DNA from: a virus
Lineage: Duplodnaviria; Caudoviricetes
DNA length: 64,000 nucleotides
Reading direction: 5' to 3' (one strand)
IMG/VR virus record: IMGVR_UViG_3300021431_000113
Location: 1-64,000 of that record
A program made the position numbers and the translations under genes. Below, in pieces: positions 1 to 64,000 of the stretch (within the stretch, counting starts at the first letter, position 1; the number at the start of each line of letters is the position of its first letter). The notes beneath the pieces were generated by a model that did not search any database, was not told where the DNA came from, and worked only from the letters and a program-made list of their open reading frames with translations.

Positions 1-7
1 TGATGAA

Positions 8-81
8 TTGGATAAGTGGGATTCGAACCCACATCCTTCTGCACTTATAGCAGCGCTTTCTCCTCATTAAGCTATTATCCG
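8..81 (-). tRNA. atypical tRNA-like gene, isotype undetermined (loop TATAAGT, nominal TAA)
   Basis: Acceptor CGGATAA/TTATCCA (C1:A72 mismatch), D stem GCTT/AAGC, T arm GTGGG-TTCGAAT-CCCAC; anticodon stem only 4 bp (CTGC/GCAG). Confidence 0.6.
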
Positions 82-208
82 TATATAAACTCGCCAGTTT
101 ATATATTTTTAGTATGCATACATTTTCTTTTTAGGACAGAAAAATTAATACCTGCTGTTCTTCTTTCTTTTACTTCGCAAGAACTCAGTTTCAAGTAACG
201 AAGGCGCG

Positions 209-283
209 CTGGCACGGTAGGATTCGAACCTACGGAAACTGGCAGATTAACAGTCTGTTCGCATACCACTTGCGGACGTGCCA
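209..283 (-). tRNA. tRNA-Asn(GTT)
   Basis: Acceptor TGGCACG/CGTGCCA, anticodon loop CTGTTAA, T arm GTAGG-TTCGAAT-CCTAC. Confidence 0.9.
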
Positions 284-617
284 AAATTAAAGAGGGGAAG
301 GAAGAGTTGCGGATAGGACGTCCGCCTCTTTCTACAAGGTCTTACATCTTCAGTAGATACTCATAGTTACAATCATTACTTTCACTACCTTATAGCCTAA
401 CTTCCACTGGAGTATTTCTTAACTCACTCTCTTATTTTATATAAATGAAACAGTTTCACAGCTTTTAGCAAGTCCAGTCCGATTTTATCTTGCTTTCCTG
501 TACACCTGGCACACTCTTTATTCCCCATTTGGAGCTAATCATTCCTCCTAGCGTGTTACTCTTAACAAGGTTTGCAACCCTTTGTTAAGTTTCTTTTCTG
601 TTTCATTTTCTATATAT

Positions 618-646
618 ATTATACTAAAATTTTTTAAAAATTGCAA
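618..646 (-). promoter_or_regulatory. sigmaA-type promoter inside the tRNA cluster
   Basis: Minus strand TTGCAA-N17-TATAAT. Confidence 0.75.
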
Positions 647-658
647 AAATTTTAGTAG

Positions 659-729
659 AACGGGTAAACGGATTTGAACCGTCACCAAATGCTTGGAGGG
701 CACTTATGCTACCATTACACCACACCCGC
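659..729 (-). tRNA. tRNA-Gly(TCC), C at position 33
   Basis: Acceptor GCGGGTG/TACCCGT, anticodon arm AGTGC-CCTCCAA-GCATT, T loop TTCAAAT. Confidence 0.88.
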
Positions 730-811
730 ATATAAAGCAGATTATTGCGAACTTGCCATCTGCCAGGGCGGCACCTTTATTTTATATAGCGAAGGTCATG
801 TATCTCCGCTA

Positions 812-881
812 AGTGCCGAGTTGGAGTTGAACCAACCTCACTGATTTTGCAGACCAGCCGCCTTCCGCAGACATTCGACAC
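812..881 (-). tRNA. tRNA-Cys(GCA)
   Basis: Acceptor GTGTCGA/TCGGCAC, anticodon loop CTGCAAA, T arm GTTGG-TTCAACT-CCAAC, U73. Confidence 0.85.
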
Positions 882-963
882 ATATTCCTACTCACCATAT
901 ATTGAATTCGTCCGGACTCGTCCAACCTTTTGGGAGGGCTATCATATGGCTTTTGGAAATAAG

Positions 964-1048
964 TCGGGATAGATGGACTCGAACCACCGATGTTTCTTAT
1001 GTCTGGGTTTACAGCCCAGTGCAATCGCCACTCTGCTACCATATCCCG
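964..1048 (-). tRNA. tRNA-Tyr(GTA)
   Basis: Acceptor CGGGATA/TATCCCG, anticodon arm CTGGG-CTGTAAA-CCCAG, long variable region, T loop TTCGAGT. Confidence 0.9.
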
Positions 1049-1054
1049 ATGTTG

Positions 1055-1128
1055 TGGAGCTAACGAGGATCGAACTCGTAACCTTCTGTGTGCAAAACAG
1101 ACGCTCTCCCAATTAGAGCTATAGCCCC
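1055..1128 (-). tRNA. tRNA-Ala(TGC)
   Basis: GGGGCTA/TAGCTCC with G3:U70, loop TTTGCAC, T loop TTCGATC. Confidence 0.93.
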
Positions 1129-1137
1129 ATAATAAAG

Positions 1138-1209
1138 TGGGAAGTATAGGAACTGCCCCTATACGCCCTGGGCTTCAACCAAGCGCTCTTCTAATTGAGC
1201 TAACTTCCC
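1138..1209 (-). tRNA. tRNA-Phe(GAA) with non-canonical T loop
   Basis: GGGAAGT/ACTTCCC, anticodon arm CTTGG-TTGAAGC-CCAGG, T arm ATAGG-GGCAGTT-CCTAT. Confidence 0.85.
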
Positions 1210-1220
1210 ATATAATACTT

Positions 1221-1381
1221 ATTCTTGGGTGGGGATTTACACCCCACATAAATACCAGTTCCCATATAGCTTTTACTACTATATCTCAATATTCTCGTCA
1301 AATATACGCCTATCTACGGCTCAGAACTTGTTTCCATATTTCAGGACTACACTATGCGTCTACTTATTCCGCCACCAAGAA
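1221..1381 (-). ncRNA. 161-nt tRNA-like RNA with large structured insert in place of the anticodon arm
   Basis: Acceptor TTCTTGG/CCAAGAA, D arm TGGCGGAATAAGTAGACGC, T arm GTGGGG-TGTAAAT-CCCCAC; about 105 nt between the D and T arms. Confidence 0.75.
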
Positions 1382-1384
1382 CAA

Positions 1385-1704
1385 TGGACCTGGCGAGAGT
1401 CGAACTCGCGTCTCAAAATACTATCTTACAATCCTTTTACGCAATAGGCTTTAGGGAGCCACCCAACATAAGGTAATAAGGTTTACCTACTCCACCAGGC
1501 GAAAGTGTGTCCGCCGCACTCAACTGTTTCAGTTTTCGATCCTCAAAGTTTACAGAAAACAGATTACTCTACACTTCTTTTGGAACCTAATAGGATTAGG
1601 CAGCCATTCTATATTCGTTTGCGTTTATTTTTAAAGGTGACTTAACGATGTCGGTCGTGCGAGATTATAAGCTTCATACCCTGATCGATACCCCTTACAA
1701 GCCC
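1385..1704 (-). ncRNA. ssrA: tmRNA, tag peptide ANEYRMAA*
   Basis: 5' GGGCTTG pairs with 3' CAGGTCC-A (G3:U70); T arm GCGAG-TTCGACT-CTCGC; resume context AAATAAAC-GCA, tag ORF 1622..1596 ends GCT GCC TAA. Confidence 0.93.
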
Positions 1705-1744
1705 TAATTTAATTATTATTATTTCTCTTTCATTTTCTATAATA

Positions 1745-1773
1745 ATTATAACAAAATTTTAATAAAAATGCAA
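1745..1773 (-). promoter_or_regulatory. sigmaA-type promoter upstream of tmRNA
   Basis: TTGCAT-N17-TATAAT with TG before -10. Confidence 0.75.
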
Positions 1774-1774
1774 G

Positions 1775-1858
1775 CGCAGTGTGAGGGAGTCGAACCCCCG
1801 CTCCGTTGCCGAAGGACGATTTTCAAGACCGCTTAGTGCGCCGACCACAATACACTGC
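1775..1858 (-). tRNA. tRNA-Ser(TGA), atypical D arm
   Basis: GCAGTGT/ACACTGC-G73, loop CTTGAAA, long variable arm, T loop TTCGACT. Confidence 0.82.
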
Positions 1859-1996
1859 AAATTATAATCATATTTCATTTATTCCTTCTATTCTGCCCTC
1901 CGAAGGACTGAGAGGTTGCTGAGCAACTAACTTTATACACATTACGACCTCACTCTCGGTCATTGGTCACCATCTCTGGCGAAATATGATTATGAA

Positions 1997-2082
1997 CGCG
2001 GAGAGGAAGATTCGAACTTCCGAAACGAGATTCGTTTAACGCCTTAGCAGGGCGCCGCTTTCAACCACTCAGCCATCTCCGC
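1997..2082 (-). tRNA. tRNA-Ser(GCT)
   Basis: GCGGAGA/TCTCCGC-G73, anticodon arm CGCCC-TGCTAA-GGCG region with loop CTGCTAA, long variable arm. Confidence 0.92.
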
Positions 2083-2221
2083 AGGTGTAAGGGTGTCACT
2101 AAGCAAAACTTCTCCCTGTTTTACCCCTTACTATTTACACCGACTGTCGCTATCAATGTAAACTAGGACATAAGTTATTCTCAAGTCAGGCTACGACATT
2201 AATACCTTTCTTGACGCTTGT

Positions 2222-2294
2222 AAGCACCGACGGGATTCGAACCCATGTTACCACCGTTAAAGGGCAGTGTCTTAGACCACTTGACTACGGTGCA
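2222..2294 (-). tRNA. tRNA with TTA (ochre) anticodon in a tRNA-Glu body
   Basis: GTCAAGTGGTCTAAGACACTGCC-CTTTAAC-GGTGGTAAC is a Glu-type body whose usual loop CTTTCAC reads CTTTAAC here. Confidence 0.88.
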
Positions 2295-2471
2295 TAAACT
2301 AGAATATTATCGCGAAATTATCTAGGAGATGATTAACCGATACCTCACAAACATATCTTTTTACTCAAAAGACCAGAGGGGTTCTTCGTTAACCCATAAC
2401 GGACTGCTCTTAGCTCACAAAGTTTAGCAGCCAAAACTCGGATACTTTCACAGCGTTTTCTTGCTGGTACG

Positions 2472-2542
2472 AGCTCCCGCCCAGACTCGAACTGGGATTG
2501 ATAGATTACAAATCTACTCGCCTACCATTAGCGGATAGGAGC
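2472..2542 (-). tRNA. tRNA-Thr(TGT)
   Basis: Anticodon arm GTAGA-TTTGTAA-TCTAT, T arm CCCAG-TTCGAGT-CTGGG. Confidence 0.88.
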
Positions 2543-2648
2543 ATGTGCGGGTACGTTTTAGGCTACCCTCCCGCTTTAATGCCACGTCGGATTTTCAATT
2601 AGGTCGGACGCGCGACCTTTTTTACTCATTTCTTTATCTTACATATAA

Positions 2649-2677
2649 ATTATATCAAAAATTTTTAATAAAATCAA
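2649..2677 (-). promoter_or_regulatory. promoter at head of the tRNA cluster
   Basis: TTGATT-N17-TATAAT. Confidence 0.7.
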
Positions 2678-2686
2678 CCAAAAATT

Positions 2687-2968
2687 TTATTCATAAATAT
2701 TATCTCTTTTTACTTCATTCAATTCAGGTATAATCTTTTTGAATTTACGACCAGAGATTTTATAATCATTTGCCCAATCATCATTAAGCTGATATACAAC
2801 CTCATCATAATCGCTTACACAGCCAAAGTATTCAATTTCCATAATATCATAATATTTACCAAGTTTATAAAGAGCATCAGATTCGTCTTTCCCAAATACA
2901 ATACCATATTTTCTTTCAGTTCTATTGTCATCTAAATTATACTCTAATATTATATATTCATAAACCAT
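2687..2968 (-). CDS. hypothetical protein (93 aa)
   Basis: ORF with GAGG RBS and own upstream promoter. Confidence 0.75.
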   Translation of the reverse strand: MVYEYIILEYNLDDNRTERKYGIVFGKDESDALYKLGKYYDIMEIEYFGCVSDYDEVVYQLNDDWANDYKISGRKFKKIIPELNEVKRDNIYE

Positions 2969-3040
2969 AATTATTATACCTCTTTTCTTTATTTTCTATA
3001 ATAATTATAGCAAAAATTTTAAAAAATTACAAAAATAAAA

Positions 3041-3463
3041 TTAATCAATTATATAAATATTTGCAGTTCTTCTTCCAAATTGAATACAAGAGTCATAACT
3101 ATCCATATAAATGTCAATAACATTACTAGCCATTCCACCAGTATCATGGATATAAACTTCTCCATACCCTTCTATATAAATCCAATGATGCCATAAACGA
3201 CTATCGTTACTTGCGGCGGTGAAGCCTGAAGACGGATAGACGCCGTCCGCGCAAGGATTTCCAGTCCAAGTATATGCTGTTAATTCATAAGTTCCCATAT
3301 AATATTCAGTTTTCTCTTGCTCTTCCATCATGTTTTGCCATAGCTCAACTACATCAGAAGGTATACCTGATGGAGGATTAAGCTCTTTTGCTAAACAATT
3401 AAAGTTGCAAATCCATAAAAATAAGCCAGCTAATATAAAGCTGGCAAGTAGTTTAATTTTCAT
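3041..3463 (-). CDS. 3D-domain (Asp-Asp-Asp) peptidoglycan hydrolase-like protein with N-terminal signal/TM segment
   Basis: Motifs ELTAY, ADG, TAAS, HDTGG, VIDIYM typical of 3D domains; hydrophobic N-terminus. Confidence 0.8.
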   Translation of the reverse strand: MKIKLLASFILAGLFLWICNFNCLAKELNPPSGIPSDVVELWQNMMEEQEKTEYYMGTYELTAYTWTGNPCADGVYPSSGFTAASNDSRLWHHWIYIEGYGEVYIHDTGGMASNVIDIYMDSYDSCIQFGRRTANIYIID

Positions 3464-3521
3464 TGTTATTTCTCCTTTTTCTTATTGCACACAAAGAAAA
3501 TCTCGAAAAACGCAGAAACTG

Positions 3522-3812
3522 TCACTTTCTCTTATAGCATTTTTCCCAGTATTTAAGATAATCTTTTAAAGTTTTAAAACGATTACGAATCCATGAATCT
3601 TCTTCTGCTGATTCATACTCATTAATAGCTTCTTGTCTTGTTTGCCTAAACCACCAATCAGATATATCATATGATTCGTAACACTTTCTATATGATTTTC
3701 CTTTTTTAGGAAGTTTATCTTTTGCATTACGAGCTTTTTTATTTGCATATCTTTTAATATACTTATTTGCAGGGTCTTTGCTAACAGGACTTTTTTTATA
3801 GCTTCTGCTCAT
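3522..3812 (-). CDS. basic hypothetical protein (MSRSYKK...)
   Basis: ORF with GGAGG RBS. Confidence 0.75.
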   Translation of the reverse strand: MSRSYKKSPVSKDPANKYIKRYANKKARNAKDKLPKKGKSYRKCYESYDISDWWFRQTRQEAINEYESAEEDSWIRNRFKTLKDYLKYWEKCYKRK

Positions 3813-3867
3813 TATAAACCTCCTTTTGGAAAAACATAATATATATCTATTTTATGGGATACCTATT

Positions 3868-4170
3868 TTAACAAATTGTCCAATTTTTATTACGGGCGAT
3901 GCGATTCATATCAAGAAGGTATCTATGAGCATCTGAATAATTTTCCCATGCAAAGATAAGTAATGACTTACCATTATTGCTTTCTGGATACCATCCTTGA
4001 ATAGTAGCATGATATTCATTTATTAACAACAGAACGAAATCTTCTAAGGATACACCAAGCATACGTGCGGGATGCCACCATCCAGCACTATCATTTGCAA
4101 GATCATTAACATCAGCTACGTGCCAATGAGTACCTGTTTTCCATTCTGACATTTTTAATAAATGAGCCAT
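3868..4170 (-). CDS. hypothetical protein
   Basis: ORF with AGGAG RBS, coupled to upstream gene. Confidence 0.75.
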   Translation of the reverse strand: MAHLLKMSEWKTGTHWHVADVNDLANDSAGWWHPARMLGVSLEDFVLLLINEYHATIQGWYPESNNGKSLLIFAWENYSDAHRYLLDMNRIARNKNWTIC

Positions 4171-4180
4171 ATCATTCTCC

Positions 4181-4465
4181 TTATAAACCTAATCTATCCA
4201 TCAAATTTGCTATGTTCTGCTTTTCTTCTTCTGAGGGAGCTGCGGCGGGGACGTTTACTGCCACATTGGACTCAACCTGACTTTCCACGGAGGCGCCATC
4301 ACCGCCCACATTAGTCTTAGCGCAGGTTAATGCAATCTTAATTTCAACTCTCTGACCATCTTCTTCCATTGGAACACGCAGTTCCTTACCATATTCAAAA
4401 GCTTCAGGAAATACTTCCTTTATCTTAGCTATAACCTCTTGTTTTGCAACTGCACCTTTAGCCAT
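4181..4465 (-). CDS. hypothetical protein
   Basis: ORF with GAGG RBS and own promoter. Confidence 0.8.
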   Translation of the reverse strand: MAKGAVAKQEVIAKIKEVFPEAFEYGKELRVPMEEDGQRVEIKIALTCAKTNVGGDGASVESQVESNVAVNVPAAAPSEEEKQNIANLMDRLGL

Positions 4466-4527
4466 TAGTTTTACCTCTTTCTTTCATTTTCTATAATAAT
4501 TATATCAAAATTTTATATAAAATGCAA

Positions 4528-5361
4528 TTATTCCTTATCTTTTGCTTTAGGAGTAACTACTGTATTTGTCTTTTCAAGCCTTTCAGCAAATCCTTTTACA
4601 GCTCTACATAAGTTGCAATATCCGCCAGTGATACATCTCTTTCCGCATCGTAATCTCCATTCACCGAATTCTCTTGGTAGTCTACGGCTATCAAGTTCTT
4701 CATCAAAACCTATAATAATTTCACCTATATTACCATACCAATATCCTCTACGATAAACTTCATACATAACCTCTTGAATAGAAGCATCTCCTTGAAATTC
4801 AATACCGGAAGTATATTTTTCATATTCTTCAACATCTTCTGGTCTAATAAAAAATTTCCTTAAATTAGGGATACCATTCCATGCGGATTGTGCAACATTT
4901 GCAAATAGTCTAATTCCAACTTCATATGCGTCACATTCAGCTTTAACCTTGTCTAAGCAAAAACCTAATATATTAGTTATATAAACTTCACATGGATTTA
5001 AGCTTAATACATATTGAAGAACTTCCCAATTACCAACAATATCAGTAAACATATATTTGTTGCAACATTCTTTAAGGGCTTTAAGTTTAGTGTTATCTAC
5101 AATATCAATCTGTTTATCTGAAACAGTTTCAATAGGAAGTTGTAATACCCAATTAGGATATTTTCTTAACGCTTGAAAGCGTTGAATCATTTCTCTGCTT
5201 ATAAAAAGATTATATTTACTTATATCAATATATATAATTTGATTAGAATGAATTTCTATAAATTTTTCAAGTGTTTCATCATTAGGATTATAATCTATCC
5301 TAATTTGAGAAGCTTCATCTATAAATTTCATATCTGGCGCACAATATTTAATACATAACAT
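4528..5361 (-). CDS. hypothetical protein with C-terminal Cys cluster (CxxxC...CxxC), possibly U32-like
   Basis: GGAGG RBS; RCGKRCITGGYCNLC; family assignment is a weak inference. Confidence 0.6.
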   Translation of the reverse strand: MLCIKYCAPDMKFIDEASQIRIDYNPNDETLEKFIEIHSNQIIYIDISKYNLFISREMIQRFQALRKYPNWVLQLPIETVSDKQIDIVDNTKLKALKECCNKYMFTDIVGNWEVLQYVLSLNPCEVYITNILGFCLDKVKAECDAYEVGIRLFANVAQSAWNGIPNLRKFFIRPEDVEEYEKYTSGIEFQGDASIQEVMYEVYRRGYWYGNIGEIIIGFDEELDSRRLPREFGEWRLRCGKRCITGGYCNLCRAVKGFAERLEKTNTVVTPKAKDKE

Positions 5362-5433
5362 TAATTAATCCTCCTTATATACAAATAAAGTAGCGCAAAC
5401 GCGCTACCTTACTTGTTTAATACATATTGGTTG

Positions 5434-5841
5434 TTACTCAGCATCCTCTGCTGGAGCTTCTGTTGTGTAAGCTACAACCTTACGACCATCTTCGGTCTTA
5501 ACCTGTGTCTTATAAATCTCACCATCTTTTACAAGCTGGCTTGCTCTGTAAGTAACCTTAGCCTTTGTGATTTCCGGATATTCATCTGCAAGTTCCTCTG
5601 CGATAGCTTCAGCAGTCTTTGGCTCAGCTTCGATAGCTTCTGCGATAGCATCCTTAAGTTCATCTCCCTCAGCTTTCTTAGCAGCTCTACGCTCTTTTTC
5701 CTTCTCAGCTCTCTTATCAAGTGCAGCAATCTCTCCCTGAAGAAACTCTACGTATTCCTGAACTTCATCTCCAAAATTCTCTGTAAGTGTTGCAATAAGA
5801 CCATTATACATATCTTTCTTTGTAATCTTCTTGTCTGCCAT
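5434..5841 (-). CDS. helical N-terminus plus winged-helix DNA-binding protein (paralogue 1 of 4)
   Basis: KTAEAIAEEL...TKAKVTYRASQLVKDGEI pattern; similar to 5965, 16402, 21592. Confidence 0.65.
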   Translation of the reverse strand: MADKKITKKDMYNGLIATLTENFGDEVQEYVEFLQGEIAALDKRAEKEKERRAAKKAEGDELKDAIAEAIEAEPKTAEAIAEELADEYPEITKAKVTYRASQLVKDGEIYKTQVKTEDGRKVVAYTTEAPAEDAE

Positions 5842-5964
5842 TGTTTTTTACCTCTTTCTCTTTTTTTAATATTTTCTTACTTTGTACTTATATTATATCA
5901 AAAATTTTTATCTTTTTCAAGGGGCGGTGCTCCTCGGCACCACCCCAGCCACTTTATGCCTCAT

Positions 5965-6336
5965 CTATGCCAGCTTATATACTGTCACCTTACGGTTTTC
6001 AACCTTTGCCTTATCACGCTCAAGCACACCCTCGTTTGCAAGCTTTCCAGCGTAGTAAGCTACACGACCTGGAGTAGCTCCCTCAAGACCAACTCCAGCA
6101 ACCAGCTCAGCAAGAGTGATTGCTCTACCAGCTTCCTCAAGAGCCTTAGCTATTGCAGCCTTGTACTCCTCAGCCTTTTCAGCGTTCTTCTCACCACGCT
6201 TCTCAGCGACCTTGCCTGCACGTGTCTGGAGTCTTGCGATTTCCTTATCAAGAAACTCTACATACTCCGGATAATTCTGAACATAACCCTTTATTGCTTC
6301 AAATCTTTCTACCTTAGTAACCTTTGCCTTTGCCAT
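5965..6336 (-). CDS. winged-helix protein (paralogue 2 of 4)
   Basis: Start moved to ATG at 6336 by RBS; ITLAELVAGV...RVAYYAGKLANEGVL. Confidence 0.65.
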   Translation of the reverse strand: MAKAKVTKVERFEAIKGYVQNYPEYVEFLDKEIARLQTRAGKVAEKRGEKNAEKAEEYKAAIAKALEEAGRAITLAELVAGVGLEGATPGRVAYYAGKLANEGVLERDKAKVENRKVTVYKLA

Positions 6337-6500
6337 AATTAACACCTCTTTCTTTCTTTTTAAATTAATTTGTTTTTCATTTTCTATACTTATTATACTA
6401 AAAATTTTTTATTTTTGCAAGTTTATTATTTTTTGTAACTTTGGTGTCATTTCTTACTTTCTATATATATTATACTAAAATTTTTTATTATTTGCAACTG

Positions 6501-7127
6501 TCAACTTATGGATTCAAAATAGCCAGCGTAATCAAGTACAATAGGTCTACCATTCTTATATCCAATATTACTCAGATTAAGATCATTAATTCCATGACTT
6601 GCAATAAAATTTAAAAATTTACCGTATATATCTTTTCCATAATACTGAATGAATTGATTTGCCCAAATTACATCAACAAAAGTACGACAACGTTCTTCAG
6701 TATAACTCTTTATTTCATCACATTCTTCTTTTGATAACAAAGTTCCGTCATAGTTGTAAGGTTCATCTACATACTCAGCCTTATATAACCAAGTATCTCC
6801 TATCTTATCAAACTTTGTAATGCGGGCGAAGCACTTTTCTAACCCTTCCTTTACTGCATCTTTGTAAAGCTGTACTTCTGTTTCACAATACTTTTCCCAA
6901 AGACCATTAAAGTCAAACTTCATTACAAAAGATGGTGTATGTGAAGGGTATACAGGAACAAAGCATCCTCTGGTTGCACCATAAAAGAAATCAAAAATAT
7001 CATTACCCCAAAAGAGCTTTTCATTATTATCATAGTCTATATTATCAAAAGTTATATCTTCTATACATATTTCATTTTCATCCAAATATCTTTCTATATC
7101 TTTAACGAAAGCTTCTGGTGTAATCAT
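6501..7127 (-). CDS. protein-kinase-like protein
   Basis: FVMK (beta3 Lys), E in CETEV, catalytic-loop-like DLNLSNIG, DFG-like LDY; start reset to ATG 7127. Confidence 0.65.
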   Translation of the reverse strand: MITPEAFVKDIERYLDENEICIEDITFDNIDYDNNEKLFWGNDIFDFFYGATRGCFVPVYPSHTPSFVMKFDFNGLWEKYCETEVQLYKDAVKEGLEKCFARITKFDKIGDTWLYKAEYVDEPYNYDGTLLSKEECDEIKSYTEERCRTFVDVIWANQFIQYYGKDIYGKFLNFIASHGINDLNLSNIGYKNGRPIVLDYAGYFESIS

Positions 7128-7227
7128 AATTTTCACCTCTTTTTCATTTTCTATAATAATTATATCAAATTTTTTAAAAAATTGCAAAAAGACCCCGTGA
7201 TGTCCGGGGGTCTAGGTTTCTGCATTT

Positions 7228-7416
7228 CTATTTTTTAATACTTTTAACAAACTCTTCTACCTTCTCAAGAAATTTGTTTTCTTCTAGATAGAAAGGATCT
7301 CCATACCAAGAGATAAAGTTCACTATAAATTGACCAAATCTACAATCAGGGAACTCTTTTTTGTGTATTTCCTTTAGTTTATTATAAAATTTATCAAGTC
7401 TATTTGGATCTCTCAT
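7228..7416 (-). CDS. small hypothetical protein (MRDPNRL...)
   Basis: ORF with GAGGAG RBS. Confidence 0.75.
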   Translation of the reverse strand: MRDPNRLDKFYNKLKEIHKKEFPDCRFGQFIVNFISWYGDPFYLEENKFLEKVEEFVKSIKK

Positions 7417-7418
7417 TA

Positions 7419-7583
7419 TTATATCTCCTCTACTAATATTCTTTTTACTCTTTTAATATCATCTTTTAAACAAGTTGATTTTGTTTTAGCTAAAGCCATA
7501 TTCAAAGCATTAAAGCTCGCCTGGATTGTATGTTCAGTATTATCCTTAGCTATATATTCAATAGTAACTCTATATTTCTTCAT
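7419..7583 (-). CDS. small hypothetical protein (54 aa, below ORF-track cutoff)
   Basis: MKKYRVTIEY...LVEEI*, GAGGTG RBS, fills gap between neighbours. Confidence 0.65.
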   Translation of the reverse strand: MKKYRVTIEYIAKDNTEHTIQASFNALNMALAKTKSTCLKDDIKRVKRILVEEI

Positions 7584-7593
7584 AATTATCACC

Positions 7594-16755: not shown

Positions 16756-16893
16756 TACTATCTAACTAAAAAGTGTGGTTGATAGTTAGCAACTCTGCAA
16801 GGATAAAAAAACGCTCCTATAAGATAAAGTAGATAGCTTTGAGGCTTGTTTTAAACAAACTTGTTACGGACTACTTTAAAAAACACTTAAAGT

Positions 16894-16923
16894 TGCACAA
16901 ATTTCAGGAATGAGATTTGTGCA
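16894..16923. promoter_or_regulatory. operator TGCACAA-N16-TTGTGCA
   Basis: Exact inverted half-sites; rightward promoter 16943-16971 follows. Confidence 0.78.
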
Positions 16924-17007
16924 ACTTTTTTATATTTTTTACTTGACAAAATGTGCGGCGAATGGTATAATGGAATTTTGGGCTGGCGCGATCGCCAGCC
17001 CGCCGCC

Positions 17008-17235
17008 AAAAAGAAAAGAAGAACCTTTTTGAGGTTCTTCTTCCGATTGCGCAATCTCTCGTTTCGGTTTTGTTTTCGTATAACCTGAGGAAGAGTATCC
17101 CACTTTGAAGTGCGCCAGTATACCATTTTTTTAGTTTCCTATTGAACAAGAGTGAACACTGGATTTCTCTAAAGTCAACTGAATTCCGACCTTCAGTATG
17201 GGAGTTTTTTTAATGACTTTGCTTTGTCATTTTCT
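17008..17235 (-). ncRNA. candidate ~230-nt structured RNA
   Basis: Promoter 17242-17270, terminator 17008-17042, nested helices, no ORF with RBS. Confidence 0.5.
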
Positions 17236-17277
17236 GTATTTATTATATCATAGTGCTTGACCGTTGTCAAGGGCTTT

Positions 17278-17481
17278 TTAAAAACTATCATAACCATAAC
17301 TTTCTAAGCAACCGCACATGATTTTTAGTATAGGATGCTTACAAAGAAGACGGATTGTTTCAACTTTTTGTTGTGGAGTAAGTTCTAATCCCTCATCTAT
17401 TTTTAACTGTTCTTCAAAATGATTCATTATTTCTTCTGTTGACATCATAGGAGAATCATTTGTTAAAACTAACTTATCCAT
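17278..17481 (-). CDS. hypothetical protein
   Basis: GAGG RBS, own promoter. Confidence 0.75.
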   Translation of the reverse strand: MDKLVLTNDSPMMSTEEIMNHFEEQLKIDEGLELTPQQKVETIRLLCKHPILKIMCGCLESYGYDSF

Positions 17482-17544
17482 TTTTGTACCTCTCTTTTAT
17501 TTGATATATTTATTATATCATTTTAGGGGTTATTTGTCAACCCC

Positions 17545-17829
17545 CTAAATATCAACTTTTAAAAGTTTTAATGTTGCAATTATGCAACCCCACGCATTGT
17601 GTCCCATGTCATTAGGAATAGCATCCCAAACCTCGGGATAAATGCGTTTAATTCCAGTTAAAAGCATTCCGCCCCAGTTACCGCCACAAGCTGAACAAAT
17701 ACTTAAAAATTCATCACAACTCATTTCATCCGTATCAGCTTTAAAACATTCAGTTACAACCTTTTCGCCATTTTTACCCCATTCTTTTGCAAGTAGACTC
17801 ATACAATAAACAATATCTGCATAATCCAT
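17545..17829 (-). CDS. hypothetical protein
   Basis: AGGAG RBS. Confidence 0.75.
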   Translation of the reverse strand: MDYADIVYCMSLLAKEWGKNGEKVVTECFKADTDEMSCDEFLSICSACGGNWGGMLLTGIKRIYPEVWDAIPNDMGHNAWGCIIATLKLLKVDI

Positions 17830-17833
17830 CTTA

Positions 17834-18025
17834 TTATCTCCTTTTTCCTTGTATTCTTACATCGTGAAAAACTACTCCACCAATTTCTGATGCGGCTTTA
17901 TCAGCTTTGAATCCATCTTCATAAGCACCCCAAAACCAATATTCATTATCACGTTCTCTTGCTACTACAAATTCATAGTCATTAGCATAATCAGGTTTAT
18001 TATGAATTATTATTTTCTCTTTCAC
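17834..18025 (-). CDS. hypothetical protein
   Basis: GTG start after GAGG RBS. Confidence 0.7.
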   Translation of the reverse strand: MKEKIIIHNKPDYANDYEFVVARERDNEYWFWGAYEDGFKADKAASEIGGVVFHDVRIQGKRR

Positions 18026-18063
18026 TTTGTTACCTCTCTTTCCTTTACTGTAATTAAAGTATA

Positions 18064-18237
18064 TCACATCTCTTTTAGTTTGTCAAGCATTTTTTGCTCT
18101 CTTTTTTTATTTTTATATAATCTATTTTCTCTACACCATAGACAGGAACCATGATTTCTACAAGTGCAATCAATAGCTTTACTACCATAGTAAGGCTTTC
18201 TTTTTTCTTTTCCATACTTAATAGCTTTATCTAACAT
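18064..18237 (-). CDS. small basic Cys-containing protein (57 aa, below cutoff)
   Basis: MLDKAIKYGKEKRKPYYGSKAIDCTCRNHGSCLWCRENR...; GAGG RBS and promoter. Confidence 0.7.
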   Translation of the reverse strand: MLDKAIKYGKEKRKPYYGSKAIDCTCRNHGSCLWCRENRLYKNKKREQKMLDKLKEM

Positions 18238-18400
18238 AGTGCTTTACCTCTTTTCCTCTTCTTGTAATTAAATTATATCATAAACAAGAGTAAAATGCAA
18301 TACTAATTTTATTGTTTTTATGTTAAGATTCTGCGGCGGCCGGCGCGGTTAGAGGTCTTTAACGACCTCTTCCGCCTACCAAGGAAACCAACCAATTTTC

Positions 18401-18652
18401 TTAATCATTTAAATCACTTCCTTCCTTTTTTTTATCTTCTATGTCTACAAGGTTTGCTATATTATCTAAGCTATAGCCTATTTCATCAATGTCATTATAA
18501 ATCTTTGTTGCGTTGCCACTTGTCTCGTCAGCCTCTTCAAGCTCATCCCATATTTTATTCACAATTTTTTGTGCTGATACTAGAGTTTGAATTTCTTCGT
18601 TAGTAAGAGCAACTCCTGATACATATATTTTAGTTTCTTTTATTACTTTCAT
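18401..18652 (-). CDS. hypothetical protein
   Basis: GGAG RBS, own promoter. Confidence 0.72.
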   Translation of the reverse strand: MKVIKETKIYVSGVALTNEEIQTLVSAQKIVNKIWDELEEADETSGNATKIYNDIDEIGYSLDNIANLVDIEDKKKEGSDLND

Positions 18653-18721
18653 TTTTCATTACTCCTTTTCTCTTTTGATACATTTATTATACTATATTTG
18701 CGGTTGTTTGTCAAGAGTTTT

Positions 18722-18913
18722 TTACAAATAAATTTCTTTTTTTCGAGTGTCTATTTCAATAGTACCACCTATTTTAGTATGACCATCATTTGAGGTTTGT
18801 ATTTGTCCTAACCTAACACCATAATTTATATATCCGCTATCGTCCATTGTATAGACTTGATAATTTTCAATATTATTTTGACAACACCATTCATAAAGTT
18901 CTCTTACTGTCAT
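18722..18913 (-). CDS. hypothetical protein
   Basis: Start reset to ATG after AAGGTG RBS. Confidence 0.65.
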   Translation of the reverse strand: MTVRELYEWCCQNNIENYQVYTMDDSGYINYGVRLGQIQTSNDGHTKIGGTIEIDTRKKEIYL

Positions 18914-18957
18914 TTCATCACCTTTTTTCTTTATTATATCATACTTTTGGGGGTATG

Positions 18958-19206
18958 TCAACCCCCATAAAGTAGAATTAAGAAATAAATATTAAGTGCT
19001 ACACTTGCAAGGTGCATTACAAGTCCGTTAATATGTCTATCCACCTTTAAATCTTTTATCGTACCAATCAGCGCAACTGCTAAACCGAACCATGCAATCG
19101 ACAGACCAAAAATCATAATCAGTACTACATTTATTACAGTTATTAAAGCACGAATGTCATTGTATTCAAGTCTAAATGGTTCTTCTATCTTGAAAAATTC
19201 TTTCAT
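18958..19206 (-). CDS. small membrane protein
   Basis: Two to three hydrophobic segments; AGGAG RBS. Confidence 0.75.
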   Translation of the reverse strand: MKEFFKIEEPFRLEYNDIRALITVINVVLIMIFGLSIAWFGLAVALIGTIKDLKVDRHINGLVMHLASVALNIYFLILLYGG

Positions 19207-19326
19207 CTTTTGTTCTCCTTTCCTTTACTGTAATTACATTATAGCATAAGTAACTTTATTTGTCAACAACTTTTTATTTTTTTAGGGCGGCCGGCGCTTT
19301 GAGGTGCCACGAGGACACCTTTCGCG

Positions 19327-19548
19327 CTAAACATTCCAATCATAATTTTCACGTAATTCTTCCCAAGTTACACAACTATCTGTAAAGCAATATTCATTAG
19401 GAAAATTAGAATAAAGCTCATCAAGAGCATCAAAAAATTTTTTGAGTGCTTTATCATATGCTTGTCTTTCACGCTTTTCGAGTTCTCTATCAACATTAGC
19501 TTTTAAAGTTACAAGTTCGTTTACACTCATCTTTTCAAAATCTGTCAT
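19327..19548 (-). CDS. hypothetical protein
   Basis: GGAG RBS. Confidence 0.72.
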   Translation of the reverse strand: MTDFEKMSVNELVTLKANVDRELEKRERQAYDKALKKFFDALDELYSNFPNEYCFTDSCVTWEELRENYDWNV

Positions 19549-19554
19549 TATTTA

Positions 19555-19809
19555 TCACTCCTTTTCTATAATAGTTGGTGCTTCATTTACTATATCTTCT
19601 AAACCATCGCCATCATAATCTGTTATCCACTCTTTGTCTATTAATTCATGTTTTAAAACATCAGCATCAATCAACCTTCCGTGCCCTTTCGGAAGTGGTG
19701 TGCCATTTTGAATTGCCTTAATATAACAAAACACACCTTCGGGATAGGATGGTCTCATCTTCAAATAATTTTGGTATTCTTCCTCAGGTATCTCAATCAC
19801 TATCTTCAT
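19555..19809 (-). CDS. hypothetical phage protein with RLIDAD motif
   Basis: NGTPLPKGHGRLIDAD. Confidence 0.72.
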   Translation of the reverse strand: MKIVIEIPEEEYQNYLKMRPSYPEGVFCYIKAIQNGTPLPKGHGRLIDADVLKHELIDKEWITDYDGDGLEDIVNEAPTIIEKE

Positions 19810-19865
19810 CAGCTTTTACCTCTTTTCTTTTGATAAATCTATTATATCATAGGGTTGACGATTTG

Positions 19866-20363
19866 TCAACCCTCAATTAGTCCATTTTTTACATACATTT
19901 GTATAAGTGCTGTTTGAAGTTCTGTCCAAAACTTTTTTATTTTTCTTGGATGATTTGTCATGTACTCGCCAGCCCATCTTGTAGCCATGAATTCATCGGG
20001 GCATACATGATACCATGCGTTCATTTCATTTTCATCGACATCAGCTTCACAAATAATATCTTTTTGATAATTAAAATATTCTCTTTCTTCATCTGTCCAC
20101 ATATCCTCTGTCATGCAATGACCGATTTCGTGCATCAGTGCCCAAAGGAAAATATCAGCATTTATATTAGGATACCTTTTAATTGCATCCTCGATAAACT
20201 GCCCCTCTCCATTTTCAGTAGCAAGGAAAGTGTAACCAATCAATCTTCTACCATTGTCGCAAAAAGCTTCAAATTCAGTATCAAATCTAGCAGTAACTCC
20301 AAAATTCTTCTTTGTGAAGTTGTTTATTATTTTATCTACTTTTTTTATTCCTTTTACTTTCAT
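19866..20363 (-). CDS. zincin-like metallopeptidase
   Basis: LMHEIGH (HExxH) with downstream DEFMA. Confidence 0.7.
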   Translation of the reverse strand: MKVKGIKKVDKIINNFTKKNFGVTARFDTEFEAFCDNGRRLIGYTFLATENGEGQFIEDAIKRYPNINADIFLWALMHEIGHCMTEDMWTDEEREYFNYQKDIICEADVDENEMNAWYHVCPDEFMATRWAGEYMTNHPRKIKKFWTELQTALIQMYVKNGLIEG

Positions 20364-20477
20364 ATTTCTTACCTCTTTCCTTTTTTGTAATTACATTATA
20401 GCAGATTTGATTCTATTTGTCAACTACTTTTTTGAGGGGGCCGGCGGTCAAGGACGCCTTAGGCATCCTTTCCGCAA

Positions 20478-20657
20478 TTAAGGTTTAAGTGCATAGCCAC
20501 CTGTTTTTCTCCAGAAGTTAATCAACTTTTCATTAGCCTTGTCTGCAACTTCATCAACCATTGGAACATACTTTACTTCATTGATACCAACCGCCTTAGC
20601 TTCCTTGTAGTTTGCAGTTTCCTTATTATCTCTTGTTACATAAACGACCTTGTTCAT
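20478..20657 (-). CDS. small hypothetical protein (59 aa, below cutoff)
   Basis: MNKVVYVTRDNKET...GGYALKP*; GAGG RBS, promoter and terminator. Confidence 0.65.
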   Translation of the reverse strand: MNKVVYVTRDNKETANYKEAKAVGINEVKYVPMVDEVADKANEKLINFWRKTGGYALKP

Positions 20658-20699
20658 AGTGATTACCTCTCTTTCATTTTCTATATTTATTATACCATG

Positions 20700-20927
20700 C
20701 TAAATGGTGTTTGTCAAGGGGTTTTTTATGTTTTTAACAAATTTTTCCCTCATTATTTCATCCCACCACTTGCCAAGTTCATCATTATTTTCATAAAAAC
20801 CCGAACCCATGACAAGCGCATAACAATAGGTATAGTAAAATTCAAAGTTTGATTTATTCTTTGTTTTTACGCAATACTCAAAATCTTTTTCAATTTCTTT
20901 CTTAATTCTCTCTTGTGTATTAGACAT
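20700..20927 (-). CDS. hypothetical protein
   Basis: Start reset to MSNTQER, coupled to upstream stop. Confidence 0.62.
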   Translation of the reverse strand: MSNTQERIKKEIEKDFEYCVKTKNKSNFEFYYTYCYALVMGSGFYENNDELGKWWDEIMREKFVKNIKNPLTNTI

Positions 20928-21120
20928 TTTTAACCACCAAAACCCTTTCTTCAAGACCATCGTTGCTCTTGATATACATTTCAAATGTATCTTCAAAAAC
21001 CTGACCAAGTTTCATGTTGATAACTTGTGGGCTGTTCTCCATCATCTCGAAGAAAAGCCTTGCAGTCATGAAAGTGTTATTATTTGCTTTTAACCAATTT
21101 TTAATTTCCCAAGTATACAT
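20920..21120 (-). CDS. hypothetical protein
   Basis: AGGAG RBS, own promoter. Confidence 0.72.
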   Translation of the reverse strand: MYTWEIKNWLKANNNTFMTARLFFEMMENSPQVINMKLGQVFEDTFEMYIKSNDGLEERVLVVKNV

Positions 21121-21189
21121 AAGCTTTTCTCCTTTCCTTTTTGTAATTAAATTATAGCAAAATTTATTAAAAATGTCAAGTATACAAAT

Positions 21190-21219
21190 TGCACAAAATT
21201 AGCGGGTGCGGTTTGTGCA
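21190..21219. promoter_or_regulatory. operator TGCACAA-N16-TTGTGCA
   Basis: Exact inverted half-sites 10 nt from a leftward -35. Confidence 0.78.
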
Positions 21220-21334
21220 ATTTTTTGTGCCGGCGCCAAAATTTTCAGTTTGTCAAGTCTTTTTTTAAAAAAGAAATAGGGCGCCACTTGGGCGCCCATA
21301 GGAAAGGAGGATTTTCAATTTTTATCTGTTTGAG

Positions 21335-21425
21335 TAGGGTAGGAAGGAGTTGCACCCCCACCATTTAATCATGGTTGCTATTTTACACAGCTTTGACTTG
21401 CTTTTGGTAAAATTCCATCTACCCC
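21335..21425 (-). ncRNA. degenerate tRNA-like element (Leu(TAA)-like)
   Basis: Acceptor GGGGTAG/CTACCCT-A, T arm GGGGG-TGCAACT-CCTTC, variable arm CCAT/ATGG, GCTG-TGTAAAA-TAGC arm; D region non-canonical. Confidence 0.55.
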
Positions 21426-21591
21426 TTATTTATCGCCTTTCGCATTAAGAATTTCAAGACGCATCTTTACTTTTCACTTATCCGAAGATAATTGTCTTTC
21501 ATTGGACTATCCGAAGAATACCAAAGGGCATAATCTTTTATTTACTATCAACCCCCTAGCCCCATTGACTAGGGGGAGTAACTTCGCAAGA

Positions 21592-21909
21592 CTATTCAGC
21601 CTTGCGATACTTTGGAGCATCTTTAGACTTCTCTCCAGGTATCTTCTCGATACCATCCATAGCTCTTAAAAGAGCGGCTACCTTGTTAGTTGTAAGACCT
21701 ACACCATCAGCAATCTGACGAGCAGTCTGTGGCTCTGTACCGAGGTATTCAGCAATCTGAGCCTTGTATCCCTCATTTTCAACCTGAGCCTTAGTTGGCT
21801 TACTTGACTTCTTATCCAGAGAAGCTATAATCTTATCAGCAACCTCTCTCATTTCATCTGTACAACCCTCAAGTTCCTTAACTGCTACACAAAATTCTCT
21901 CTTTGTCAT
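21592..21909 (-). CDS. winged-helix protein (paralogue 4 of 4)
   Basis: LDKKSSKPTKAQVENEGYK...QTARQIADGVGLTTNKVAALLRAM; three stacked promoters upstream. Confidence 0.7.
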   Translation of the reverse strand: MTKREFCVAVKELEGCTDEMREVADKIIASLDKKSSKPTKAQVENEGYKAQIAEYLGTEPQTARQIADGVGLTTNKVAALLRAMDGIEKIPGEKSKDAPKYRKAE

Positions 21910-22188
21910 AGATTTGCACCTCTTTCTTTTTTATATTTTTTATTTTTTACAAGTTTATTATAACAAATTTTTTAGTGTTTGTCAAGCACTTTTTTAACTT
22001 TTTTAGAAAATTTTCAGTACTGTTGGCTGAGAACCGATTTCCTTATTCATTTTCTATATTTATTATAGCACTTTTTATTTTATTTGTCAAGCACTTTTTT
22101 TAAGGTTTTGAAATTGTTTTCAGCCGCTTGGTCTGTTATCTTTCCTTACCTTGTAAATACATTATAGCAAAAATTCTTTTGTATGTCA

Positions 22189-22227
22189 AGCACAAATTTT
22201 GGGAAGATCTTTGTGCAATTTGCACAA
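22189..22227. promoter_or_regulatory. operator AGCACAA-N15-TTGTGCA plus extra half-site
   Basis: Half-sites 22189-95, 22211-17, 22221-27. Confidence 0.7.
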
Positions 22228-22334
22228 CAAAAAATACTTGACAAAATGGCGCTGGATGTGGTATAATGGAATTTTGGCGCGCGGACGAGGTGTGCCGGAC
22301 GTCCGCGCGCCATTCACAAAAATAAGGGGTATTT

Positions 22335-22559
22335 CTACCCCTCCTCTTCATATGCGGTAACGATTTTGCCAAACAGAGTACATATCCTCTGCCACTCACT
22401 TTCATCATGAGCAATGAACTCATAATCTTCTTCCGTGGCGCAATCAGGCACCCCAACCGCAATCCAATCTTCCCACGCAACTTCATCTCCGATTGTATTA
22501 CATACATAGTCATTCATCTGCTTAAGGAGTTTTATTCTCTCGTCATAGATATTTGCCAT
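22335..22559 (-). CDS. hypothetical protein
   Basis: GGGG RBS, own promoter. Confidence 0.72.
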   Translation of the reverse strand: MANIYDERIKLLKQMNDYVCNTIGDEVAWEDWIAVGVPDCATEEDYEFIAHDESEWQRICTLFGKIVTAYEEEG

Positions 22560-22604
22560 ATTTTATCCCCTTTCTTATTTTCTATACATATTATATCATT
22601 ATAT

Positions 22605-22784
22605 TTACTTTTTGTCAATAGTTTTTTTCAGAATCTCTTTATAATAATAATCGACTATATCTTTATATGTATATTTACCATCATTATTAAGACTAATATA
22701 CATAAGTTTTAACATAAGAACCCTATGATCATTTTCACCATATTTCTTTATTGCTTTTGTTATCATACTTGAAATTGGCGGCAT
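22605..22784 (-). CDS. hypothetical protein
   Basis: Start reset to MPPISS after GGGAG RBS. Confidence 0.6.
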   Translation of the reverse strand: MPPISSMITKAIKKYGENDHRVLMLKLMYISLNNDGKYTYKDIVDYYYKEILKKTIDKK

Positions 22785-22788
22785 ATAA

Positions 22789-22965
22789 TCACTCCCTCTC
22801 CCACTCTTCAAAAACTTCTGCATATTCAAGGTCTACGATTTCAACTCGATTTGCCCATTCCATAAATTCTTTAAATTTTTCATATGCAGTTGTTATTTCA
22901 TCTACGTGTTCTGTGTATGTACCTACTGTGCTATATCCTACTACATCATATCCATATCCGTTCAT
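22789..22965 (-). CDS. hypothetical protein
   Basis: Start reset to MNGYGYD after GAGG RBS. Confidence 0.65.
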   Translation of the reverse strand: MNGYGYDVVGYSTVGTYTEHVDEITTAYEKFKEFMEWANRVEIVDLEYAEVFEEWERE

Positions 22966-23044
22966 ATTGTTACCTCTCTTTCCTTTTCTATATATATTAT
23001 AGCAAATTTTCAAATAATTGTCAAGAATTTTTTTATATTACTTG

Positions 23045-23503
23045 CTAGGCTGTTAACCTAGCAAGTGTCTTTTCGTTTGTAAATGTTGCACCCTGGTATT
23101 TTATCTGATATGCAACTCCATCAACTGTGAGGTCGCCGTCTATAGTGAAAGGAACGCTATCCTTTGTCCAAGTCTGTCCAACCTTTTCGGTTTCCATTTT
23201 CTCATAAACTTCGCCTTTGTTGTAGTGTGTATTTGCTACAGTTTCAAGGAAGAACTTTTCGCTACAAACAACCTCAGCACCAAGAGCTATAAGGTAAAGT
23301 TTCTGTTCATTAGTAGGCTTGAATCTTAATGCATATCCCTGTCCACGGCTAGCCTTGTCAAGCTTGAGGATATATGGCAGAACCTCTGCATTAGTCTTTA
23401 CGCTATATACATTACCTTTATAAGCAAAACCAAAGATATATTCATGTGTATATGCAAGCCTATTGTATTCGTTGATTAAATGGTTAAATAATGTAGTATT
23501 CAT
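23045..23503 (-). CDS. hypothetical protein
   Basis: 152 aa, RBS and own promoter. Confidence 0.75.
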   Translation of the reverse strand: MNTTLFNHLINEYNRLAYTHEYIFGFAYKGNVYSVKTNAEVLPYILKLDKASRGQGYALRFKPTNEQKLYLIALGAEVVCSEKFFLETVANTHYNKGEVYEKMETEKVGQTWTKDSVPFTIDGDLTVDGVAYQIKYQGATFTNEKTLARLTA

Positions 23504-23574
23504 AAGGTGTTCCCCTTTCCTTTATCTTATGTACCCATTATACACCCTAAGCCGGCGGTTGTCAAGCAAAAAAT

Positions 23575-23603
23575 TGCACAAAATGAAAAAAATTTTTTGT
23601 GCA
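23575..23603. promoter_or_regulatory. operator TGCACAA-N15-TTGTGCA
   Basis: Exact inverted half-sites. Confidence 0.75.
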
Positions 23604-23734
23604 AAGTGCTGAATTTCGGGATGACAGAATTTTAACATAAATAACAGAAATTTGCTATTGACAAACCTGACTCATGTGTGGTATAATATTGCGGCGCACT
23701 GACGAGGAGTGTGATTGTCAGCGCGCCGCCCAAA

Positions 23735-24071
23735 TAAAAAAGAGCAGAAATACTCTGCTCTTATTATACCATAAACGGTTGACTTTGTCAACCCTTATGT
23801 GGATTTTTTTGAGTGACTGCCAAGTCCAAACCTCTTTCCCGCTCCTCACGGTACTCATCACTCTGAGGGCTTTGTGCCTACTTATTTCAGTGCTACTGTT
23901 CTTCACAACTGCCCCATGTGGGTTACACGGCTGAAGGTGTTCCTCTTGTATTAACGGCTCACTCTTTAAAGGCTTTACACCTCAACTTGCGAGGATTTAT
24001 TACCTACCGACCTTTCTGCTTGGAGAGGCTTAATACGCCGTGGGTTTGGTGGGTTTTCCTTCCCTTACTGT
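23735..24071 (-). ncRNA. candidate ~335-nt structured ncRNA of unknown family
   Basis: Promoter 24078-24106, terminator 23735-23762, long-range helices CCAAACC/GGTTTGG, CACGGC/GCCGTG, GTATTAA/TTAATAC. Confidence 0.62.
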
Positions 24072-24115
24072 ATCTTTATTATATCATAGGGGTTGAGGTT
24101 TGTCAACCCCCTTTT

Positions 24116-24334
24116 TTAAAAATCTTTACCTTCATATGAATGTGTTAGACACTTAAAAAATGTTTTTAAGTTTATAATAAGTTGAAGATTAAGAGCCATT
24201 TCAATAGTGTAAACACAATTTGGTTCACAATACCAAGAAGGTAACTGAGGCTTTTTCCCAAAATGATAATAAGTAAATTGAGTTTTAGTTGCCATTGTTT
24301 CATTGGATATAATCCAAATTGTTTTATATAACAT
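24116..24334 (-). CDS. hypothetical protein
   Basis: GAGG RBS, own promoter. Confidence 0.65.
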   Translation of the reverse strand: MLYKTIWIISNETMATKTQFTYYHFGKKPQLPSWYCEPNCVYTIEMALNLQLIINLKTFFKCLTHSYEGKDF

Positions 24335-24389
24335 TTTTGTTTCCTCTCTTTTCCTTTTGATGATTTAATTATATCATAGGGGTTGAGGT

Positions 24390-24567
24390 TTGTCAACCCC
24401 TTATCTGAATATTTTTCAAAATTTTTTGAACTTCTTTAAGCTCTTCTTTGGTCATTGCGTATCCTTCTTCTGCGTAATAGCCAGCGACTATTTGAGTAAT
24501 AGTATAAGCGTTATCTTTAATTGCTTCCTCGACATCAAACTTAATTGTATTAATTGTATTTTCCATT
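24390..24567 (-). CDS. possible small acidic/basic protein not in ORF track (MENTINTIKFDVEEAIK...)
   Basis: GAGAGG RBS and promoter upstream; end coordinate approximate. Confidence 0.4.
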
Positions 24568-24638
24568 TTCAGTTCCTCTCTTTCTTTATCTTATGTATAC
24601 ATTATAGCACGTTAAAGCCGGTCTGTCAACTAAAATTT

Positions 24639-24668
24639 TGCACAATTTGGGAGTTAATTATTTGTGTA
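24639..24668. promoter_or_regulatory. operator TGCACAA-N16-TTGTGTA
   Basis: One mismatch in right half-site. Confidence 0.7.
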
Positions 24669-24795
24669 ATTTTGCGCGATTTTGTTCTTGACAAGTCCAT
24701 GGCTCATATGTTATAATTTTTCGGATAGAAATCGGGCGCGCCGATTAAAGCGCGCCCATAGGAAAGGAGGATTTTGCAGATTCTAGCTATTTGAT

Positions 24796-24867
24796 TGCGC
24801 CGCACGGGAATCGAACCCGCGTTGACTCGATTAAAAGTCGAGTGCATAACCATTCTGCCAACGGCGC
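24796..24867 (-). tRNA. tRNA-Lys(TTT), isolated from main cluster
   Basis: GCGCCGT/GCGGCGC-A, anticodon arm CTCGA-CTTTTAA-TCGAG, T loop TTCGATT. Confidence 0.93.
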
Positions 24868-24869
24868 AT

Positions 24870-25052
24870 TTATTCTTTTATGTAAACTTTTCCCTCTGCA
24901 TTATATCTGCATTTAGGGTGTGTTATCATGAACTCACATCTATTATGGAAGCGCTCGCGCTTAACCTTGTCATGCTGTTCAATTACTATCATTACTATTG
25001 TCATTATTGCAAGTATTCCAAGCAGGATAAATCCGATAATCATTTCGTTCAT
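24870..25052 (-). CDS. small single-TM protein
   Basis: MNEMIIGFILLGILAIMTIVMIV; start reset by GAGGG RBS. Confidence 0.65.
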   Translation of the reverse strand: MNEMIIGFILLGILAIMTIVMIVIEQHDKVKRERFHNRCEFMITHPKCRYNAEGKVYIKE

Positions 25053-25114
25053 TTTAAAACCCTCATTTCTCATTTTCTATATTTATTATAGCAAATTTTT
25101 TATTATTTGTCAAG

Positions 25115-25259
25115 AACTTTTTTTTGAGATTTCTCTCTGTAAGGTCTCCGTTGGTAGTTAGCTTCTTTCTGAATCCGACCCCGTCCAAGCCGAACCCCTA
25201 CTTTCACTAGCTAGAGCAACTATCTCACTGAAAGGTTTCTGCCTTACTTCCCTTTCTGT
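25115..25259 (-). ncRNA. candidate ~140-nt structured RNA
   Basis: Promoter TTGACT-N17-TATATT; GTAAGG/CCTTAC and TAGTT-GCT/AGC-AACTA helices; no RBS-linked ORF. Confidence 0.4.
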
Positions 25260-25303
25260 AATTATAATATACCACATCTTCCTACAGAAGTCAAGTAAAA
25301 TAT

Positions 25304-25333
25304 TGCACAAAATTATAGGATGAAATTTGTACA
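25304..25333. promoter_or_regulatory. operator TGCACAA-N16-TTGTACA
   Basis: Inverted half-sites between divergent promoters. Confidence 0.72.
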
Positions 25334-25440
25334 GTTTGTACAACAAAAAACACTTGACAAATTTGCCGACCTGTGATATAATGAAATCGCGGCAGGCTCG
25401 CGACAAGGACGCCCGCGAGCCTGCCGCCAACTAAAAAGGT

Positions 25441-25749
25441 CTAGCAGTAAGCTAGACCCATGTCACGCCATCTCAGAACGCTTATCTGATTGCATGCTCT
25501 GCCAATTTCCATCGCTTCGCGCTTTGTGTTAACTCTGTGGCTAAGGTCTATATAATAGACACCATCTGCAAACCAGATTCCGCAGTTTCCGCCATATGCT
25601 TTTATCATCTGCATAGCTTCGCGAATATCTGTAGTTTCTTTTCCCTCTGTTGCTACTTGCCAACCGGTTTTATATACTATAGGCTTGCCATTTTTAAGAG
25701 TAAGTCCACCATTGTTTGTTATCTTTTTAAGTGTTCTTATATTTATCAT
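25441..25749 (-). CDS. hypothetical protein
   Basis: GAGG RBS, own promoter. Confidence 0.75.
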   Translation of the reverse strand: MINIRTLKKITNNGGLTLKNGKPIVYKTGWQVATEGKETTDIREAMQMIKAYGGNCGIWFADGVYYIDLSHRVNTKREAMEIGRACNQISVLRWRDMGLAYC

Positions 25750-25840
25750 TTTGAGTTCCTCTCTTTCCTTTATCTTATGTATACATTATAGCATTTTTGA
25801 TCCGGTTTGTCAACACTTTTTTTAAATATTTCTTTGAGGT

Positions 25841-26008
25841 TTAACCCTCAAAGAAATATTGATTTTCTGCGTTCATGATAATAATTTCTCTAATGTTGAA
25901 AAGTGCTTTTTCTTTTCTGTAAAAGTCAAATACTGCGCAAGCCTGATGTCTATTTGTTGTTGCAAGTATTGTATCTCCATTGATTATTACTTCATAAGTT
26001 CCGTTCAT
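25841..26008 (-). CDS. hypothetical protein
   Basis: Start reset to MNGTYEV. Confidence 0.62.
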   Translation of the reverse strand: MNGTYEVIINGDTILATTNRHQACAVFDFYRKEKALFNIREIIIMNAENQYFFEG

Positions 26009-26098
26009 GTTATCCACCCTATCCCCTCTTTTAGGGGTTCCTTTCCTTTTTTCTGATTTAATAATATCATTTTTTCTAGTATTTGTCAAGCAAAATTT

Positions 26099-26138
26099 TG
26101 CACAAAAAACACAAATTTTATGAATTTATTTTTGTGCA
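26099..26138. promoter_or_regulatory. operator with duplicated left half-site
   Basis: TGCACAA 26099, ACACAA 26109, TTGTGCA 26132. Confidence 0.68.
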
Positions 26139-26269
26139 ATTTTTTATCATTTTTCTACTTGACAAATGCCGTTCTCATGTGGTATAATATTTCGACACTG
26201 AAGCGGAAACGACGCTCTAACCGGTAAAAAGCTTGCCTTGTGGTGATTCAAGGCAAGCTTTCCGCATTT

Positions 26270-26521
26270 TTAATATATTTTTATGAAGTTATTTCTGCAA
26301 ATTCTGTAACCATCTTTATAGTTTCTATCATAAGTTCTAGCTTTTTTCGGTTCGAGTGCAACTTCTTCATTTGTTATCATGTTGATTATTTTTACTTCAT
26401 AATTTTCATCTTTATTATTTCTTGCTATCATTCTAGCAATTTCGATGAACTCTTCATTTTCTACTATTGTTGTTACTTCTTTAGTTTCTTTATTTATTTT
26501 GATTACTTTGTATTTTCTCAT
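26270..26521 (-). CDS. hypothetical protein
   Basis: GAGG RBS, own promoter. Confidence 0.72.
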   Translation of the reverse strand: MRKYKVIKINKETKEVTTIVENEEFIEIARMIARNNKDENYEVKIINMITNEEVALEPKKARTYDRNYKDGYRICRNNFIKIY

Positions 26522-26627
26522 TTTGTTTTCCTCTCTTTCCTTTTTCTTGTCTTTATTATAGCATCTAGAGAGTTAATTGTCAAGCACTTCTTAAAAAATT
26601 TTTTTATTTTTTTGTATGTAGTTAGCC

Positions 26628-26792
26628 TTAGTTAACTACATACATTTTATCATTCATGTTATCCTTTATTGTAACAACTCCGTCAGTAACCTTTGCCATA
26701 CCTTTAGCTACTTCCATAGCATCATTATAATCGTTATAACTTTCTACCTTAGTTCCCTCTGTTGTTCTTACTGTTACCATGTATCTTCTCAT
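26628..26792 (-). CDS. small hypothetical protein (54 aa, below cutoff)
   Basis: MRRYMVTVRTTEGTKVESYND...YVVN*; promoter upstream. Confidence 0.6.
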   Translation of the reverse strand: MRRYMVTVRTTEGTKVESYNDYNDAMEVAKGMAKVTDGVVTIKDNMNDKMYVVN

Positions 26793-26980
26793 CCTTGTAC
26801 ACCTTAGCCTTGCCGGTTTCCTTTCCTTTATCTTATGTATACATTATAGCATTTTTTGTCTAATTTGTCAATAGTTTTTTTATAATAAATTTTTGTTTTT
26901 TATATTAAATTTCTGTCTTTTGCAAAAAACAAAACTTTTGCTTTGCATCGCGAAAAACAAAAATTGTGCAAAAACGCAGA

Positions 26981-27130
26981 TTAGCAGTTAGGCATACTTA
27001 CCCTCAGTTAGACTTGCTTAACCCTGGTTAAACTACCTTACCTACAGCTAAGTATGCCTAACCCAAGTTAAGCTTCTCTAACTGTAGTTAACTGTGCTTA
27101 ACTGCTATTAGCAGTGACTAACAGCTATTA
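26981..27130. repeat. 15 x 10-bp phased degenerate array, (T/C)TA at every tenth base
   Basis: Fifteen consecutive decamers end in TTA or CTA; includes IR GTTAGGCATACTTA/TAAGTATGCCTAAC. Confidence 0.9.
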
Positions 27131-27619
27131 GCCAAACCGAACCGAAAAATCTGCAACCCTGTGCAGAACTAAATCCCGGCGCGCTGTGACCAACACCGCG
27201 CCGAGCAGCCATGTGAGTTGTTTCACATCATAAGTAAAACTTTTATCTAAATAAAAGAAAAGTTTTATATCAATTAATTTGATTCACAAAACTTTTCTTC
27301 TTTTATCAATTTACATTTGTTATTTGTATTATTATTTGATGTGTGTTTGATTGAAACAATCAAAACAAATCTATTATTCAATCAATTATGTGTTGCTCAT
27401 ATTTTGCTCCCCGTACAAAAGGCATTGCCCTCGTTCAAATAATCATCGAGGTCCGCAATGTACCTTTTAAAAATTTCTGGTTGACCTGACTGGGGGGTAG
27501 GGTTTTGGGATAAAAAATTTTTTAATTCACAAAAGTCGTATTGGCACGTCCATTCCCAGAGAAAATAAACTTAAAAACCGAATAACGAAAATTATATTTT
27601 CCCGACCTAACACGGAGTG

Positions 27620-28225
27620 CTAATAATATTTTTTCTCTAAATTTCCATCTATATGTTTTCTATCTTTCCCAAAATTAGCTTTTTCTAAATCTCCATCTAA
27701 AATAGTTCCTTTTATATACTCATGTAAATAAATTACTCTAATATCAAAATCTGTTCCCATAAACATATTCATAATAATATCTTTTACATCTTGCCAAGTA
27801 AAACCTGCAGCATCCCGTGGAGTACTAATTCTAGGTAAAGCAATTTTCATAATATTTTGTTCTTCTGCAATTTCTTTCATGTGCGCGAGTGCTAACTCTA
27901 CATTGCGGAGAGTCGGTAATTCATATTGCTTGTTTTTAACCACTAAATTAAAAATATGATTATTATTACTTAATATACAATAACCTTTTCCATTCCAAGT
28001 TAAAATATGATGTTGTTTTATGTCATCGCGGACTGAGTATCTTTTTTGAAAGAACTTACTTAGTCCCACGTCAAAGCGGCTGCTCGCGCCTATCCAATGC
28101 GCAAGAGCATAATCATTTTCATAATCAAATAAATTTCCTGGTGTTTCATTTATTTGACCTCCCGCAATCCTATGTTGTGGCTGTTCCTCTTGTTTTAATT
28201 GATTTTCTATATATTTACTATACAT
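27620..28225 (-). CDS. divergent macrodomain, TARG1/DarG-like
   Basis: GNLF, LAHWIGAS, FNLVVK, LPTL, IALPRI..RD..FTW..VKDII mirror GDLF/LAHCISAD/FNLVTK/IAMPRIGCGLDGLDW. Confidence 0.72.
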   Translation of the reverse strand: MYSKYIENQLKQEEQPQHRIAGGQINETPGNLFDYENDYALAHWIGASSRFDVGLSKFFQKRYSVRDDIKQHHILTWNGKGYCILSNNNHIFNLVVKNKQYELPTLRNVELALAHMKEIAEEQNIMKIALPRISTPRDAAGFTWQDVKDIIMNMFMGTDFDIRVIYLHEYIKGTILDGDLEKANFGKDRKHIDGNLEKKYY

Positions 28226-28300
28226 TTAAATGTACCTCTTTTATTTTCTTATGATAATTATATCAAAATTTTTTATTTTTGTCAAAACTGTTTAAAGCAG

Positions 28301-28329
28301 TTGACAAGATGAAAAATTTTTGGTATAAT
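28301..28329 (+). promoter_or_regulatory. sigmaA-type promoter at start of plus-strand module
   Basis: TTGACA-N17-TATAAT with TG; divergent minus promoter nearby. Confidence 0.75.
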
Positions 28330-28359
28330 ATGTATATAGAGTTCAGAAAGGAGTTCTTA

Positions 28360-29490
28360 ATGAAAGAAAATAAAAACACAGCGGGCGCGCCTCAACAAGA
28401 TTATATCAAATTAGATTATACTTTAGAGACACCTGAAGAAAGAAATGAACTTGTTAAGAAGATTATTGAAAATACTCCTCCAGAAAAACTCACTAAAAGA
28501 TATTTAGAAGCGATGGGTAAATACATAGTATCAGCATTTAAGAAAGATATATCAGAACACAGAATTTTAACAGATAGTAGATGGAATAGTACAATTAAAG
28601 TAAGAGAAGTAAGTTTAGAAGGATTATCAGCTTCTTTTGAAAGTAAATATAGTGATGGCGGGAAAAACAGTTCAGCAGAAGATTATATCTATAACCTAGT
28701 AATTGAAAATGATAAAAATGTAATTCTTACTCCAAAGAGAAAAATTACAGAAGAAGAAATTAAATCAAACCCAGAATTAAAAAAGATTCATGATGAAATT
28801 CTTCGATTAGAAAATCAGGTATTTCCTCTCGCACAGGGAAAACAAAAGTATTCAGTAAAAGAAAATATTAAAACTTTATGGAAAGACATGTATGTCGTGT
28901 TTGCGGCGGACAAAAAATTTATCAATTGTGTTAACAGTATTAAAACAGCAAACAAATTAGATATATATGAAAATATAACAATTGATAAAGATGGCGGGTT
29001 GCAGGTCGATGCTAACATTAGCCTTCTTGTGCCTAAACACGTAAGCGCGCTCTTATGCAGTTATTCAAAGCTTAAAGAAAATGCCTATGGTCAATTTACA
29101 TCAGATATTTATTATACAATGATGGCTCTTGATGAATTAGTTGAAGAAGCTTTAGAAGATTATCCTCTTTATAAAGATTTACTAATCTATAAGATTGATG
29201 GATTACAAAATATAGAAATTCAAAAGAAACTTGAAGAAGATCATGGTATTAAATATTCAGTTGAATATATTTCATCCTTATGGAGAAATAAAATTCCTAA
29301 ACTTATTGCGGAAACAGCTGAAAAAAGATGGTTAGTTTGGCATTACACTGAAGAAGAGAGCGGGCAGTGGAAAAAGTGTAGCAGATGTGGTTGTATAAAA
29401 CTTGCACATCCTAAATTCTTTTCAAAAAATAAAAGCAGCAAAGACGGATATTATAGTATTTGCAAATGTTGTAGAAATAAAAAGAAATGA
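28360..29490 (+). CDS. hypothetical protein with HTH-like segment and C-terminal Zn finger
   Basis: DGLQNIEIQKKL...VEYISSLW; KKCSRC...SICKCC; start reset by AAGGAG RBS. Confidence 0.65.
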   Translation: MKENKNTAGAPQQDYIKLDYTLETPEERNELVKKIIENTPPEKLTKRYLEAMGKYIVSAFKKDISEHRILTDSRWNSTIKVREVSLEGLSASFESKYSDGGKNSSAEDYIYNLVIENDKNVILTPKRKITEEEIKSNPELKKIHDEILRLENQVFPLAQGKQKYSVKENIKTLWKDMYVVFAADKKFINCVNSIKTANKLDIYENITIDKDGGLQVDANISLLVPKHVSALLCSYSKLKENAYGQFTSDIYYTMMALDELVEEALEDYPLYKDLLIYKIDGLQNIEIQKKLEEDHGIKYSVEYISSLWRNKIPKLIAETAEKRWLVWHYTEEESGQWKKCSRCGCIKLAHPKFFSKNKSSKDGYYSICKCCRNKKK

Positions 29491-29499
29491 GGTGACTAA

Positions 29500-30753
29500 A
29501 TGGCAACAGCCACAAAGAAAAAATGTACTTGTTCACGCTGCAAAAAGACTATGTCTGATATAAAATTCTATACACATAAAGATGGTTCAAAAGATGATAT
29601 GTGTAAAGATTGTTTATGTGCTCATGTAAATAACTTTGAACCTGATACATTCTTATGGATATTAAAAAGAATGGATGTCCCATATATTCCTTCAGAATGG
29701 AATGTATTGCGGGACCGCAAGTATCAGGAGGACCCAAACAAGGGTACTGGCGGACCTGCGGTGATGGGTAAATATCTTGCTAAGATGAAATTAAAACAGT
29801 GGTATGATAAAGAAACTGGAAAACCTTATACTTGGGAAGATTCAGAAAGATTGCAGGCTGAATATAGTCAAGAACCAGAATTAACAGAAGAACAAAAGGC
29901 AGAAGAAGAAGCTCATGAACAAGAGATAAAAGATATGTATGAAAAAGGTGAGATTTCTGAAGCTGAATATAAAACTTTAACATCCACAGAATCTCAATTT
30001 AAAGATGCGGCGACCCTGTTCCCAGGAGCATCGGACATCAGTAATGCAGATGGAGGGTTCGACTTCGACTCTCAGTACATGTCTGAAGATGAATTACCAG
30101 ACCCTGCTGCAGGACTTACAACAGAAGATAAGATTTATCTTGCTATGAAATGGGGTAGGTTATATAAACCAAACGAGTGGGTTATACTTGAACAGAAATA
30201 TACAGAGATGATGAACTCATTTGATATTCAAGATGCGGATAGTAGAAATACACTTATTCTCTTGTGTAAAACTGATTTAAAAATGAATCAGGCTATTGAC
30301 TGCGGAGATGTTGATGGTTATCAGAAATTATCAAGAGTAAGTGATAATTTAAGAAAGTCTGCAAAATTTACCGCAGCACAAAATAAAGATAAGGATAATG
30401 AACAAATTGATTGTGTTGGTGTATTAGTTGCAGTATGTGAACGTGAAGGTGGATTTATTCCAAATACATTGGTTGATGTAAATGAAGATATGATTGATGT
30501 AAGTATAAAAGACACTCAAAAATACTTACATAATCTTGTAACTAAAGACTTAGGTTTTGGTCAGCAGATTGAGAATTACTTAAAGAAAATACAATTAGAG
30601 CATGATAATATTGAAGCTATGGAAAACATGGAAGAAGAAGAATTAACAGATGAAAATATAGCAGAATATTACGAAAGAATAGAAGAAGAAAAAATAGAAG
30701 ATTCTCAAATAACTCAAGAATCAAACGCTTATAATAGAAAGGATGAAGAATAA
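29500..30753 (+). CDS. Zn-finger protein, possible terminase small subunit
   Basis: CSRC...CKDC N-terminus; translationally coupled (TAATG) to terminase large subunit. Confidence 0.5.
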   Translation: MATATKKKCTCSRCKKTMSDIKFYTHKDGSKDDMCKDCLCAHVNNFEPDTFLWILKRMDVPYIPSEWNVLRDRKYQEDPNKGTGGPAVMGKYLAKMKLKQWYDKETGKPYTWEDSERLQAEYSQEPELTEEQKAEEEAHEQEIKDMYEKGEISEAEYKTLTSTESQFKDAATLFPGASDISNADGGFDFDSQYMSEDELPDPAAGLTTEDKIYLAMKWGRLYKPNEWVILEQKYTEMMNSFDIQDADSRNTLILLCKTDLKMNQAIDCGDVDGYQKLSRVSDNLRKSAKFTAAQNKDKDNEQIDCVGVLVAVCEREGGFIPNTLVDVNEDMIDVSIKDTQKYLHNLVTKDLGFGQQIENYLKKIQLEHDNIEAMENMEEEELTDENIAEYYERIEEEKIEDSQITQESNAYNRKDEE

Positions 30754-32498
30754 TGGCTTTAGCTGATTTAATGGAACTTTCTATTAATAAGTCTTATCAG
30801 AAAATAGGTATTTCTGATGAAAGAGTTAAAGCTTGCCTTCCTGAACTCAGGAGGGCTATTGCTTTTTATAGAATGTATCCAGATTTATATATTGACTTTT
30901 GTAATTCTTGCGCGAGTGAGAAACAGAAAGTGCTTAAATTGTATACTTATCAAAGGATATTCTTGCGTCAAGCAATGCGTTATCGACACGTGTATGCAGT
31001 ATTTCCACGTGCCTATTCTAAATCGTTTTTATCTGTCTTGGTTCTTATGTTAAGATGTATCTTTTATCCAGGATGCCACTTATTTGTTACTACTGGTGGT
31101 AAAGAACAAGCTACTGGAATAGTTAGAGAAAAAGCTGAAGAGCTTTGTAAACTTGTTCCAGGTCTTGCAAACGAAGTTAATTTTGACAGAGGTAAATCTA
31201 AATCTTCAAAAGAAGAATTTACTTTCTTATTTAAGAATGGTAGTATTCTTGATGTAATGGCATCTACACAACGTTCAAGAGGACGAAGAGCAACAGGTGG
31301 TCTTGTAGAAGAGGTTATTCTTGTTGATGGAACTATACTTAATGAAGTTATTATTCCTACTATGAACGTATCTAGATTGCTTCCTGATGGTAGTAGAAAT
31401 GATGATGAAATTATTAATAAGAGTCAAATATATGTTACTACCGCAGGATGGAAAAATACATTTGCTTATGAAAAACTTATGATGATATTACTTGAACAGA
31501 TTACTAAGAGCGAAAGTGCTTGCGTTATGGGTGGTACATGGCGCGTTCCGGTTGCAGAAGGATTGCTTGCTAAAAACTTCGTTCAACAATTGAAGTTAGA
31601 TGGAACTTATAACGATAGTTCATTTGGTCGAGAATATGAATCAGAATGGAGTGGGGATGCGGAAAATGCTTATTTCTCGTCAGAGATTTTTGACAAATAC
31701 CGTATCTTAAATCAGCCAGAATATGAATTCAGTGGCAGAAGTAGTAAATCTGCATATTATGTAATTGGCGTCGACGTTGGTCGTAAGGGGTGTTCAACTG
31801 AAGCAGTTGTTATTAAATGTACGCCGCAACCGCAAGGAAATTCATTGAAGTCTATTGTTAATATTTATTCATGGGAAGAAGAACACTTTGAACAACAAGC
31901 TATTAATTTAAAGAAATTATATTTTAAATATAAAGCAAGAACACTTGCTATTGATGCGAATGGTCTTGGTATTGGTTTAATTGATTATATGATAAAAGCA
32001 CAAATTGATCCAAAGACTGGAGAAACATTAGTTCCTTTCGGTGTAGATAATATAGATGAATATCCTGAATACAAGAAATATCGTACTCCTGAAACAGAGA
32101 AAGATGCTATGTATTTAATAAAAGCAAATGCGCCAATTAATACAGAAGCTCACTCTTATGTTCAAACACAATTATCAAGTGGTAAAGTTAAATTTTTAAT
32201 AGATGAAGTAACTGCAAAATTAAAGCTTATGGAAACAAAATTAGGTCAGGGTATGACACCTGAAAAGAGAGCTGAGTATTTAATGCCATTTACATTAACT
32301 ACTTCTTTAAGAGAACAGATGCTTAATCTTATTGAAGATAATGAGGGTGTTAATATTATTCTTAAGCAATCAAGTAAAACCACTCCTAAAGATAAATTCT
32401 CTGCTTTTGAATACGGTATGTTGTTTATTAAACGTGATGAAGAAAGACGTAAAAAGAGAAAAAATTTTAGCGTTTCTGACTTACTTCTTTTTAACTAA
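30753..32498 (+). CDS. terL: terminase large subunit
   Basis: Walker A-like PRAYSKS, Walker B-like LVEEV, RNaseH-like nuclease GVDVGR, IDANG, KDKFSA. Confidence 0.9.
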   Translation: MALADLMELSINKSYQKIGISDERVKACLPELRRAIAFYRMYPDLYIDFCNSCASEKQKVLKLYTYQRIFLRQAMRYRHVYAVFPRAYSKSFLSVLVLMLRCIFYPGCHLFVTTGGKEQATGIVREKAEELCKLVPGLANEVNFDRGKSKSSKEEFTFLFKNGSILDVMASTQRSRGRRATGGLVEEVILVDGTILNEVIIPTMNVSRLLPDGSRNDDEIINKSQIYVTTAGWKNTFAYEKLMMILLEQITKSESACVMGGTWRVPVAEGLLAKNFVQQLKLDGTYNDSSFGREYESEWSGDAENAYFSSEIFDKYRILNQPEYEFSGRSSKSAYYVIGVDVGRKGCSTEAVVIKCTPQPQGNSLKSIVNIYSWEEEHFEQQAINLKKLYFKYKARTLAIDANGLGIGLIDYMIKAQIDPKTGETLVPFGVDNIDEYPEYKKYRTPETEKDAMYLIKANAPINTEAHSYVQTQLSSGKVKFLIDEVTAKLKLMETKLGQGMTPEKRAEYLMPFTLTTSLREQMLNLIEDNEGVNIILKQSSKTTPKDKFSAFEYGMLFIKRDEERRKKRKNFSVSDLLLFN

Positions 32499-32550
32499 AA
32501 AATTTTGGACATTTTAGATAAAAGTTATTAGATTAATTTATATATACTAT

Positions 32551-32934
32551 ATGAATCGGGAAAGGAAAAAATATGTCATGAGAGCTAGTAGAGGAGAAAT
32601 TACAATAGAAGAAATTTTAACTGAAGCTGGATTAGATTTTCAAGAAGAGTATAGCTTTCCAGATTTATTATCTAATACAGGTCGTCCTCTTAGATTTGAT
32701 TTTGCGGTCTTTGATGACGAAGGAGATATTGATTTCTTAATTGAGTATCAAGGAATTCAGCATTATAAGCCAAAAGAAAAATTTGGTGGTATGCAAGGGT
32801 TAAGAAAGCAACAATTTAATGATATGAAGAAACGTGAGTATTGTCGCAAGCATAAAATTAAATTAATAGCTATTCCTTATACAGATGAATTCTTACTTAG
32901 TTATGATTATATTATGAAGAAAGCTGGTTATTAA
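32551..32934 (+). CDS. PD-(D/E)xK-type small endonuclease-like protein
   Basis: LRFDFAVF...IEYQGIQH...DMKKREYC. Confidence 0.7.
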   Translation: MNRERKKYVMRASRGEITIEEILTEAGLDFQEEYSFPDLLSNTGRPLRFDFAVFDDEGDIDFLIEYQGIQHYKPKEKFGGMQGLRKQQFNDMKKREYCRKHKIKLIAIPYTDEFLLSYDYIMKKAGY

Positions 32935-32943
32935 GGAGGATTA

Positions 32944-34614
32944 TTGATGAGAATCAGAAGACATGATGGTAATACCTATGAGACTCGTAATTTAACTATG
33001 TTACCAGAATATGATAATCTTCCTATTGATCAAGAGTCGGGAACAATTGATTTTGCAAAGATAAAAGTTGGAATTAAACAGCTTGAAGACGCCGTAATAA
33101 GTTGTCCACTTAGAAAAATAAATCAAGATTATGGTGATAAAGAATATATTTTAAGATGTTTACAAAAACAAGATATTAAAACTTTAAAATCTATTTCTCA
33201 ATTTTATTATAATGTAAGTGGTATTTATGCTAGATTATGTAGATATTTAGCTTATATGTATCGTTACGATTGGTACATTGTTCCATATGTTAGCGGCGGT
33301 GATACTTATCCAGCTGAATCTGATAAAGGTGATATTAGCGCAAATAATGTTGAAAAGATTATTACAAATTTCTTTAAGACAATGCGTTATTTAGACAATT
33401 TTAAAGCAAAGAAAACTTTAAAAGAAATTGCTTTAAAGATTGTTGTTGAAGGTTGTTATTATGGATATATAAAACATACACCAACAGGCCCAACTATTCA
33501 AGAATTACCTTCTGAATATTGTAGAAGTAGATTTAAGAAGGATAATCATGATGTTATTGAATTAAATATGAAATATTTTGATGATTATTATAAAGACCCT
33601 GCTTACCGTAGTAGAGTTTTAAAACTGTTTCCAGATGATATTCAAAAGGGATATAGGTTATATAAAAAGAAAAAGTTAAAGCCTGATTTTAATGGTGATA
33701 CTGATGGTTGGTATTTACTTGATCCTGAATGTGGATTTAAACTTCATTTAAATGAAAATGATATACCTATTATGTTACCGGTTATACCAGCAATTATTGA
33801 TTTGGATGAGGCGCAAGCGCTTGACCGAAAAAAGATGGCTCAAAGATTATTAAAGATTATTATTCAGAAAATGCCAATAGACAAGAATGGTGATTTAATA
33901 TTTGACCCAGATGAAACTCAACAGTTACATAATAATGCAGTTAGGATGTTATCAAGAGCAATAGGTGTTGATGTTTTAACTACATATGCGGATGTTGATG
34001 TTGCGGATATGGCTGACCATAATACAACTACTACAGTTGATGATTTGGAAAAAGTTGAGAGAACAGTATTTAACGAAGCTGGTATTTCTCAAATGCAATT
34101 CAATACTAATGGTAATATTGCCTTAGAAAAATCGATTGAGAATGATGCTGCTATGATGAGTACATTAACTGATCAATTTGAAGATTTAATGCAGCGATTG
34201 GTAGTAAACTTTAATAAGAGTCCAAAGAAAATTTACTATCAAGTTCAAATGTTACCAACAACTATTTATAATTATAAAGAGTTGTCAAAATTATATAAGG
34301 AACAAACCCAAATGGGTTATTCAAAGATGCTTCCACAAATTGCACTTGGACTTTCACAAAGTTCAATTCTTGCAAACGCATTCTTTGAAAATGATTTGCT
34401 TAATCTTGTTACGGTATTTGTTCCACCACTTACGTCTAATACTATGAATGCAGATGCCCTCGCGCAGCAGCAAACTGGTAGACGTAATACAGGATTAAAC
34501 GATGTTAGAAACACCACTGATGCTGGAGGTGAGGAAAAGCAAGTCGGCCGCCCAGAGAAAAGTGATGATGAAAAATCAACCAAAACTCTTCAAAACATTG
34601 AAAGCAAATCGTAA
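32944..34614 (+). CDS. portal protein
   Basis: 556 aa, position after terL and before protease/capsid; helical composition. Confidence 0.72.
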   Translation: MMRIRRHDGNTYETRNLTMLPEYDNLPIDQESGTIDFAKIKVGIKQLEDAVISCPLRKINQDYGDKEYILRCLQKQDIKTLKSISQFYYNVSGIYARLCRYLAYMYRYDWYIVPYVSGGDTYPAESDKGDISANNVEKIITNFFKTMRYLDNFKAKKTLKEIALKIVVEGCYYGYIKHTPTGPTIQELPSEYCRSRFKKDNHDVIELNMKYFDDYYKDPAYRSRVLKLFPDDIQKGYRLYKKKKLKPDFNGDTDGWYLLDPECGFKLHLNENDIPIMLPVIPAIIDLDEAQALDRKKMAQRLLKIIIQKMPIDKNGDLIFDPDETQQLHNNAVRMLSRAIGVDVLTTYADVDVADMADHNTTTTVDDLEKVERTVFNEAGISQMQFNTNGNIALEKSIENDAAMMSTLTDQFEDLMQRLVVNFNKSPKKIYYQVQMLPTTIYNYKELSKLYKEQTQMGYSKMLPQIALGLSQSSILANAFFENDLLNLVTVFVPPLTSNTMNADALAQQQTGRRNTGLNDVRNTTDAGGEEKQVGRPEKSDDEKSTKTLQNIESKS

Positions 34615-34637
34615 ATATTTAAAAGGAGGATGAATTA

Positions 34638-36122
34638 GTGAATAATTATCAGTCTATTGCTACAATCAATGCACCTGAGTTCATTAACTTGCAACCTCTT
34701 GACATTAATCCTATGATGTCTAAATGCGAAATTAAAGTTTTATATTTAGGTGAAAATAGGAATGGAACAAGTATTGACAAGCAAGCTGCTTCAAGCATGG
34801 CGAAAACTTTACGTGGAGCACCTATTGTTGGTTACTATAAAGAAAATAATCAAGATTTCTTTGACCACGGTGAACAAGTTATTATGGATGGGGATGGAAT
34901 TCATTTTAATACATTAACAAAACCGTATGGCTTTGTTTCTCCTGATGCTGAAGTATGGTTTCAAGAGTTTGAAGAGTTTGATGAAACTGGTGAATCTGTT
35001 ACGAGAACATATCTTATGACTACTGGTTATTTATGGTCTGGTCAGTTTAAAGAGGCTCAACAGATTTTTAATGATGGCGGGAAACCGCAATCTATGGAAC
35101 TTGATGAAAATTCTTTGCAAGGATTTTGGTCAAAAGGGGAAAATTCAGATTATGAATTTTTTATAATAAATGACGCAATATTTTCTAAATTATGTATATT
35201 AGGTGATGATGTAGAACCTTGTTTTGAAGGCGCATCTATAACTGCTCCTAATATCAGTAAGAATTTCACATTGGATGATACATTTAAGAGAACATTATAC
35301 TCAATGATGAAAGAATTACAAGAAACTTTACAAGGAGGTAAATATACAGTGGCAGATGAAATGAAAAAGAAATCAGTTGATTCATCTACAGTTGTTGAAG
35401 AGCAGACTACTGTTGAAGTATCTGGACCTCAAGAAGGAACAACTGAAACGCCAGTAACTGAGACTCCAAGTTCAGATAATACTGAGACACCGGGAGCTGA
35501 AGAAACTCCTACAACTCCTGCAGAAACACCTGCGGTAGAGGATTCTAATGATAGTGGCGAAGCTGCTACAGAGGGCACTGAAGGTGGTGAATCTGGCGGA
35601 GAAGGTGGTTCCGAAGGTGGAGATGGTTCTACTGATTACGTAAAGAAAGACGATGAAGAAGATGCTAAAGAAAGTGATAAAGAAGATTCAGACAAAAAAG
35701 AAAATTCAGAAGATAAGAAAGATGATGATGATGAAAAGAAAAAGTATGCTCTGATCGTTACTGAATTAGAGGAACTTCAAAAGTCTTATACAGCCCTTCA
35801 AGAGGAGCATGAAAAAACTGTTGCTGAATTAGCTTCTTTCAAGGACTATAAACTTAATGTAGAAAATGAAAAGAAAGACGCTTTAATTGCAGAGTTTTAT
35901 ATGCTTTCTGATGAAGATAAGAAAGATGTTATTGACCATAAGACAGAGTATAGTTTAGATGAAATTAAATCTAAATTAGCTGTTTTATGTTATGATAAGA
36001 AAGTAAGTTATACAAAGGATGAAGAAGTTACTCCTGGTATGACAGTCAATATTAACACTTATTCTAATTCCGATATGCCAGATTGGCTACAGGAAGTAGA
36101 TAAACGTATCTCACAACAATAA
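34638..36122 (+). CDS. prohead protease/scaffold fusion
   Basis: N-terminal globular domain (DHGE, QSME, LCILG), T/P/E/G-rich acidic linker, coiled-coil C-terminus. Confidence 0.68.
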   Translation: MNNYQSIATINAPEFINLQPLDINPMMSKCEIKVLYLGENRNGTSIDKQAASSMAKTLRGAPIVGYYKENNQDFFDHGEQVIMDGDGIHFNTLTKPYGFVSPDAEVWFQEFEEFDETGESVTRTYLMTTGYLWSGQFKEAQQIFNDGGKPQSMELDENSLQGFWSKGENSDYEFFIINDAIFSKLCILGDDVEPCFEGASITAPNISKNFTLDDTFKRTLYSMMKELQETLQGGKYTVADEMKKKSVDSSTVVEEQTTVEVSGPQEGTTETPVTETPSSDNTETPGAEETPTTPAETPAVEDSNDSGEAATEGTEGGESGGEGGSEGGDGSTDYVKKDDEEDAKESDKEDSDKKENSEDKKDDDDEKKKYALIVTELEELQKSYTALQEEHEKTVAELASFKDYKLNVENEKKDALIAEFYMLSDEDKKDVIDHKTEYSLDEIKSKLAVLCYDKKVSYTKDEEVTPGMTVNINTYSNSDMPDWLQEVDKRISQQ

Positions 36123-36142
36123 AATAAGGAGGAAAAGTCAAA

Positions 36143-36685
36143 ATGGCTACAATCAAAAGAAAAGGTTTTGGTCAGGTTGAGCCTAATCATCTTTCAGCTC
36201 AGAGAACTGGACAGATTTACGCTCAATTAATCGCTGATAAGAATCTTAATATTATTGAGAACGGTATGTTCTTAAAATATGATTATCAAAACAGAAAAGC
36301 TGTTGCTAATGCTTCTGTTGCAGGTGAATGGCTTTTAGTTTATAATGAAGAAAAACTTTATGATCCTCGTAGACAGTCTCATAAGGATTTTGCTATGATA
36401 AAGACAGATTATGTCGATGGTGAAATGGTTCCTCGTCTTTTTAAGACAAATATAGGAGATATTTTCACAACAAATACACTTGAAGCTAACACATCTGATT
36501 CAGCAGTTACAACTGGTGTAACTGTCAATGAGGGGGACACTCTTGTTGTTGGAAGTACAGGTTATCTTGAAGTACTTGGAGCTAGTGCAACTGCAACTGC
36601 GCCTGCATTTAAGGTAGTTGCTATAACAACAATGCCTGATGCTGATACTGATTATCCGGCTGTTAAGTTACAACGTATATTATAA
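36143..36685 (+). CDS. virion head protein (decoration/minor capsid candidate)
   Basis: Between scaffold and MCP, strong RBS, high-expression codons. Confidence 0.55.
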   Translation: MATIKRKGFGQVEPNHLSAQRTGQIYAQLIADKNLNIIENGMFLKYDYQNRKAVANASVAGEWLLVYNEEKLYDPRRQSHKDFAMIKTDYVDGEMVPRLFKTNIGDIFTTNTLEANTSDSAVTTGVTVNEGDTLVVGSTGYLEVLGASATATAPAFKVVAITTMPDADTDYPAVKLQRIL

Positions 36686-36703
36686 TATAGGAGGATTAAT
36701 ACA

Positions 36704-37786
36704 ATGTCATTAGAAAAGAAAAGTCTTATTACTTTAGCTAAGACAGTGGCAAAAGCTAATCCTCAAGCTGCTGTTGCTTATAGCTTTGGTGATAAAAATT
36801 ATACTTATGCTCAATTAGATGAAACTCTTAGAGCAGAATTAAAAGAAATTGCTGGTACATATCAGCTTTACAGAGAGAATAAGAATATTCTCTTTGAACT
36901 TATTGAGGAAGTTGTAAATGAAGTTCTTCCTGCAAGAGTTATCGAGCAGTATGGTTCATTTGCAGATATCCGTGTATTCGGACAGGGCGAAAAGCCTATA
37001 TTCTCAGTTAAGACTTCACAGGCTTCTAAACAGAGAGCAAAGAAGTTCGTAACAAAGGTTGGACTTGCTGGTGTATATGAAGTATTCAAACTTGATGGAT
37101 ACACCTTAGAAGTTCCTACAGAAGCATGGGGCGGAGCTGCTCAGATTGGTATCGAGGAATATCTTGATGGCAGAATCGACATGGCTGACGTAGTTGAGAT
37201 TATCAATGATGGTCTTAATGAGTGCGTATTTAGAGAAATCGCAAAAGCTCTTAAGTCTGTTATCGCTCAGATTCAGCAGACAAATAAGAAAGCTAACAAC
37301 TCATTTGTTCAGGCAGATATGGATGCACTTCTTCAGATTGCTGATGCATATGGAAAGGCTACTATTTACTGTACATTTGAATTTGCTGCTACAATGGTTC
37401 CAGACAATAACTGGATTTCAAATGAGCAGAAGAACACAATGTGGAACACAGGTTACCTTGCTAATTACAAGGGACATAATGTTGTTATCCTTCCTAACTC
37501 ATTTGAAGATACAAAGAACACTCAGAAAGTTATGGATCCTTCATATGCTTATATCATCCCAACAGGTGCTGATAAGCCTATCAAGATCGCTTTCGAAGGT
37601 GATGCACTCGTTAGAGAATGGGAAAACAGGGATTGGTCAAGAGAAATCCAGACTTATAAGAAATTTGGTGTTGGTATCGTAGGTCTCAATAATGGTATCT
37701 GTGTATATCAAAATACAACTCTTGCTCCAGCTGCTAAGACACTTGTTCTTAATGCTGCACCTGGATTAGATCCAGTATATCAGTAA
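36704..37786 (+). CDS. major capsid protein
   Basis: 360 aa, position, biased codon use, followed by terminator. Confidence 0.8.
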   Translation: MSLEKKSLITLAKTVAKANPQAAVAYSFGDKNYTYAQLDETLRAELKEIAGTYQLYRENKNILFELIEEVVNEVLPARVIEQYGSFADIRVFGQGEKPIFSVKTSQASKQRAKKFVTKVGLAGVYEVFKLDGYTLEVPTEAWGGAAQIGIEEYLDGRIDMADVVEIINDGLNECVFREIAKALKSVIAQIQQTNKKANNSFVQADMDALLQIADAYGKATIYCTFEFAATMVPDNNWISNEQKNTMWNTGYLANYKGHNVVILPNSFEDTKNTQKVMDPSYAYIIPTGADKPIKIAFEGDALVREWENRDWSREIQTYKKFGVGIVGLNNGICVYQNTTLAPAAKTLVLNAAPGLDPVYQ

Positions 37787-37805
37787 GATTTAATAAAAAT
37801 AAATA

Positions 37806-37840
37806 GGGGAGATTAGGAGATTTAATCTCCCCTTATTTAT
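37806..37840 (+). terminator. intrinsic terminator after MCP
   Basis: GGGGAGATTA/TAATCTCCCC plus T-rich tail. Confidence 0.8.
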
Positions 37841-37869
37841 ATATTGAGAGATAAAAGGAGATAAAAACA

Positions 37870-38421
37870 ATGGATGAAAATAAGAAAATAAAAGTACAAA
37901 ATAGAGATTTTGGTACTGTAGGATATACTATTCCTGATTTAAATAATCTACATAGAACATTTCAACCTAATGAAACAAAAGTTTTAACTTTTGATGAACT
38001 TTTTAAACTTTCTCAAGTTCCTGGCGGCGACTACATAATTGCTAATTATTTGATTATTCATGATGAAGAAGCTGTTAAAGAGCTTATAGGTATGATCGAG
38101 CCAGAATATTTTTATACTGAGCAGGATATTATAAGATTAATGCAGTCTGGTTCAACAGATGAATTTGAAGATTGTTTAAATTTTGCTCCACTTGGAGTTC
38201 TTGAATTAATTAAACAGGTTGCGGTTTCACTTCCGCTCAATGATGTTGCAAAGCGCGATTTAATTTTAAAGAAACTCAGTTTTGATGTAGCAAGCGCAAT
38301 TGAACTTACAAAAGAAGATGAAGTTGAAGAGGTACCAGTTGTTAAGAGAAAAGCAGCTGTTCCTAAGACAGAAGATAAAGCACCTGTTAGAAAAGTAGTA
38401 AAAGCAACTGCTTCACAATAA
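37870..38421 (+). CDS. hypothetical virion-module protein
   Basis: AAGGAG RBS. Confidence 0.7.
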   Translation: MDENKKIKVQNRDFGTVGYTIPDLNNLHRTFQPNETKVLTFDELFKLSQVPGGDYIIANYLIIHDEEAVKELIGMIEPEYFYTEQDIIRLMQSGSTDEFEDCLNFAPLGVLELIKQVAVSLPLNDVAKRDLILKKLSFDVASAIELTKEDEVEEVPVVKRKAAVPKTEDKAPVRKVVKATASQ

Positions 38422-38442
38422 TGTAATAAGGAGGAATGAAAA

Positions 38443-38991
38443 ATGACACCATGTTCACAAGTTTATAATGCGTTCCTCAGACAAATTACAGATGATATGT
38501 ATATGGAATTAACTAAAGAAGATACTTTAAGTATGTTAAGTGAATTGCTTGATTCCGCAATACCTTGGTTTGAGTTTCCAAGACAAACCTTAGATATTCA
38601 ACCACCTGAAGATCCTGATGATGAAGAGGATGGTTATTTTTCAAATGATTTATCTAATGAAGAAATAAAAATTCTTGCAGTCTATATGGTTCAGGAATGG
38701 ATTGGTCAACAGCTTGCAAGTGTTGAAAATATAAGGATGAAGTATAGTGGTTCAGATTTTAAACTTACTTCACAAGCTAATCATTTAGCTAAATTACAAA
38801 GTCTTCAAAAAGAATATGAAAGAAAAGGATTCCATTTACAAAGACTTTATAAAAGAAGAAAAATAGATGATAATGGTGTTTATCGTTCCACTATGCACAC
38901 GATTATGGAAACTCCTGTTTACCCAGCAACTCTTGGTAATGAAGGACCTAATAGTCCTTACGATAGACAGGAGGGAAAATGGGATGAATAA
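38443..38991 (+). CDS. head-tail adaptor candidate
   Basis: Position after MCP; helical, 182 aa. Confidence 0.5.
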   Translation: MTPCSQVYNAFLRQITDDMYMELTKEDTLSMLSELLDSAIPWFEFPRQTLDIQPPEDPDDEEDGYFSNDLSNEEIKILAVYMVQEWIGQQLASVENIRMKYSGSDFKLTSQANHLAKLQSLQKEYERKGFHLQRLYKRRKIDDNGVYRSTMHTIMETPVYPATLGNEGPNSPYDRQEGKWDE

Positions 38992-39298
38992 ATATAATTT
39001 AGAAATTAACGAAAAAGTTTTTCAATCTAATTTGAAAAGAAATATTAACTTAATATATAAATTATTACCAATGCGCGAAGAGGGTGCAGATTGGACAAAA
39101 CCATTAGAAACTATTATCGAAGAATTAGTTGGCATGAATCAGCTGTTAGTCGACTTGCAGCCCGCCCTATTTCCTATCATTTGTAAATTAGAAGGACTCT
39201 TTAGCTTAACAGAAGAAAAAGATATGGCTTTATTTAGAAGAGTTATCTTTGAATGTCTGTCGCTCTTGAGTAAAATTGATTATGAAAGCATTAGATAA
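38984..39298 (+). CDS. hypothetical neck-region protein
   Basis: Start reset to MNKYNLE after GGAGG. Confidence 0.65.
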   Translation: MNKYNLEINEKVFQSNLKRNINLIYKLLPMREEGADWTKPLETIIEELVGMNQLLVDLQPALFPIICKLEGLFSLTEEKDMALFRRVIFECLSLLSKIDYESIR

Positions 39299-40283
39299 TA
39301 TGCGTCATAGATTAGATTATAATGGCGGAAGCGCGCAGCAAAGTCGAATGATTGAAGATAAATTAAAAAGTTTAAAAAAAGCTTTATTATATTCATATCA
39401 AGCTGGCACTATGGTTATAGATAATCCTGACGAAGACAATACGTTACCTCAATTAGAGTTTCGTTGTTTAATGAATCCAGATAAAAGAACATTTGAAACA
39501 GATAAGATGATGTTATCTGTACCTTTTGAAGATATATGTTTAAACGCTCCTCGAGTTGGAAAAACGACAGAAGGAATTATTCCTGTCCCTGTAAAATGTG
39601 GAAAGACTTTTATTTGGAAAGAAACGAATACTCGTTGGATAGTAACTTTACAATATATAGAAGAATATGCTTATTTTAGAGCAGATGTTAGAAAATGTTT
39701 TGAGTATCCTTTAACTATTGATGGAAAAGATTATTACTTTGCTTCTGTTGGTGAACAAGAAGAAATTATTGAATGGTTAAGAAGAAATAAAGAAGAATGG
39801 AATAAACTAAATTATACTCGTACAATTTATTTAGAAAGAAATGAAGATACTTTAGCATTTTTTAAAAGATTTAAAATAGTTAAATTACCAAATATTCAAG
39901 GTAAATTAGAATCATGGGAGGTACAAGCAGTATCTCCTAATTCTGTTGATAATATTCTTATTGTTCATGTAAAAGAATATTTTGAAAATCAATATGAAGA
40001 TTTGAGCAATGAAATACAAAATGAAATCAAAGAACGTAATGAGATAGAAGAGAATTTAGTATGTAAAGCTTATGATAAAATTTCTTGTACTACTAATTAT
40101 ATTCAAGATGCATTATGGTCTATTGAAAATATAACAAAAGGCTTATCTCTTGATATAGAAGATGCTATTGTTCAAGGTGATAAGACCACTGTATATGTGC
40201 AATTACTTAATGGGAAAACAGGTGAATTTGATTTGTATTATAATAATAAACTTGTTAAACACGTTGTAGTGCAATCATTATAA
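39282..40283 (+). CDS. head-closure/neck protein candidate
   Basis: Position; beta-rich, 333 aa. Confidence 0.5.
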   Translation: MKALDNMRHRLDYNGGSAQQSRMIEDKLKSLKKALLYSYQAGTMVIDNPDEDNTLPQLEFRCLMNPDKRTFETDKMMLSVPFEDICLNAPRVGKTTEGIIPVPVKCGKTFIWKETNTRWIVTLQYIEEYAYFRADVRKCFEYPLTIDGKDYYFASVGEQEEIIEWLRRNKEEWNKLNYTRTIYLERNEDTLAFFKRFKIVKLPNIQGKLESWEVQAVSPNSVDNILIVHVKEYFENQYEDLSNEIQNEIKERNEIEENLVCKAYDKISCTTNYIQDALWSIENITKGLSLDIEDAIVQGDKTTVYVQLLNGKTGEFDLYYNNKLVKHVVVQSL

Positions 40284-40305
40284 GAGATAAAAGGAGTAAG
40301 ATAAA

Positions 40306-40893
40306 ATGCAGAGAAACGGATTACCCCCAATACAATCTTCATTCTTATCTTGCGATAAAGATACTGAATTAATATTAAATAAGCTGTTTGTTGAATCTGG
40401 CAAATACAGTACATGGTTAAAAAGATTATTAATTATTAATACTAAAGATTGTTTAGACCCTACAATAAGGAAATATGATGATATAGTAAATCATTATAGT
40501 GTTCATGATTTATTTGAAAAACAATATATTAGAACTACTCCAAGATTAGAGTTTAATGAGCATGAAGATGTTCAATCTTATATTTTATTAAATTTTGATA
40601 ATTTTACAACCAATTCAAGAAATGAACAGTTTAGAGATTGTATGATTAATTTTGATATATTATGCAATACAAAACAGTGGGATTTACAAGGTTTTAGAGT
40701 TAGACCACTTATGATTGCAGGATATATAGATGGTATATTAAATTTAGGTAAACTATCTGGAGTGGGTGAAACGTATTTTCTTGGATGTAATGAGTTAATT
40801 TTGGACCCAAATTTAGTGGGATATACTTTATCCTATCATGTTGTTCATTTTACAGAAGATGATGCTAAATTAGAAGAACTAGCGAGTAAATGA
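40306..40893 (+). CDS. tail terminator/neck protein candidate
   Basis: Position; INFDILC motif. Confidence 0.45.
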   Translation: MQRNGLPPIQSSFLSCDKDTELILNKLFVESGKYSTWLKRLLIINTKDCLDPTIRKYDDIVNHYSVHDLFEKQYIRTTPRLEFNEHEDVQSYILLNFDNFTTNSRNEQFRDCMINFDILCNTKQWDLQGFRVRPLMIAGYIDGILNLGKLSGVGETYFLGCNELILDPNLVGYTLSYHVVHFTEDDAKLEELASK

Positions 40894-41699
40894 ATAGAAA
40901 AAGAATAGTCCATAAATTATTATTAGATACCAAGAGCGATATTCCATTTCCGTCTGCTCAATTAACCATATATCAACCGTCTATTGCAGAAATAGGTTTA
41001 TTGGGCGAACCTCAATTTTTTGTTGCTGTAAATAGTTTAACTAGAGATTACAAAAATCTAAAGATTGAGGACAATTTTGATTTAGATAGTTTAACGAATT
41101 TTGATATATTAATGTCAATAATGAGAGAAAAAACTGAAAACGGTCATTATATCTTTTTTAGTGTTGTACAGTTATTAGAATTAATTTTTCCTAAATATAA
41201 AATTAATTTTACTCCTAGGTCTTTTATATTTCAGCCTAAAGAAAAGGATGAAAATGAACCTCCTCAAACATTGATGATTGATGGAAACAACTTTGAAGAG
41301 TTTGCGAATATTATTTATGATATGTTTGGACTTGCTGCTTTAACTGGAGATGCTGAAACAGACTATAATCCGCAAGGAGACCGCGCTCGCGCATTAGTTG
41401 AAAAATTCAAAAAGAAACATGAATATTTGGCTGATATGCGAAAACAAAGAGGAGAAGATACTGCGTTAAATAGTGTCTTTGGTAGATATATAAATATCCT
41501 TGCTATTGGAGAGCAAAAAGATAAGAATGAATTAAAACAGTATTCAGTTTATCAACTTATTGAAGAGTTTAAACGTTTCCAATTAAAAGAAACATTTGAC
41601 TATACATTCCAAGCTAAAATGGCTGGAGCGCAAAATGTAAAAGACGCTAAAGATTGGATGCAAGACATTACTCTTGGCGTTGAATTAGAAGAAGAATAA
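40890..41699 (+). CDS. hypothetical tail-module protein
   Basis: Coupled to upstream gene, precedes tail tube gene. Confidence 0.65.
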   Translation: MNRKRIVHKLLLDTKSDIPFPSAQLTIYQPSIAEIGLLGEPQFFVAVNSLTRDYKNLKIEDNFDLDSLTNFDILMSIMREKTENGHYIFFSVVQLLELIFPKYKINFTPRSFIFQPKEKDENEPPQTLMIDGNNFEEFANIIYDMFGLAALTGDAETDYNPQGDRARALVEKFKKKHEYLADMRKQRGEDTALNSVFGRYINILAIGEQKDKNELKQYSVYQLIEEFKRFQLKETFDYTFQAKMAGAQNVKDAKDWMQDITLGVELEEE

Positions 41700-41717
41700 T
41701 TAAGGAGGAAAATACAA

Positions 41718-42884
41718 ATGAAATTTGGTGTTCGCGAATGTGCTAACATAGTGTTCAGAGCAAAAACTCCTACTAACATTGGTAAGTATAAGTTTAAGGC
41801 TGGACAACCTGTACTTTATATCGATACAGCAACAACTTCATCTGTAGAGCAAGCTACTACAACTGTTTATGCACAGGGTGGTAGAGGTAATGTTCGTCTT
41901 ATCTCTTGGGAAGGTGAGAAGACTTTAACATTTACTGTTGAAGATGCTTTACTTTCACCTATTTCTCTTGCTATGCTTTCAGGTGCTGATCTGTTCCAGG
42001 GATCTACTGGAGTTGAATCAGTACATTTCCATACTACTTCTACAGCTACATTAGAAGTTACTGGTACTGGAGATCAGAAGAAAGGTTGGATCGATTTAAA
42101 GAACGTACTTGGTGCTAAAGAAACTTTATGTCCTACAAATGATTCTCCTATTTATGTTATTGTCACTGAAGGTGATGGTAGTTTAACAGGTAAGATGATT
42201 GAAGGTACTAAGGTTGAAGTTGGTAATATTACTATTGATGCAGAAACCGGTGCTAAGACATTTACAGCTGGTAAAAATAGTGATGGAGTAGCACAAGCTA
42301 TTCAGATTACAAAGCCAACTGTTGCTGGTTTACAAGATTGGTATAAGGCTACTGATGAAGGTGCTGCTGACGCTAAAATAGGAGCAGGACAAATTGCTGT
42401 ATTCGTAGATTATTATCTTGATAAGAAAGCTACAGCAGTTGATGAACTTCAGATTGCTGCTGATAACTTTGCTGGTAACTATTATGTAGAAGCTGATACA
42501 TTATTCAGACGTAAGAGTGATGGTGTTGATATGCCTGCTAACTTAACATTCCCTAATGTTAAGATTCAGTCTAACCTTACATTCCAGTTATCTGGAACTG
42601 GAGATCCTTCAACATTTACCTTTACAATGGACGCTCTTCCAGGATATACTTATTTTGATAAGTCAAGAGAAGTTCTTTGTGTAATTCAGGTTATTGAAGA
42701 CCAGACAAATGCTGATAAGGTTATTAACCCAGTTATGCCTCATAACACAACACTTGAACATGATGACAATGAGATTTATGATTCAAGATATATTGGTTAT
42801 GGTGAAACAGCTAATACAACAACTCAAGGAAATCCTAAGTCCGAATCAAGTAGGACACCTGAGAATCCAGATGCTGCTGGTTAA
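41718..42884 (+). CDS. major tail (tube) protein
   Basis: KTLTFTVEDAL and TFTFTMDALP tube-type motifs, high-expression codons, terminator downstream. Confidence 0.72.
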   Translation: MKFGVRECANIVFRAKTPTNIGKYKFKAGQPVLYIDTATTSSVEQATTTVYAQGGRGNVRLISWEGEKTLTFTVEDALLSPISLAMLSGADLFQGSTGVESVHFHTTSTATLEVTGTGDQKKGWIDLKNVLGAKETLCPTNDSPIYVIVTEGDGSLTGKMIEGTKVEVGNITIDAETGAKTFTAGKNSDGVAQAIQITKPTVAGLQDWYKATDEGAADAKIGAGQIAVFVDYYLDKKATAVDELQIAADNFAGNYYVEADTLFRRKSDGVDMPANLTFPNVKIQSNLTFQLSGTGDPSTFTFTMDALPGYTYFDKSREVLCVIQVIEDQTNADKVINPVMPHNTTLEHDDNEIYDSRYIGYGETANTTTQGNPKSESSRTPENPDAAG

Positions 42885-42897
42885 TTAAAAATATATT

Positions 42898-42936
42898 GCG
42901 GGGGGTGCGTGTAATACGCACTCCCGCTATTTTTTT
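42898..42936 (+). terminator. intrinsic terminator after tail tube gene
   Basis: GCGGGGG-GTGCGT/ACGCAC-TCCCGC plus T run. Confidence 0.8.
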
Positions 42937-42961
42937 AGGTAAAGGAAGGTTGTGATTATTA

Positions 42962-44644
42962 ATGGCAAATAGAAATATTCAAAGATATTGGAATAATGCG
43001 GAATTATATAGGCAAAAACCTGATTTTTGGGAATCTGATATTTTTTATATTCATTTGCATACTCAAAATATAGGTAAAATGGCAAACGGGGATGCAAAAT
43101 CTGATGATGAGTTATCTAATATTTTTGATGCATATAAAAACGGTAAAGATTCTACTGTTCAAAAAGCTGTAACAAATCAATATCTTCAAGCAATGAAAGC
43201 AAGCATTAAGAAAACTACCCAAAATAGAGAATTATTGGATGAAGTTTTTGATATAAAAAATAATAATACTTCAGCGATGCTTGATCAAATGCATAAAACT
43301 ATGCAAGAAGGATTAGAAAAATATATTAATACAGAAAATTTAGTTAAACTACTTCAAAATGAAGAAACTCTAAAATGGAATGAAAAAGGAACAGGTTCTT
43401 TAAAACAAGCTTTAAAAAATGATGGTGACTATCAAGATAGTATAAAATTTTTAGATACTTTGCTTCAAGCTATGGCTGATACCGTTAAATTAATTAATTC
43501 TCCTTTAGGTCCAAAATTGGCTGAAGCTTTATTATTAGAATCAAATAGTACTTCAAATTTTACAAATGTTAAAGATTATGGAGCAAATTTAACAAAAGTA
43601 TTAAATAAATTTAAAACAGAAAATAAAGCAGTATTATTAAATACTCCTTTAATGCAAGAAGCTATTAAAAATTTAGATGATATATTATCACCTTTAACTA
43701 ATTTGTATTTAGAAAAAAATAAAAATGGAAAAGTTATAAGAGAAAATACTACTGTTGGAAAATTACAAGGTCGTGTAACAAATAACTTTTTTCCTAATTT
43801 AGCAGAAATACTTGCCGCACAAATTGAAAAAACTGCTGTTTCTGAAGCTGTTAAAATTACTAAAAATGCACGTAGAACAGGTGCTGAAACTTCTCAAATT
43901 CAAATTACTGATACAGAAGGAAATTATAGTAATAAAGGTTATTTTGATGATGGTGGTAAAAAACAAGATAAAGCAGATAATATATATGAAAATGTTCAAA
44001 TGAGTGTTGATAATTTAAGAAATGGTGAATCAGGATATTTTAAGATAGATATTGGTATAAGTAGTAAAAGTTATGTGACTCAGCATTTTGGAACAGATAC
44101 TTCATTAGCTGATTTTAATGATGTTTATTCTCTTGGTGGAGGTATGACTATAGGTAATGCTTTTAGATTACTGTTAGGTGATATTAATGCAGATATATAT
44201 AAAAAATATTTAGGATATAATGTTTTTGCTAGAGATTCATCAGATTTTCCTAAAGCTTTAAATTCTTTACAAGATGTTTTATTAACACGAAGTATCGTTT
44301 ATATAGCTTCTGGTCGTAATAAAAAAAATATCGCTCAATTCATGATGATTAATGGTAATTTTTTATCTATATGGGATATTATTAAATATACTTTTGATCA
44401 TGATATAGGAAAAAGTTCGTCTCAATTAAAGACAATTCAACCCGAAGACAGACCAGGTCTTTATATGACTGTATCTAATAGAGGAAAAATTATTAAACTC
44501 GCTAAAAGTAGATTTTGGTTAAGAAGAATTGTTAAAACAAATGAAGCAATTGATTCAGCTACAATGAAAGTTCATATTATTCCTAAACAGATTATTAATG
44601 GAGTTGTTAGTTCCGGTCAAATTAATGATATTAAACATTCTTGA
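42962..44644 (+). CDS. hypothetical protein (560 aa)
   Basis: Long ORF, AT-rich codons, weak RBS. Confidence 0.7.
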   Translation: MANRNIQRYWNNAELYRQKPDFWESDIFYIHLHTQNIGKMANGDAKSDDELSNIFDAYKNGKDSTVQKAVTNQYLQAMKASIKKTTQNRELLDEVFDIKNNNTSAMLDQMHKTMQEGLEKYINTENLVKLLQNEETLKWNEKGTGSLKQALKNDGDYQDSIKFLDTLLQAMADTVKLINSPLGPKLAEALLLESNSTSNFTNVKDYGANLTKVLNKFKTENKAVLLNTPLMQEAIKNLDDILSPLTNLYLEKNKNGKVIRENTTVGKLQGRVTNNFFPNLAEILAAQIEKTAVSEAVKITKNARRTGAETSQIQITDTEGNYSNKGYFDDGGKKQDKADNIYENVQMSVDNLRNGESGYFKIDIGISSKSYVTQHFGTDTSLADFNDVYSLGGGMTIGNAFRLLLGDINADIYKKYLGYNVFARDSSDFPKALNSLQDVLLTRSIVYIASGRNKKNIAQFMMINGNFLSIWDIIKYTFDHDIGKSSSQLKTIQPEDRPGLYMTVSNRGKIIKLAKSRFWLRRIVKTNEAIDSATMKVHIIPKQIINGVVSSGQINDIKHS

Positions 44645-44700
44645 CAAAATTAAAAAATTTTGTTATAATATAAAAAAAGAAAAAGGAGAAAAAAGGATTA

Positions 44701-45246
44701 ATGAAATTTGATGAATTAAATCTTAAACAGGTTAATAAAGATGCTAATATTATTATTAATGATAAAAAGATAAATATTAAACAATATTTACCAATTAATG
44801 AAAAAATTAGCTTAGTTCAAATTGCTTTACAGCAGTCAGAGGAAGATGGTATTTATAATGAAGGTTTACTTACTGCTTATTTTTATACTTATATAGTTAT
44901 GTTTTATTCAGATATAGAGTTTACTGATGAGCAAAAAGAGAATATACCTTCTATATATGATATACTTGAAACTAATGATATTATCACAAAAGTATGTGAT
45001 AAGATTCCTAAAGTTGAATTTGATGATTTATTAGATTTGCTTCAAGATCAGAAAAATAATAATACAAGTTATAAAACTTCAACAGCTTATTTAATTAGTC
45101 AGTTTATTAATACTCTTCCTGAACAAATGAATCAAGTTTCTGAAATAATTAATAATTTTGATCCAAGTAAATATCAGGCAGTAGTAGATTTTGCAACCGC
45201 CGCAAATGGTGGAAGAAATATTAATACTAATCAGCCTGTTGAATAA
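44701..45246 (+). CDS. tail assembly chaperone candidate
   Basis: Acidic 181-aa ORF upstream of tape measure; preceded by TTGACA-N17-TATAAT at 44641-44669. Confidence 0.5.
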   Translation: MKFDELNLKQVNKDANIIINDKKINIKQYLPINEKISLVQIALQQSEEDGIYNEGLLTAYFYTYIVMFYSDIEFTDEQKENIPSIYDILETNDIITKVCDKIPKVEFDDLLDLLQDQKNNNTSYKTSTAYLISQFINTLPEQMNQVSEIINNFDPSKYQAVVDFATAANGGRNINTNQPVE

Positions 45247-45267
45247 GGACAACTTTGATTAAAACTT

Positions 45268-45308
45268 ATGCTCTTATTACCAAGTGTAATAAGAGCATTT
45301 TTTATTTT
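45268..45308 (+). terminator. intrinsic terminator
   Basis: ATGCTCTTATTAC/GTAATAAGAGCAT plus T run. Confidence 0.8.
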
Positions 45309-45353
45309 ACGAAAAATAAAAAGAAATCGGAAATAAGATAGGAGGTAAAAGGA

Positions 45354-48300
45354 ATGGCTAATGGTGGTAGAATAGATTTTACTATTGGTTATAAAGTTGA
45401 TAAGACTGGTTTAAATGACATGAAAAAGCAGTTAGAAGATATTTCAAAGATGTCTGCAACACAGATAAAAATTGATAATCCTTCTTTAAATATGAAAGAA
45501 GCTATGTCTGCTATGCAAAAAGTTAGAATTGCTGTTGATGAAATTAAACCAGCTTTAGATAAATCTTTTGATACTACTACAGGTATTGTTAATTTAGAAA
45601 AATTAAGAAATTCTTTACAAAAGTTAAATTTATCTGAAATTCAAAATAGGTTTAATGCAATTGGACCAAAAGGACAACAAGCTTTTTTAAATATTTCTAA
45701 AGCAGCTTTAACTACTAATGTTAATTTAAAACAAACATCAAGTTTAGTTGATAAAATGGGGCAAACTTTAGTTAATACTTTAAAATGGAGTTTTTCATCA
45801 AGTATTATTAACAAGTTTACAGGAGCTATTCAACAAGCTTATGGTTATGTTCAGCATTTAGATACATCTTTAAACGATATTCGTATAGTAACTGGTAAAT
45901 CTGCTGACGAGATGGATAGATTTGCAGAAAAAGCCAATAATGCTGCAAAAGCATTGGGTGCTTCAACAACTGAATATACCGAAGCTGCATTAATTTACTA
46001 TCAACAGGGTTTATCTGATGAGGAAGCTCAGGCCCGTGCGGAGACTACTTTAAAAGCAGCTAATGTTACTGGTCAGACTGGTCGTGAAGTTTCAGAAGAG
46101 TTAACTGCTGTTTGGAATGGTTATAAAGTTACAGCTGAAGAAACTGAACTTTATGTCGATAAATTAGCTGCAGTTGCTGCAACAACAGCTTCAGACTTGG
46201 AAGAATTGTCAACAGGTATGAGTAAAGTTGCATCTGCTGCAAATGCAATGGGTGTAGATGTTGATCAATTAAATGGTATGTTATCAACTATTATATCTGT
46301 TACTCGTCAAGCACCTGAAACAGCCGGTACTGCACTTAAAACTATTTTTGCTCGTATAGAAGATTTAAAAATTAGTGGTGAAGATGAAGATGGTGTTAAA
46401 TTAGGTGAAGTTTCATCTACTCTTGATGAAGTTGGCGTTCATATTATGGATGTTAATGGAGATATACGAGATCTCGGTGAGGTTATAGAAGAAGTTGCAG
46501 GTAAATGGGATACATGGACAGATGCTCAACAAACTGCAATTGCTCAGGCTATGGCTGGTAAAAGACAATATAATAATTTACTTGCTCTTTTTAATAATTG
46601 GGATATGTATAGTGATGCTGTTGAAACCTCTCGTAATTCTATGGGTACTTTACAAGAGCAGCAAGATATTTATATGGAATCAACTGCTGCTCACTTACAA
46701 CAGTTAAAAACTGAATGGGAAGATTTGTATGATTCTGTTTTAGATAACAAAGATCTTAATGTTTTAATAGATGGTTTAACAAAAGTATTAAATTTATTTA
46801 CTAATATTATTGATGCTGTTGGTGGTGGTAAGACTTTATTTACTGGATTAATAGCTTTAATTGGAACTAAATTTAGTAAACAAATTTCAGAAGCATTTTC
46901 ACCTTTAATTATTAATATGCAAAATGCTAAGAAAAATGCAGAAATTTTATCTAAGCTTTTACAAAATATTGATGTGCAACAGAAAAATGGTGTAATTGGC
47001 GGTAGAGCAGCTACTGCAATGGCAAAAGCTCAAAAGGAAATGAGCCAATATTGGGAGCTTATGTCAGAAGAACAGATTAATGCAAGTCAGCAAACAATAA
47101 AAGAAATTGGTGAATGGGAAGATAAAGCTGAAGCTATTGATTTAGCAGAAGCAGCTTTAAGAAAGTATGTTGATGAAAGATTAAAAATTCCTAAAGCAGA
47201 TGCAGATAATTTTAAATCAGATAGTTTATTTAATGTTGGAAGCACTGCAAATACTCAAGCTATTCAATTTTTTGAAACACAAATTGAACAAATTCAACAG
47301 ATTCAACAAAATTATAAACAATTAGGTAATACTATTAGTGCTGTTAATAATAAGATTCAAGCAGGAGATACTTCTTCAGGATTATTAAAAGGATTAGCTT
47401 CACAGTTAGTTCAAGCTAAGAAAAATGTTAAAGAATTACAAACTTTAGCAAAAAAAGGACTTATTCCAAAAGAAATTGCTACTGAAGCTCAAAAGAATGT
47501 ATCAGAACTTTATCAACGATTTAGAAAATTAAAAACTCAAATAGATGAAGTAAATGCTACTGAAAAAGAATTAACTAAGACTCAAAAAGAATTGGTAAAA
47601 GCTCAAAAGGGCGATAAAAATGGTGTTGTAGATGTAGCAAAAGTTGAAGAAGCTAAGAAAAAAGTTGAAGAATTAACAAAAAAAATACAACGATTAAAAA
47701 ATGATTTAAAAAATTCTTCAAAAGGTTATCTTTTTACTGATGAGATGATAAAGACTTTACCTCGAATAGGTGGTCAAATAGATAAAACAAGTCAGCAATA
47801 TAAGACTTATATAAAATTATTAAAAGAAGCCGGCTTGTCTGCGGAAGAAGCTGCATTACATATAGAACAATTAGATGCAAGCTTAAATAAAAATGATTTA
47901 GCAATACAAAAGAAAACACAAAATATTACTCAATTAATTGGTGGTTTTGCAAGTTTAGTTTTCGCTATGCAATCATTATCAAATATAGGAGATATATTTG
48001 ATAATGAAGATTTATCAATCACTGAAAGATTTGGACAAATTGTTACTTCATTAGCAATTGGTGTACCAATGTTAGTTTCTGCTTTACAAGGATTGAAAGG
48101 TGAATTAATTGGTTTATTAATTCCTAAAGCTGCAAATCTTTTAGCTGATGAAGGTGAAATAGAAGCCACTGTTGCTTTAGAAGTTGCAAAATATGGAGAA
48201 GCTGCGGCTCATGATGCAAATACTGCTGCAATTATTAGAGAACGTGCTGCTAAATTATTATTAAATCCAGTTACTGCAATTGCTACTGGATTAATTGTAG

Positions 48301-51300
48301 CTTTAGGTGCAGCATTAATTATTACTGCAAAAGCACATGAAAAAGAACTTGAAGCAATAAGAGAAAGTAATAATGTAATTATTGAGCATAATGAAAAAGT
48401 TTTAGAAGAAGTTCATGCTAATCAACAAGTTATTGATTCTATGCAAGATTTGATTAATCAGTATAAGGATGGGACTTTATCTCAACAAGATTATATCAAA
48501 CAAAAAAATGATTTAATTCAAGCTTTAGATAGAGAAGGTAGAGTAGCTTTAATTGCTGCGGATAATTGGAAAGAAGCTCAAAAAGCTCTTTCAGATTATA
48601 AAGTAAGAGAAGCTGAGATTGCAAAAGAAAAAGCAAAAGAAAATGCAGAAGGCAGTTTTGAAAATGTCTTAACTGGATTAGATAAAGGCGCTGGTTCTTA
48701 TGATGAAGATAAAGAAGAATTTAGTTTACAGGATAGACAAGTAGGAGAAGAAGGTAAACTTGCAGTTGAAGCAATTATAGCAGAAATTCGTGCGCAAGGG
48801 TTAAATCCAGATGATATTATTGAAATTATTAACTATAAAGATAGCCAAGGTAATGATCAAACAGATGTGCGATTAAAAGTTGGAGTCGAAGATGGTGAAG
48901 TATTTCAAGCTTTTATTAATGCTGTTGATAAAATACAAAGTGAAGGTAATTATGAAGTACCTTCAGATATTGCAAAAAAAGCAAAACAAACTAAAAAAGA
49001 TGAAAATTATAATAAATGGCAAGAAAGCCAGACAGAATATTTAACACAAGCTGAAGCTGAGGCGGGCGCGCGTTCAGGTATTGATTATGCTCAGAATTTA
49101 GAAGAGGGTAAAGAAGCCTATGAGAAATTTACTCAAGATTTAATTGAAAATGAAGGATATACTCTTGATCAAGCTGAAGAAGCATGGGTTAAATATTTAA
49201 GTGGATTAGATTCTGAAATCGCTAAGCGTATGGTTGAAACTCAAGCTAATTTTGATGTGATGACTAAATCTTTTTTAGCTACTTATCAAGGAGATGCTTC
49301 AACTTCTGATTATGTTGAAAAAGCAAAGGAAATTCAAGAAGAGCTTGAAGCTATGGGGCTTAGTGAAGGAATAGGTAAAGTTGATTCCGATGAATGGTTA
49401 AATTGGATTACTTCTGGTTTTTCTGTCGATCAAATTGCAGAAGAAATAAGAAAAAGGTTACATGATAGTTTAGTTCAAGGATTTGGAGAATTTAAAGAGT
49501 CTGCTTCAGATATTTCAAATAATATGCAACAGTTAATTTCAGAAGGAATTAAAGGAGAAGTTGATACTTCTGATAAAGGAGTTTATCAATCTTTAAAAGA
49601 CGATGTTCAAACTTTAATTGAATACTATCCTGAATTAACAGATCAAGCAAATACATTTTTAAATGAAAGTATTATAGGTACTGAAAAATGGACTCAAGCA
49701 GTTTATGATTTACAAGCCGCATTTGATACATTAGAATTAGATAAATTAACAGAAAATTATCGTAAAGATTTAGAGAAACTTCATAATCAAATAGAACAGA
49801 TTGGCAAACAAGAAACTGTTTATGATGATAAAGGTTTTGCTACTTCTAAAACAATTATAGTAGAACCAGATACTCAAAAATTTACAGAAACAGTTGAACA
49901 AATTATGAGCGATGACTATTCTATTAATATGGAAATTCATGCGGATATTACAGATGATTTTGATAATTTAGTATCTAGCATGGAAAAAATGGATAGTATG
50001 ACTTCAAAAATTGGTGAAGATTTTATTGTTTCTGCAGAAGATATAACTGAATTAGCTGAAAGCTATCCTGGCATATTAGAAGGTTATACTGATTTAGGAA
50101 ACGGTACTATTCAGTTAAATGAAGAAATTGCTAAATCTGCTATGAATGCGGCAAGTGAAGCAGAAATTGCTTCAACAGAAGAACTAAAAACAGAAATAGA
50201 GAACACTAATAAAAAATTAAGAGTTAAACAAAATCATTATAAAACAATTGTTGATTTAGCAACTAAAGGTGCTGAAGATGAAGCAAATGCCGAAGAATAT
50301 AAAAATAAAATTGTTACTGAATTAGATGAAATTGAAGTTATAAATAATGATTTAAAAACTCAAGAAATAGTTGATAATGCTTTAACTGTTGCAGATGATA
50401 GTGCTCAAAATGCTCAAATAGTATCTCAAAATTGGGAGAGTGCTTATCAAAATATGGCTGATGCATCAGAAAAAGCTGCTCAAGTGGCTATCGAAAATGC
50501 TAAACAAGTAGTTGCTGCAAATAAAGGTGAAGATGCTTCAGCTGTTCATGGAGATGTTAAAACTAATTGGACCGGAGAAACAGGTAATAAAACAACAATA
50601 GATACAACAACTCCTGATATGAAACAAGCTGAAGAAAGCAATAAAGAATATTTTAACCGTATGAAAAAGATGGCTCAAGATAATTACGATGCTTTAGAAA
50701 AAGAAATAAATGCTAACGAAGCTATGAAAGTTGAAGCAGTAGCTAGACTTGGAAAATCTGTTGATATAAATACAAATACGGGTAAGAAAAAAGAAGATAG
50801 TGCTTCATCTGCATCCAAAAAAGAAGCACAACATGAAGATTATCTTGAGCGCGAAGTAGATTTATATCGTGAAGTAAATGAACAGCTTGAACAGATTGAA
50901 TCTACTCTTGGTCGTATTCAAAAACAAAACAGTTATAAATGGGGTAAGGATCTTCAAAAAGGTCTTGAACGTGAGAATAAATTACTCGATCAGCAATTAG
51001 ATAAATTAAAGCAAAAAGCTGAAATCCAAAAAGGTGATCTCGCCCAGCGGAGAGCTAGCCTTGAAGCACAGGGTATCCAATTTAGTAAAGATGGTAGTTC
51101 TATGAAAAATGCTGAAGCTACATTAGATAAAATGTACGCTCAGTATAATTCAATGGTTGATACTTATAATGCTATGAGCGCAGACCAACAAGAAGAATAT
51201 AAGAAACAACTTGAAGCTAAGAAAAAAGACATTGACAAGATGGAGAATGACTTAAAGAATTATGAAAGTCTTTTTGGTGAATATCAAAGTATTTTAGATG

Positions 51301-53918
51301 AACTTCAAGAACTTCATTATAAACAAATTGAAAATGCAGTTGAGCGTTTTAATAATATGGTAGATGTTCATCTTGAATTAGACGATGCTAAAAAAGAATG
51401 GAATGATTTTTGGTATGAGGTTGTTCAAGATGTTGATGATACTGATTTTGGTGGTAAGATTGCTCAAAGTATAAGTAAACTTCAAACTTTAGTTGGTTTA
51501 AACGGAAAAGCTAGTAAGAGTGAAATTGCTGAATTAACTAATCACCTTAATGATACGGTTGATGAAGTAACTAAGCAAATAGCATCTCGTAAGCGCGGAG
51601 GCGAAGATAGTTTATTTGAAGATGCTACAAAATTATCTAAAGAAAATCTTGAGAAGTATCGTGATCAGTTAATGGATGCGGTGCGCAAAGCCAAAGAAGA
51701 AGTAGATAATATTGCTGAAAATTATACAAAAATACTTGAAAGCGCAAAAGACTTAATAGATGAACAAGTTGATGGACTTGAAGCTATATCAGATCATCTT
51801 GAGCATAATATTGAATTATTCAAGATTGTGGAAGGTGTAAATGCTTATGGTCCAGTTATCAAAGAGTATGAGAAATTATATCAGAATGATTTAAAATTAC
51901 TTAACACTCAAAGACAGAGTAAAGAGTTCTGGGCAGGTGAAATTGACAGATATGAGAAGTTGTTAGCTACTACGGAAGAAGGAACTGTTCAATGGAAAAC
52001 TTATAGTGAAAACTTAAAAACAGCAAGTGAGAATTATAAGAAATCTGTTCAAGACCTAGATAAAACACTTGAAGAAACTTTAAAGCATTTAGATGAACTT
52101 CGCAAAAATCAAACCGAAGTTATTTTTAATGAACTTGATAAGACTTTAAGTAAAGGTCGCGGATTAGATATGGTTGAGGAAGAGTGGAAACTCATTAATG
52201 ATTTAAGTAACAGATACTTAGATAATGTAGAGCGTGCACTTGAAACTGAATTATATACTAATGACCTTGAAAAAGCTGCTAATGCTATTGGCTTAAGTGC
52301 AGAAAATCAAGCTAAATTAAATAGTTTTATGGATGATGAGCTAACTAAATTAAAAGCAAAGAATAAGTTAACTCAATATGATATTGATGAATCTCGCGCT
52401 AGGCTTGCTATATTACAAGCAGAAATTGCTCTTGAAGAACAGCGTAATAATAAGAGTAAGATGCGTCTTAGACGTGATTCTCAAGGTAATTATAACTATC
52501 AATATGTTGGTGATGAGCAGGCTATTGAAGATGCTGAAAATGGTGTGCTTACTGCGAAGAAAGAATGGTATGAACTTGTTAAGAAGAGATATAAAGATGT
52601 TCATGATTATACTATTGAATTAAGAAAACAAGAAGTAGAGTATAATCGACAAGCAAATGAAGCTGAAGCAAATAATGATTATGAAAAAGCTGAATTTTTA
52701 AGAAGTCTTGCTGAAGAAGTTAAAAAAGAGATTGAACAAAATAATTCAGAGATTGGTAAAAATACTCAAGATTTAATTTTTGGTACAGCTCAATATTTTG
52801 CTGAGGTTGAAAATGCTTCAATACTTCCTACTAGTAGTACTGTTGCAGCAACTCTTATTGATGATTTTGATAGTGTAGAAAAGGCTGTTACAAAAGCTGT
52901 TAAAGAATTAGATCGTGTTCAAACAGAATATGTTAAAAATACTCAAGACGCTATAAGTGAAGCTGGCGTTGAGTATGAGCAACTTCGTGAAGATGGTATT
53001 GACCCAACTACTGAATCTCTTGAAGACTTAGTTGATACTCAAGAAGATTTAGCTGATAAACTTGAAGATGTCAATGATGAGTTAGATACTCAAGAAGAAA
53101 ATCTTAAAAAATGCGAAGACGCTTACCGTAACTTAAAGGATGCTGCAGTTGATGCTATTGAAGCTGCTAATACAGCTTTAGAAAAATTATCACAGACAGC
53201 TATTGATACTCAGCAGAAAGTTGCGGCATCTGTTGCGGCAGCACAGTCAGCAGCTAATGCAAGTGCAAGTGGCGGTTCTAGCAGTTATGGAGGAGGGTCT
53301 AGTTCAGGACAAGAACAAAATGGTGCTACTACTGGAACCCATTCATATAGAGTTGTTCCAGCTAATCCAAATTTGCCTTATTCTGGATTATTCAAAATTG
53401 TAGATGAAAATGGAACAAGAGCTCCTGGAACTGATGAAGGAACGTTAAAAGACTTACAAAAATACAAAAAGAAATATAATATTACAGGTCTTAAAACAGG
53501 AGGTTATACTGGAGACTGGTCTGGTGAGAAAGGAAAACTTGCTATTCTCCATCAAAAAGAACTTGTTCTTAACGAATCTGATACAAGTAATATTTTAAGT
53601 GCTGTTAAATCTATTAGAGAAATTGTTGGTAATGGAATTAATTCTGTAAAATTTGATGGAATTGCGGATGCAATAGTTAAAATGAGTGCTATGCAAGCTA
53701 GTATGCTATCTCAAATTAGTCAAAGTACTTTAGGAGCATTAGCTTCAACTATTAATAACAATAATTCAGAAGTACAAAATTACAAAAACATGACTATTAA
53801 TGCAGATTTCAGTGGAGTGCGTAGTGCAGATGCTATTTATCAAGCTTTACGTGAACTTGAAAATTATGGTATGCAACAGAGTTATTCAGTTGCTCCACAT
53901 AATAACACAAGTTATTAA
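45354..53918 (+). CDS. tail tape measure protein (TP901-1-like core), 2854 aa
   Basis: Helical Ala-rich core (LDTSLNDIRIVTG, YVDKLAAVAA), hydrophobic segments, long coiled coil, C-terminal KTGGYTG...HQKELVLN. Confidence 0.9.
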   Translation: MANGGRIDFTIGYKVDKTGLNDMKKQLEDISKMSATQIKIDNPSLNMKEAMSAMQKVRIAVDEIKPALDKSFDTTTGIVNLEKLRNSLQKLNLSEIQNRFNAIGPKGQQAFLNISKAALTTNVNLKQTSSLVDKMGQTLVNTLKWSFSSSIINKFTGAIQQAYGYVQHLDTSLNDIRIVTGKSADEMDRFAEKANNAAKALGASTTEYTEAALIYYQQGLSDEEAQARAETTLKAANVTGQTGREVSEELTAVWNGYKVTAEETELYVDKLAAVAATTASDLEELSTGMSKVASAANAMGVDVDQLNGMLSTIISVTRQAPETAGTALKTIFARIEDLKISGEDEDGVKLGEVSSTLDEVGVHIMDVNGDIRDLGEVIEEVAGKWDTWTDAQQTAIAQAMAGKRQYNNLLALFNNWDMYSDAVETSRNSMGTLQEQQDIYMESTAAHLQQLKTEWEDLYDSVLDNKDLNVLIDGLTKVLNLFTNIIDAVGGGKTLFTGLIALIGTKFSKQISEAFSPLIINMQNAKKNAEILSKLLQNIDVQQKNGVIGGRAATAMAKAQKEMSQYWELMSEEQINASQQTIKEIGEWEDKAEAIDLAEAALRKYVDERLKIPKADADNFKSDSLFNVGSTANTQAIQFFETQIEQIQQIQQNYKQLGNTISAVNNKIQAGDTSSGLLKGLASQLVQAKKNVKELQTLAKKGLIPKEIATEAQKNVSELYQRFRKLKTQIDEVNATEKELTKTQKELVKAQKGDKNGVVDVAKVEEAKKKVEELTKKIQRLKNDLKNSSKGYLFTDEMIKTLPRIGGQIDKTSQQYKTYIKLLKEAGLSAEEAALHIEQLDASLNKNDLAIQKKTQNITQLIGGFASLVFAMQSLSNIGDIFDNEDLSITERFGQIVTSLAIGVPMLVSALQGLKGELIGLLIPKAANLLADEGEIEATVALEVAKYGEAAAHDANTAAIIRERAAKLLLNPVTAIATGLIVALGAALIITAKAHEKELEAIRESNNVIIEHNEKVLEEVHANQQVIDSMQDLINQYKDGTLSQQDYIKQKNDLIQALDREGRVALIAADNWKEAQKALSDYKVREAEIAKEKAKENAEGSFENVLTGLDKGAGSYDEDKEEFSLQDRQVGEEGKLAVEAIIAEIRAQGLNPDDIIEIINYKDSQGNDQTDVRLKVGVEDGEVFQAFINAVDKIQSEGNYEVPSDIAKKAKQTKKDENYNKWQESQTEYLTQAEAEAGARSGIDYAQNLEEGKEAYEKFTQDLIENEGYTLDQAEEAWVKYLSGLDSEIAKRMVETQANFDVMTKSFLATYQGDASTSDYVEKAKEIQEELEAMGLSEGIGKVDSDEWLNWITSGFSVDQIAEEIRKRLHDSLVQGFGEFKESASDISNNMQQLISEGIKGEVDTSDKGVYQSLKDDVQTLIEYYPELTDQANTFLNESIIGTEKWTQAVYDLQAAFDTLELDKLTENYRKDLEKLHNQIEQIGKQETVYDDKGFATSKTIIVEPDTQKFTETVEQIMSDDYSINMEIHADITDDFDNLVSSMEKMDSMTSKIGEDFIVSAEDITELAESYPGILEGYTDLGNGTIQLNEEIAKSAMNAASEAEIASTEELKTEIENTNKKLRVKQNHYKTIVDLATKGAEDEANAEEYKNKIVTELDEIEVINNDLKTQEIVDNALTVADDSAQNAQIVSQNWESAYQNMADASEKAAQVAIENAKQVVAANKGEDASAVHGDVKTNWTGETGNKTTIDTTTPDMKQAEESNKEYFNRMKKMAQDNYDALEKEINANEAMKVEAVARLGKSVDINTNTGKKKEDSASSASKKEAQHEDYLEREVDLYREVNEQLEQIESTLGRIQKQNSYKWGKDLQKGLERENKLLDQQLDKLKQKAEIQKGDLAQRRASLEAQGIQFSKDGSSMKNAEATLDKMYAQYNSMVDTYNAMSADQQEEYKKQLEAKKKDIDKMENDLKNYESLFGEYQSILDELQELHYKQIENAVERFNNMVDVHLELDDAKKEWNDFWYEVVQDVDDTDFGGKIAQSISKLQTLVGLNGKASKSEIAELTNHLNDTVDEVTKQIASRKRGGEDSLFEDATKLSKENLEKYRDQLMDAVRKAKEEVDNIAENYTKILESAKDLIDEQVDGLEAISDHLEHNIELFKIVEGVNAYGPVIKEYEKLYQNDLKLLNTQRQSKEFWAGEIDRYEKLLATTEEGTVQWKTYSENLKTASENYKKSVQDLDKTLEETLKHLDELRKNQTEVIFNELDKTLSKGRGLDMVEEEWKLINDLSNRYLDNVERALETELYTNDLEKAANAIGLSAENQAKLNSFMDDELTKLKAKNKLTQYDIDESRARLAILQAEIALEEQRNNKSKMRLRRDSQGNYNYQYVGDEQAIEDAENGVLTAKKEWYELVKKRYKDVHDYTIELRKQEVEYNRQANEAEANNDYEKAEFLRSLAEEVKKEIEQNNSEIGKNTQDLIFGTAQYFAEVENASILPTSSTVAATLIDDFDSVEKAVTKAVKELDRVQTEYVKNTQDAISEAGVEYEQLREDGIDPTTESLEDLVDTQEDLADKLEDVNDELDTQEENLKKCEDAYRNLKDAAVDAIEAANTALEKLSQTAIDTQQKVAASVAAAQSAANASASGGSSSYGGGSSSGQEQNGATTGTHSYRVVPANPNLPYSGLFKIVDENGTRAPGTDEGTLKDLQKYKKKYNITGLKTGGYTGDWSGEKGKLAILHQKELVLNESDTSNILSAVKSIREIVGNGINSVKFDGIADAIVKMSAMQASMLSQISQSTLGALASTINNNNSEVQNYKNMTINADFSGVRSADAIYQALRELENYGMQQSYSVAPHNNTSY

Positions 53919-53922
53919 AATC

Positions 53923-53967
53923 ATGCGGCAGGTGCTAGAATTTTAGCACTTTGCCGCATCTTTTTTT
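53923..53967 (+). terminator. intrinsic terminator after tape measure
   Basis: ATGCGGCA-GGTGCTA/TAGCAC-TGCCGCAT plus T run. Confidence 0.8.
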
Positions 53968-54048
53968 GGTCAAAAATATTTAGTTTTATTTAAATAAATT
54001 CTATATATTTTATAGAATAAAAATGAGAAAAAAGGAGGGGTTCTGTTA

Positions 54049-57000
54049 ATGACGCATATTGATAATTCACAGAATATGTCTGTTGAACAAGTTAAAGAAC
54101 ATTTAACTAATTTAATTAATAAGCAAGCTAAAAAAGTTGCTTCAGAAGGCAATTATGATAGAACTATTTTAGCTACAATTCAATATTGTTCTAATGCAGT
54201 TTTAGGTCAATATAAAATTAAATATCAAAATGGATATTATTCTGCATATGCTTTAGACACTACTGTTAAATACAGTAATGGTGCGGCTGTGTATGTAACA
54301 GTGCCTGGAAATGATTTAAGTAATCGTTTATTTATTCAAGGTCTTGCTACAAATGATAGTACACAAAAAACATATTTGACAAACCTTGAAGGTGATCAGC
54401 AATATGTTACAACAGGACCAAACATAATCAACAGTATTATCTATGATAATGGTGATAATTTTGGTTTGTCTAGCTATTGGGACATGACTGAGGGTAGAGA
54501 AGTAACATATTACAATTATGATTGGATAAATGACCCAGAGCAGTTTCAAAATAATAAAATAACTTTATTAGATATTGGACAAATAACTCACTCTATTCGT
54601 AATGGAGATGGTTTTATTCGTTTTGGCGGTGATTTTAAAACAAATTTACCTAACGAAAGAAAATTACAAGGTGATTATGGTATTAGATTAGTTCTTGTTT
54701 TTGATAAGATTGATCCTATAACGCAAGAAGCTACAGAATATACAGAAACATATGAATTGAATACTTTTAGGATGGATGGTACTCCATTTGAATTTAATGA
54801 ATATGCTTCTCGATATGAATATTTTGAAATAGATAAAGAGAATTTTAAACGTATCCAATCTATATCTGCTTTTGTAACTGGTTTTCCGCAAGGAATACAA
54901 CCAAGTGATACCTATAGAGATATTTTTATAAAGAATATTAGTTTATATTCTGCATTAAAGATGTATGATGCAGTTGCTAACGATGATTATGTTGTAAAAG
55001 TATTAACACCTAAAGGTACTTCATTTGGATTAGACGATTCTATTAGTTCTCTTCCTCTTGAAGCATTATTTACTGTTAGAGGTAATGAAGTTGAACCTTC
55101 ACAAAATGTTCAATATTTTTGGGCGAAAAAGAATATTAATGTAAAAAGTGTTGGAGATCCTAAGTATTTACATTATTTTGGTGCGGGATGGCAATGTTTA
55201 AATAAATCTGAAATAACTCGCACAAACAAAGAAGAAATAACAGAAGAAGATTTAAAAAATTATATAATTGATTCCACTGATTATCCATCAGGATATGTTG
55301 GCGTATTACATTGGTTGAGTTCACAAAAAATCAACATACAAAAAGAGTTATGTTTAGGTAGACAAACTACTATAAAATGTTGTGTTGTTTATGAAAATCA
55401 AATATATTTTAGTAGAGAATATACGATAACTAATTATAATGGATATTATTTAATATTAAACTCTACTAACGGAACTGAGTTTTTTAACGGAAAAGGTTAC
55501 ACTTCTATTATAGCTGGAGTATTTAAAACTGAAGTAGTTGGTTCTGGTGATGCGGCAACATTTAAACCTAATCCAGAACCTTATTCAATTAGTAATAATA
55601 TAGTATATAAATGGGAAATTGTTAATAATGGAGTTACAATAAATCTTCCAACTACAACTTCTTCAATCTTATATAAAAGTCAACCTTTATGGCATTATGA
55701 TGAGGAATTAGGTGGTTTTCAAGATAATATTAAAACTACTGTAAATGAATCTAAAGGATACTTAAATGCTTTAGCTAATAAAACACAAATAAACGTAACA
55801 CTTTTAGAATGTTGTATTGAACGTTTTAATTACTACAATACTTGGATTAACAATTATACGGGAAACACAAGTGCAGCAGATTATGTTAATTCAGTTGAAA
55901 AAAGAAATAACATTGTGAATCATTGGAAAGCCTTTTTAGATGATCAATTTAATGTAGATTTTAAGAATGAATTAGGATTATACGTATTAGGTCCAGCTAA
56001 TGTTACGGCAAAGTATAATGGATACACCACAGAACAATTAAAGTATTTTTATGACAATAACATTGATCCTCTTGAAGCTAACCCAAATCCAGTTGGAATA
56101 GATACTATAACTTATAATTATAGTGACCAACCTTTTGATGAAAATGAGCAAAATACATTATATAATTTTAGGGTTGGAGATATTATCCAGCAAGCAACAA
56201 TAAGAGTTACTGCTTTAGTTAAAGATGGAAATAGTTATGAATCTTTAGAAACCAAAGAGATTTATTTAAATAATAATGAAGGAACTGATTTAAGATATAA
56301 TTTAGAGATTGTTAATGGTAATAATACTTTTCAATATGATGCTGGCGGGCTTGCTCCTAAAATGACAATACGACCATTGAGTTATAGATTATATAGTCAA
56401 GATGGTAGTTTAATTTTGGATAGTGCAGCAGATGACTCTGATATAGTTATAACTAACACTAAACCAAAATGGAGTTTTTATAGAGCATCTAGTTTAATAA
56501 CTACTAAATATAGTGAAGACTTAACCAGTGAGTATTTATATGATCCAGATATACCTGGAAAGGTATCTGTTTTAAATAGAGCAAAATTTGATTTTAACAT
56601 TGCAGAAGAGTATAATGTTAATTATAAAGAAAGAAGTAATATTGAGTTAACAATTACTTATCAAGGTACTCGATATAATGCTTCTACAAATTTCACTTTT
56701 ACAAAACAAGGTGATTTAGGTACTAATGGGACGAATATGGTTCTTGATATACAAGACCCAATCTATGAACAGTATCGTTCAGACGTATTAACAGATAAAA
56801 TGTTTTCAATGATGACGGATGGTTTTGATTCAAAAATATCTTCATCTCCAAATGAAAGACATTTAAAAAATACTTATTTATATGCAACAAGAGTTTATAA
56901 TGATGATGGTGAGGGAAATCCTCAAGAGGCTTTAAGTTTTGATGAAGGTACTTTTTGTAATTTAAAATTTGCACATGGTGTAAACGAAAACCAGGAGTAT

Positions 57001-60000
57001 ACGCCAGATAAACCAAGACACTTTAACGTAGTTGGATCTACTACAACTACATTATATGGTTATTGGTATGAAAATGGAAATCAAACATTAATTAACGGTG
57101 ATAATACATCAAAATGGCAATTAACATATACCGGATTACAAAAAGTTCAAAGTCAACATATTGGAGGTAGAAGTCCAATATACGATTTACCTTCATTCGG
57201 TATATCACCTACCCAAGGTTCATCTACTACTTTAACATTAACCCCGCCGGGTAATTTTGAAGAGGGCGTACCAATCTTTTATAAACCAATGGATGTTATT
57301 TATAGTAAAAATAATATAGATTATCAATGGACTGCAAATAATGTAGTTCAATGTTCAGCTTCTCGAAAAGCTCAAGAACAGATAGATCCAGCGACTGGTA
57401 ACCCTATTATAAGAAGAAATCATGGCTATTATCAAATTCCATTTTTCTTTTATAGTTATTATGAAAATCGAAACGGTGTATACGTAAACGTTACACCTGA
57501 TGATCCTAATAAACCAGAAGGGGCTTTAGACCCCGCCCGTCATTTTGTTATTACTGGTGGTTATGATGAAGTTTTATATGGTGCAGATGGACTTAATCCA
57601 CAATATAACACACAACAACCTTTTACTTTAAATATATTTGATATAGATGGTAACAATATTACTGATACTGTATTTGACAGTAATAATGTTACTGTTACTT
57701 GGAATACTTCATACGGTTTTACTCGTCAACCTGTTGTAATAGGTTCTGTTCCTGCGTATAGTTCTTTTACAAGAGGTAAAAATCTATTTAATACATATTG
57801 TACTTATAATGGTAAAAAATATAAGTGTATTGTTCCTCATACTCCAGACCAGTATGTTGCAATAAGAGATGAAAAAACTAATGAAGTAATTAAAGAATAT
57901 AATAAAAATCCTATAGGAAATAATGATTTTGATTTTATTACTCCTTATTGGGAAGAGGTTACTAATAATTATTTCAAGCGTACTCAGAAGATAACTCCAC
58001 CACCTTCCTATGAAGCTTGTGCTGTTAATAGTTTATTTAATTCATGGGTAAGTGTAAAACTTATTTATGATACTGGAGAAATTAAAATTGAAGCAGCAGC
58101 TTTACTTCCTATCAATATATTATGTAATATGTATGGTTCAGATGAAATCAATGGATGGGATGGTAGAAAAACGGTTGTAGATGATGGTTATATTATTAGT
58201 AATAAGGTTGCAGCTGGTATAAAAGATGATAGTAATGTCTTTACAGGTATTACTATCGGTCAAAAAATGATAACTAATGGAACTACTGATAAAACTGAAG
58301 TTGGTTTATTTGGTTATGGACGATATGCTAATAGTAATGTTGATGGTAGAACCGGTTATGGACAAACTATATTTTTAGATGCTAAGACTGGACTTGCGGC
58401 GTTTGGTCCTCGTGGCTCCACGCAGATTATATTAAATCCTAAAATACCAGCTGAAAATACGATTGAAGAAAGTTGGTCAAGATTAGCTGGTTGGTATTTT
58501 AGTTCAAATTATTTATATAAGCCGTTATGGGCAGATGATAATTATTTATCTAGTACAGATGATAGTGGAAATAGTGATTATTATAATACAAATCCGCCCG
58601 ATGCAGATGGTACAGTAATACCTGGTTCAATAGGTTTTTATGTACCTAGTTCAAAAAAGGCGGGTCAATTAACAAAAGATACAGTCTTTATGTGGGCTTC
58701 TGCAGCAGGTGTTACTTCTTCTTCTTTTGATGACGATGGTAAACTTACTGTTTTACAAGACTTAGTTCGTTCAATAAAAACTTTAATGCAAAGTGAAGGT
58801 TTTCCATTAGTATATCATACAAAAGTTGAGTCAATACAAATTATACCTATAGTTTTAACTAATTCTACTATATCAAACTATACAATGCTCGCTTCTGTCT
58901 ACGAAAGTAGTACACCTGTTATAACTGCTTTAAATGAATATAAAACAAGTTGGTTAGACATGATTGATGCTATTCAAGAAGATGAAGAGGCTCATGATAT
59001 ATATGAAACAATAGTCGGTCAGATTAGCTCAATAAATGATCTCTTTAACGCGCAGCATTTTCCGCTAGTTACACGAGATGGTGTAGTGGTTCGACCTATC
59101 GTTGATGATGGTATCACTATTGAAAATTATCAAGATTTACTTAAGTGGTATGTAAATTCAAACGAACCTAGAGTAACAGCATACTCAGATATGATTGAAA
59201 ATTTAGCTATTAGTTTACAAAACTATGAACGTAATTATTATCAATTAGTTCATTATATGTATCGTACTTTATCAGACTATCCTATTTTAATGGCTCAAAA
59301 ACTTCAGGCTCTTAAAACAGCGATTGAAACTACGGGTATTAGAACAAAAAGTATAAGTACATGGAATATAGATAATCCTTATATATTTATATATAATGCA
59401 GATAAAGTTACCATTGATAATTTTGAAGAAATATCTTTATATTACATTAGACCAGCATATAGTGCCGGAGAAGTTCCAAGAGAAAAACTAAATATACTTA
59501 ATGATAAATTTGGAGATTATCTTGAACTGCATAACGAATACGAAGAATGGAAGGCTAGCTTTGAAGGTCAGGGCGCTGCTATTAGTTATACAGATAGCAA
59601 TTCTAAAAAAATGGATGCTAATTTTTATGTTACTTATGGCGGCAAGATGAAATGTAATAACGCAGAAGTTGCAGGTAAAATTACTGCAAGGTCTGGAGCT
59701 ATTGGAGAAGGAACTAGAGGTACTTTGCAAATAGCTACATATCATTATGACAGTGAGACTCAAAGAAATCAATATTATTTATTATATAACCCTGTATTTC
59801 AAGTTAAAGGTTCTGATGAAGGAACTGCAACTGAGCCTTCTGTATTCATAGATGGTACCATTAGAGCTAAATCTGGTCAGATTGGTAAGACAGGAAACGT
59901 TGATGGAAAGGCTAATGGCACTTTATTTATAGAGTATGCTTGGTATCCATGGAATCTACCGAGTGATAATCAAGGATGGAATAAACTTTATCTTAATGAA

Positions 60001-60864
60001 GATGCTGGTAGAACTAAAAAATATGCTTTATATCATAAAAACTTTTATATTACAGATGACGGAGAAGTTGCTATTGGTTTAGATAAAAAAGCAAAAATAT
60101 ACACTAAAGAAGGTCGTATTGGTGATTGGGTTATAACCACACATGAATTAAGAGATATTAAACAACATATTGTATTAGACCCAGCAGATACTAATAATCC
60201 TGATAATGCAAGAGCATCTCAAATTAAACTTGGTCATAATCCATCAAGCAATACTTGGAATTTAAAATTAATAGGTGATGGTTCTATTGAAGGACCGGAT
60301 TGGAGTATAACTGCTGGCGGAGTAGCTACTTTTTCAAATTCAAATAATGAATTTACTTGTAAAGTAATACATATGGGTAGTTCAACCTTAACTGAGGGGA
60401 ATTGGGATTTACCTGCTGATTCAAGAATTAAATGGGGTAATCAAACTCTTAGTATTAATGCAAACGGATTTAATTTTAGCGGTTCTGCTTCATTTACTGG
60501 TCATGTTAATTTTGAAGATGATATAAATCTTAATAGCGGTAAAAAAATTACTGTTAGTAATACAGCAGTAGTGGCTGGTGATCATATATATTTTACAAGT
60601 GGCTATGGATTTTATGGTAATGGTAATGCGAAATTTGGAACTACTGAATTTGGAACTAATTCTATTACAAGTGTTGGAAATATTACATCTAGTGGAGAAG
60701 TATCTGCAAATGTAATAAGAGGAAACTCTATTTATATTGGAAATCAAAGTTTAACAGCTTATATACAATCTGTTGTTCAAAGCATGACATTTAGTTTAAG
60801 TGGAACTACTGGATATGAACAACAAGATGGTTCTCATCACTATCACAATGTTACAGTTTCATAA
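54049..60864 (+). CDS. large tail tip/fibre-like protein, 2271 aa
   Basis: After tape measure; Y/N/T-rich beta domains and Gly-rich C-terminal repeats (G.I.A.SG.IG). Confidence 0.65.
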   Translation: MTHIDNSQNMSVEQVKEHLTNLINKQAKKVASEGNYDRTILATIQYCSNAVLGQYKIKYQNGYYSAYALDTTVKYSNGAAVYVTVPGNDLSNRLFIQGLATNDSTQKTYLTNLEGDQQYVTTGPNIINSIIYDNGDNFGLSSYWDMTEGREVTYYNYDWINDPEQFQNNKITLLDIGQITHSIRNGDGFIRFGGDFKTNLPNERKLQGDYGIRLVLVFDKIDPITQEATEYTETYELNTFRMDGTPFEFNEYASRYEYFEIDKENFKRIQSISAFVTGFPQGIQPSDTYRDIFIKNISLYSALKMYDAVANDDYVVKVLTPKGTSFGLDDSISSLPLEALFTVRGNEVEPSQNVQYFWAKKNINVKSVGDPKYLHYFGAGWQCLNKSEITRTNKEEITEEDLKNYIIDSTDYPSGYVGVLHWLSSQKINIQKELCLGRQTTIKCCVVYENQIYFSREYTITNYNGYYLILNSTNGTEFFNGKGYTSIIAGVFKTEVVGSGDAATFKPNPEPYSISNNIVYKWEIVNNGVTINLPTTTSSILYKSQPLWHYDEELGGFQDNIKTTVNESKGYLNALANKTQINVTLLECCIERFNYYNTWINNYTGNTSAADYVNSVEKRNNIVNHWKAFLDDQFNVDFKNELGLYVLGPANVTAKYNGYTTEQLKYFYDNNIDPLEANPNPVGIDTITYNYSDQPFDENEQNTLYNFRVGDIIQQATIRVTALVKDGNSYESLETKEIYLNNNEGTDLRYNLEIVNGNNTFQYDAGGLAPKMTIRPLSYRLYSQDGSLILDSAADDSDIVITNTKPKWSFYRASSLITTKYSEDLTSEYLYDPDIPGKVSVLNRAKFDFNIAEEYNVNYKERSNIELTITYQGTRYNASTNFTFTKQGDLGTNGTNMVLDIQDPIYEQYRSDVLTDKMFSMMTDGFDSKISSSPNERHLKNTYLYATRVYNDDGEGNPQEALSFDEGTFCNLKFAHGVNENQEYTPDKPRHFNVVGSTTTTLYGYWYENGNQTLINGDNTSKWQLTYTGLQKVQSQHIGGRSPIYDLPSFGISPTQGSSTTLTLTPPGNFEEGVPIFYKPMDVIYSKNNIDYQWTANNVVQCSASRKAQEQIDPATGNPIIRRNHGYYQIPFFFYSYYENRNGVYVNVTPDDPNKPEGALDPARHFVITGGYDEVLYGADGLNPQYNTQQPFTLNIFDIDGNNITDTVFDSNNVTVTWNTSYGFTRQPVVIGSVPAYSSFTRGKNLFNTYCTYNGKKYKCIVPHTPDQYVAIRDEKTNEVIKEYNKNPIGNNDFDFITPYWEEVTNNYFKRTQKITPPPSYEACAVNSLFNSWVSVKLIYDTGEIKIEAAALLPINILCNMYGSDEINGWDGRKTVVDDGYIISNKVAAGIKDDSNVFTGITIGQKMITNGTTDKTEVGLFGYGRYANSNVDGRTGYGQTIFLDAKTGLAAFGPRGSTQIILNPKIPAENTIEESWSRLAGWYFSSNYLYKPLWADDNYLSSTDDSGNSDYYNTNPPDADGTVIPGSIGFYVPSSKKAGQLTKDTVFMWASAAGVTSSSFDDDGKLTVLQDLVRSIKTLMQSEGFPLVYHTKVESIQIIPIVLTNSTISNYTMLASVYESSTPVITALNEYKTSWLDMIDAIQEDEEAHDIYETIVGQISSINDLFNAQHFPLVTRDGVVVRPIVDDGITIENYQDLLKWYVNSNEPRVTAYSDMIENLAISLQNYERNYYQLVHYMYRTLSDYPILMAQKLQALKTAIETTGIRTKSISTWNIDNPYIFIYNADKVTIDNFEEISLYYIRPAYSAGEVPREKLNILNDKFGDYLELHNEYEEWKASFEGQGAAISYTDSNSKKMDANFYVTYGGKMKCNNAEVAGKITARSGAIGEGTRGTLQIATYHYDSETQRNQYYLLYNPVFQVKGSDEGTATEPSVFIDGTIRAKSGQIGKTGNVDGKANGTLFIEYAWYPWNLPSDNQGWNKLYLNEDAGRTKKYALYHKNFYITDDGEVAIGLDKKAKIYTKEGRIGDWVITTHELRDIKQHIVLDPADTNNPDNARASQIKLGHNPSSNTWNLKLIGDGSIEGPDWSITAGGVATFSNSNNEFTCKVIHMGSSTLTEGNWDLPADSRIKWGNQTLSINANGFNFSGSASFTGHVNFEDDINLNSGKKITVSNTAVVAGDHIYFTSGYGFYGNGNAKFGTTEFGTNSITSVGNITSSGEVSANVIRGNSIYIGNQSLTAYIQSVVQSMTFSLSGTTGYEQQDGSHHYHNVTVS

Positions 60865-60889
60865 AATAAAAAAAAAGGAGATAAAAGGA

Positions 60890-61132
60890 ATGGAAGAAAG
60901 AGATGTTAATTTAGTCATTGAAGAAGTTAAAACACAGGTAATAAATACTATTAATCAGTCTGGATTACCTATTAGTGTAGTTTATTACATTATGAAAGAT
61001 GTAATGAATGGACTTGATACTACTTATAATGATTATATTAAGCAAGCATATAATAGGGAACAGCAGCAAATGAATAAACCTGCTCCCGAAGAAGAAATGA
61101 CAGAAATAGAACCTTCTATTATTGAGGACTAA
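60890..61132 (+). CDS. small helical hypothetical protein
   Basis: Start reset to MEERDVN by AAGG RBS. Confidence 0.7.
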   Translation: MEERDVNLVIEEVKTQVINTINQSGLPISVVYYIMKDVMNGLDTTYNDYIKQAYNREQQQMNKPAPEEEMTEIEPSIIED

Positions 61133-61199
61133 ACTGATTAAATTAAGAACAAGAAGTTTGATATTATAAAGAGATTTTATAAGGGGGATTACAAGCTAA

Positions 61200-61658
61200 A
61201 TGAATGCACTTATTAATTTACTTACTCAATTTACACTACCTCAAATAATTCTCTTTATAATATTGCTTTTTGTTGCAGTTAAAGAGATTTCAGACTTTGT
61301 AGACTGGGTAAGAGGGAGATTCTCAAAGAGAGATGAAAAGTTAAAAACTGAATATGAAGAAAAAGAAGAAAATGAAGAACGATTAGATAAATTAGAAAAT
61401 AATGTTAATGAATTAACTAAAAAGGTAAACCATATAACAGATAAACTAGATTTACTTATTGACTCTGATAAAGATGCGATTAAAGCATATATCACAAAAG
61501 AACATCATTATTTCTGTTATAAGGTTGGTTGGATTGACGATTACAGCTTAGACTGTTTAGAACATAGATTTGAACATTACAAAGAAGAGGAAGGTAATAG
61601 CTTTATTGAAGGTTTAATGAATGAGCTTCGCGCATTACCTAAAAACACAATAAAATAA
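61200..61658 (+). CDS. holin-like membrane protein
   Basis: N-terminal TM, coiled coil, C-terminal Y...GNSFI motif. Confidence 0.5.
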   Translation: MNALINLLTQFTLPQIILFIILLFVAVKEISDFVDWVRGRFSKRDEKLKTEYEEKEENEERLDKLENNVNELTKKVNHITDKLDLLIDSDKDAIKAYITKEHHYFCYKVGWIDDYSLDCLEHRFEHYKEEEGNSFIEGLMNELRALPKNTIK

Positions 61659-61686
61659 AAATATGAGATAAAAGGAGGATAATGAC

Positions 61687-63432
61687 ATGGCTGTAACAGA
61701 AACAAGGTTGTTTCCGCCAATTATGGCGCCTTATTTACCAGCAAAAAATATTAATTCTGTTAATCAGGGTATTCGTATTACTTTTGATATAAATGAGTTA
61801 AACAACATTACAGATATTAAAGAAATTCATGTTGTTATTACTCGACAATCAGATTATAATTCTTTGTTTAATTCTCGTTTATATCCTTTGGGCATATATC
61901 CTTTTACTATCCAAGAAGGAAGTACTGTATTACAAGATGGATATATTGATATTCCAAGCAGAATTAATCCGCAATCAGAAATATCAGATCCTATTATAAA
62001 TGTAGGCGAGTTAAATTTTAATGAATATTATAAAGTGCAACTAAGATTTTCTCAAGTTGCATGTTGTGGAGATGCCATAGGTTCAGAATTATCTGATATT
62101 TTACTTAATGAGAGTAACATGGCTCAATTTTCAGAATGGTCTTCAGTTAGCGCATTACGTTTTATAGCACCACCTACTTTTATTTTAAGAGGTAATGTTG
62201 CTAATAATGTATTAAATCCTGATGCACAAACTGCACAGATGATAACTGGAAATTTTTTAAGCTTATACGGTAAGTATATTAAAACTGGTACTTACAATAT
62301 TATGGGACAAGCTTTTGATTATTCTGATGATAAAGAGTATTTGTCTAGTTGGACAATAGATGTTTATCAAATTATTGAAGGACAAGATGAATTAAAAATA
62401 ACTAGTGGTCTTCAAGTAGTTAATTATCGTGGTGCAAATATTGACCAAATTCAATATGATATACCATTCTATTTTATGAATAATACTAATTATAAAATAA
62501 CATTAACTATTACTACTGCTAATTTATACACTACTTCTTTTAATTATTTAGTTACAGCAGATTCTAGTGAGAATAGTTGGGGAGACCAGGTTGTATTAAA
62601 TGAATATACTTCTCTTGATAGTGTTATTGGTAAAGTAAATATTAGTTTTGAAACTAAGACTGAACAGACTGTTCCAGCTGGCGGAGATTTAATTATTAGA
62701 CGTGCAGAACGTACAGATAATTTTACTCATTGGGAACAGATATGGCATTATCATTTTAATGAACCTTATCAAACTGATGGAAATCCTATAGTATTTAATG
62801 ATTTCACTATTGAAAGTGGACAAATTTATAAATATAGTGTTGTATATATAACTAGCGGTGGTATCGCCTACAGTATCATTGAGGGTCCAATATTATCTAT
62901 ATTTGACCATGCTTTCTTAACAGGAGAAGGAACTCAATTATGCGTTAAATTTAATCCTAATCTTACAAATATGAAAATTAATGTTTCAGATAATTCGGTT
63001 AATACAGTAGGAGGTCAATACCCTATAATATCAAGAAATGGTAATATGTATTATCGTTCATTTACTTTATCTGGAACTATTGCTTATGAAATGGATGCGG
63101 AGCATCAATTTGCAACCCGCAGTTCAATATATGGAGAATGGATAAGTGTCTATGGTAGTTATTTTGTTAATAGATATATTAATCAATATAATGATAGAAT
63201 TACACAACGAGAATTTAGAGAATTAGTTATTGCTTATTTATACAGCGATCAACCTAAATTATTTAGGTCTACTCCTGAAGGCAATATTTTAGTTCGTTTA
63301 ACTGATATTAATTTAACACCAAATACACAATTGGGTAGAATGATTTATGATTTTAGCTGTACCGCAACTGAAATAGGAGATTGTTCTATTGATAATTATA
63401 AATTATATAAAATTCAAGATTTTGGTGAGTAA
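61687..63432 (+). CDS. tail/baseplate structural protein
   Basis: Ig/FN3-like beta segments; C-terminal GGQYP...YRSFTLSG...FRSTPEGNILVRL. Confidence 0.6.
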   Translation: MAVTETRLFPPIMAPYLPAKNINSVNQGIRITFDINELNNITDIKEIHVVITRQSDYNSLFNSRLYPLGIYPFTIQEGSTVLQDGYIDIPSRINPQSEISDPIINVGELNFNEYYKVQLRFSQVACCGDAIGSELSDILLNESNMAQFSEWSSVSALRFIAPPTFILRGNVANNVLNPDAQTAQMITGNFLSLYGKYIKTGTYNIMGQAFDYSDDKEYLSSWTIDVYQIIEGQDELKITSGLQVVNYRGANIDQIQYDIPFYFMNNTNYKITLTITTANLYTTSFNYLVTADSSENSWGDQVVLNEYTSLDSVIGKVNISFETKTEQTVPAGGDLIIRRAERTDNFTHWEQIWHYHFNEPYQTDGNPIVFNDFTIESGQIYKYSVVYITSGGIAYSIIEGPILSIFDHAFLTGEGTQLCVKFNPNLTNMKINVSDNSVNTVGGQYPIISRNGNMYYRSFTLSGTIAYEMDAEHQFATRSSIYGEWISVYGSYFVNRYINQYNDRITQREFRELVIAYLYSDQPKLFRSTPEGNILVRLTDINLTPNTQLGRMIYDFSCTATEIGDCSIDNYKLYKIQDFGE

Positions 63433-63443
63433 GGAGGTATATT

Positions 63444-64000
63444 ATGAAAAAATATTATCCTTACTTACAAGATTATATCTTTTTAGATAAAATATATACT
63501 CAACAGAATCAAACTACTTTTACTAAAATTACTGTATTAGATTGGGCAGAAAGACCTATTCAAGAAGTTCAAGGTAGAGTACTTTCTGCCTCAATATCAA
63601 TTAATGGAGATTCTTCTGTACGTAGAACCGCCAATTTAAGTATAAAAATACTTGATTATAATGAACTTTATACAAATATTGATAGTTTATTTTCCATTAA
63701 TAAAAAAGTATTTATTGAAACAGGTTTTAAAAACAATATTAGACATTTTGGAGAAGAATATTATCCAGATTATGATATTATTTGGTTCCCTTTAGGCACA
63801 TATGTTATTACTAGTTATAATGTTACACATGATTTAACAGGTATCACTTTAAGTTTAACTCTTAGTGATAAAATGTGTTTATTGAATGGGACAGCGGGAG
63901 GAACTATTCCCGCATCAGTAAACTTTGAATCTTATGATACTCTTGGTCCAGATGGAGATTTACACACTAAATATATTAAAATTAATCGAATTATTCCTGA
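63444..64000 (+). CDS. tail protein, truncated by window end
   Basis: GGAGG RBS, MKKYYPYLQD...GDSSVRRTANL, open to window end. Confidence 0.7.
   Translation, partial: MKKYYPYLQDYIFLDKIYTQQNQTTFTKITVLDWAERPIQEVQGRVLSASISINGDSSVRRTANLSIKILDYNELYTNIDSLFSINKKVFIETGFKNNIRHFGEEYYPDYDIIWFPLGTYVITSYNVTHDLTGITLSLTLSDKMCLLNGTAGGTIPASVNFESYDTLGPDGDLHTKYIKINRIIP

Follow-up and report, generated by a model that had tools for sequence, protein, structure and literature searches.

Introduction

The tRNA clusters of phages are usually read as codon-usage or anti-defence supplements, and small stable RNAs are encoded in some of them as well. The cluster of phage T5 contains RNA1 (rna1, NC_005859 30501-30644), which is annotated as a 'tRNA-like stable RNA with unknown functions', and in T4 the species 1 and species 2 RNAs (rnaC and rnaD; NC_000866 70908-71171) stand at the end of the tRNA cluster. 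The tRNA-like domain of tmRNA (RF00023) is an anticodon-less tRNA frame which encloses a large structured insert, and the tRNA that served as its model has a synthetase which does not read the anticodon. In engineered tRNA scaffolds and in RNase P-processed phage RNAs (C4 of P1 and CI of P4) a functional RNA is placed in, or attached to, a tRNA-like fold, where it is matured and protected by tRNA enzymes.

Here we analyse a 161-nt gene located next to the tmRNA gene in the tRNA array of a rumen phage recorded in IMG/VR. Judged by its sequence, it is a member of a large family of tRNA-Leu-shaped phage RNAs without an anticodon arm.

Results

The element and its neighbours

The DNA analysed, called the window below, is the initial 64 kb of an IMG/VR virus record whose full length is 76 kb. 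In its PHROG matches (terminase and portal) and its two giant ORFs the phage looks crAss-like. Its tRNA array occupies positions 8-2542 on the minus strand and takes in both a tmRNA gene (1385-1704, minus strand; ARAGORN, and Rfam RF00023 with 66.4 bits) and the element, a tRNA-Leu-shaped RNA gene at 1221-1381 (minus strand) delimited by its sequence and by a full-length match to the covariance model R1. The element is numbered 5' to 3' on the minus strand, nt 1 being window position 1381 and nt 161 position 1221. The tmRNA gene ends 3 nt upstream of it, and tRNA-Phe(GAA) (1137-1209, minus strand; ARAGORN and Rfam) starts 11 nt downstream. An earlier sequence-only reading had described intact acceptor, D and T arms directly downstream of the tmRNA, and this was borne out by the sequence, by covariation and by the 3-nt spacing. 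Searches with the D-arm motif and with R1 located one copy of the element in the window.

When relatives of the phage were sought through the neighbouring proteins one was found, and its contig ends before the array. The search by the tmRNA 3' end returned unrelated phages only, and three of these matches resemble two-piece tmRNA genes by eye. In about ten relatives (L034, L037-L041, L044, L045, L047, L048) the match to the terminase large subunit is stretched by ~0.4-0.9 kb, which suggests that introns or inteins are present within this gene in this phage group.

The array also contains a tRNA with the anticodon UUA (ARAGORN; 2220-2295, minus strand), which would read the stop codon UAA, and relatives of the window phage have CUA (amber) suppressor-type tRNAs as well. 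Recoding of TAA, suggested by the UUA tRNA, was considered for an ORF pair at 7594-9249 with in-frame TAAs between two separate PHROG domains, and gained no support: in this pair, the only one tested, the in-frame TAAs sit in promoter-like sequence. The sole other 'tRNA-Leu(taa)' of the window (8-81, minus strand) is a 74-nt class I form; position 33 in its loop, UAUAAGU, is A and its acceptor stem opens with a C-A pair, which is odd for a bacterial-type leucine tRNA.

Family size and distribution

Neither default ARAGORN nor the Rfam tRNA model (E up to 10) called the element. It was matched over its full length by R1 with 64.8 bits (E 5e-14), and R1 had been built from 24 other phage copies (seed alignment A2), the window sequence being kept out of the seed; a covariance model made from homologues, the check named in the sequence-only reading, accordingly recognises the element. 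With R1 family members score 42-85 bits, canonical tRNA-Leu 31-41 and T5 RNA1 25.4.

Members were collected by a T-arm pattern match, after which acceptor pairing and a D arm were required. In this way at least 190 distinct members of 50-301 nt (median 133) were obtained from IMG/VR, metagenomes and bacterial genomes, and they span crAss-like rumen phages, gut phages and putative Bacillota prophages. BLAST against 30 related phage records revealed the same D and T arms around unrelated middles of differing length. In GTDB species genomes 75 of the 120 matches listed were true members; by record title the bacterial-genome members belong mostly to Bacillota (Lactobacillaceae, Lachnospiraceae, Oscillospiraceae, Enterococcus), and they are taken to be in putative prophages. 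Additionally, unannotated members were recognized in the cultured L. plantarum phages ATCC 8014-B2, H1-Guo, phiJL-1, Lpa804, P1 and P2, and in Hujiaoplasma phage zrk29-2. Small Lactobacillus phages have the element by itself, close to the terminase genes.

A search of four members against Rfam 15 (E up to 0.5) gave no match, and no description of an anticodon-less tRNA-Leu-shell phage RNA family was found in the literature searched. Since the family is absent from Rfam 15 and is unannotated even in cultured Lactobacillus phages, it appears to be missed by annotation pipelines. BLAST against GenBank phages returned no match for the window region or for a 113-nt gut member, and the exact T-arm plus acceptor pattern of the window element had no match in IMG/VR.

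The 3'-terminal CCA is encoded neither by the window element nor by any of 118 members, whose discriminator base is A (70 cases), U (35), C (9) or G (4). When five complete related genomes were searched with R1, G017, G019 and G026 had one member each, G013 had canonical tRNA-Leu only, and G005 had neither; carriage by three of the five indicates that the gene is accessory and dispensable. In a further IMG/VR record (L184, 1808-2606, minus strand) a ROOL RNA (RF03087, 122.8 bits) and a class II tRNA are closely followed by an 84-nt minimal member.

The tRNA-Leu-like shell

The acceptor stem is formed by UUCUUGG (nt 1-7; 1375-1381, minus strand), which pairs with 1222-1228, that is, with CCAAGAA (nt 154-160); this 3' strand and the discriminator U (nt 161) together occupy 1221-1228 (minus strand). 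As in the rest of the family, the stem has 7 bp of free sequence apart from an invariant G7-C pair, and it is followed by UG. The D arm (nt 10-26; 1356-1372, minus strand) is of the class II tRNA-Leu type, GCG and CGC enclosing a loop with AAUAAGUAGA, and corresponds to the family's Leu-type form GCGG-AAUAGGUAGA-CGC. The 18-nt Leu-type D-arm motif GGCGGAATAGGTAGACGC has one match in the window with 1 mismatch, at a chance expectation of 0.01. The T arm (nt 135-153; 1229-1247, minus strand) consists of the 6-bp stem GUGGGG/CCCCAC and the loop UGUAAAU. It conforms to the family's 6-bp T stem G-U-N-N-G-G with the loop UGYAAAU, abutting the acceptor stem, and its loop departs from the canonical UUCRANY.

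The helices could be evaluated by comparison of five homologues, the window copy included. Six of the seven acceptor pairs change on both sides with every cell still paired, the D stem contains one compensatory pair, and the T stem, which is 100% paired, contains two. Across the family the T stem has two free pairs, which are formed in 178 of 181 members and each of which shows at least four pair types. Furthermore, two loop bases, the fifth of the D loop (AAUA-G-G) and the third of the T loop (UG-C-AAAU), vary together with a Fisher p of 1e-5, calculated on related sequences; the pair is G-C in 136 members, A-U in 7, G.U in 5 and U-A in G026, and this covariation points to a tRNA-type elbow. 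As far as the alignments can tell, it was shown that the acceptor, D and T helices and the D-loop/T-loop contact are under selection for pairing. Considering the D-arm motif, the R1 score and the compensatory changes, the element is not a product of chance. The term 'tRNA mimic', used in the sequence-only reading, is apt as a description: the shell is selected and tRNA-Leu-like, its D-loop/T-loop contact covaries and it has no anticodon arm.

In some family members (L238, L220, L261, L224, L162, L160, L248, L237, L206, L222, L198) the D loop is the site of a second insertion (AAUAG / ACAC...GUGGUAAAG... / UAGACGC), in which a recurring motif is often seen. In one record which has the same middle module as the window (L282, 2237-2406, minus strand) 9 nt are inserted inside the T loop (UG-ACAGAAAUA-CAAAU), which makes this loop a third insertion-tolerant site besides the anticodon region and the D loop.

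Conservation and probable exchange of the middle module

The place of the anticodon arm is taken by a middle module of 108 nt (nt 27-134; 1248-1355, minus strand). The sequence-only reading had estimated the insert between the D and T arms at about 105 nt; the insert and the lack of an anticodon arm were confirmed. The module has ~93-95% identity in four independent homologues (L242, L282, L285, L290), which were found by a metagenome scan keyed on two insert loops and by an IMG/VR scan. The same scans also returned L283, which is the same DNA as the window, and L292, a truncated copy. In the homologues the insert is both conserved and structured, as the sequence-only reading supposed.

The acceptor 5' strands of the window and the four homologues are UUCUUGG, AAUACAG, AAGAUAG, GCUCUUG and AAUUAGG; all of them differ and all are paired. 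The gene neighbours of the module also differ among the homologues, and in the 10-12 kb around L242 and L285 no protein similarity to the window was shared. Conversely, 189 inserts fell into 128 clusters, and a single acceptor can be combined with many of them (UGAGCGG with 11 insert clusters, GUGCUUG with 8). The same middle in different shells and one acceptor with many inserts indicate that shell and middle have separate histories, and we infer from these sequences that the two are probably mixed by recombination in the conserved arms.

The 108-nt middle has no Rfam match. In a search for antisense complementarity in the phage's own 76-kb genome the best match was a 12-mer, which is the level of shuffled inserts. 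The short frame AUG-GAA-ACA... at nt 45 was discarded as an ORF, its start codon being lost in L290. In L292 (776-1336) the module copy breaks off after nt ~121, a small ORF that has a Shine-Dalgarno sequence comes next, and at 1205-1336 of the same record there is a second, different family member (R1 41.5 bits).

Fold of the middle

In the five-sequence alignment RNAalifold predicted two sub-domains, with 99.5% of cells paired overall. The 5' one (1299-1346, minus strand) comprises a hairpin (nt 36-38/47-49) and a stem (nt 52-56/79-83) capped by GCC-GUAGAUA-GGC (nt 62-74); its pairs are all invariant in the five homologues, thus they are compatible with the fold and offer no variation to judge by. 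The other, supported by covariation as well, is a long bent hairpin beside the T arm (1250-1294, minus strand), in which a 9-bp stem (nt 88-96/124-132) carries the cap AUAUAGU-AGUAAAA-GCUAUAU (nt 98-118). Two compensatory double changes occur in the 9-bp stem (A89-U131 to G-C and U91-A129 to C-G), the pair 104-112 is seen as UG, CG and UA, and 97.8-100% of cells are paired in this hairpin. Two nucleotides separate the long stem from the T stem; by inspection, a helix is found in the corresponding position beside the T arm in other family members too, and in having such a helix within a variable middle without an anticodon arm the element agrees with its family.

The sequence-only reading had drawn the insert as a nested cloverleaf. 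Its GCC/GGC and ATATAG/CTATAT hairpins exist in both folds, but its outer stem AAATAT/GTATTT failed, only 70% of cells being paired in the homologues. The AGTTCT/GGAACT stem and the ATATT/AATAT hairpin can form, although they show mismatches and no covariation, and they compete with the 9-bp stem. Given a different outer stem the nested cloverleaf reaches 98.6% paired cells, yet without double changes and with three mismatched cells. The calculated energies are -37.7 to -41.5 kcal/mol for the RNAalifold fold vs -29.7 to -38.8 for the cloverleaf. On this comparison of five close sequences we favour, with moderate confidence, the long-helix fold over the nested cloverleaf. Minimum free energy folding of the element gave z = -1.78, with 10 of 200 shuffles equally stable, which is weak evidence when taken alone.

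RNA-library contigs and the intron question

Parts of the tRNA array were present in metatranscriptome runs. One contig of 448 nt (X1) corresponds to window 1214-1661 with 0 differences, the element being continuous with the tmRNA, and two others (X2, 1214-1446; X3, 1317-1593) also cover the element; the three contigs come from two studies. It should be emphasized that such contigs, in which gaps over canonical tRNAs carry no meaning, show presence in RNA libraries and not ends, strand or level, and that a contig joining the element to the tmRNA is equally expected from a precursor or from contaminating DNA. In X1-X3 no splice joint and no skipped part was found within 1221-1381, contigs being assemblies that drop rare forms. 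An element that is unspliced in the RNA-library contigs makes an intron unlikely.

The sequence-only reading had mentioned an unrecognised intron type as the alternative to a mimic, while regarding the insert as too short for a group I intron. The judgement about length proved right. The best intron candidate is delivered by relaxed ARAGORN, which proposes tRNA-Leu(UAA) with a 73-nt intron after U33, an anticodon stem AUAGU/GCUAU and the loop GU-UAAAA joined at the dash. Removal of nt 34-106, or equivalently of nt 27-99 because AUAGU is repeated (nt 27-31 and 100-104), would give an 88-nt class II tRNA. The 5' exon of this candidate ends in U and the insert in G, its anticodon stem and a variable-arm stem (nt 117-121/130-134) are pairable in all homologues (alignment A1, inspection), and the window's other 'tRNA-Leu(taa)' at 8-81 is the odd 74-nt class I form; the AUAGU/GCUAU stem, however, is always pairable because AUAGU occurs twice. 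The candidate of 73 nt is far below any group I intron, a group I core (~200 nt or more, P3-P9) was not found in it, and no intron model matched. The joined form is missing from the three covering RNA-library runs, in each homologue the intron-bearing fold is less stable than the alternatives by 7-15 kcal/mol, and the unusual T arm would persist in the spliced tRNA-Leu.

The family argues in the same direction, since in most members an anticodon arm cannot form. In the 84-nt minimal member the D and T arms are separated only by a 9-nt linker and a single hairpin, and such members, having no anticodon arm to restore, count against an intron. In the window element no canonical cloverleaf (RF00005) with a 5-bp anticodon stem, a 7-nt loop and U33 was found; UAA occurs in a single loop of the element, AGUAAAA, in which position 33 is G. 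Hairpins with anticodon-like loops occurred in 15 of 116 inserts vs 18 in shuffled inserts; anticodon-like 'GAC' loops, which had been seen by eye in several inserts, were likewise not enriched over shuffled sequence and were dropped. Taken together, an intron-bearing tRNA-Leu(UAA) is in our judgement barely credible, and an anticodon-less RNA is preferred.

Two other observations were made in the same contigs. In X2 a 14-nt loose end (CACCAAGAACATTG, plus strand) is joined at 1214 and agrees, but for one difference, with the 5' start region of the element; either a circular junction or a tandem copy present in a related strain could account for it. The 81-nt spacer 882-962 (minus strand), which lies exactly between tRNA-Tyr (963-1048) and tRNA-Cys (812-881), was present in X1 and X3 contigs (two studies) with a joint that goes back 81 nt, from 962 to 882, as expected of a circular or tandemly joined excised spacer. 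This spacer carries GAGUAGGAAUAU, resembling the GUAGGAAU motif of several family inserts; it had no Rfam match and no unusual fold (z = -0.57).

Discussion

We propose that the element specifies a stable RNA which has a class II tRNA-Leu frame but does not decode, which is matured like a tRNA and whose shell carries an exchangeable module; this proposal has, in our estimation, an even chance of being correct. The element would be co-transcribed with the rest of the array, excised by RNase P and the enzymes of tRNA 3'-end maturation, and then provided with CCA. Excision by tRNA enzymes is suggested by the acceptor ends, which abut the neighbouring tmRNA and tRNA. The shell might serve as a processing and stabilising chassis, similarly to the engineered tRNA scaffolds, while the middle module would be the acting part, probably binding a host or phage protein or RNA, and the conserved D and T arms could double as homology arms for module exchange between phages. 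The occurrence of the module in five different acceptor contexts with unrelated flanks speaks for the chassis, and T5 RNA1, an annotated tRNA-like stable RNA with a Leu-type D arm, provides a precedent. A bolder version is a modular platform, in which a tRNA-Leu chassis is seen by host maturation and possibly charging enzymes, hundreds of modules are swapped at the D and T arms in an integron-like manner, and every module acts as an effector in its own right, such as one that inhibits, or serves as a decoy for, a host defence or a tRNA-handling enzyme; we consider it possible and hold it only tentatively.

The strong conservation of the shell loops (UGYAAAU, AAUAGGUAGA) suggests that the shell itself is recognised by something specific, and a decoy or a synthetase ligand would account for it no less well than a passive chassis. 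In a decoy or sponge the shell would be the active part and would soak up a host factor for class II tRNAs (for instance a defence nuclease that cleaves tRNA, RNase P, the CCA enzyme or LeuRS), the changing middle reflecting an arms race or simply little constraint. Across unrelated phages the shell loops are indeed conserved to a much greater extent than a passive scaffold would require, and the family is accessory and patchy like anti-defence genes. Also in favour, defence systems are described which cut the variable loop of class II tRNA-Tyr and are countered by phage tRNA copies through supplement or decoy (PMC13096335), and Schlafen-like bacterial defences cleave tRNA (PMC13434031). Nevertheless the middle is ~93-95% conserved across five shells, loops and linkers included, which is unexpected if it is unconstrained, and no defence system targeting tRNA-Leu was identified in this analysis; we therefore regard the decoy as rather unlikely.

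The shell could also be imagined as a leucylated, non-ribosomal tRNA-like RNA, in which the needs of LeuRS are kept, those of the ribosome are lost, and the charged RNA serves a tRNA-dependent transferase or titrates LeuRS. LeuRS ignores the anticodon, and the bacterial tRNA-Leu identity set consists of U8, an A14/A15-type D loop, the D-loop GG, the elbow pair and the discriminator A. The conserved parts of the shell coincide with this set, A being the commonest discriminator (70 of 118), and the 13-bp acceptor/T helix (7+6) together with G at loop position 2 would probably disfavour normal use in elongation. On the other hand the window copy has discriminator U, 48 of 118 members are without A, CCA is not encoded and a transferase gene is not consistently nearby, thus leucylation appears improbable. 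Even less credit can be given to a decaying tRNA-Leu paralogue or a purely selfish recombination cassette without function for the phage: the patchiness among relatives and the existence of the truncated copy L292 would be expected of either, but every shell helix is maintained by compensatory changes, the module is conserved across unrelated contexts and hundreds of intact members exist.

The family shows that phage tRNA clusters also hold many genes which are probably tRNA-like to the processing machinery yet unable to decode. Should the shell prove to be a natural 'tRNA scaffold' whose RNA effectors are exchangeable, it would give access to a class of phage-host RNA interactions, and ready-made, evolution-tested scaffolds for RNA expression in bacteria would become available as well. 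The question can be tested in culturable carriers, for instance the L. plantarum phages ATCC 8014-B2, phiJL-1 and H1-Guo.

Comparison with known systems

Among described RNAs T5 RNA1 comes closest. Like the element it lies in a phage tRNA cluster, its 7-position acceptor stem is followed by UG, its D arm is of the class II Leu type (CCGG-AAUUGGUAGA-CGG), and ~85 nt without an anticodon arm precede the T arm. In contrast to the family it has a canonical 5-bp T stem with the loop UUCAACU, and its R1 score of 25.4 bits is below that of canonical tRNA-Leu; it is best viewed as the closest described analogue or a distant relative, and not as a demonstrated member.

With class II tRNA-Leu(UAA) (RF00005), which relatives carry in canonical form in the same arrays, the element shares a nearly identical D arm and the 7-bp acceptor stem, and where that tRNA has its long variable arm a helix abuts the T arm. 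The element differs from it in the lack of an anticodon arm and in the 6-bp T stem, and the family in the T loop UGYAAAU, with G in place of U55. The anticodon-less frame around a large structured insert, with a model tRNA whose synthetase ignores the anticodon, is common to the element and the tmRNA tRNA-like domain; however, pair 3-70 of the element is C-G and not G3:U70, it has no tag reading frame and no pseudoknot series, and the ARAGORN tmRNA search of the element was negative even at a relaxed threshold. The T4 species 1 and 2 RNAs have only the location in common with it, lacking a Leu-type D arm, the family T arm and an R1 match. Finally, the engineered scaffolds are artificial, and P1 C4 and P4 CI are single-phage antisense RNAs with known targets, whereas the cargo of the family described here is natural and diverse.

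Follow-up and report, generated by a model that had tools for sequence, protein, structure and literature searches.

A conserved tRNA with an ochre-suppressor anticodon and a Glu-type body in an exchangeable slot of a standard-code phage's tRNA array

Introduction

What does a tRNA whose anticodon is complementary to UAA do in a gut/rumen phage that uses TAA as its main stop codon? The question is raised by a tRNA gene near the start of a 64,000-nt stretch of viral DNA (hereafter, the window), which represents the first 64 kb of a 76,166-nt IMG/VR virus record with a GC content of 33%. An earlier note, made from the letters of the sequence, had described this gene as a tRNA-Glu body carrying a UUA anticodon, had offered low-level readthrough, interference with host termination or nuclease evasion as possible roles, and had kept a pseudogene and a single-base error in play. 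Orphan suppressor tRNAs in standard-code phages are a proposed first step towards stop-codon recoding.

CheckV estimates the record to be ~57% complete, with ~43% of the genome absent from it. The encoded terL shares 41-46% identity with its counterparts in Geobacillus virus E3, Enterococcus phages VRE9_4/H1/EF1 and the gut phage Phass-1 (43% for the latter), and closer relatives of the phage are numerous among rumen-type IMG/VR contigs. A Bacillota/Clostridia host is suggested by the relatives and by one MAG bin, the 133-kb relative L134 being also binned, as L135, in an 'Eubacterium sp.' MAG. According to ARAGORN, the tRNA array, which includes a tmRNA, spans positions 8..2542 on the minus strand and is cut off by the contig start. 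The phage database yielded nothing closely similar to the array, and Pfam and PHROGs scans of 39 ORFs revealed no genes for release factors, peptidyl-tRNA hydrolase or aminoacyl-tRNA synthetases.

A UUA anticodon in a Glu-type tRNA body

ARAGORN called a tRNA-Stop (tta) at 2220-2295 on the minus strand, and Rfam family RF00005 matched a 73-nt tRNA at 2294..2222 (that is, 2222..2294, minus) over its full length (1-71), scoring 53.7 bits against a gathering score of 29, which is mid-range among the 11 tRNAs in the window (31.7-61.1 bits). Both place the anticodon at 2258..2260, TTA on the minus strand and TAA as written on the plus strand, and the loop read earlier as CTTTAAC reappears in the Rfam alignment as CUUUAAC. 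Universal positions read from the sequence are canonical (U8, A14, G18, G19, A21, U33, the T-loop GUUCGAAUC and C61), and G53-T54-Ψ55-C56 and A58 are likewise intact in the alignment. The sole non-standard pair flagged by Rfam is 1:72, where U stands opposite U, as the earlier note had pointed out; in place of a fully paired 7-bp acceptor stem, the tRNA has six Watson-Crick pairs plus U1·U72, both here and in all three further copies described below. The discriminator is U73, and CCA is not encoded.

The core of the molecule (nt 8-65) is of bacterial tRNA-Glu type. Across nt 10-65, identity reaches 91% to Bacillus and 89% to Paenibacillus tRNA-Glu(ttc). When the core was ranked against ~270 distinct tRNAs of all isotypes, its six nearest neighbours were all bacterial tRNA-Glu(UUC), with the best non-Glu neighbour scoring about half as high, and matches in the phage database land on features annotated as tRNA-Glu. 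The D stem GUCA/AGAC, comprising U11:A24 and a non-Watson-Crick A13·A22, and the 4-nt variable loop UAAC, which is without residue 47, are both identical to Bacillus tRNA-Glu, in agreement with the Glu-type D stem and variable loop proposed previously, and the anticodon stem pattern CnGCC/GGnGG is common to the suppressor and tRNA-Glu. Two features of tRNA-Glu are missing. The anticodon is UUA rather than YUC (C36), and the acceptor, without G1:C72, reads UGCACCG/CGGUGCU where Bacillus has GGCCCGU/ACGGGUC. It is unlike the acceptor stem of every tRNA-Glu compared, with pairs 4:69, 6:67 and 7:66 changed on both sides relative to bacterial tRNA-Glu and pairing retained.

Other origins and identities were considered and rejected. 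The tRNA-Glu(UUC) genes of the phage's own lineage (G001, G004, L134, L139) are only distantly similar, arguing against them as the source. An initiator-like function is suggested by the 1:72 mismatch combined with G2:C71 and C3:G70; however, initiator tRNAs carry three G:C pairs in the anticodon stem, and the phage tRNA does not. Finally, acceptor pairs 2-7:66-71 and U73 equal those of tRNA-Cys genes matched by a 21-mer, but this match is built into the search, the anticodon is wrong for CysRS and the copy in contig L114 has C73.

The tRNA recurs in independent assemblies

A 21-mer taken from the T arm and 3' acceptor strand matched a single metagenome contig, L114 (GenBank JAEIGA010112430.1), and a search for contigs with the gene for the neighbouring 93-aa protein yielded L130 (ENA ERZ12302819) and L131 (ENA ERZ28612943). 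All three are independent assemblies carrying the same TTA tRNA, so that an anticodon complementary to UAA is present in four assemblies and two tRNA haplotypes. L114 shows the same Thr–Sup–Ser(GCU) arrangement as the window. The suppressors in L130 and L131 are identical to that of the window, while their tRNA-Thr allele and spacer differ from it, and the L130 array also has a homing-endonuclease gene inserted; altogether, the same suppressor tRNA occurs beside three Thr/spacer haplotypes. Inspecting the anticodon in related phages, a check that the earlier note had proposed, thus returned TTA and not TTC, which removes the caveat of a single-base error. The suppressor tRNA is real, conserved and not a sequencing error. 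Exact-pattern scans of the other IMG/VR contigs (2.9 million) and of GTDB species genomes, with patterns that would miss the L114 variant, retrieved no further tRNA with a Glu-type TTA anticodon arm.

The L114 suppressor is identical to that of the window at 70 of 73 positions (95.9%). Two of the differences, C31U and U41C, interconvert G:C and G·U, so the anticodon stem stays paired; the third, U73C, affects the discriminator, and the anticodon loop is unchanged. Between the same two contigs, flanking genes share 69-83% DNA identity and the mid-spacer 78.5%, while tRNA-Ser(GCU), a yardstick for a bona fide tRNA, shares 96.6%. The probability of observing three or fewer differences in 73 nt is 3e-5 at the spacer rate and 8e-4 at 17% divergence. 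A pseudogene should have diverged at the neutral rate and collected structure-breaking changes; we found three differences in 73 nt against 21.5% spacer divergence, a comparison that is confounded by mosaic recombination and so does not decide the matter. The pseudogene option is weakened by a tRNA that is 96-100% conserved across its known copies. At the same time, the leader (95.7%, 67/70) and trailer (94.1%) of the gene are as conserved as the tRNA itself and the region is a recombination mosaic, so recent transfer of the cassette as a unit could produce part of the conservation signal.

The phage uses the standard genetic code

TAA is the main stop codon of the phage, as had been stated, ending 36 of the 62 ORFs in the window and 59% of those in the whole record. 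Four relatives without the tRNA in the sequence available use TAA in 63-68% of cases; the phage's share is not significantly lower, indicating no adaptation of stop use. The terL, portal and tape measure genes, identified by PHROGs or annotated homologues, all end in TAA, again as described before, and coding density in the late region is 0.947 under the standard code. When relatives' ORFs were used as tblastn queries against the 76 kb record, no in-frame TAA, TAG or TGA was found inside conserved coding sequence, and every stop aligned in this test sits at a gene boundary. Similarly, relatives without the tRNA have no sense codon where the phage has TAA, and translations reading through TAA, TAG or TGA gave only off-frame, antisense or gene-boundary alignments with relatives, leading us to reject recoding of any of the three. 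The phage thus shows neither in-frame stops in conserved genes nor low coding density under code 11, the marks of an alternative code; it uses the standard one, and the earlier view that there is no wholesale recoding holds.

The search for genes served by the suppressor covered the same sequence. TAA-readthrough ORFs filling intergenic gaps were not found, and no client gene was found in the 76 kb record or in the 2-4 kb contigs of the other carriers. Five gene pairs lie in frame across a single TAA, for example, 32551-32934 with the portal gene, and 36143-36685 with 36704-37786. We rejected programmed fusion by readthrough as their explanation, as relatives lacking the tRNA show the same rate (3-10%, against 5/53 here) and the frames show no conservation.

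Two side observations concern stop codons more generally. The base after TAA is G in 14 of 43 genes of the record (G000) and in 31 of 216 genes of four relatives (G001-G004), a comparison uncorrected for multiple testing, which may simply reflect Shine-Dalgarno sequences abutting stops. Moreover, none of the 25 large late-module ORFs at 28279-63432 ends in TAG (21 TAA, 4 TGA), while TAG does end 11 early-region ORFs; a shortage of TAG in late genes has been proposed as the stage before TAG recoding in low-GC phages.

A weak, Glu-inserting ochre suppressor as the favoured reading

We consider the chances about even that the gene encodes a functional and maintained, but weak, ochre suppressor that is tolerated by the phage or mildly useful to it. 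On this account, the tRNA would be co-transcribed with its neighbours from a promoter of the array. ARAGORN and Rfam both identify tRNA-Thr(UGU) upstream (2471..2542, minus), an allele of which is swapped between otherwise near-identical phages, and tRNA-Ser(GCU) downstream (1996..2083, minus). Upstream of tRNA-Thr lies a strong promoter-like site (2649..2677, minus; TTGATT, 17 nt, TG-TATAAT) with 10/12 matches and an extended -10 TG, and the minus strand shows no terminator-like site between it and the suppressor; this site is the likely start of a transcript carrying Thr, the suppressor and Ser(GCT).

After processing, the tRNA would most likely be charged, inefficiently, by a non-discriminating GluRS of the host, with Glu as the probable inserted residue and some Gln or Lys conceivable. 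Charging is plausible, since the tRNA retains the augmented D helix along with U34, U35 and A37, and discrimination at position 36 is relaxed in non-discriminating GluRS. The enzyme of this type found in most GlnRS-less bacteria accepts C36 and G36, discrimination hinging on position 36 (PMC2978374). The tolerance at position 36 that the earlier note had invoked is thereby borne out for these two bases and does not extend, in that source, to the A36 of the phage tRNA. That acceptance is documented for C36 and G36 rather than for A36, and that G1:C72 is missing, counts against the favoured reading; position 36 and G1:C72 are both among the identity elements of E. coli GluRS. The large Glu-type D loop speaks against transamidation by GatCAB, although the suppressor has U1.

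During infection, the charged tRNA would decode UAA and, more weakly, UAG by wobble, in competition with release factors. We predict it to be weak for two reasons. First, the unadapted Glu-type loop is kept (C32...A37-C38), offering no A38 for i6A37; the i6A modification needs an A36-A37-A38 motif, which A37-C38 fails to provide. Second, the acceptor end is imperfect, and a U·U terminus on what is effectively a 6-bp acceptor should weaken binding of EF-Tu and possibly processing and charging. Weakness of this kind would explain why the suppressor is tolerated in a phage that ends 59% of its genes in TAA. The tRNA would then represent the 'pre-emergent/orphan suppressor' state described for further phages with the standard code, having in this case become fixed in a mobile slot of the tRNA cassette.

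Several findings count against this reading. One is an effectively 6-bp acceptor with a terminal U·U, and others are the missing client gene, the unadapted stop use and in-frame gene pairs that are no commoner than in relatives. In addition, only two haplotypes are known, and with leader and trailer equally conserved in a mosaic region, cassette transfer could mimic purifying selection.

An exchangeable tRNA slot between a conserved leader and trailer

We aligned the slot that holds the suppressor across six phage loci. The 5' leader of the slot (2295..2364, minus) matches between the window and L114 at the 67 of 70 positions given above, and its proximal ~45 nt (2295-2340, minus) are invariant in 6/6 loci, including those with a tRNA-Gly. 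No clear sigma-70 promoter is present within 2295-2340 (minus); the invariant block could be a processing signal, a protein-binding site or the target of a homing endonuclease. The six loci that share it differ by 20-30% in other spacers and genes.

On the 3' side, a trailer RNA of ~138 nt (2084..2221, minus) is predicted to form three hairpins. Of its 36 predicted pairs, three persist although both partners have changed, the middle hairpin shows compensatory changes, and the RNA matches no Rfam family. Copies are located at L114:3458-3596, L130:1912-2049, L134:5908-6046, L059:3108-3246 (-) and L132:6093-6232, and the trailer is present whether the slot holds the suppressor, a tRNA-Gly or a tRNA remnant.

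The contents of the slot vary widely. A tRNA-Gly(UCC) with a normal G1:C72 occupies it in L134 and in L136-L140; G004 and L132 have just a T-arm remnant ahead of the trailer; and L141-L145 lack the slot. The G004 remnant, at L059:3250-3300 (-), corresponds to the 3' half of a tRNA-Thr (T arm and acceptor strand) between a protein stop codon and the trailer, and appears to have been cut down by insertion or deletion of a gene. The suppressor and tRNA-Gly versions share the junction bases ...TTTAT/GCA and TGC/T... (the slash marking the junction). Where the slot holds tRNA-Gly, the T preceding G1 serves as leader base -1 and the T following C72 as the discriminator; the suppressor stem is one pair shorter. 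The seventh pair of the suppressor is thus made of the two T's flanking the slot, which explains U1·U72 and renders the acceptor end structurally sub-optimal. Together, the distinct acceptor and the swappable slot indicate that the suppressor is more than the phage's own tRNA-Glu with a point mutation.

Exchange is also visible around the slot. Homing-endonuclease-type genes (HNH_3/NUMOD4, PDDEXK_5/NUMOD1, GIY-YIG) lie between the tRNAs of relatives at L130:2369-2950, L132:5427-6044, L133:472-1089, L145:5202-5627 and L139:4022-4141. Phages that are otherwise 99.5% identical differ in the order and alleles of their tRNAs, with two markedly unlike tRNA-Thr bodies as one example. It is plausible that the homing endonucleases in relatives' arrays drive the exchange of cassettes.

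Alternatives to a weak suppressor

This architecture lends itself to a different account, in which the tRNA is an inactive or nearly inactive passenger: a Glu-type tRNA entered a recombination-prone slot, was joined imprecisely, acquired an anticodon mutation and has little effect on translation, persisting because leader, tRNA and trailer travel together from one co-circulating phage to another and because the insert is too young to have decayed. The origin of U1·U72 in the leader and discriminator bases of the tRNA-Gly version is what such a join would leave, and the free exchange of slot contents, with homing-endonuclease genes in relatives' arrays, fits the same picture. It also accommodates the equal conservation of leader, trailer and tRNA, the missing client gene and stop-use shift, and the absence of the suppressor from the other IMG/VR contigs and GTDB species genomes covered by the exact-pattern scans. 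However, leader and trailer are conserved with other slot contents as well, pointing to constraint of their own, and a dead insert should drift like the mid-spacer, whereas the tRNA has not. Furthermore, the substitutions observed preserve pairing, the universal tRNA positions are all intact and the one tRNA accompanies three Thr/spacer haplotypes. Weighing both sides, we regard a passenger as less likely than a weak suppressor, yet as a rival to be taken seriously.

More elaborate roles fare worse. The suppressor might be a selected part of an expression module, composed of the invariant leader, an exchangeable tRNA and the structured trailer, that re-programmes termination late in infection, either by unlocking a deliberate UAA in a gene within the absent ~43% of the genome or by acting with the phage tmRNA to change what happens to ribosomes that reach host UAA stops; we think this improbable. 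Also improbable is a dedicated key, that is, a translational switch rather than a general suppressor, which would read a deliberate in-frame UAA in a client gene or leader within the absent part. The incompleteness of the record and an array running off the contig start leave space for such a client, and the conservation of the tRNA needs a selective reason. Yet nothing of the kind occurs in the 76 kb or in the other carriers' contigs, relatives without the tRNA show no sense codon at the phage's TAA positions, and the tRNA looks built to be weak.

A non-decoding role appears very unlikely. Here, the tRNA would mimic tRNA-Glu as a decoy or competitor, drawing off a host nuclease that attacks tRNAs or another tRNA-binding defence factor, with the altered anticodon sparing the decoding of GAA/GAG. 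Conflict over tRNA integrity would suit a phage with a large tRNA array, a tmRNA and an RNA-repair HAD protein (HAD_SAK_2), and tRNAs with U34-U35 are classic targets of anticodon nucleases. However, of all anticodon changes it is UUA that makes a tRNA read a stop, which would be strange in a decoy meant to be inert, and we know of no host nuclease for this system. A sequencing or assembly artefact concealing a true TTC anticodon has a negligible chance, given that four independent assemblies from different samples carry TTA, one of them as a diverged haplotype.

Relation to known suppressor tRNAs

Classical chromosomal ochre suppressors, such as supG/supL (tRNA-Lys) and supB (tRNA-Gln) of E. 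coli and sup-3 (tRNA-Lys) of B. subtilis, arise by UUN->UUA changes, suppress UAA and UAG weakly and are tolerated because their efficiency is low. They are laboratory-selected mutants of host genes, whereas the phage tRNA is natural and conserved. A direct laboratory precedent for a tRNA-Glu body with a UUA anticodon is the engineered E. coli tRNA(Glu)-Su-oc, which reads UAA (Raftery & Yarus 1987, EMBO J 6:1499; cited in PMC12204705). As far as it is described in the citing article, it inserts mostly Glu and some Gln, and a Glu anticodon arm left unaltered gives a poor context for suppression (PMC12204705). It is a laboratory construct with G1:C72 kept, in a host whose GluRS is discriminating and which also has GlnRS; the phage tRNA differs from it in its acceptor stem and in U1·U72.

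Orphan UUA suppressors in standard-code phages are already known (PMC7886860, PMC12484599). The closest published case is the crAss-like alpha-group phage OKSC01000115, in which the anticodon of a tRNA-Gln changed from TTG to TTA with no stop reassignment in the genome or its relatives, a state its authors read as 'pre-emergence' (Yutin et al. 2021, PMC7886860). Both phages combine an array tRNA of anticodon UUA with the standard code. In OKSC01000115, however, the suppressor is a point mutation in an otherwise shared tRNA-Gln of a single genome; here, it has a Glu-type body with its own acceptor stem, is found in at least two haplotypes and four assemblies, and has no TTC ancestor among the sequences found. 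The host groups differ as well, Bacteroidota there and Bacillota here, the latter suggested by the relatives and the MAG bin. Bacillus megaphage G also carries a tRNA Sup:UUA, whose role is unexplained (PMC12484599). The likeness is one of anticodon and, for cultured phage G, of infecting a Bacillota host; phage G differs in being a 499-kb megaphage with extensive translation machinery.

Across phage genetic codes, Borges et al. have tabulated suppressor tRNAs for TAG, TGA and TAA. In the Phassvirus lineage, TAG is recoded to Gln with CUA suppressors, and suppressor tRNAs arise within the arrays (PMC10607447). The phage studied here and the Phassvirus phages fall within one broad group, siphophages of ~130-145 kb that carry large tRNA arrays. 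Phassvirus phages contain 37-41 genes with in-frame TAG and Gln-type CUA suppressors; in contrast, in-frame stops are absent from our phage, and the suppressor is directed at the main stop.

By itself, the suppressor case reveals no new mechanism. What is new is the Glu-type body, the fact that the tRNA persists in four assemblies representing two haplotypes, and its location in a swappable slot. The case shows that a stop-reading tRNA aimed at a phage's own main stop can persist across diverged genomes and need not be a one-off mutation. The Glu body makes the suppressor a natural test of the tolerance of non-discriminating GluRS at position 36, and the conserved, swappable slot hints at a route by which such tRNAs spread in a family of phages that has recoded TAG to Gln elsewhere.

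Further features of the array and the record

The phage tmRNA (1382-1704, minus; Rfam 66.4 bits) encodes the tag ANEYRMAA, and the tmRNAs of relatives encode ANNYALAA, ANNYAMAA, ANDYTMAA and ANEYKMAA. Its presence in relatives marks the tmRNA as a lineage-wide trait that is not tied to the suppressor.

Two minus-strand ORFs (8584-9234 and 15488-16126) show similarity to repair-type proteins. A 216-aa product matches PF18143, the HAD domain of 'Swiss Army Knife' RNA-repair proteins (HAD_SAK_2), with an E value of 3.7e-19, and the second ORF is weakly similar to PNKP-type HAD/polynucleotide kinase. Together, the two hint at a conflict with the host over tRNA damage and repair.

At the contig start, a gene called as 'tRNA-Leu(taa)' (8-81, minus) is just 74 nt long, type I and not Leu-like, with a C1×A72 mismatch, a 4-bp anticodon stem and the odd loop UAUAAGU. 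Its homologue in a relative (L139:3020-3092) has a 5-nt loop, AUCAG, and was called tRNA-SeC(tca) by ARAGORN, and the anticodon assignments of both are doubtful.

Finally, intergenic blocks of ~50-70 nt (window ~590-650, 1705-1775, 2620-2675 and 2965-3035) are repeated tens of times across relatives' genomes at 80-90% identity and are probably shared promoter/leader units.

Follow-up and report, generated by a model that had tools for sequence, protein, structure and literature searches.

A candidate structured RNA of a new, rare family, carried as an optional early-region cassette by phages of rumen or gut Bacillota

The closest described counterparts of the locus considered here are the phage-borne RNAs ROOL and GOLLD (about 580 and 800 nt, respectively; known from phages and prophages of the rumen and of Lactobacillales): structured RNAs without open reading frames, transcribed from promoters of their own, found in the rumen habitat and distributed patchily among tRNA-rich phage genomes. 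The candidate RNA described below shares all of these properties; however, it is much shorter (240-290 nt) and far rarer, it has no match in Rfam at E<=10, and nothing suggests that it assembles into multimeric cages. The pRNA of phi29 is likewise a structured phage RNA made from an early promoter. In contrast to it, the present RNA (again with no Rfam match) belongs to another type of phage and is absent from most relatives of its carrier, so that it is not expected to be an essential part of a packaging machine. A third set of systems (6S RNA, CsrB/RsmZ and phage decoy RNAs) resembles it solely in a proposed, and conjectural, mode of action, in which an abundant structured RNA displays conserved unpaired motifs; it has neither the rod-and-bubble shape of 6S nor the array of repeated GGA hairpins of CsrB/RsmZ. 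Closer at hand, two other orphan RNAs, one at 13001-13352 of the same stretch of DNA and one in a related phage locus (L054), show the same arrangement of a consensus early promoter, an ORF-less and GC-richer body and a following promoter or terminator within an early region, and the L054 cassette even begins with the same 30-nt leader. Their bodies are nevertheless unrelated to it, with no similarity in sequence or by covariance model (the model of the present RNA, R1, is silent on the L054 record).

The DNA analyzed (‘the window’) comprises 64,000 nt of a 76-kb IMG/VR phage fragment. The terminase of this phage has its closest counterparts in Geobacillus virus E3 and in Enterococcus phages of about 140 kb, which fits a Bacillota host and the high density of consensus sigma-70 promoters. 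We consider the locus at 23735-24071 to contain a real, functional structured non-coding RNA of a new and rare family absent from Rfam, and place the probability of that reading at roughly 0.6, a figure that applies to the existence of a functional RNA of a new family and not to any mechanism. Phages of about 130 kb that infect rumen or gut Bacillota would carry its gene in their early (host-takeover) region, as an optional cassette.

Organization of the RNA gene

The elements of the locus, all on the minus strand, are as follows.

24106-24078 (minus): promoter Pa, composed of TTGACA (24106-24101), a 17-nt spacer and a TG-extended TATAAT (24083-24078)
24071-24043 (minus): 5' leader of about 30 nt, with a small hairpin, H1 (GGG 24064-24062 with CCC 24053-24051)
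24042-23811 (minus): conserved RNA body, modeled as two domains (a 5' domain closed by helix H2 and a 3' domain made of H7-H12)
23810-23804 (minus): A-run, a likely UP element, outside the conserved RNA
23791-23763 (minus): promoter Pb, a perfect consensus, lying between the conserved body and the terminator and outside the conserved RNA
23762-23735 (minus): intrinsic terminator (hairpin 23762-23740) with a 10-bp stem and a T-run, present in the window phage only

Pa matches the sigma-70 consensus at 12 of 12 positions, with an extended -10 element in addition, and its sequence recurs without a change as the promoter of the 72-aa gene upstream (24396-24368); the homologous copies described below possess promoters of their own, of the TTGACA/TGnTATAAT type, at the same distance from the RNA. 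Transcription is predicted to start at about 24071 and to proceed through a region of about 260 nt (24071-23811) without a credible ORF. The gene, with its own consensus early promoter, is predicted to be transcribed independently. The RNA body ends with GUCACUC (23817-23811), directly before the A-run. The sole ORF on the minus strand is a 62-aa frame with a GTG start and no ribosome binding site (RBS), which crosses the next promoter and the terminator.

The first-pass annotation of this DNA had proposed an ORF-less RNA of about 335 nt, GC-richer than its flanks and extending from the promoter at 24106-24078 to the terminator at 23762-23735, as one transcription unit. Much of this description stands: the promoter, and the terminator hairpin with its T-run, are found exactly where they had been placed, the GC content of the RNA region (0.45-0.47) exceeds that of its flanks (0.29-0.36), and both a search for ORFs and the frame-breaking indels among homologues exclude translation. 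The notion of a single promoter-to-terminator unit does not survive, as the interval joins three things (the RNA, the second promoter Pb and the terminator). The 3' boundary had been placed about 75 nt too far, the conserved body ending at about 23811.

The terminator would stop transcripts from Pa at about 337 nt. The predicted start site of Pb is located inside the 5' arm of the terminator hairpin, and by implication only transcripts that began at Pa would carry the whole hairpin. Transcripts from Pb would then read through for want of a complete hairpin and those initiated upstream would terminate, a layout that is absent from both homologous loci. The two homologues available as DNA (L016 and L061) do not share the terminator, and neither has one before the next promoter, so that in two of the three copies the transcript has no defined 3' end. 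Just past the terminator of the window phage, a counter-oriented perfect promoter leads into a very GC-rich hairpin (23658-23729, plus strand), from which a transcript could run antisense into the RNA gene; similar units of a counter-promoter and a GC-rich hairpin close the cassettes that follow the RNA at about 2545-2600 of L016 and 330-400 of L061.

Homologues, antisense variants and the cassette system

The gene downstream of the RNA encodes a 152-aa protein with hundreds of relatives, and this provided a route to 51 related phage loci, which were fetched in two scans. A single one of these related loci, in a record of a rumen phage (L016), has the RNA, with 76% identity and at an equivalent position and orientation, while a scan of JGI metagenomes added a contig (L061) with a copy that is 82% identical (284 bits); the DNA homologues are L016/L056 and L061. 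The covariance model R1 scores 284-346 bits on the three DNA copies. Applied to the whole records of 50 of the related loci, 13 of which are at least 90% complete, it found no copy beyond that of L016, so that the RNA is absent from 49 of 50 related records, the 13 nearly complete ones included; a DNA search of the remaining, 51st, locus found none either. Within the genome of the window phage R1 recovers the RNA itself and no paralogue, and the other matches obtained in DNA searches of related records are to the shared 30-nt leader only.

Wider searches returned little else. There was no blastn match among the INPHARED phages, six scans of IMG/VR for exact or gapped patterns, each drawn from a different conserved block, retrieved the L016 record only, and a 17-nt pattern with 16 specified bases gave seven matches in IMG/VR, six of them by chance. 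The JGI metagenome scan yielded, besides the one true match (L061), three chance matches in a GC-rich coding region, and a 20-mer scan of the genomes of 185,579 prokaryote species produced chance matches only. The literature contained nothing that we could find specific to this RNA.

An additional and rather unusual source of homologues is found in protein databases. Opposite the RNA, the DNA strand is rich in pyrimidines and poor in stop codons, and gene callers have therefore produced spurious antisense ORFs from it. A query with the antisense ORF of L061 retrieves P0121, P0127 and P0133, which are L061-like, as well as six diverged variants (P0122, P0123, P0124, P0125, P0130 and P0132/P0134); the assemblies behind them are those of ENA, Logan and JGI, and each was found on one or two contigs, two of which measure 47 and 78 kb. 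The entries P0121-P0125, P0127, P0130 and P0132-P0134, 84-172-aa ‘hypothetical proteins’, are antisense translations of the RNA gene and its promoters, in other words artefacts of gene calling. At least seven further variants (P0122-P0125, P0130, P0132/P0134 and P0133) are known solely in this form. The family comprises about ten known variants, all very rare, given that each antisense-read variant sits on one or two contigs. Sequence blocks held in common and helices that covary, the signs by which a new family would be recognized, are present across the three DNA copies and these seven or more antisense-read variants.

The surroundings of the RNA point to an exchangeable element. The early region barely aligns between these phages outside promoter and operator modules, and the RNA is among its best-conserved stretches: against L061 it scores 323 bits, with everything else in the early region at 81 bits or less, and against L016 it is the top-scoring segment of that region (207 bits). 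In all three DNA copies the order is promoter, leader, RNA and then directly another promoter in the same sense, but each copy continues differently after that second promoter, the window with no more than a terminator, L016 with a mini-ORF and a GC-rich structure, and L061 with a gene for a 47-aa protein. No co-occurring partner gene is shared among the three contexts. The leader of about 30 nt recurs before ordinary genes in two other loci (L003 and L055) and before the unrelated, ORF-less cassette of about 230 nt in L054. A common leader and promoter layout with a varying payload thus suggests that the RNA is one exchangeable payload of an early cassette system, and the distribution described above that the putative RNA gene is an accessory, optional cassette. 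Such a payload fits an accessory role in host takeover or counter-defence better than a cis-regulatory one.

Several features nearby deserve mention in their own right. The 72-aa gene upstream is flanked by identical promoter blocks (24381-24399 and 24091-24109, minus strand), each with its -35 hexamer inside a GGGGTTGA...TCAACCCC hairpin, and these duplicated modules look like recombination points for cassette exchange. In L054 (positions 1499-1770; IMG/VR G014, a complete phage of 120 kb), a consensus promoter and a leader that is 94% identical precede a GC-rich body and a strong terminator; this cassette has no Rfam match, a fold z-score of -1.8 and no copy in the window, and is probably another orphan phage RNA family of the same cassette system. 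The second promoter of L016 (2320-2545, plus strand) leads to a mini-ORF of six codons with a strong RBS, then to an apparently structured, GC-rich 150 nt and a terminator, a further candidate for a small RNA or else a leader-peptide unit, and in L061 (950-1110, minus strand) a promoter followed by about 100 nt without an ORF, directly upstream of the promoter of the RNA, may be a further small non-coding cassette. The window also contains a cluster of 11 tRNA genes at 1-2600 (minus strand), one of which has the anticodon UUA (an ochre suppressor, 2220-2295), a tmRNA gene at 1385-1704 (minus strand) with the tag ANEYRMAA, and a lone tRNA-Lys(UUU) gene at 24795-24868 (minus strand), 700 nt upstream of the RNA.

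A proposed fold and its relation to known RNA families

A model of 12 helices was built by hand on the alignment of the three DNA sequences. Besides H1 in the leader, it contains the following elements.

24042-23926 (minus): 5' domain, closed by H2
24042-24037 with 23931-23926 (minus): H2, CACGGC with GCCGUG; pair 38-144 occurs as C-G, G-C and U-A
24026-24015 (minus): H3, with an unchanged loop CCAAGC; one pair occurs as U-A, G-U and probably G-C (P0123)
24014-24010 with 23973-23969 (minus): H4
23994-23980 (minus): H5, CCUCG/UGAGG; pair 82-94 changes from C-G to U-A in P0124 and P0125
23945-23934 (minus): H6, absent from L016 and also deleted in P0125
23922-23920 with 23915-23913 (minus): H7, CCC/GGG, unchanged in the DNA copies
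23911-23888 (minus): H8, a hairpin of variable length whose stem covaries (G-C, C-G, U-A)
23887-23866 (minus): the most conserved block, consisting of UAAGU, H9 (AGGS-ACAAAG-CCCU) and CAG; a candidate functional site
23863-23811 (minus): 3' three-way region, formed by H10, H11 and H12
23863-23857 with 23817-23811 (minus): H10, GAGUGAU with GUCACUC
23851-23839 (minus): H11, with three adjacent compensatory pairs
23833-23822 (minus): H12

In the aligned DNA copies 97.9% of cells are paired under this model, as compared with 28-47% after a shift of the 3' partners by 1-3 columns, and six pairs change on both sides, a number reached by 7 of 500 shuffles. Three sequences are available as DNA, and the remaining variants are read through degenerate codons, some pairs being assigned by parsimony. 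The codons of the antisense ORFs are collinear with frame 2 of the window and frame A of L016, and for this reason single RNA bases can be read back from them; the procedure depends on that collinearity and, at some positions, on the choice of the most parsimonious codon. The changes obtained in this way are listed below.

P0124: Ala GCC to Pro CCN and Ala GCT to Gly GGN, converting H2 pair 38-144 from C-G to G-C
P0124: Val GTG to Glu GAR and Thr to Ser, converting H2 pair 34-148 from A-U to U-A if Ser is TCG
P0132/P0134: Arg CGC to His CAY and Ala to Val GTN, converting H2 pair 38-144 to U-A
P0124 and P0125: Arg AGG to Lys AAR and Pro CCT to Leu CTN, converting H5 pair 82-94 from C-G to U-A and G85-U91 to A85-U91

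Taken together, the alignment and the antisense codons reveal compensatory changes in six helices (H1, H2, H3, H5, H8 and H11). One such pair is found in H1 (G-C to U-A, in L016) and one in H3 in the three-sequence alignment, while in H11 the stem reads CCG/CGG or AGC/GCU, with a probable fourth state in P0133 (probably A-U). The codon changes in H5 favor the CCUCG/UGAGG hairpin over the alternative offered by RNAalifold. The tip of H8 is 6 nt shorter than that of the window copy in L016 and 17 nt longer in L061, and H7 is probably shifted or altered in a subgroup whose antisense ORF reads TLGY at that point. For H10 the evidence is mixed, with one possible compensation (P0123) and one mismatch (P0133), and the helix competes with a local hairpin, CUCA/UGAG. 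The G-U pairs of H3, H10, H11 and H12 fit the minus strand only. Thermodynamic stability alone is uninformative, given that the minimum free energies of the cores of the three copies (z = -0.45, -0.77 and -0.50) are no better than those of shuffled sequences; the z-score of -2.4 for the whole interval is owed to the terminator and to a hairpin in the -35 region. These comparisons suggest an RNA of two domains, a multi-branch 5' domain closed by H2 and a 3' domain that would combine a variable hairpin, a near-invariant block of 22 nt around a small hairpin and the three-way region.

The complementary segments from which a fold had been sketched in the first-pass annotation (CCAAACC/GGUUUGG, CACGGC/GCCGUG, GUAUUAA/UUAAUAC, CCUC/GAGG, CCC/GGG and CUCA/UGAG) are all present where they had been located. 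Comparison retains one of its three long-range helices, CACGGC/GCCGUG, which is the covarying H2. The CCAAACC/GGUUUGG helix is rejected because of mismatches in both L016 and L061, and the GUAUUAA/UUAAUAC helix, in which L061 and P0124 have mismatches and which L016 and P0125 lose together with H6, is treated as optional or peripheral. A further pairing of AACCC near the 5' end with GGGTT near the 3' end is not borne out either; it joins the leader to the -35 region of Pb, which is not conserved.

Conservation along the RNA is strikingly uneven: blocks of 28-39 nt with no change or a single one alternate with hypervariable, indel-rich patches (60% divergence) that retain the potential to form hairpins. 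The block at 23887-23866 is identical, save for one S position, in all three DNA copies, and every antisense ORF that extends across it has LRAL(S/C)LL there. Two short segments that flank H11, AGUA (23855-23852) and GAA (23838-23836), are also unchanged in the DNA copies, and nearly all of the antisense ORFs imply them through their LLI and TSF codons. An AGUA opposite a GAA on either side of a helix is the consensus of the loop E, or sarcin-ricin, ‘S-turn’, and the arrangement here (AGUA directly before the covarying H11, GAA directly on its 3' side) would make this a putative S-turn. The likeness is at the level of sequence: H11 has a stem of 3-4 bp and a loop of 5-7 nt, unlike the GAGA tetraloop of the classical motif, and a resemblance to helix 95 of 23S rRNA is seen in the window copy and is missing from the others. 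The unchanged loop CCAAG of H3 could also pair with an equally unchanged CUUGG of the 3' domain, to the exclusion of H12.

The RNA matches no described family. Rfam 15 (which includes GOLLD, ROOL, raiA, OLE, RNase P, 6S, SRP, T-box, riboswitches, EAR and pRNA) identifies, at gathering score across the whole window, tRNAs and the tmRNA elsewhere and nothing at the RNA; at E<=10, with short inputs of the three DNA copies, it returns sub-threshold chance matches and no family common to all three. ARAGORN predicts 13 tRNA or tmRNA genes in the window, none of them at 23735-24071. The earlier statement that the family was not recognizable is therefore confirmed by the search that had been proposed for it, and its central reading, an independently promoted, ORF-less structured RNA, draws support from these null results, the homologues, the uneven conservation and the compensatory changes.

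Particular identities were also considered and set aside. A C/D box RNA is recognized by C (RUGAUGA) and D (CUGA) boxes, guides of 10-12 nt and K-turns. Weak matches to the archaeal type (9-12 bits against thresholds of 38-50) were obtained for L016 and L061 only, and arise because H11 in those copies reads CUGAUGAAGCUGA; D boxes are missing from the window copy, and the spacers measure 2-5 nt. Likenesses to a T-box, RNase P, SRP and the sarcin-ricin loop itself, as identities for the RNA, were noted by eye, have no model support, and are each absent in at least one copy.

Candidate functions and competing explanations

As to function, our preferred but tentative suggestion is that of an early RNA acting in trans, by binding a protein or serving as a decoy. 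The RNA would be made in quantity early in infection and would display its conserved unpaired blocks on a folded scaffold; those blocks, acting in trans, would bind and sequester, or redirect, a host or phage protein, a job comparable to that which other early cassettes of the region would do with small proteins. A bolder version, which we hold to be rather doubtful, is that the RNA represents a new class of counter-defence or host-takeover RNAs, in which the 22-nt block and the S-turn arm would mimic a host site (for example a ribosomal or tRNA-like one) and decoy a host nuclease, toxin or sensor; phages would exchange it as a unit of promoter, leader and payload, in slots otherwise taken by small anti-host proteins.

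We rank the alternatives in the order of a base-pairing regulator, a cis-acting antitermination element, a ribozyme and a non-functional or DNA-level element. A regulator or ‘sponge’, whose long, conserved and unpaired blocks would find their partner in a conserved RNA of the host or the phage (an mRNA, rRNA, tRNA or sRNA), would account for blocks of 22-39 nt that are kept more tightly than folding alone needs and for a promoter of the early type; yet no complementarity longer than 12 nt is found within the 64-kb window, and a multi-branch fold of 260 nt is unlike typical antisense sRNAs, which leaves it improbable. A role in cis, either in processive antitermination (as for HK022 put or the Bacillus EAR element) or as an insulating RNA that alters the polymerase started at Pa ahead of its encounter with terminators and cassettes further downstream, is suggested by the position directly after a promoter and by the lack, in two of three copies, of a terminator ahead of the following cassette, the window copy being the one with a strong terminator after it. 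We regard it as unlikely, since the downstream content differs in all three copies, each with a consensus promoter interposed between the RNA and that payload, and since the RNA is far larger than put or EAR and matches no Rfam model, that of EAR included. Small ribozymes are common in phage DNA, and the three-way junction of the 3' domain, whose conserved strands carry first UGAUGAG and then GAAAG, resembles a hammerhead and would be the catalytic core of a self-cleaving or other ribozyme. The hammerhead core, however, consists of C3-U4-G5-A6-N7-G8-A9 abutting stem II, G12-A13-A14, stem III and an H17 other than G before stem I, and the RNA departs from it in having a G at C3, three additional nucleotides (GUA) before stem II, GAAAG in place of GAA and a 4-nt junction, GGCR, that puts a G at the cleavage position H17. 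No hammerhead or other ribozyme model matches at E<=10, and catalysis of this kind is very unlikely.

At a similarly low level we place the idea that the locus does not work as RNA at all, but is a decaying cassette remnant or a DNA-level element with an incidental transcript (a protein-binding platform, or an R-loop or primer origin). The insignificant folding z-scores, the leader common to ordinary mRNA cassettes, the RBS-like purine runs within the RNA region and the very patchy distribution would all suit it; what it leaves unexplained is the very uneven conservation, the compensatory changes that keep hairpins in six helices and the G-U pairs specific to one strand, and the absence from 49 of 50 relatives does not suit an origin. 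The least credible alternative by far is that the locus encodes a protein: the antisense ORF, which reaches 174 aa in L061, a small peptide on the sense strand (MS..KEVWTWQSLK..) or a product made when the ochre-suppressor tRNA reads through TAA. Gene callers have repeatedly called the antisense ORFs, the phage does possess a tRNA with the anticodon UUA, and one frame is open from 24334 to 23903 if TAA is taken as an amino acid. The antisense frame is, however, split between two frames in the window and interrupted in L016, where no more than 39 aa stay open, it shifts from one frame to another between variants, and an antisense ORF would cross two promoters; the sense peptide has no RBS and changes non-conservatively (TVRSG/KLMKL, W/R, Q/R) where base pairs are kept; and TAA as a sense codon does no more than fuse the upstream gene across the promoter of the RNA. 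Indels of 1, 4, 16 and 6 nt between L016 and the window, and of 17 nt in L061, rule coding out.

The reading of the locus as a functional structured RNA, if correct, bears upon how the genomes of these phages are interpreted. The early region of a phage is usually taken to encode one small host-takeover or anti-defence protein after another; some of the early cassette slots of these phages would instead hold structured RNAs without known relatives, several of them in the window phage, and this RNA appears to move between phages that are otherwise diverged. Its near-invariant blocks, covarying stems and spread among diverged phages make it a good candidate for a specific interaction with the host, and it is small enough to be synthesized, probed and used in pull-down experiments. 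Finally, the spurious antisense ‘proteins’ that have been called on this RNA in protein databases can be mined for further RNA homologues and for covariation.

Follow-up and report, generated by a model that had tools for sequence, protein, structure and literature searches.

Background

The tox gene on corynephage beta is under the control of DtxR, a regulator of the bacterial host. Tandem repeats of 10 or 20 bp, on which dimers align side by side to form a superhelical protein-DNA filament, are known from parC/ParR of pSK41 and parC of R1; both centromeres lie beside a parR-parM operon, and segregation depends on them. Host Spo0A boxes control promoters of phages phi29 and Nf (PMC2731898), and in synthetic and eukaryotic decoy arrays, tandem sites titrate a transcription factor and alter the expression of its targets (PMC3322331, PMC7826281).

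The iron-box consensus for DtxR and IdeR is TTAGGTTAGSCTAACCTAA (PMC7762939). Each IdeR subunit occupies a single CCTAA repeat, and repeats 1 and 3 of TTAGGTTAGSCTAACCTAA together accommodate one dimer (PMC8464063), so that TTAG-N6-CTAA corresponds exactly to the one-dimer half of the iron box; a single-dimer half site is bound at ~78 nM (PMC8464063). SloR of Streptococcus mutans is a manganese-sensing member of the DtxR family with three adjacent AATTAA-N6-TTAATT sites, 4 bp apart, and its cooperativity on adjacent sites runs through the C-terminal domain of the protein (PMC12096823). Our search of the literature yielded synthetic and eukaryotic decoys as well as single host-regulator sites on phages, and no natural phage array of metalloregulator operators.

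The array and its surroundings

The window considered here is the whole 64,000-nt stretch of phage DNA that was analysed. Direct reading of positions 26981-27130 shows that all 15 decamers have a (T/C)TA ending and that the next base is a purine in 13 of them. A scan of the entire 64 kb for TA steps at fixed periods returned a single 15-step run at period 10, beginning at 26989; the runner-up at this period had 5 steps, and periods 7-14 otherwise gave runs of 6 steps or fewer. The 10-bp phasing of TA steps is real and far beyond chance. At phases 7-9 of the decamer, WW dinucleotides were counted 11, 15 and 9 times, and the count of SS dinucleotides was 0.

The repeat period of the array is 20 bp, not 10. 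TA phase and unit scoring delimit eight unstranded units at 26987-27142, each an inverted pair GTTAR-N6-YTAAC that consists of a 16-bp palindrome and is followed by four variable bases, arranged head-to-tail with starts at 26987, 27007 and onward to 27127. The 10-bp TA phase arises because the centres of the half-sites alternate between 11 and 9 bp apart. All eight units have the six-base spacer between their half-sites, which read GTTAG/CTAAC or one-off variants (GTTAA, ATTAG, TTAAC) and keep the TTA core in 14 of 16 instances; in three units TTAG is replaced by TTAA. Scored against GTTAG/CTAAC, every unit matches at 7-9 of the 10 fixed positions and none is perfect, a degree of imperfection that may signify either low affinity or an array in decay. 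Since the palindromes succeed one another, the whole stretch is also an imperfect inverted repeat with 62-nt arms, and its strong single-strand fold (z = -7.3) is regarded as a by-product of the tandem palindromes. An isolated unstranded unit that was detected by motif scan at 26621-26636 (GTTAGCCTTAGTTAAC, 9/10 match) lies in the hairpin after the 54-aa gene mentioned below and may be there by chance.

The inverted TTAG/CTAA-type half-sites of the array, with six bases between them, have the arrangement of repeats 1 and 3 in the DtxR/IdeR iron box (PMC8464063). In the canonical box, however, two dimers interleave with an offset of 5 bp and lie on opposite faces of the DNA, whereas the phage dimer sites recur every 20 bp, 8 to 30 times, and are promoterless. 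The SloR elements of S. mutans share the TTAA-N6-TTAA geometry and the location of neighbouring dimer sites within a few bp of each other (PMC12096823), and by analogy such TTAA-type sites would also fit the TTAA variants of the window array. They differ in that they comprise three 6-6-6 sites with a 22-bp period that overlap the -10/-35 boxes of a host operon, whereas the phage arrangement has at least eight sites, repeated every 20 bp and distant from promoters. The sites of AdcR (TTAAC-N2-GTTAA) and clostridial Rex (GTTAA-N4-TTAAC) were considered as the site type and set aside on account of their mismatched spacing.

The array is bordered on its right by the end of one leftward transcript and on its left by the beginning of the next. 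A 201-aa gene (27620-28225, minus strand) has a perfect promoter at 28285, and its leftward transcript would end at a hairpin and T-run with the features of an intrinsic terminator (27167-27150, minus strand) that abuts the array. Sequence reading also identified an unstranded GC-rich hairpin, GGCGCG...CGCGCC, at 27178-27205; a similar hairpin comes after the arrays in two related loci (L003 and L031) and a solitary one at window 23698-23733. To the left, a repeat search revealed an unstranded AT-rich spacer (26876-26975) with 20-bp (AAATTTCTG-type) and 28-bp repeats, the AAATTTCTGTC motif of which recurs upstream of leftward promoters in L003. The spacer separates the array from a perfect minus-strand sigma-70 promoter, TTGACA-17-TATAAT with TG (12/12 in the promoter scan, 26871-26843), that drives a 54-aa early gene. 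This promoter points away from the array, and its -35 box is 110 bp distant; as the nearest promoter it leaves the array without any overlap of a -35/-10 region, unlike DtxR-type operators. No plus-strand promoter of at least 9/12 was found to read into the window array. For leftward transcription, the array thus forms an untranscribed pocket, since a terminator precedes it and the next leftward promoter follows it. A survey for LexA, Rex, CIRCE, CtsR, cre, CodY, Fur, PerR, Zur, DnaA, Spo0A, parS and AdcR sites near the window array detected no cluster; there were isolated CodY, PerR and DnaA matches with one or two mismatches and one exact 7-mer for Spo0A.

Several of these features had been noticed in a first-pass annotation of the same DNA. 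The (T/C)TA endings, the YTAR core in 13 of 15 decamers and the exact 10-bp phase were borne out by direct reading and by the 64-kb scan, and the G/C bases were described correctly as out of phase, as can be seen from the absence of SS at the WW phases 7-9. The view that a helically phased array serves a protein on one face of the helix is likewise supported as a reading at the DNA level. A likeness to the DNA-wrapping sequence Widom 601 extends to the TA and WW steps every 10 bp with SS out of phase, but the half-site sequence explains that pattern fully. As for location, the array, which that annotation had placed at the early/late boundary, lies 110 bp upstream of a leftward promoter; the true switch of strand (28225-28279) is found 1.1 kb further to the right. 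The minimum of the cumulative GC skew is located at the strand switch as well, where it coincides with the change of gene orientation.

Distribution among related phages

TerL (30753-32498), the portal protein and neighbouring gene products were assigned by PHROGs. The closest cultured phages are large siphoviruses of Bacillota with TerL identities of 32-46% (Geobacillus E3, Enterococcus phages, Brevibacillus Sundance and large Bacillus phages); the TerL homologue of the large Bacillus phages is annotated 'YonF' in Sundance. The full record of the phage under study (G000) is a 76-kb fragment that is 57% complete. We compared 47 related viral loci, which to judge by their sample numbers originate mostly from ruminant-gut metagenomes.

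Four relatives carry an array in the corresponding place, flanked by homologues of the 102-aa gene and the 201-aa gene. The main array of L003 (TerL 92% identical) has 14 units by motif score and 19 TA steps in phase, and this locus contains three further modules, for a total of four; the array of L031 comprises 7-8 nearly perfect units and that of L038 comprises 4. The 10-bp period is kept in the relatives that bear an array, and their arrays are not alignable with one another outside the motif. No array was found at this position in L005/L006 and L007. Two complete genomes, G005 (130 kb, with a TerL that is 90% identical) and G008 (134 kb), are free of arrays throughout, even when two mismatches are allowed. 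Because these two complete relatives have none, the array is an accessory element, and it varies in copy number.

Just to the left of the main array in L003, in AT-rich non-coding DNA, are two perfect host-type parS sites (TGTTTCACGTGAAACA; L003:4965-4980 and L003:5058-5073). Such sites are present neither in the window nor in the other 48 loci.

The same site in other viral contigs and in bacteria

The exact double unit GTTAG-N6-CTAAC-N4-GTTAG-N6-CTAAC matches 53 viral loci. Viral arrays consist of 3 to 30 units each, often with several arrays per contig and in some contigs with five or more modules, and the phage records that bear them are all fragments (15-63% complete). In a non-redundant set of 37 arrays with 369 units, the consensus is A-GTTAG-T....A-CTAAC-T, the TTA core is kept at 89-96%, and 307 of 332 steps from unit to unit (92%) measure 20 bp. 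When the intergenic region and a 30-unit array were compared by blastn with cultured phages, the only match was to an unannotated faecal contig.

Other host-type sites are found near some of these arrays. Sequence within 300 bp of an array is ~80-fold richer in perfect LexA boxes of the Bacillota (CGAAC-N4-GTTCG; 13 in 18.9 kb versus 10 in 1172 kb, counts that include some redundant copies of the same phages). These boxes occur in L016, L050, L061, L070, L080, L093, L100 and L102, with three in succession at L070 192-248, and the palindrome ATCAA-N5-TTGAT is likewise enriched near arrays (11 versus 2). The enrichment of LexA boxes, together with the parS pair of L003, suggests that array-bearing non-coding stretches collect sites for host DNA-binding proteins.

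In bacteria, the exact double unit matches at least 120 loci across several phyla, as compared to a chance expectation of ~0.5 matches (a rough estimate based on 20 fixed bases and the stated size of the collection). The matches listed are from Oscillospiraceae, Lachnospiraceae, Christensenellales, Gastranaerophilales, Treponema, Actinomycetota, Succinivibrionaceae and others. The bacterial double unit sits between a -35 box (TTGACA) and a start codon. Among 80 loci analysed from 109 that were scanned, the flanking genes include those for FeoA (12), FeoB (11), iron-type ABC binding proteins (7) and DtxR-family repressors (4), and all four of these repressors carry both PF01325 and PF02742. Bacterial copies of the array motif are therefore found, as is the DtxR/IdeR iron box, in promoters of iron-uptake and dtxR-family genes. 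Judged by its sequence, the phage unit is the bacterial operator at feoAB, iron ABC transporters and dtxR-family genes, where the match is to operators of bacteria at large and may not equal the operator of the phage's own host.

The bacterial sites and the phage arrays differ in number and spacing. Exactly two units are present in 113 of the 120 bacterial loci listed, and the window array has four or more times the site number of such a native operator pair. Four listed loci with at least five units have phage-family genes or only small ORFs in their vicinity and are probably phage contigs inside bins. In one Oscillospiraceae-centred order, 32 of 301 genomes carry a perfect pair whose units are 0-14 bp apart (0 of 301 for the reversed control). 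The gaps of these native pairs are mostly 9-14 bp around the -10 box, often enclosing a TATAAT-like sequence, and a 4-bp gap is rare. All of the Clostridia genomes with the operator that were examined (5 of 5) encode a PF01325 protein, 126-145 aa in length.

A possible operator sink

We lean towards the interpretation that the array is a multiplied operator for an iron- or manganese-dependent repressor of the host's DtxR family and that it draws this repressor off host promoters. Each 20-bp unit would supply one dimer site, TTAG-N6-CTAA (the TTAA variant in three units), and the strict 20-bp register of eight units would permit about eight metal-loaded dimers to bind abreast, on roughly one face of the DNA. 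By analogy with SloR, the binding of dimers along the array would probably be cooperative. The array is copied with every phage genome, and in this way repressor might be titrated from host promoters and the uptake of ferrous iron and other metals derepressed during infection. A sink effect appears to us the most likely consequence of binding because the array overlaps no promoter, exceeds the two-site operators of bacteria and multiplies with the phage DNA. The binding of a host protein, its cooperativity and the titration effect are all what we infer from the composition and arrangement of the sites.

The likely binder would be a host metalloregulator, rather than a terminase, an adaptor of the ParR/TubR type or a phage histone-like protein, because the unit is identical to the bacterial operator. 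A six-frame search of G000 and four other array-bearing fragment records (G001-G004) detected no PF01325 (DtxR) domain, and the same domain search in the array-less G005 gave only a sub-threshold winged-helix match. In a phyletic screen, all G000 ORFs were compared with three array-bearing relatives and two array-less complete relatives; the candidates that were linked to the array consisted of spurious ORFs that overlap one another and two proteins, acidic and without annotation (22335-22559, minus strand, and 60800-61132, plus strand), neither of which looks DNA-binding. A DtxR-family repressor of the host would be the most economical candidate, although a binder encoded by the phage itself retains some probability, as all array-bearing records are fragments.

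The activating enzyme of anaerobic ribonucleotide reductase is an iron-sulphur protein. This phage carries a gene for the anaerobic reductase NrdD outside the window (G000:68320-70005; PF13597, E = 1.5e-94), which can be considered a motive for metal import and no more.

On a more tentative level, and with rather less confidence than we place in the sink as such, we can envisage that large phages of gut Bacillota use 8-30 host DtxR-type operators, often beside LexA boxes, as a protein-free device for host takeover that raises iron and manganese import for phage replication. The Spo0A boxes and parS sites of phi29 and Nf, as well as the tox operator of corynephage beta, resemble the array in being phage-borne operators of host regulators that couple the phage to host physiology. 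These sites, however, are single or few and overlap phage promoters or origins, whereas the phage array is dense and tandem and looks built for capacity rather than for switching. Host regulator sites on phage DNA have so far been single switches, and a dense, exactly phased array of a metalloregulator's operator, found again in dozens of uncultured phages, would, if our interpretation is true, be a different use, in which DNA acts as a sponge or as a platform for multiple dimers. It has tandem binding sites in common with the decoy arrays that have been engineered or described in eukaryotes and would, if confirmed, be a natural example of a transcription-factor decoy array, one that ties phage infection to host metal homeostasis in gut and rumen. 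The array might also serve as a ready cooperative substrate for the DtxR-family proteins of Clostridia, the operators of which are little studied.

Alternative interpretations

A host DtxR-family repressor might bind the array and yet serve another purpose there, namely as a sensor of metal status or as a roadblock or insulator for phage transcription. Under replete metal, the row of dimers would then block read-through between early transcription units or modulate a nearby early promoter. The window array fills precisely the gap that separates a leftward terminator from the leftward promoter after it, as would suit such a device, although no promoter overlaps it. Of ~40 phage arrays, 9 start 16-46 nt downstream of an 11-12/12 promoter and one is flanked by convergent promoters, but the density of promoters in early regions brings 9 of 40 near to chance (a rough estimate). 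The LexA boxes by arrays suggest a hub that reads host physiology, and DtxR-controlled tox is a precedent for control of this kind. The Spo0A boxes on phi29 and Nf are another (PMC2731898). Nevertheless, 8-30 sites are far beyond the needs of a switch, and several units of promoter, array and terminator are geneless (as in L077). We consider such a role less likely than a sink, but a serious rival to it.

It is improbable, in our estimation, that the binder is encoded by the phage and that the array functions in the handling of phage DNA, as a centromere, an iteron origin, a packaging site or a substrate for histone-like wrapping. The occurrence of phased palindromes beside AT-rich DNA where the cumulative GC skew has its minimum, the retention of the array's position in four relatives and the two perfect parS sites that adjoin the L003 array are all consistent with such a function; GC skew in this region, however, tracks gene orientation. 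The first-pass annotation had proposed packaging initiation, a segregation centromere or a site for a histone-like phage protein, and none of these fits the distribution and identity of the unit. Packaging initiation is contradicted by the absence of the array from the complete genomes of G005, with its 90% identical TerL, and G008, and by the multiple modules elsewhere (four in L003 and up to five or more in other contigs); a replication origin with iterons or a pac site was rejected on the same grounds, as not every member of the lineage would possess one. With regard to a centromere, Tubulin (PF00091) and ParM (PF06406) were not found in G000 and four related records, in a search for which the ParM control was silent, and the neighbouring genes do not belong to these families; in contrast to the centromeres of pSK41 and R1, the phage array has no partition genes that we could find and is dispensable in relatives. 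A histone-like protein loses its appeal in view of the identity of the unit with a bacterial metalloregulator operator, and no histone-like binder was identified. The half-sites are uniform in distant phages and across bacterial phyla, which argues against co-evolution with a phage protein. There is a more general caution in this result, in that a helically phased repeat in a phage genome is not necessarily an origin, a centromere or a pac site.

Transcription of the array into an RNA of tandem hairpins (GUUAG-N6-CUAAC stems) that sequesters an RNA-binding protein in the manner of CsrB/RsmZ might be imagined from the ORF-less promoter-array-terminator units (L077, L003 3629-3900, L070), the good fold of the window stretch (z = -7.3) and the many orphan RNA genes of this phage, but it is very improbable, because a leftward terminator precedes the window array and no promoter of at least 9/12 reads into it, constant stems with variable loops are what a dimeric DNA site shows whereas protein-binding RNA hairpins show the reverse, the bacterial motif is in promoter DNA and partly upstream of +1, and a good fold follows automatically from tandem palindromes. 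A structured RNA was also rejected as the main reading after Rfam searches (the window at the gathering threshold and 26700-27700 by E-value) returned no credible family.

Additional features of the window

Lone GTTAR-N6-YTAAC units (9/10) at 14264-14279 and 18348-18363 are contained within GC-rich hairpins upstream of leftward promoters. They are similar to short modules of L003 (1617-1740, 2080-2180), and their number is compatible with chance.

A conserved non-coding block at 27489-27597, CTGGGGGGTAGGG...CCCAGAGAAAAT...CGAATAACGAA, is common to L003 (5994-6092), L031 (4171-4271), L023 and L036, with two copies in L038; motifs that resemble it in L005 and L007 were recognized by eye and are not blastn matches. 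The block may represent a promoter specific to the phage, or a small RNA. At 23620-23760, a perfect plus-strand promoter follows two ACAGAAATTT motifs and has only a hairpin and a terminator downstream of it; the sequence of this GC-rich hairpin, GGCGCGCACTGAC...GTCAGCGCGCC, is identical to one that follows the main array of L003. Two other plus-strand promoters (12/12), at 25354-25460 and 26159-26261, oppose the leftward genes and would yield short, ORF-less transcripts with hairpin terminators, which may be antisense or decoy RNAs.

The first 2600 nt of the window (1-2600) contain a cluster of 12 tRNA genes, one of them with the anticodon UUA, which would read UAA stop codons, together with a tmRNA gene whose tag is ANEYRMAA; the ORFs of the window look normal under the standard code. 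A homing-endonuclease-like gene is located between terL and the portal gene (32551-32934), and L027, L028, L030-L034, L037, L040 and L041 are listed with this observation on the homing-endonuclease-like gene and terL. The TerL match of several relatives extends over 2.0-2.6 kb rather than 1.7 kb, a difference that points to an intron or intein inserted within terL.
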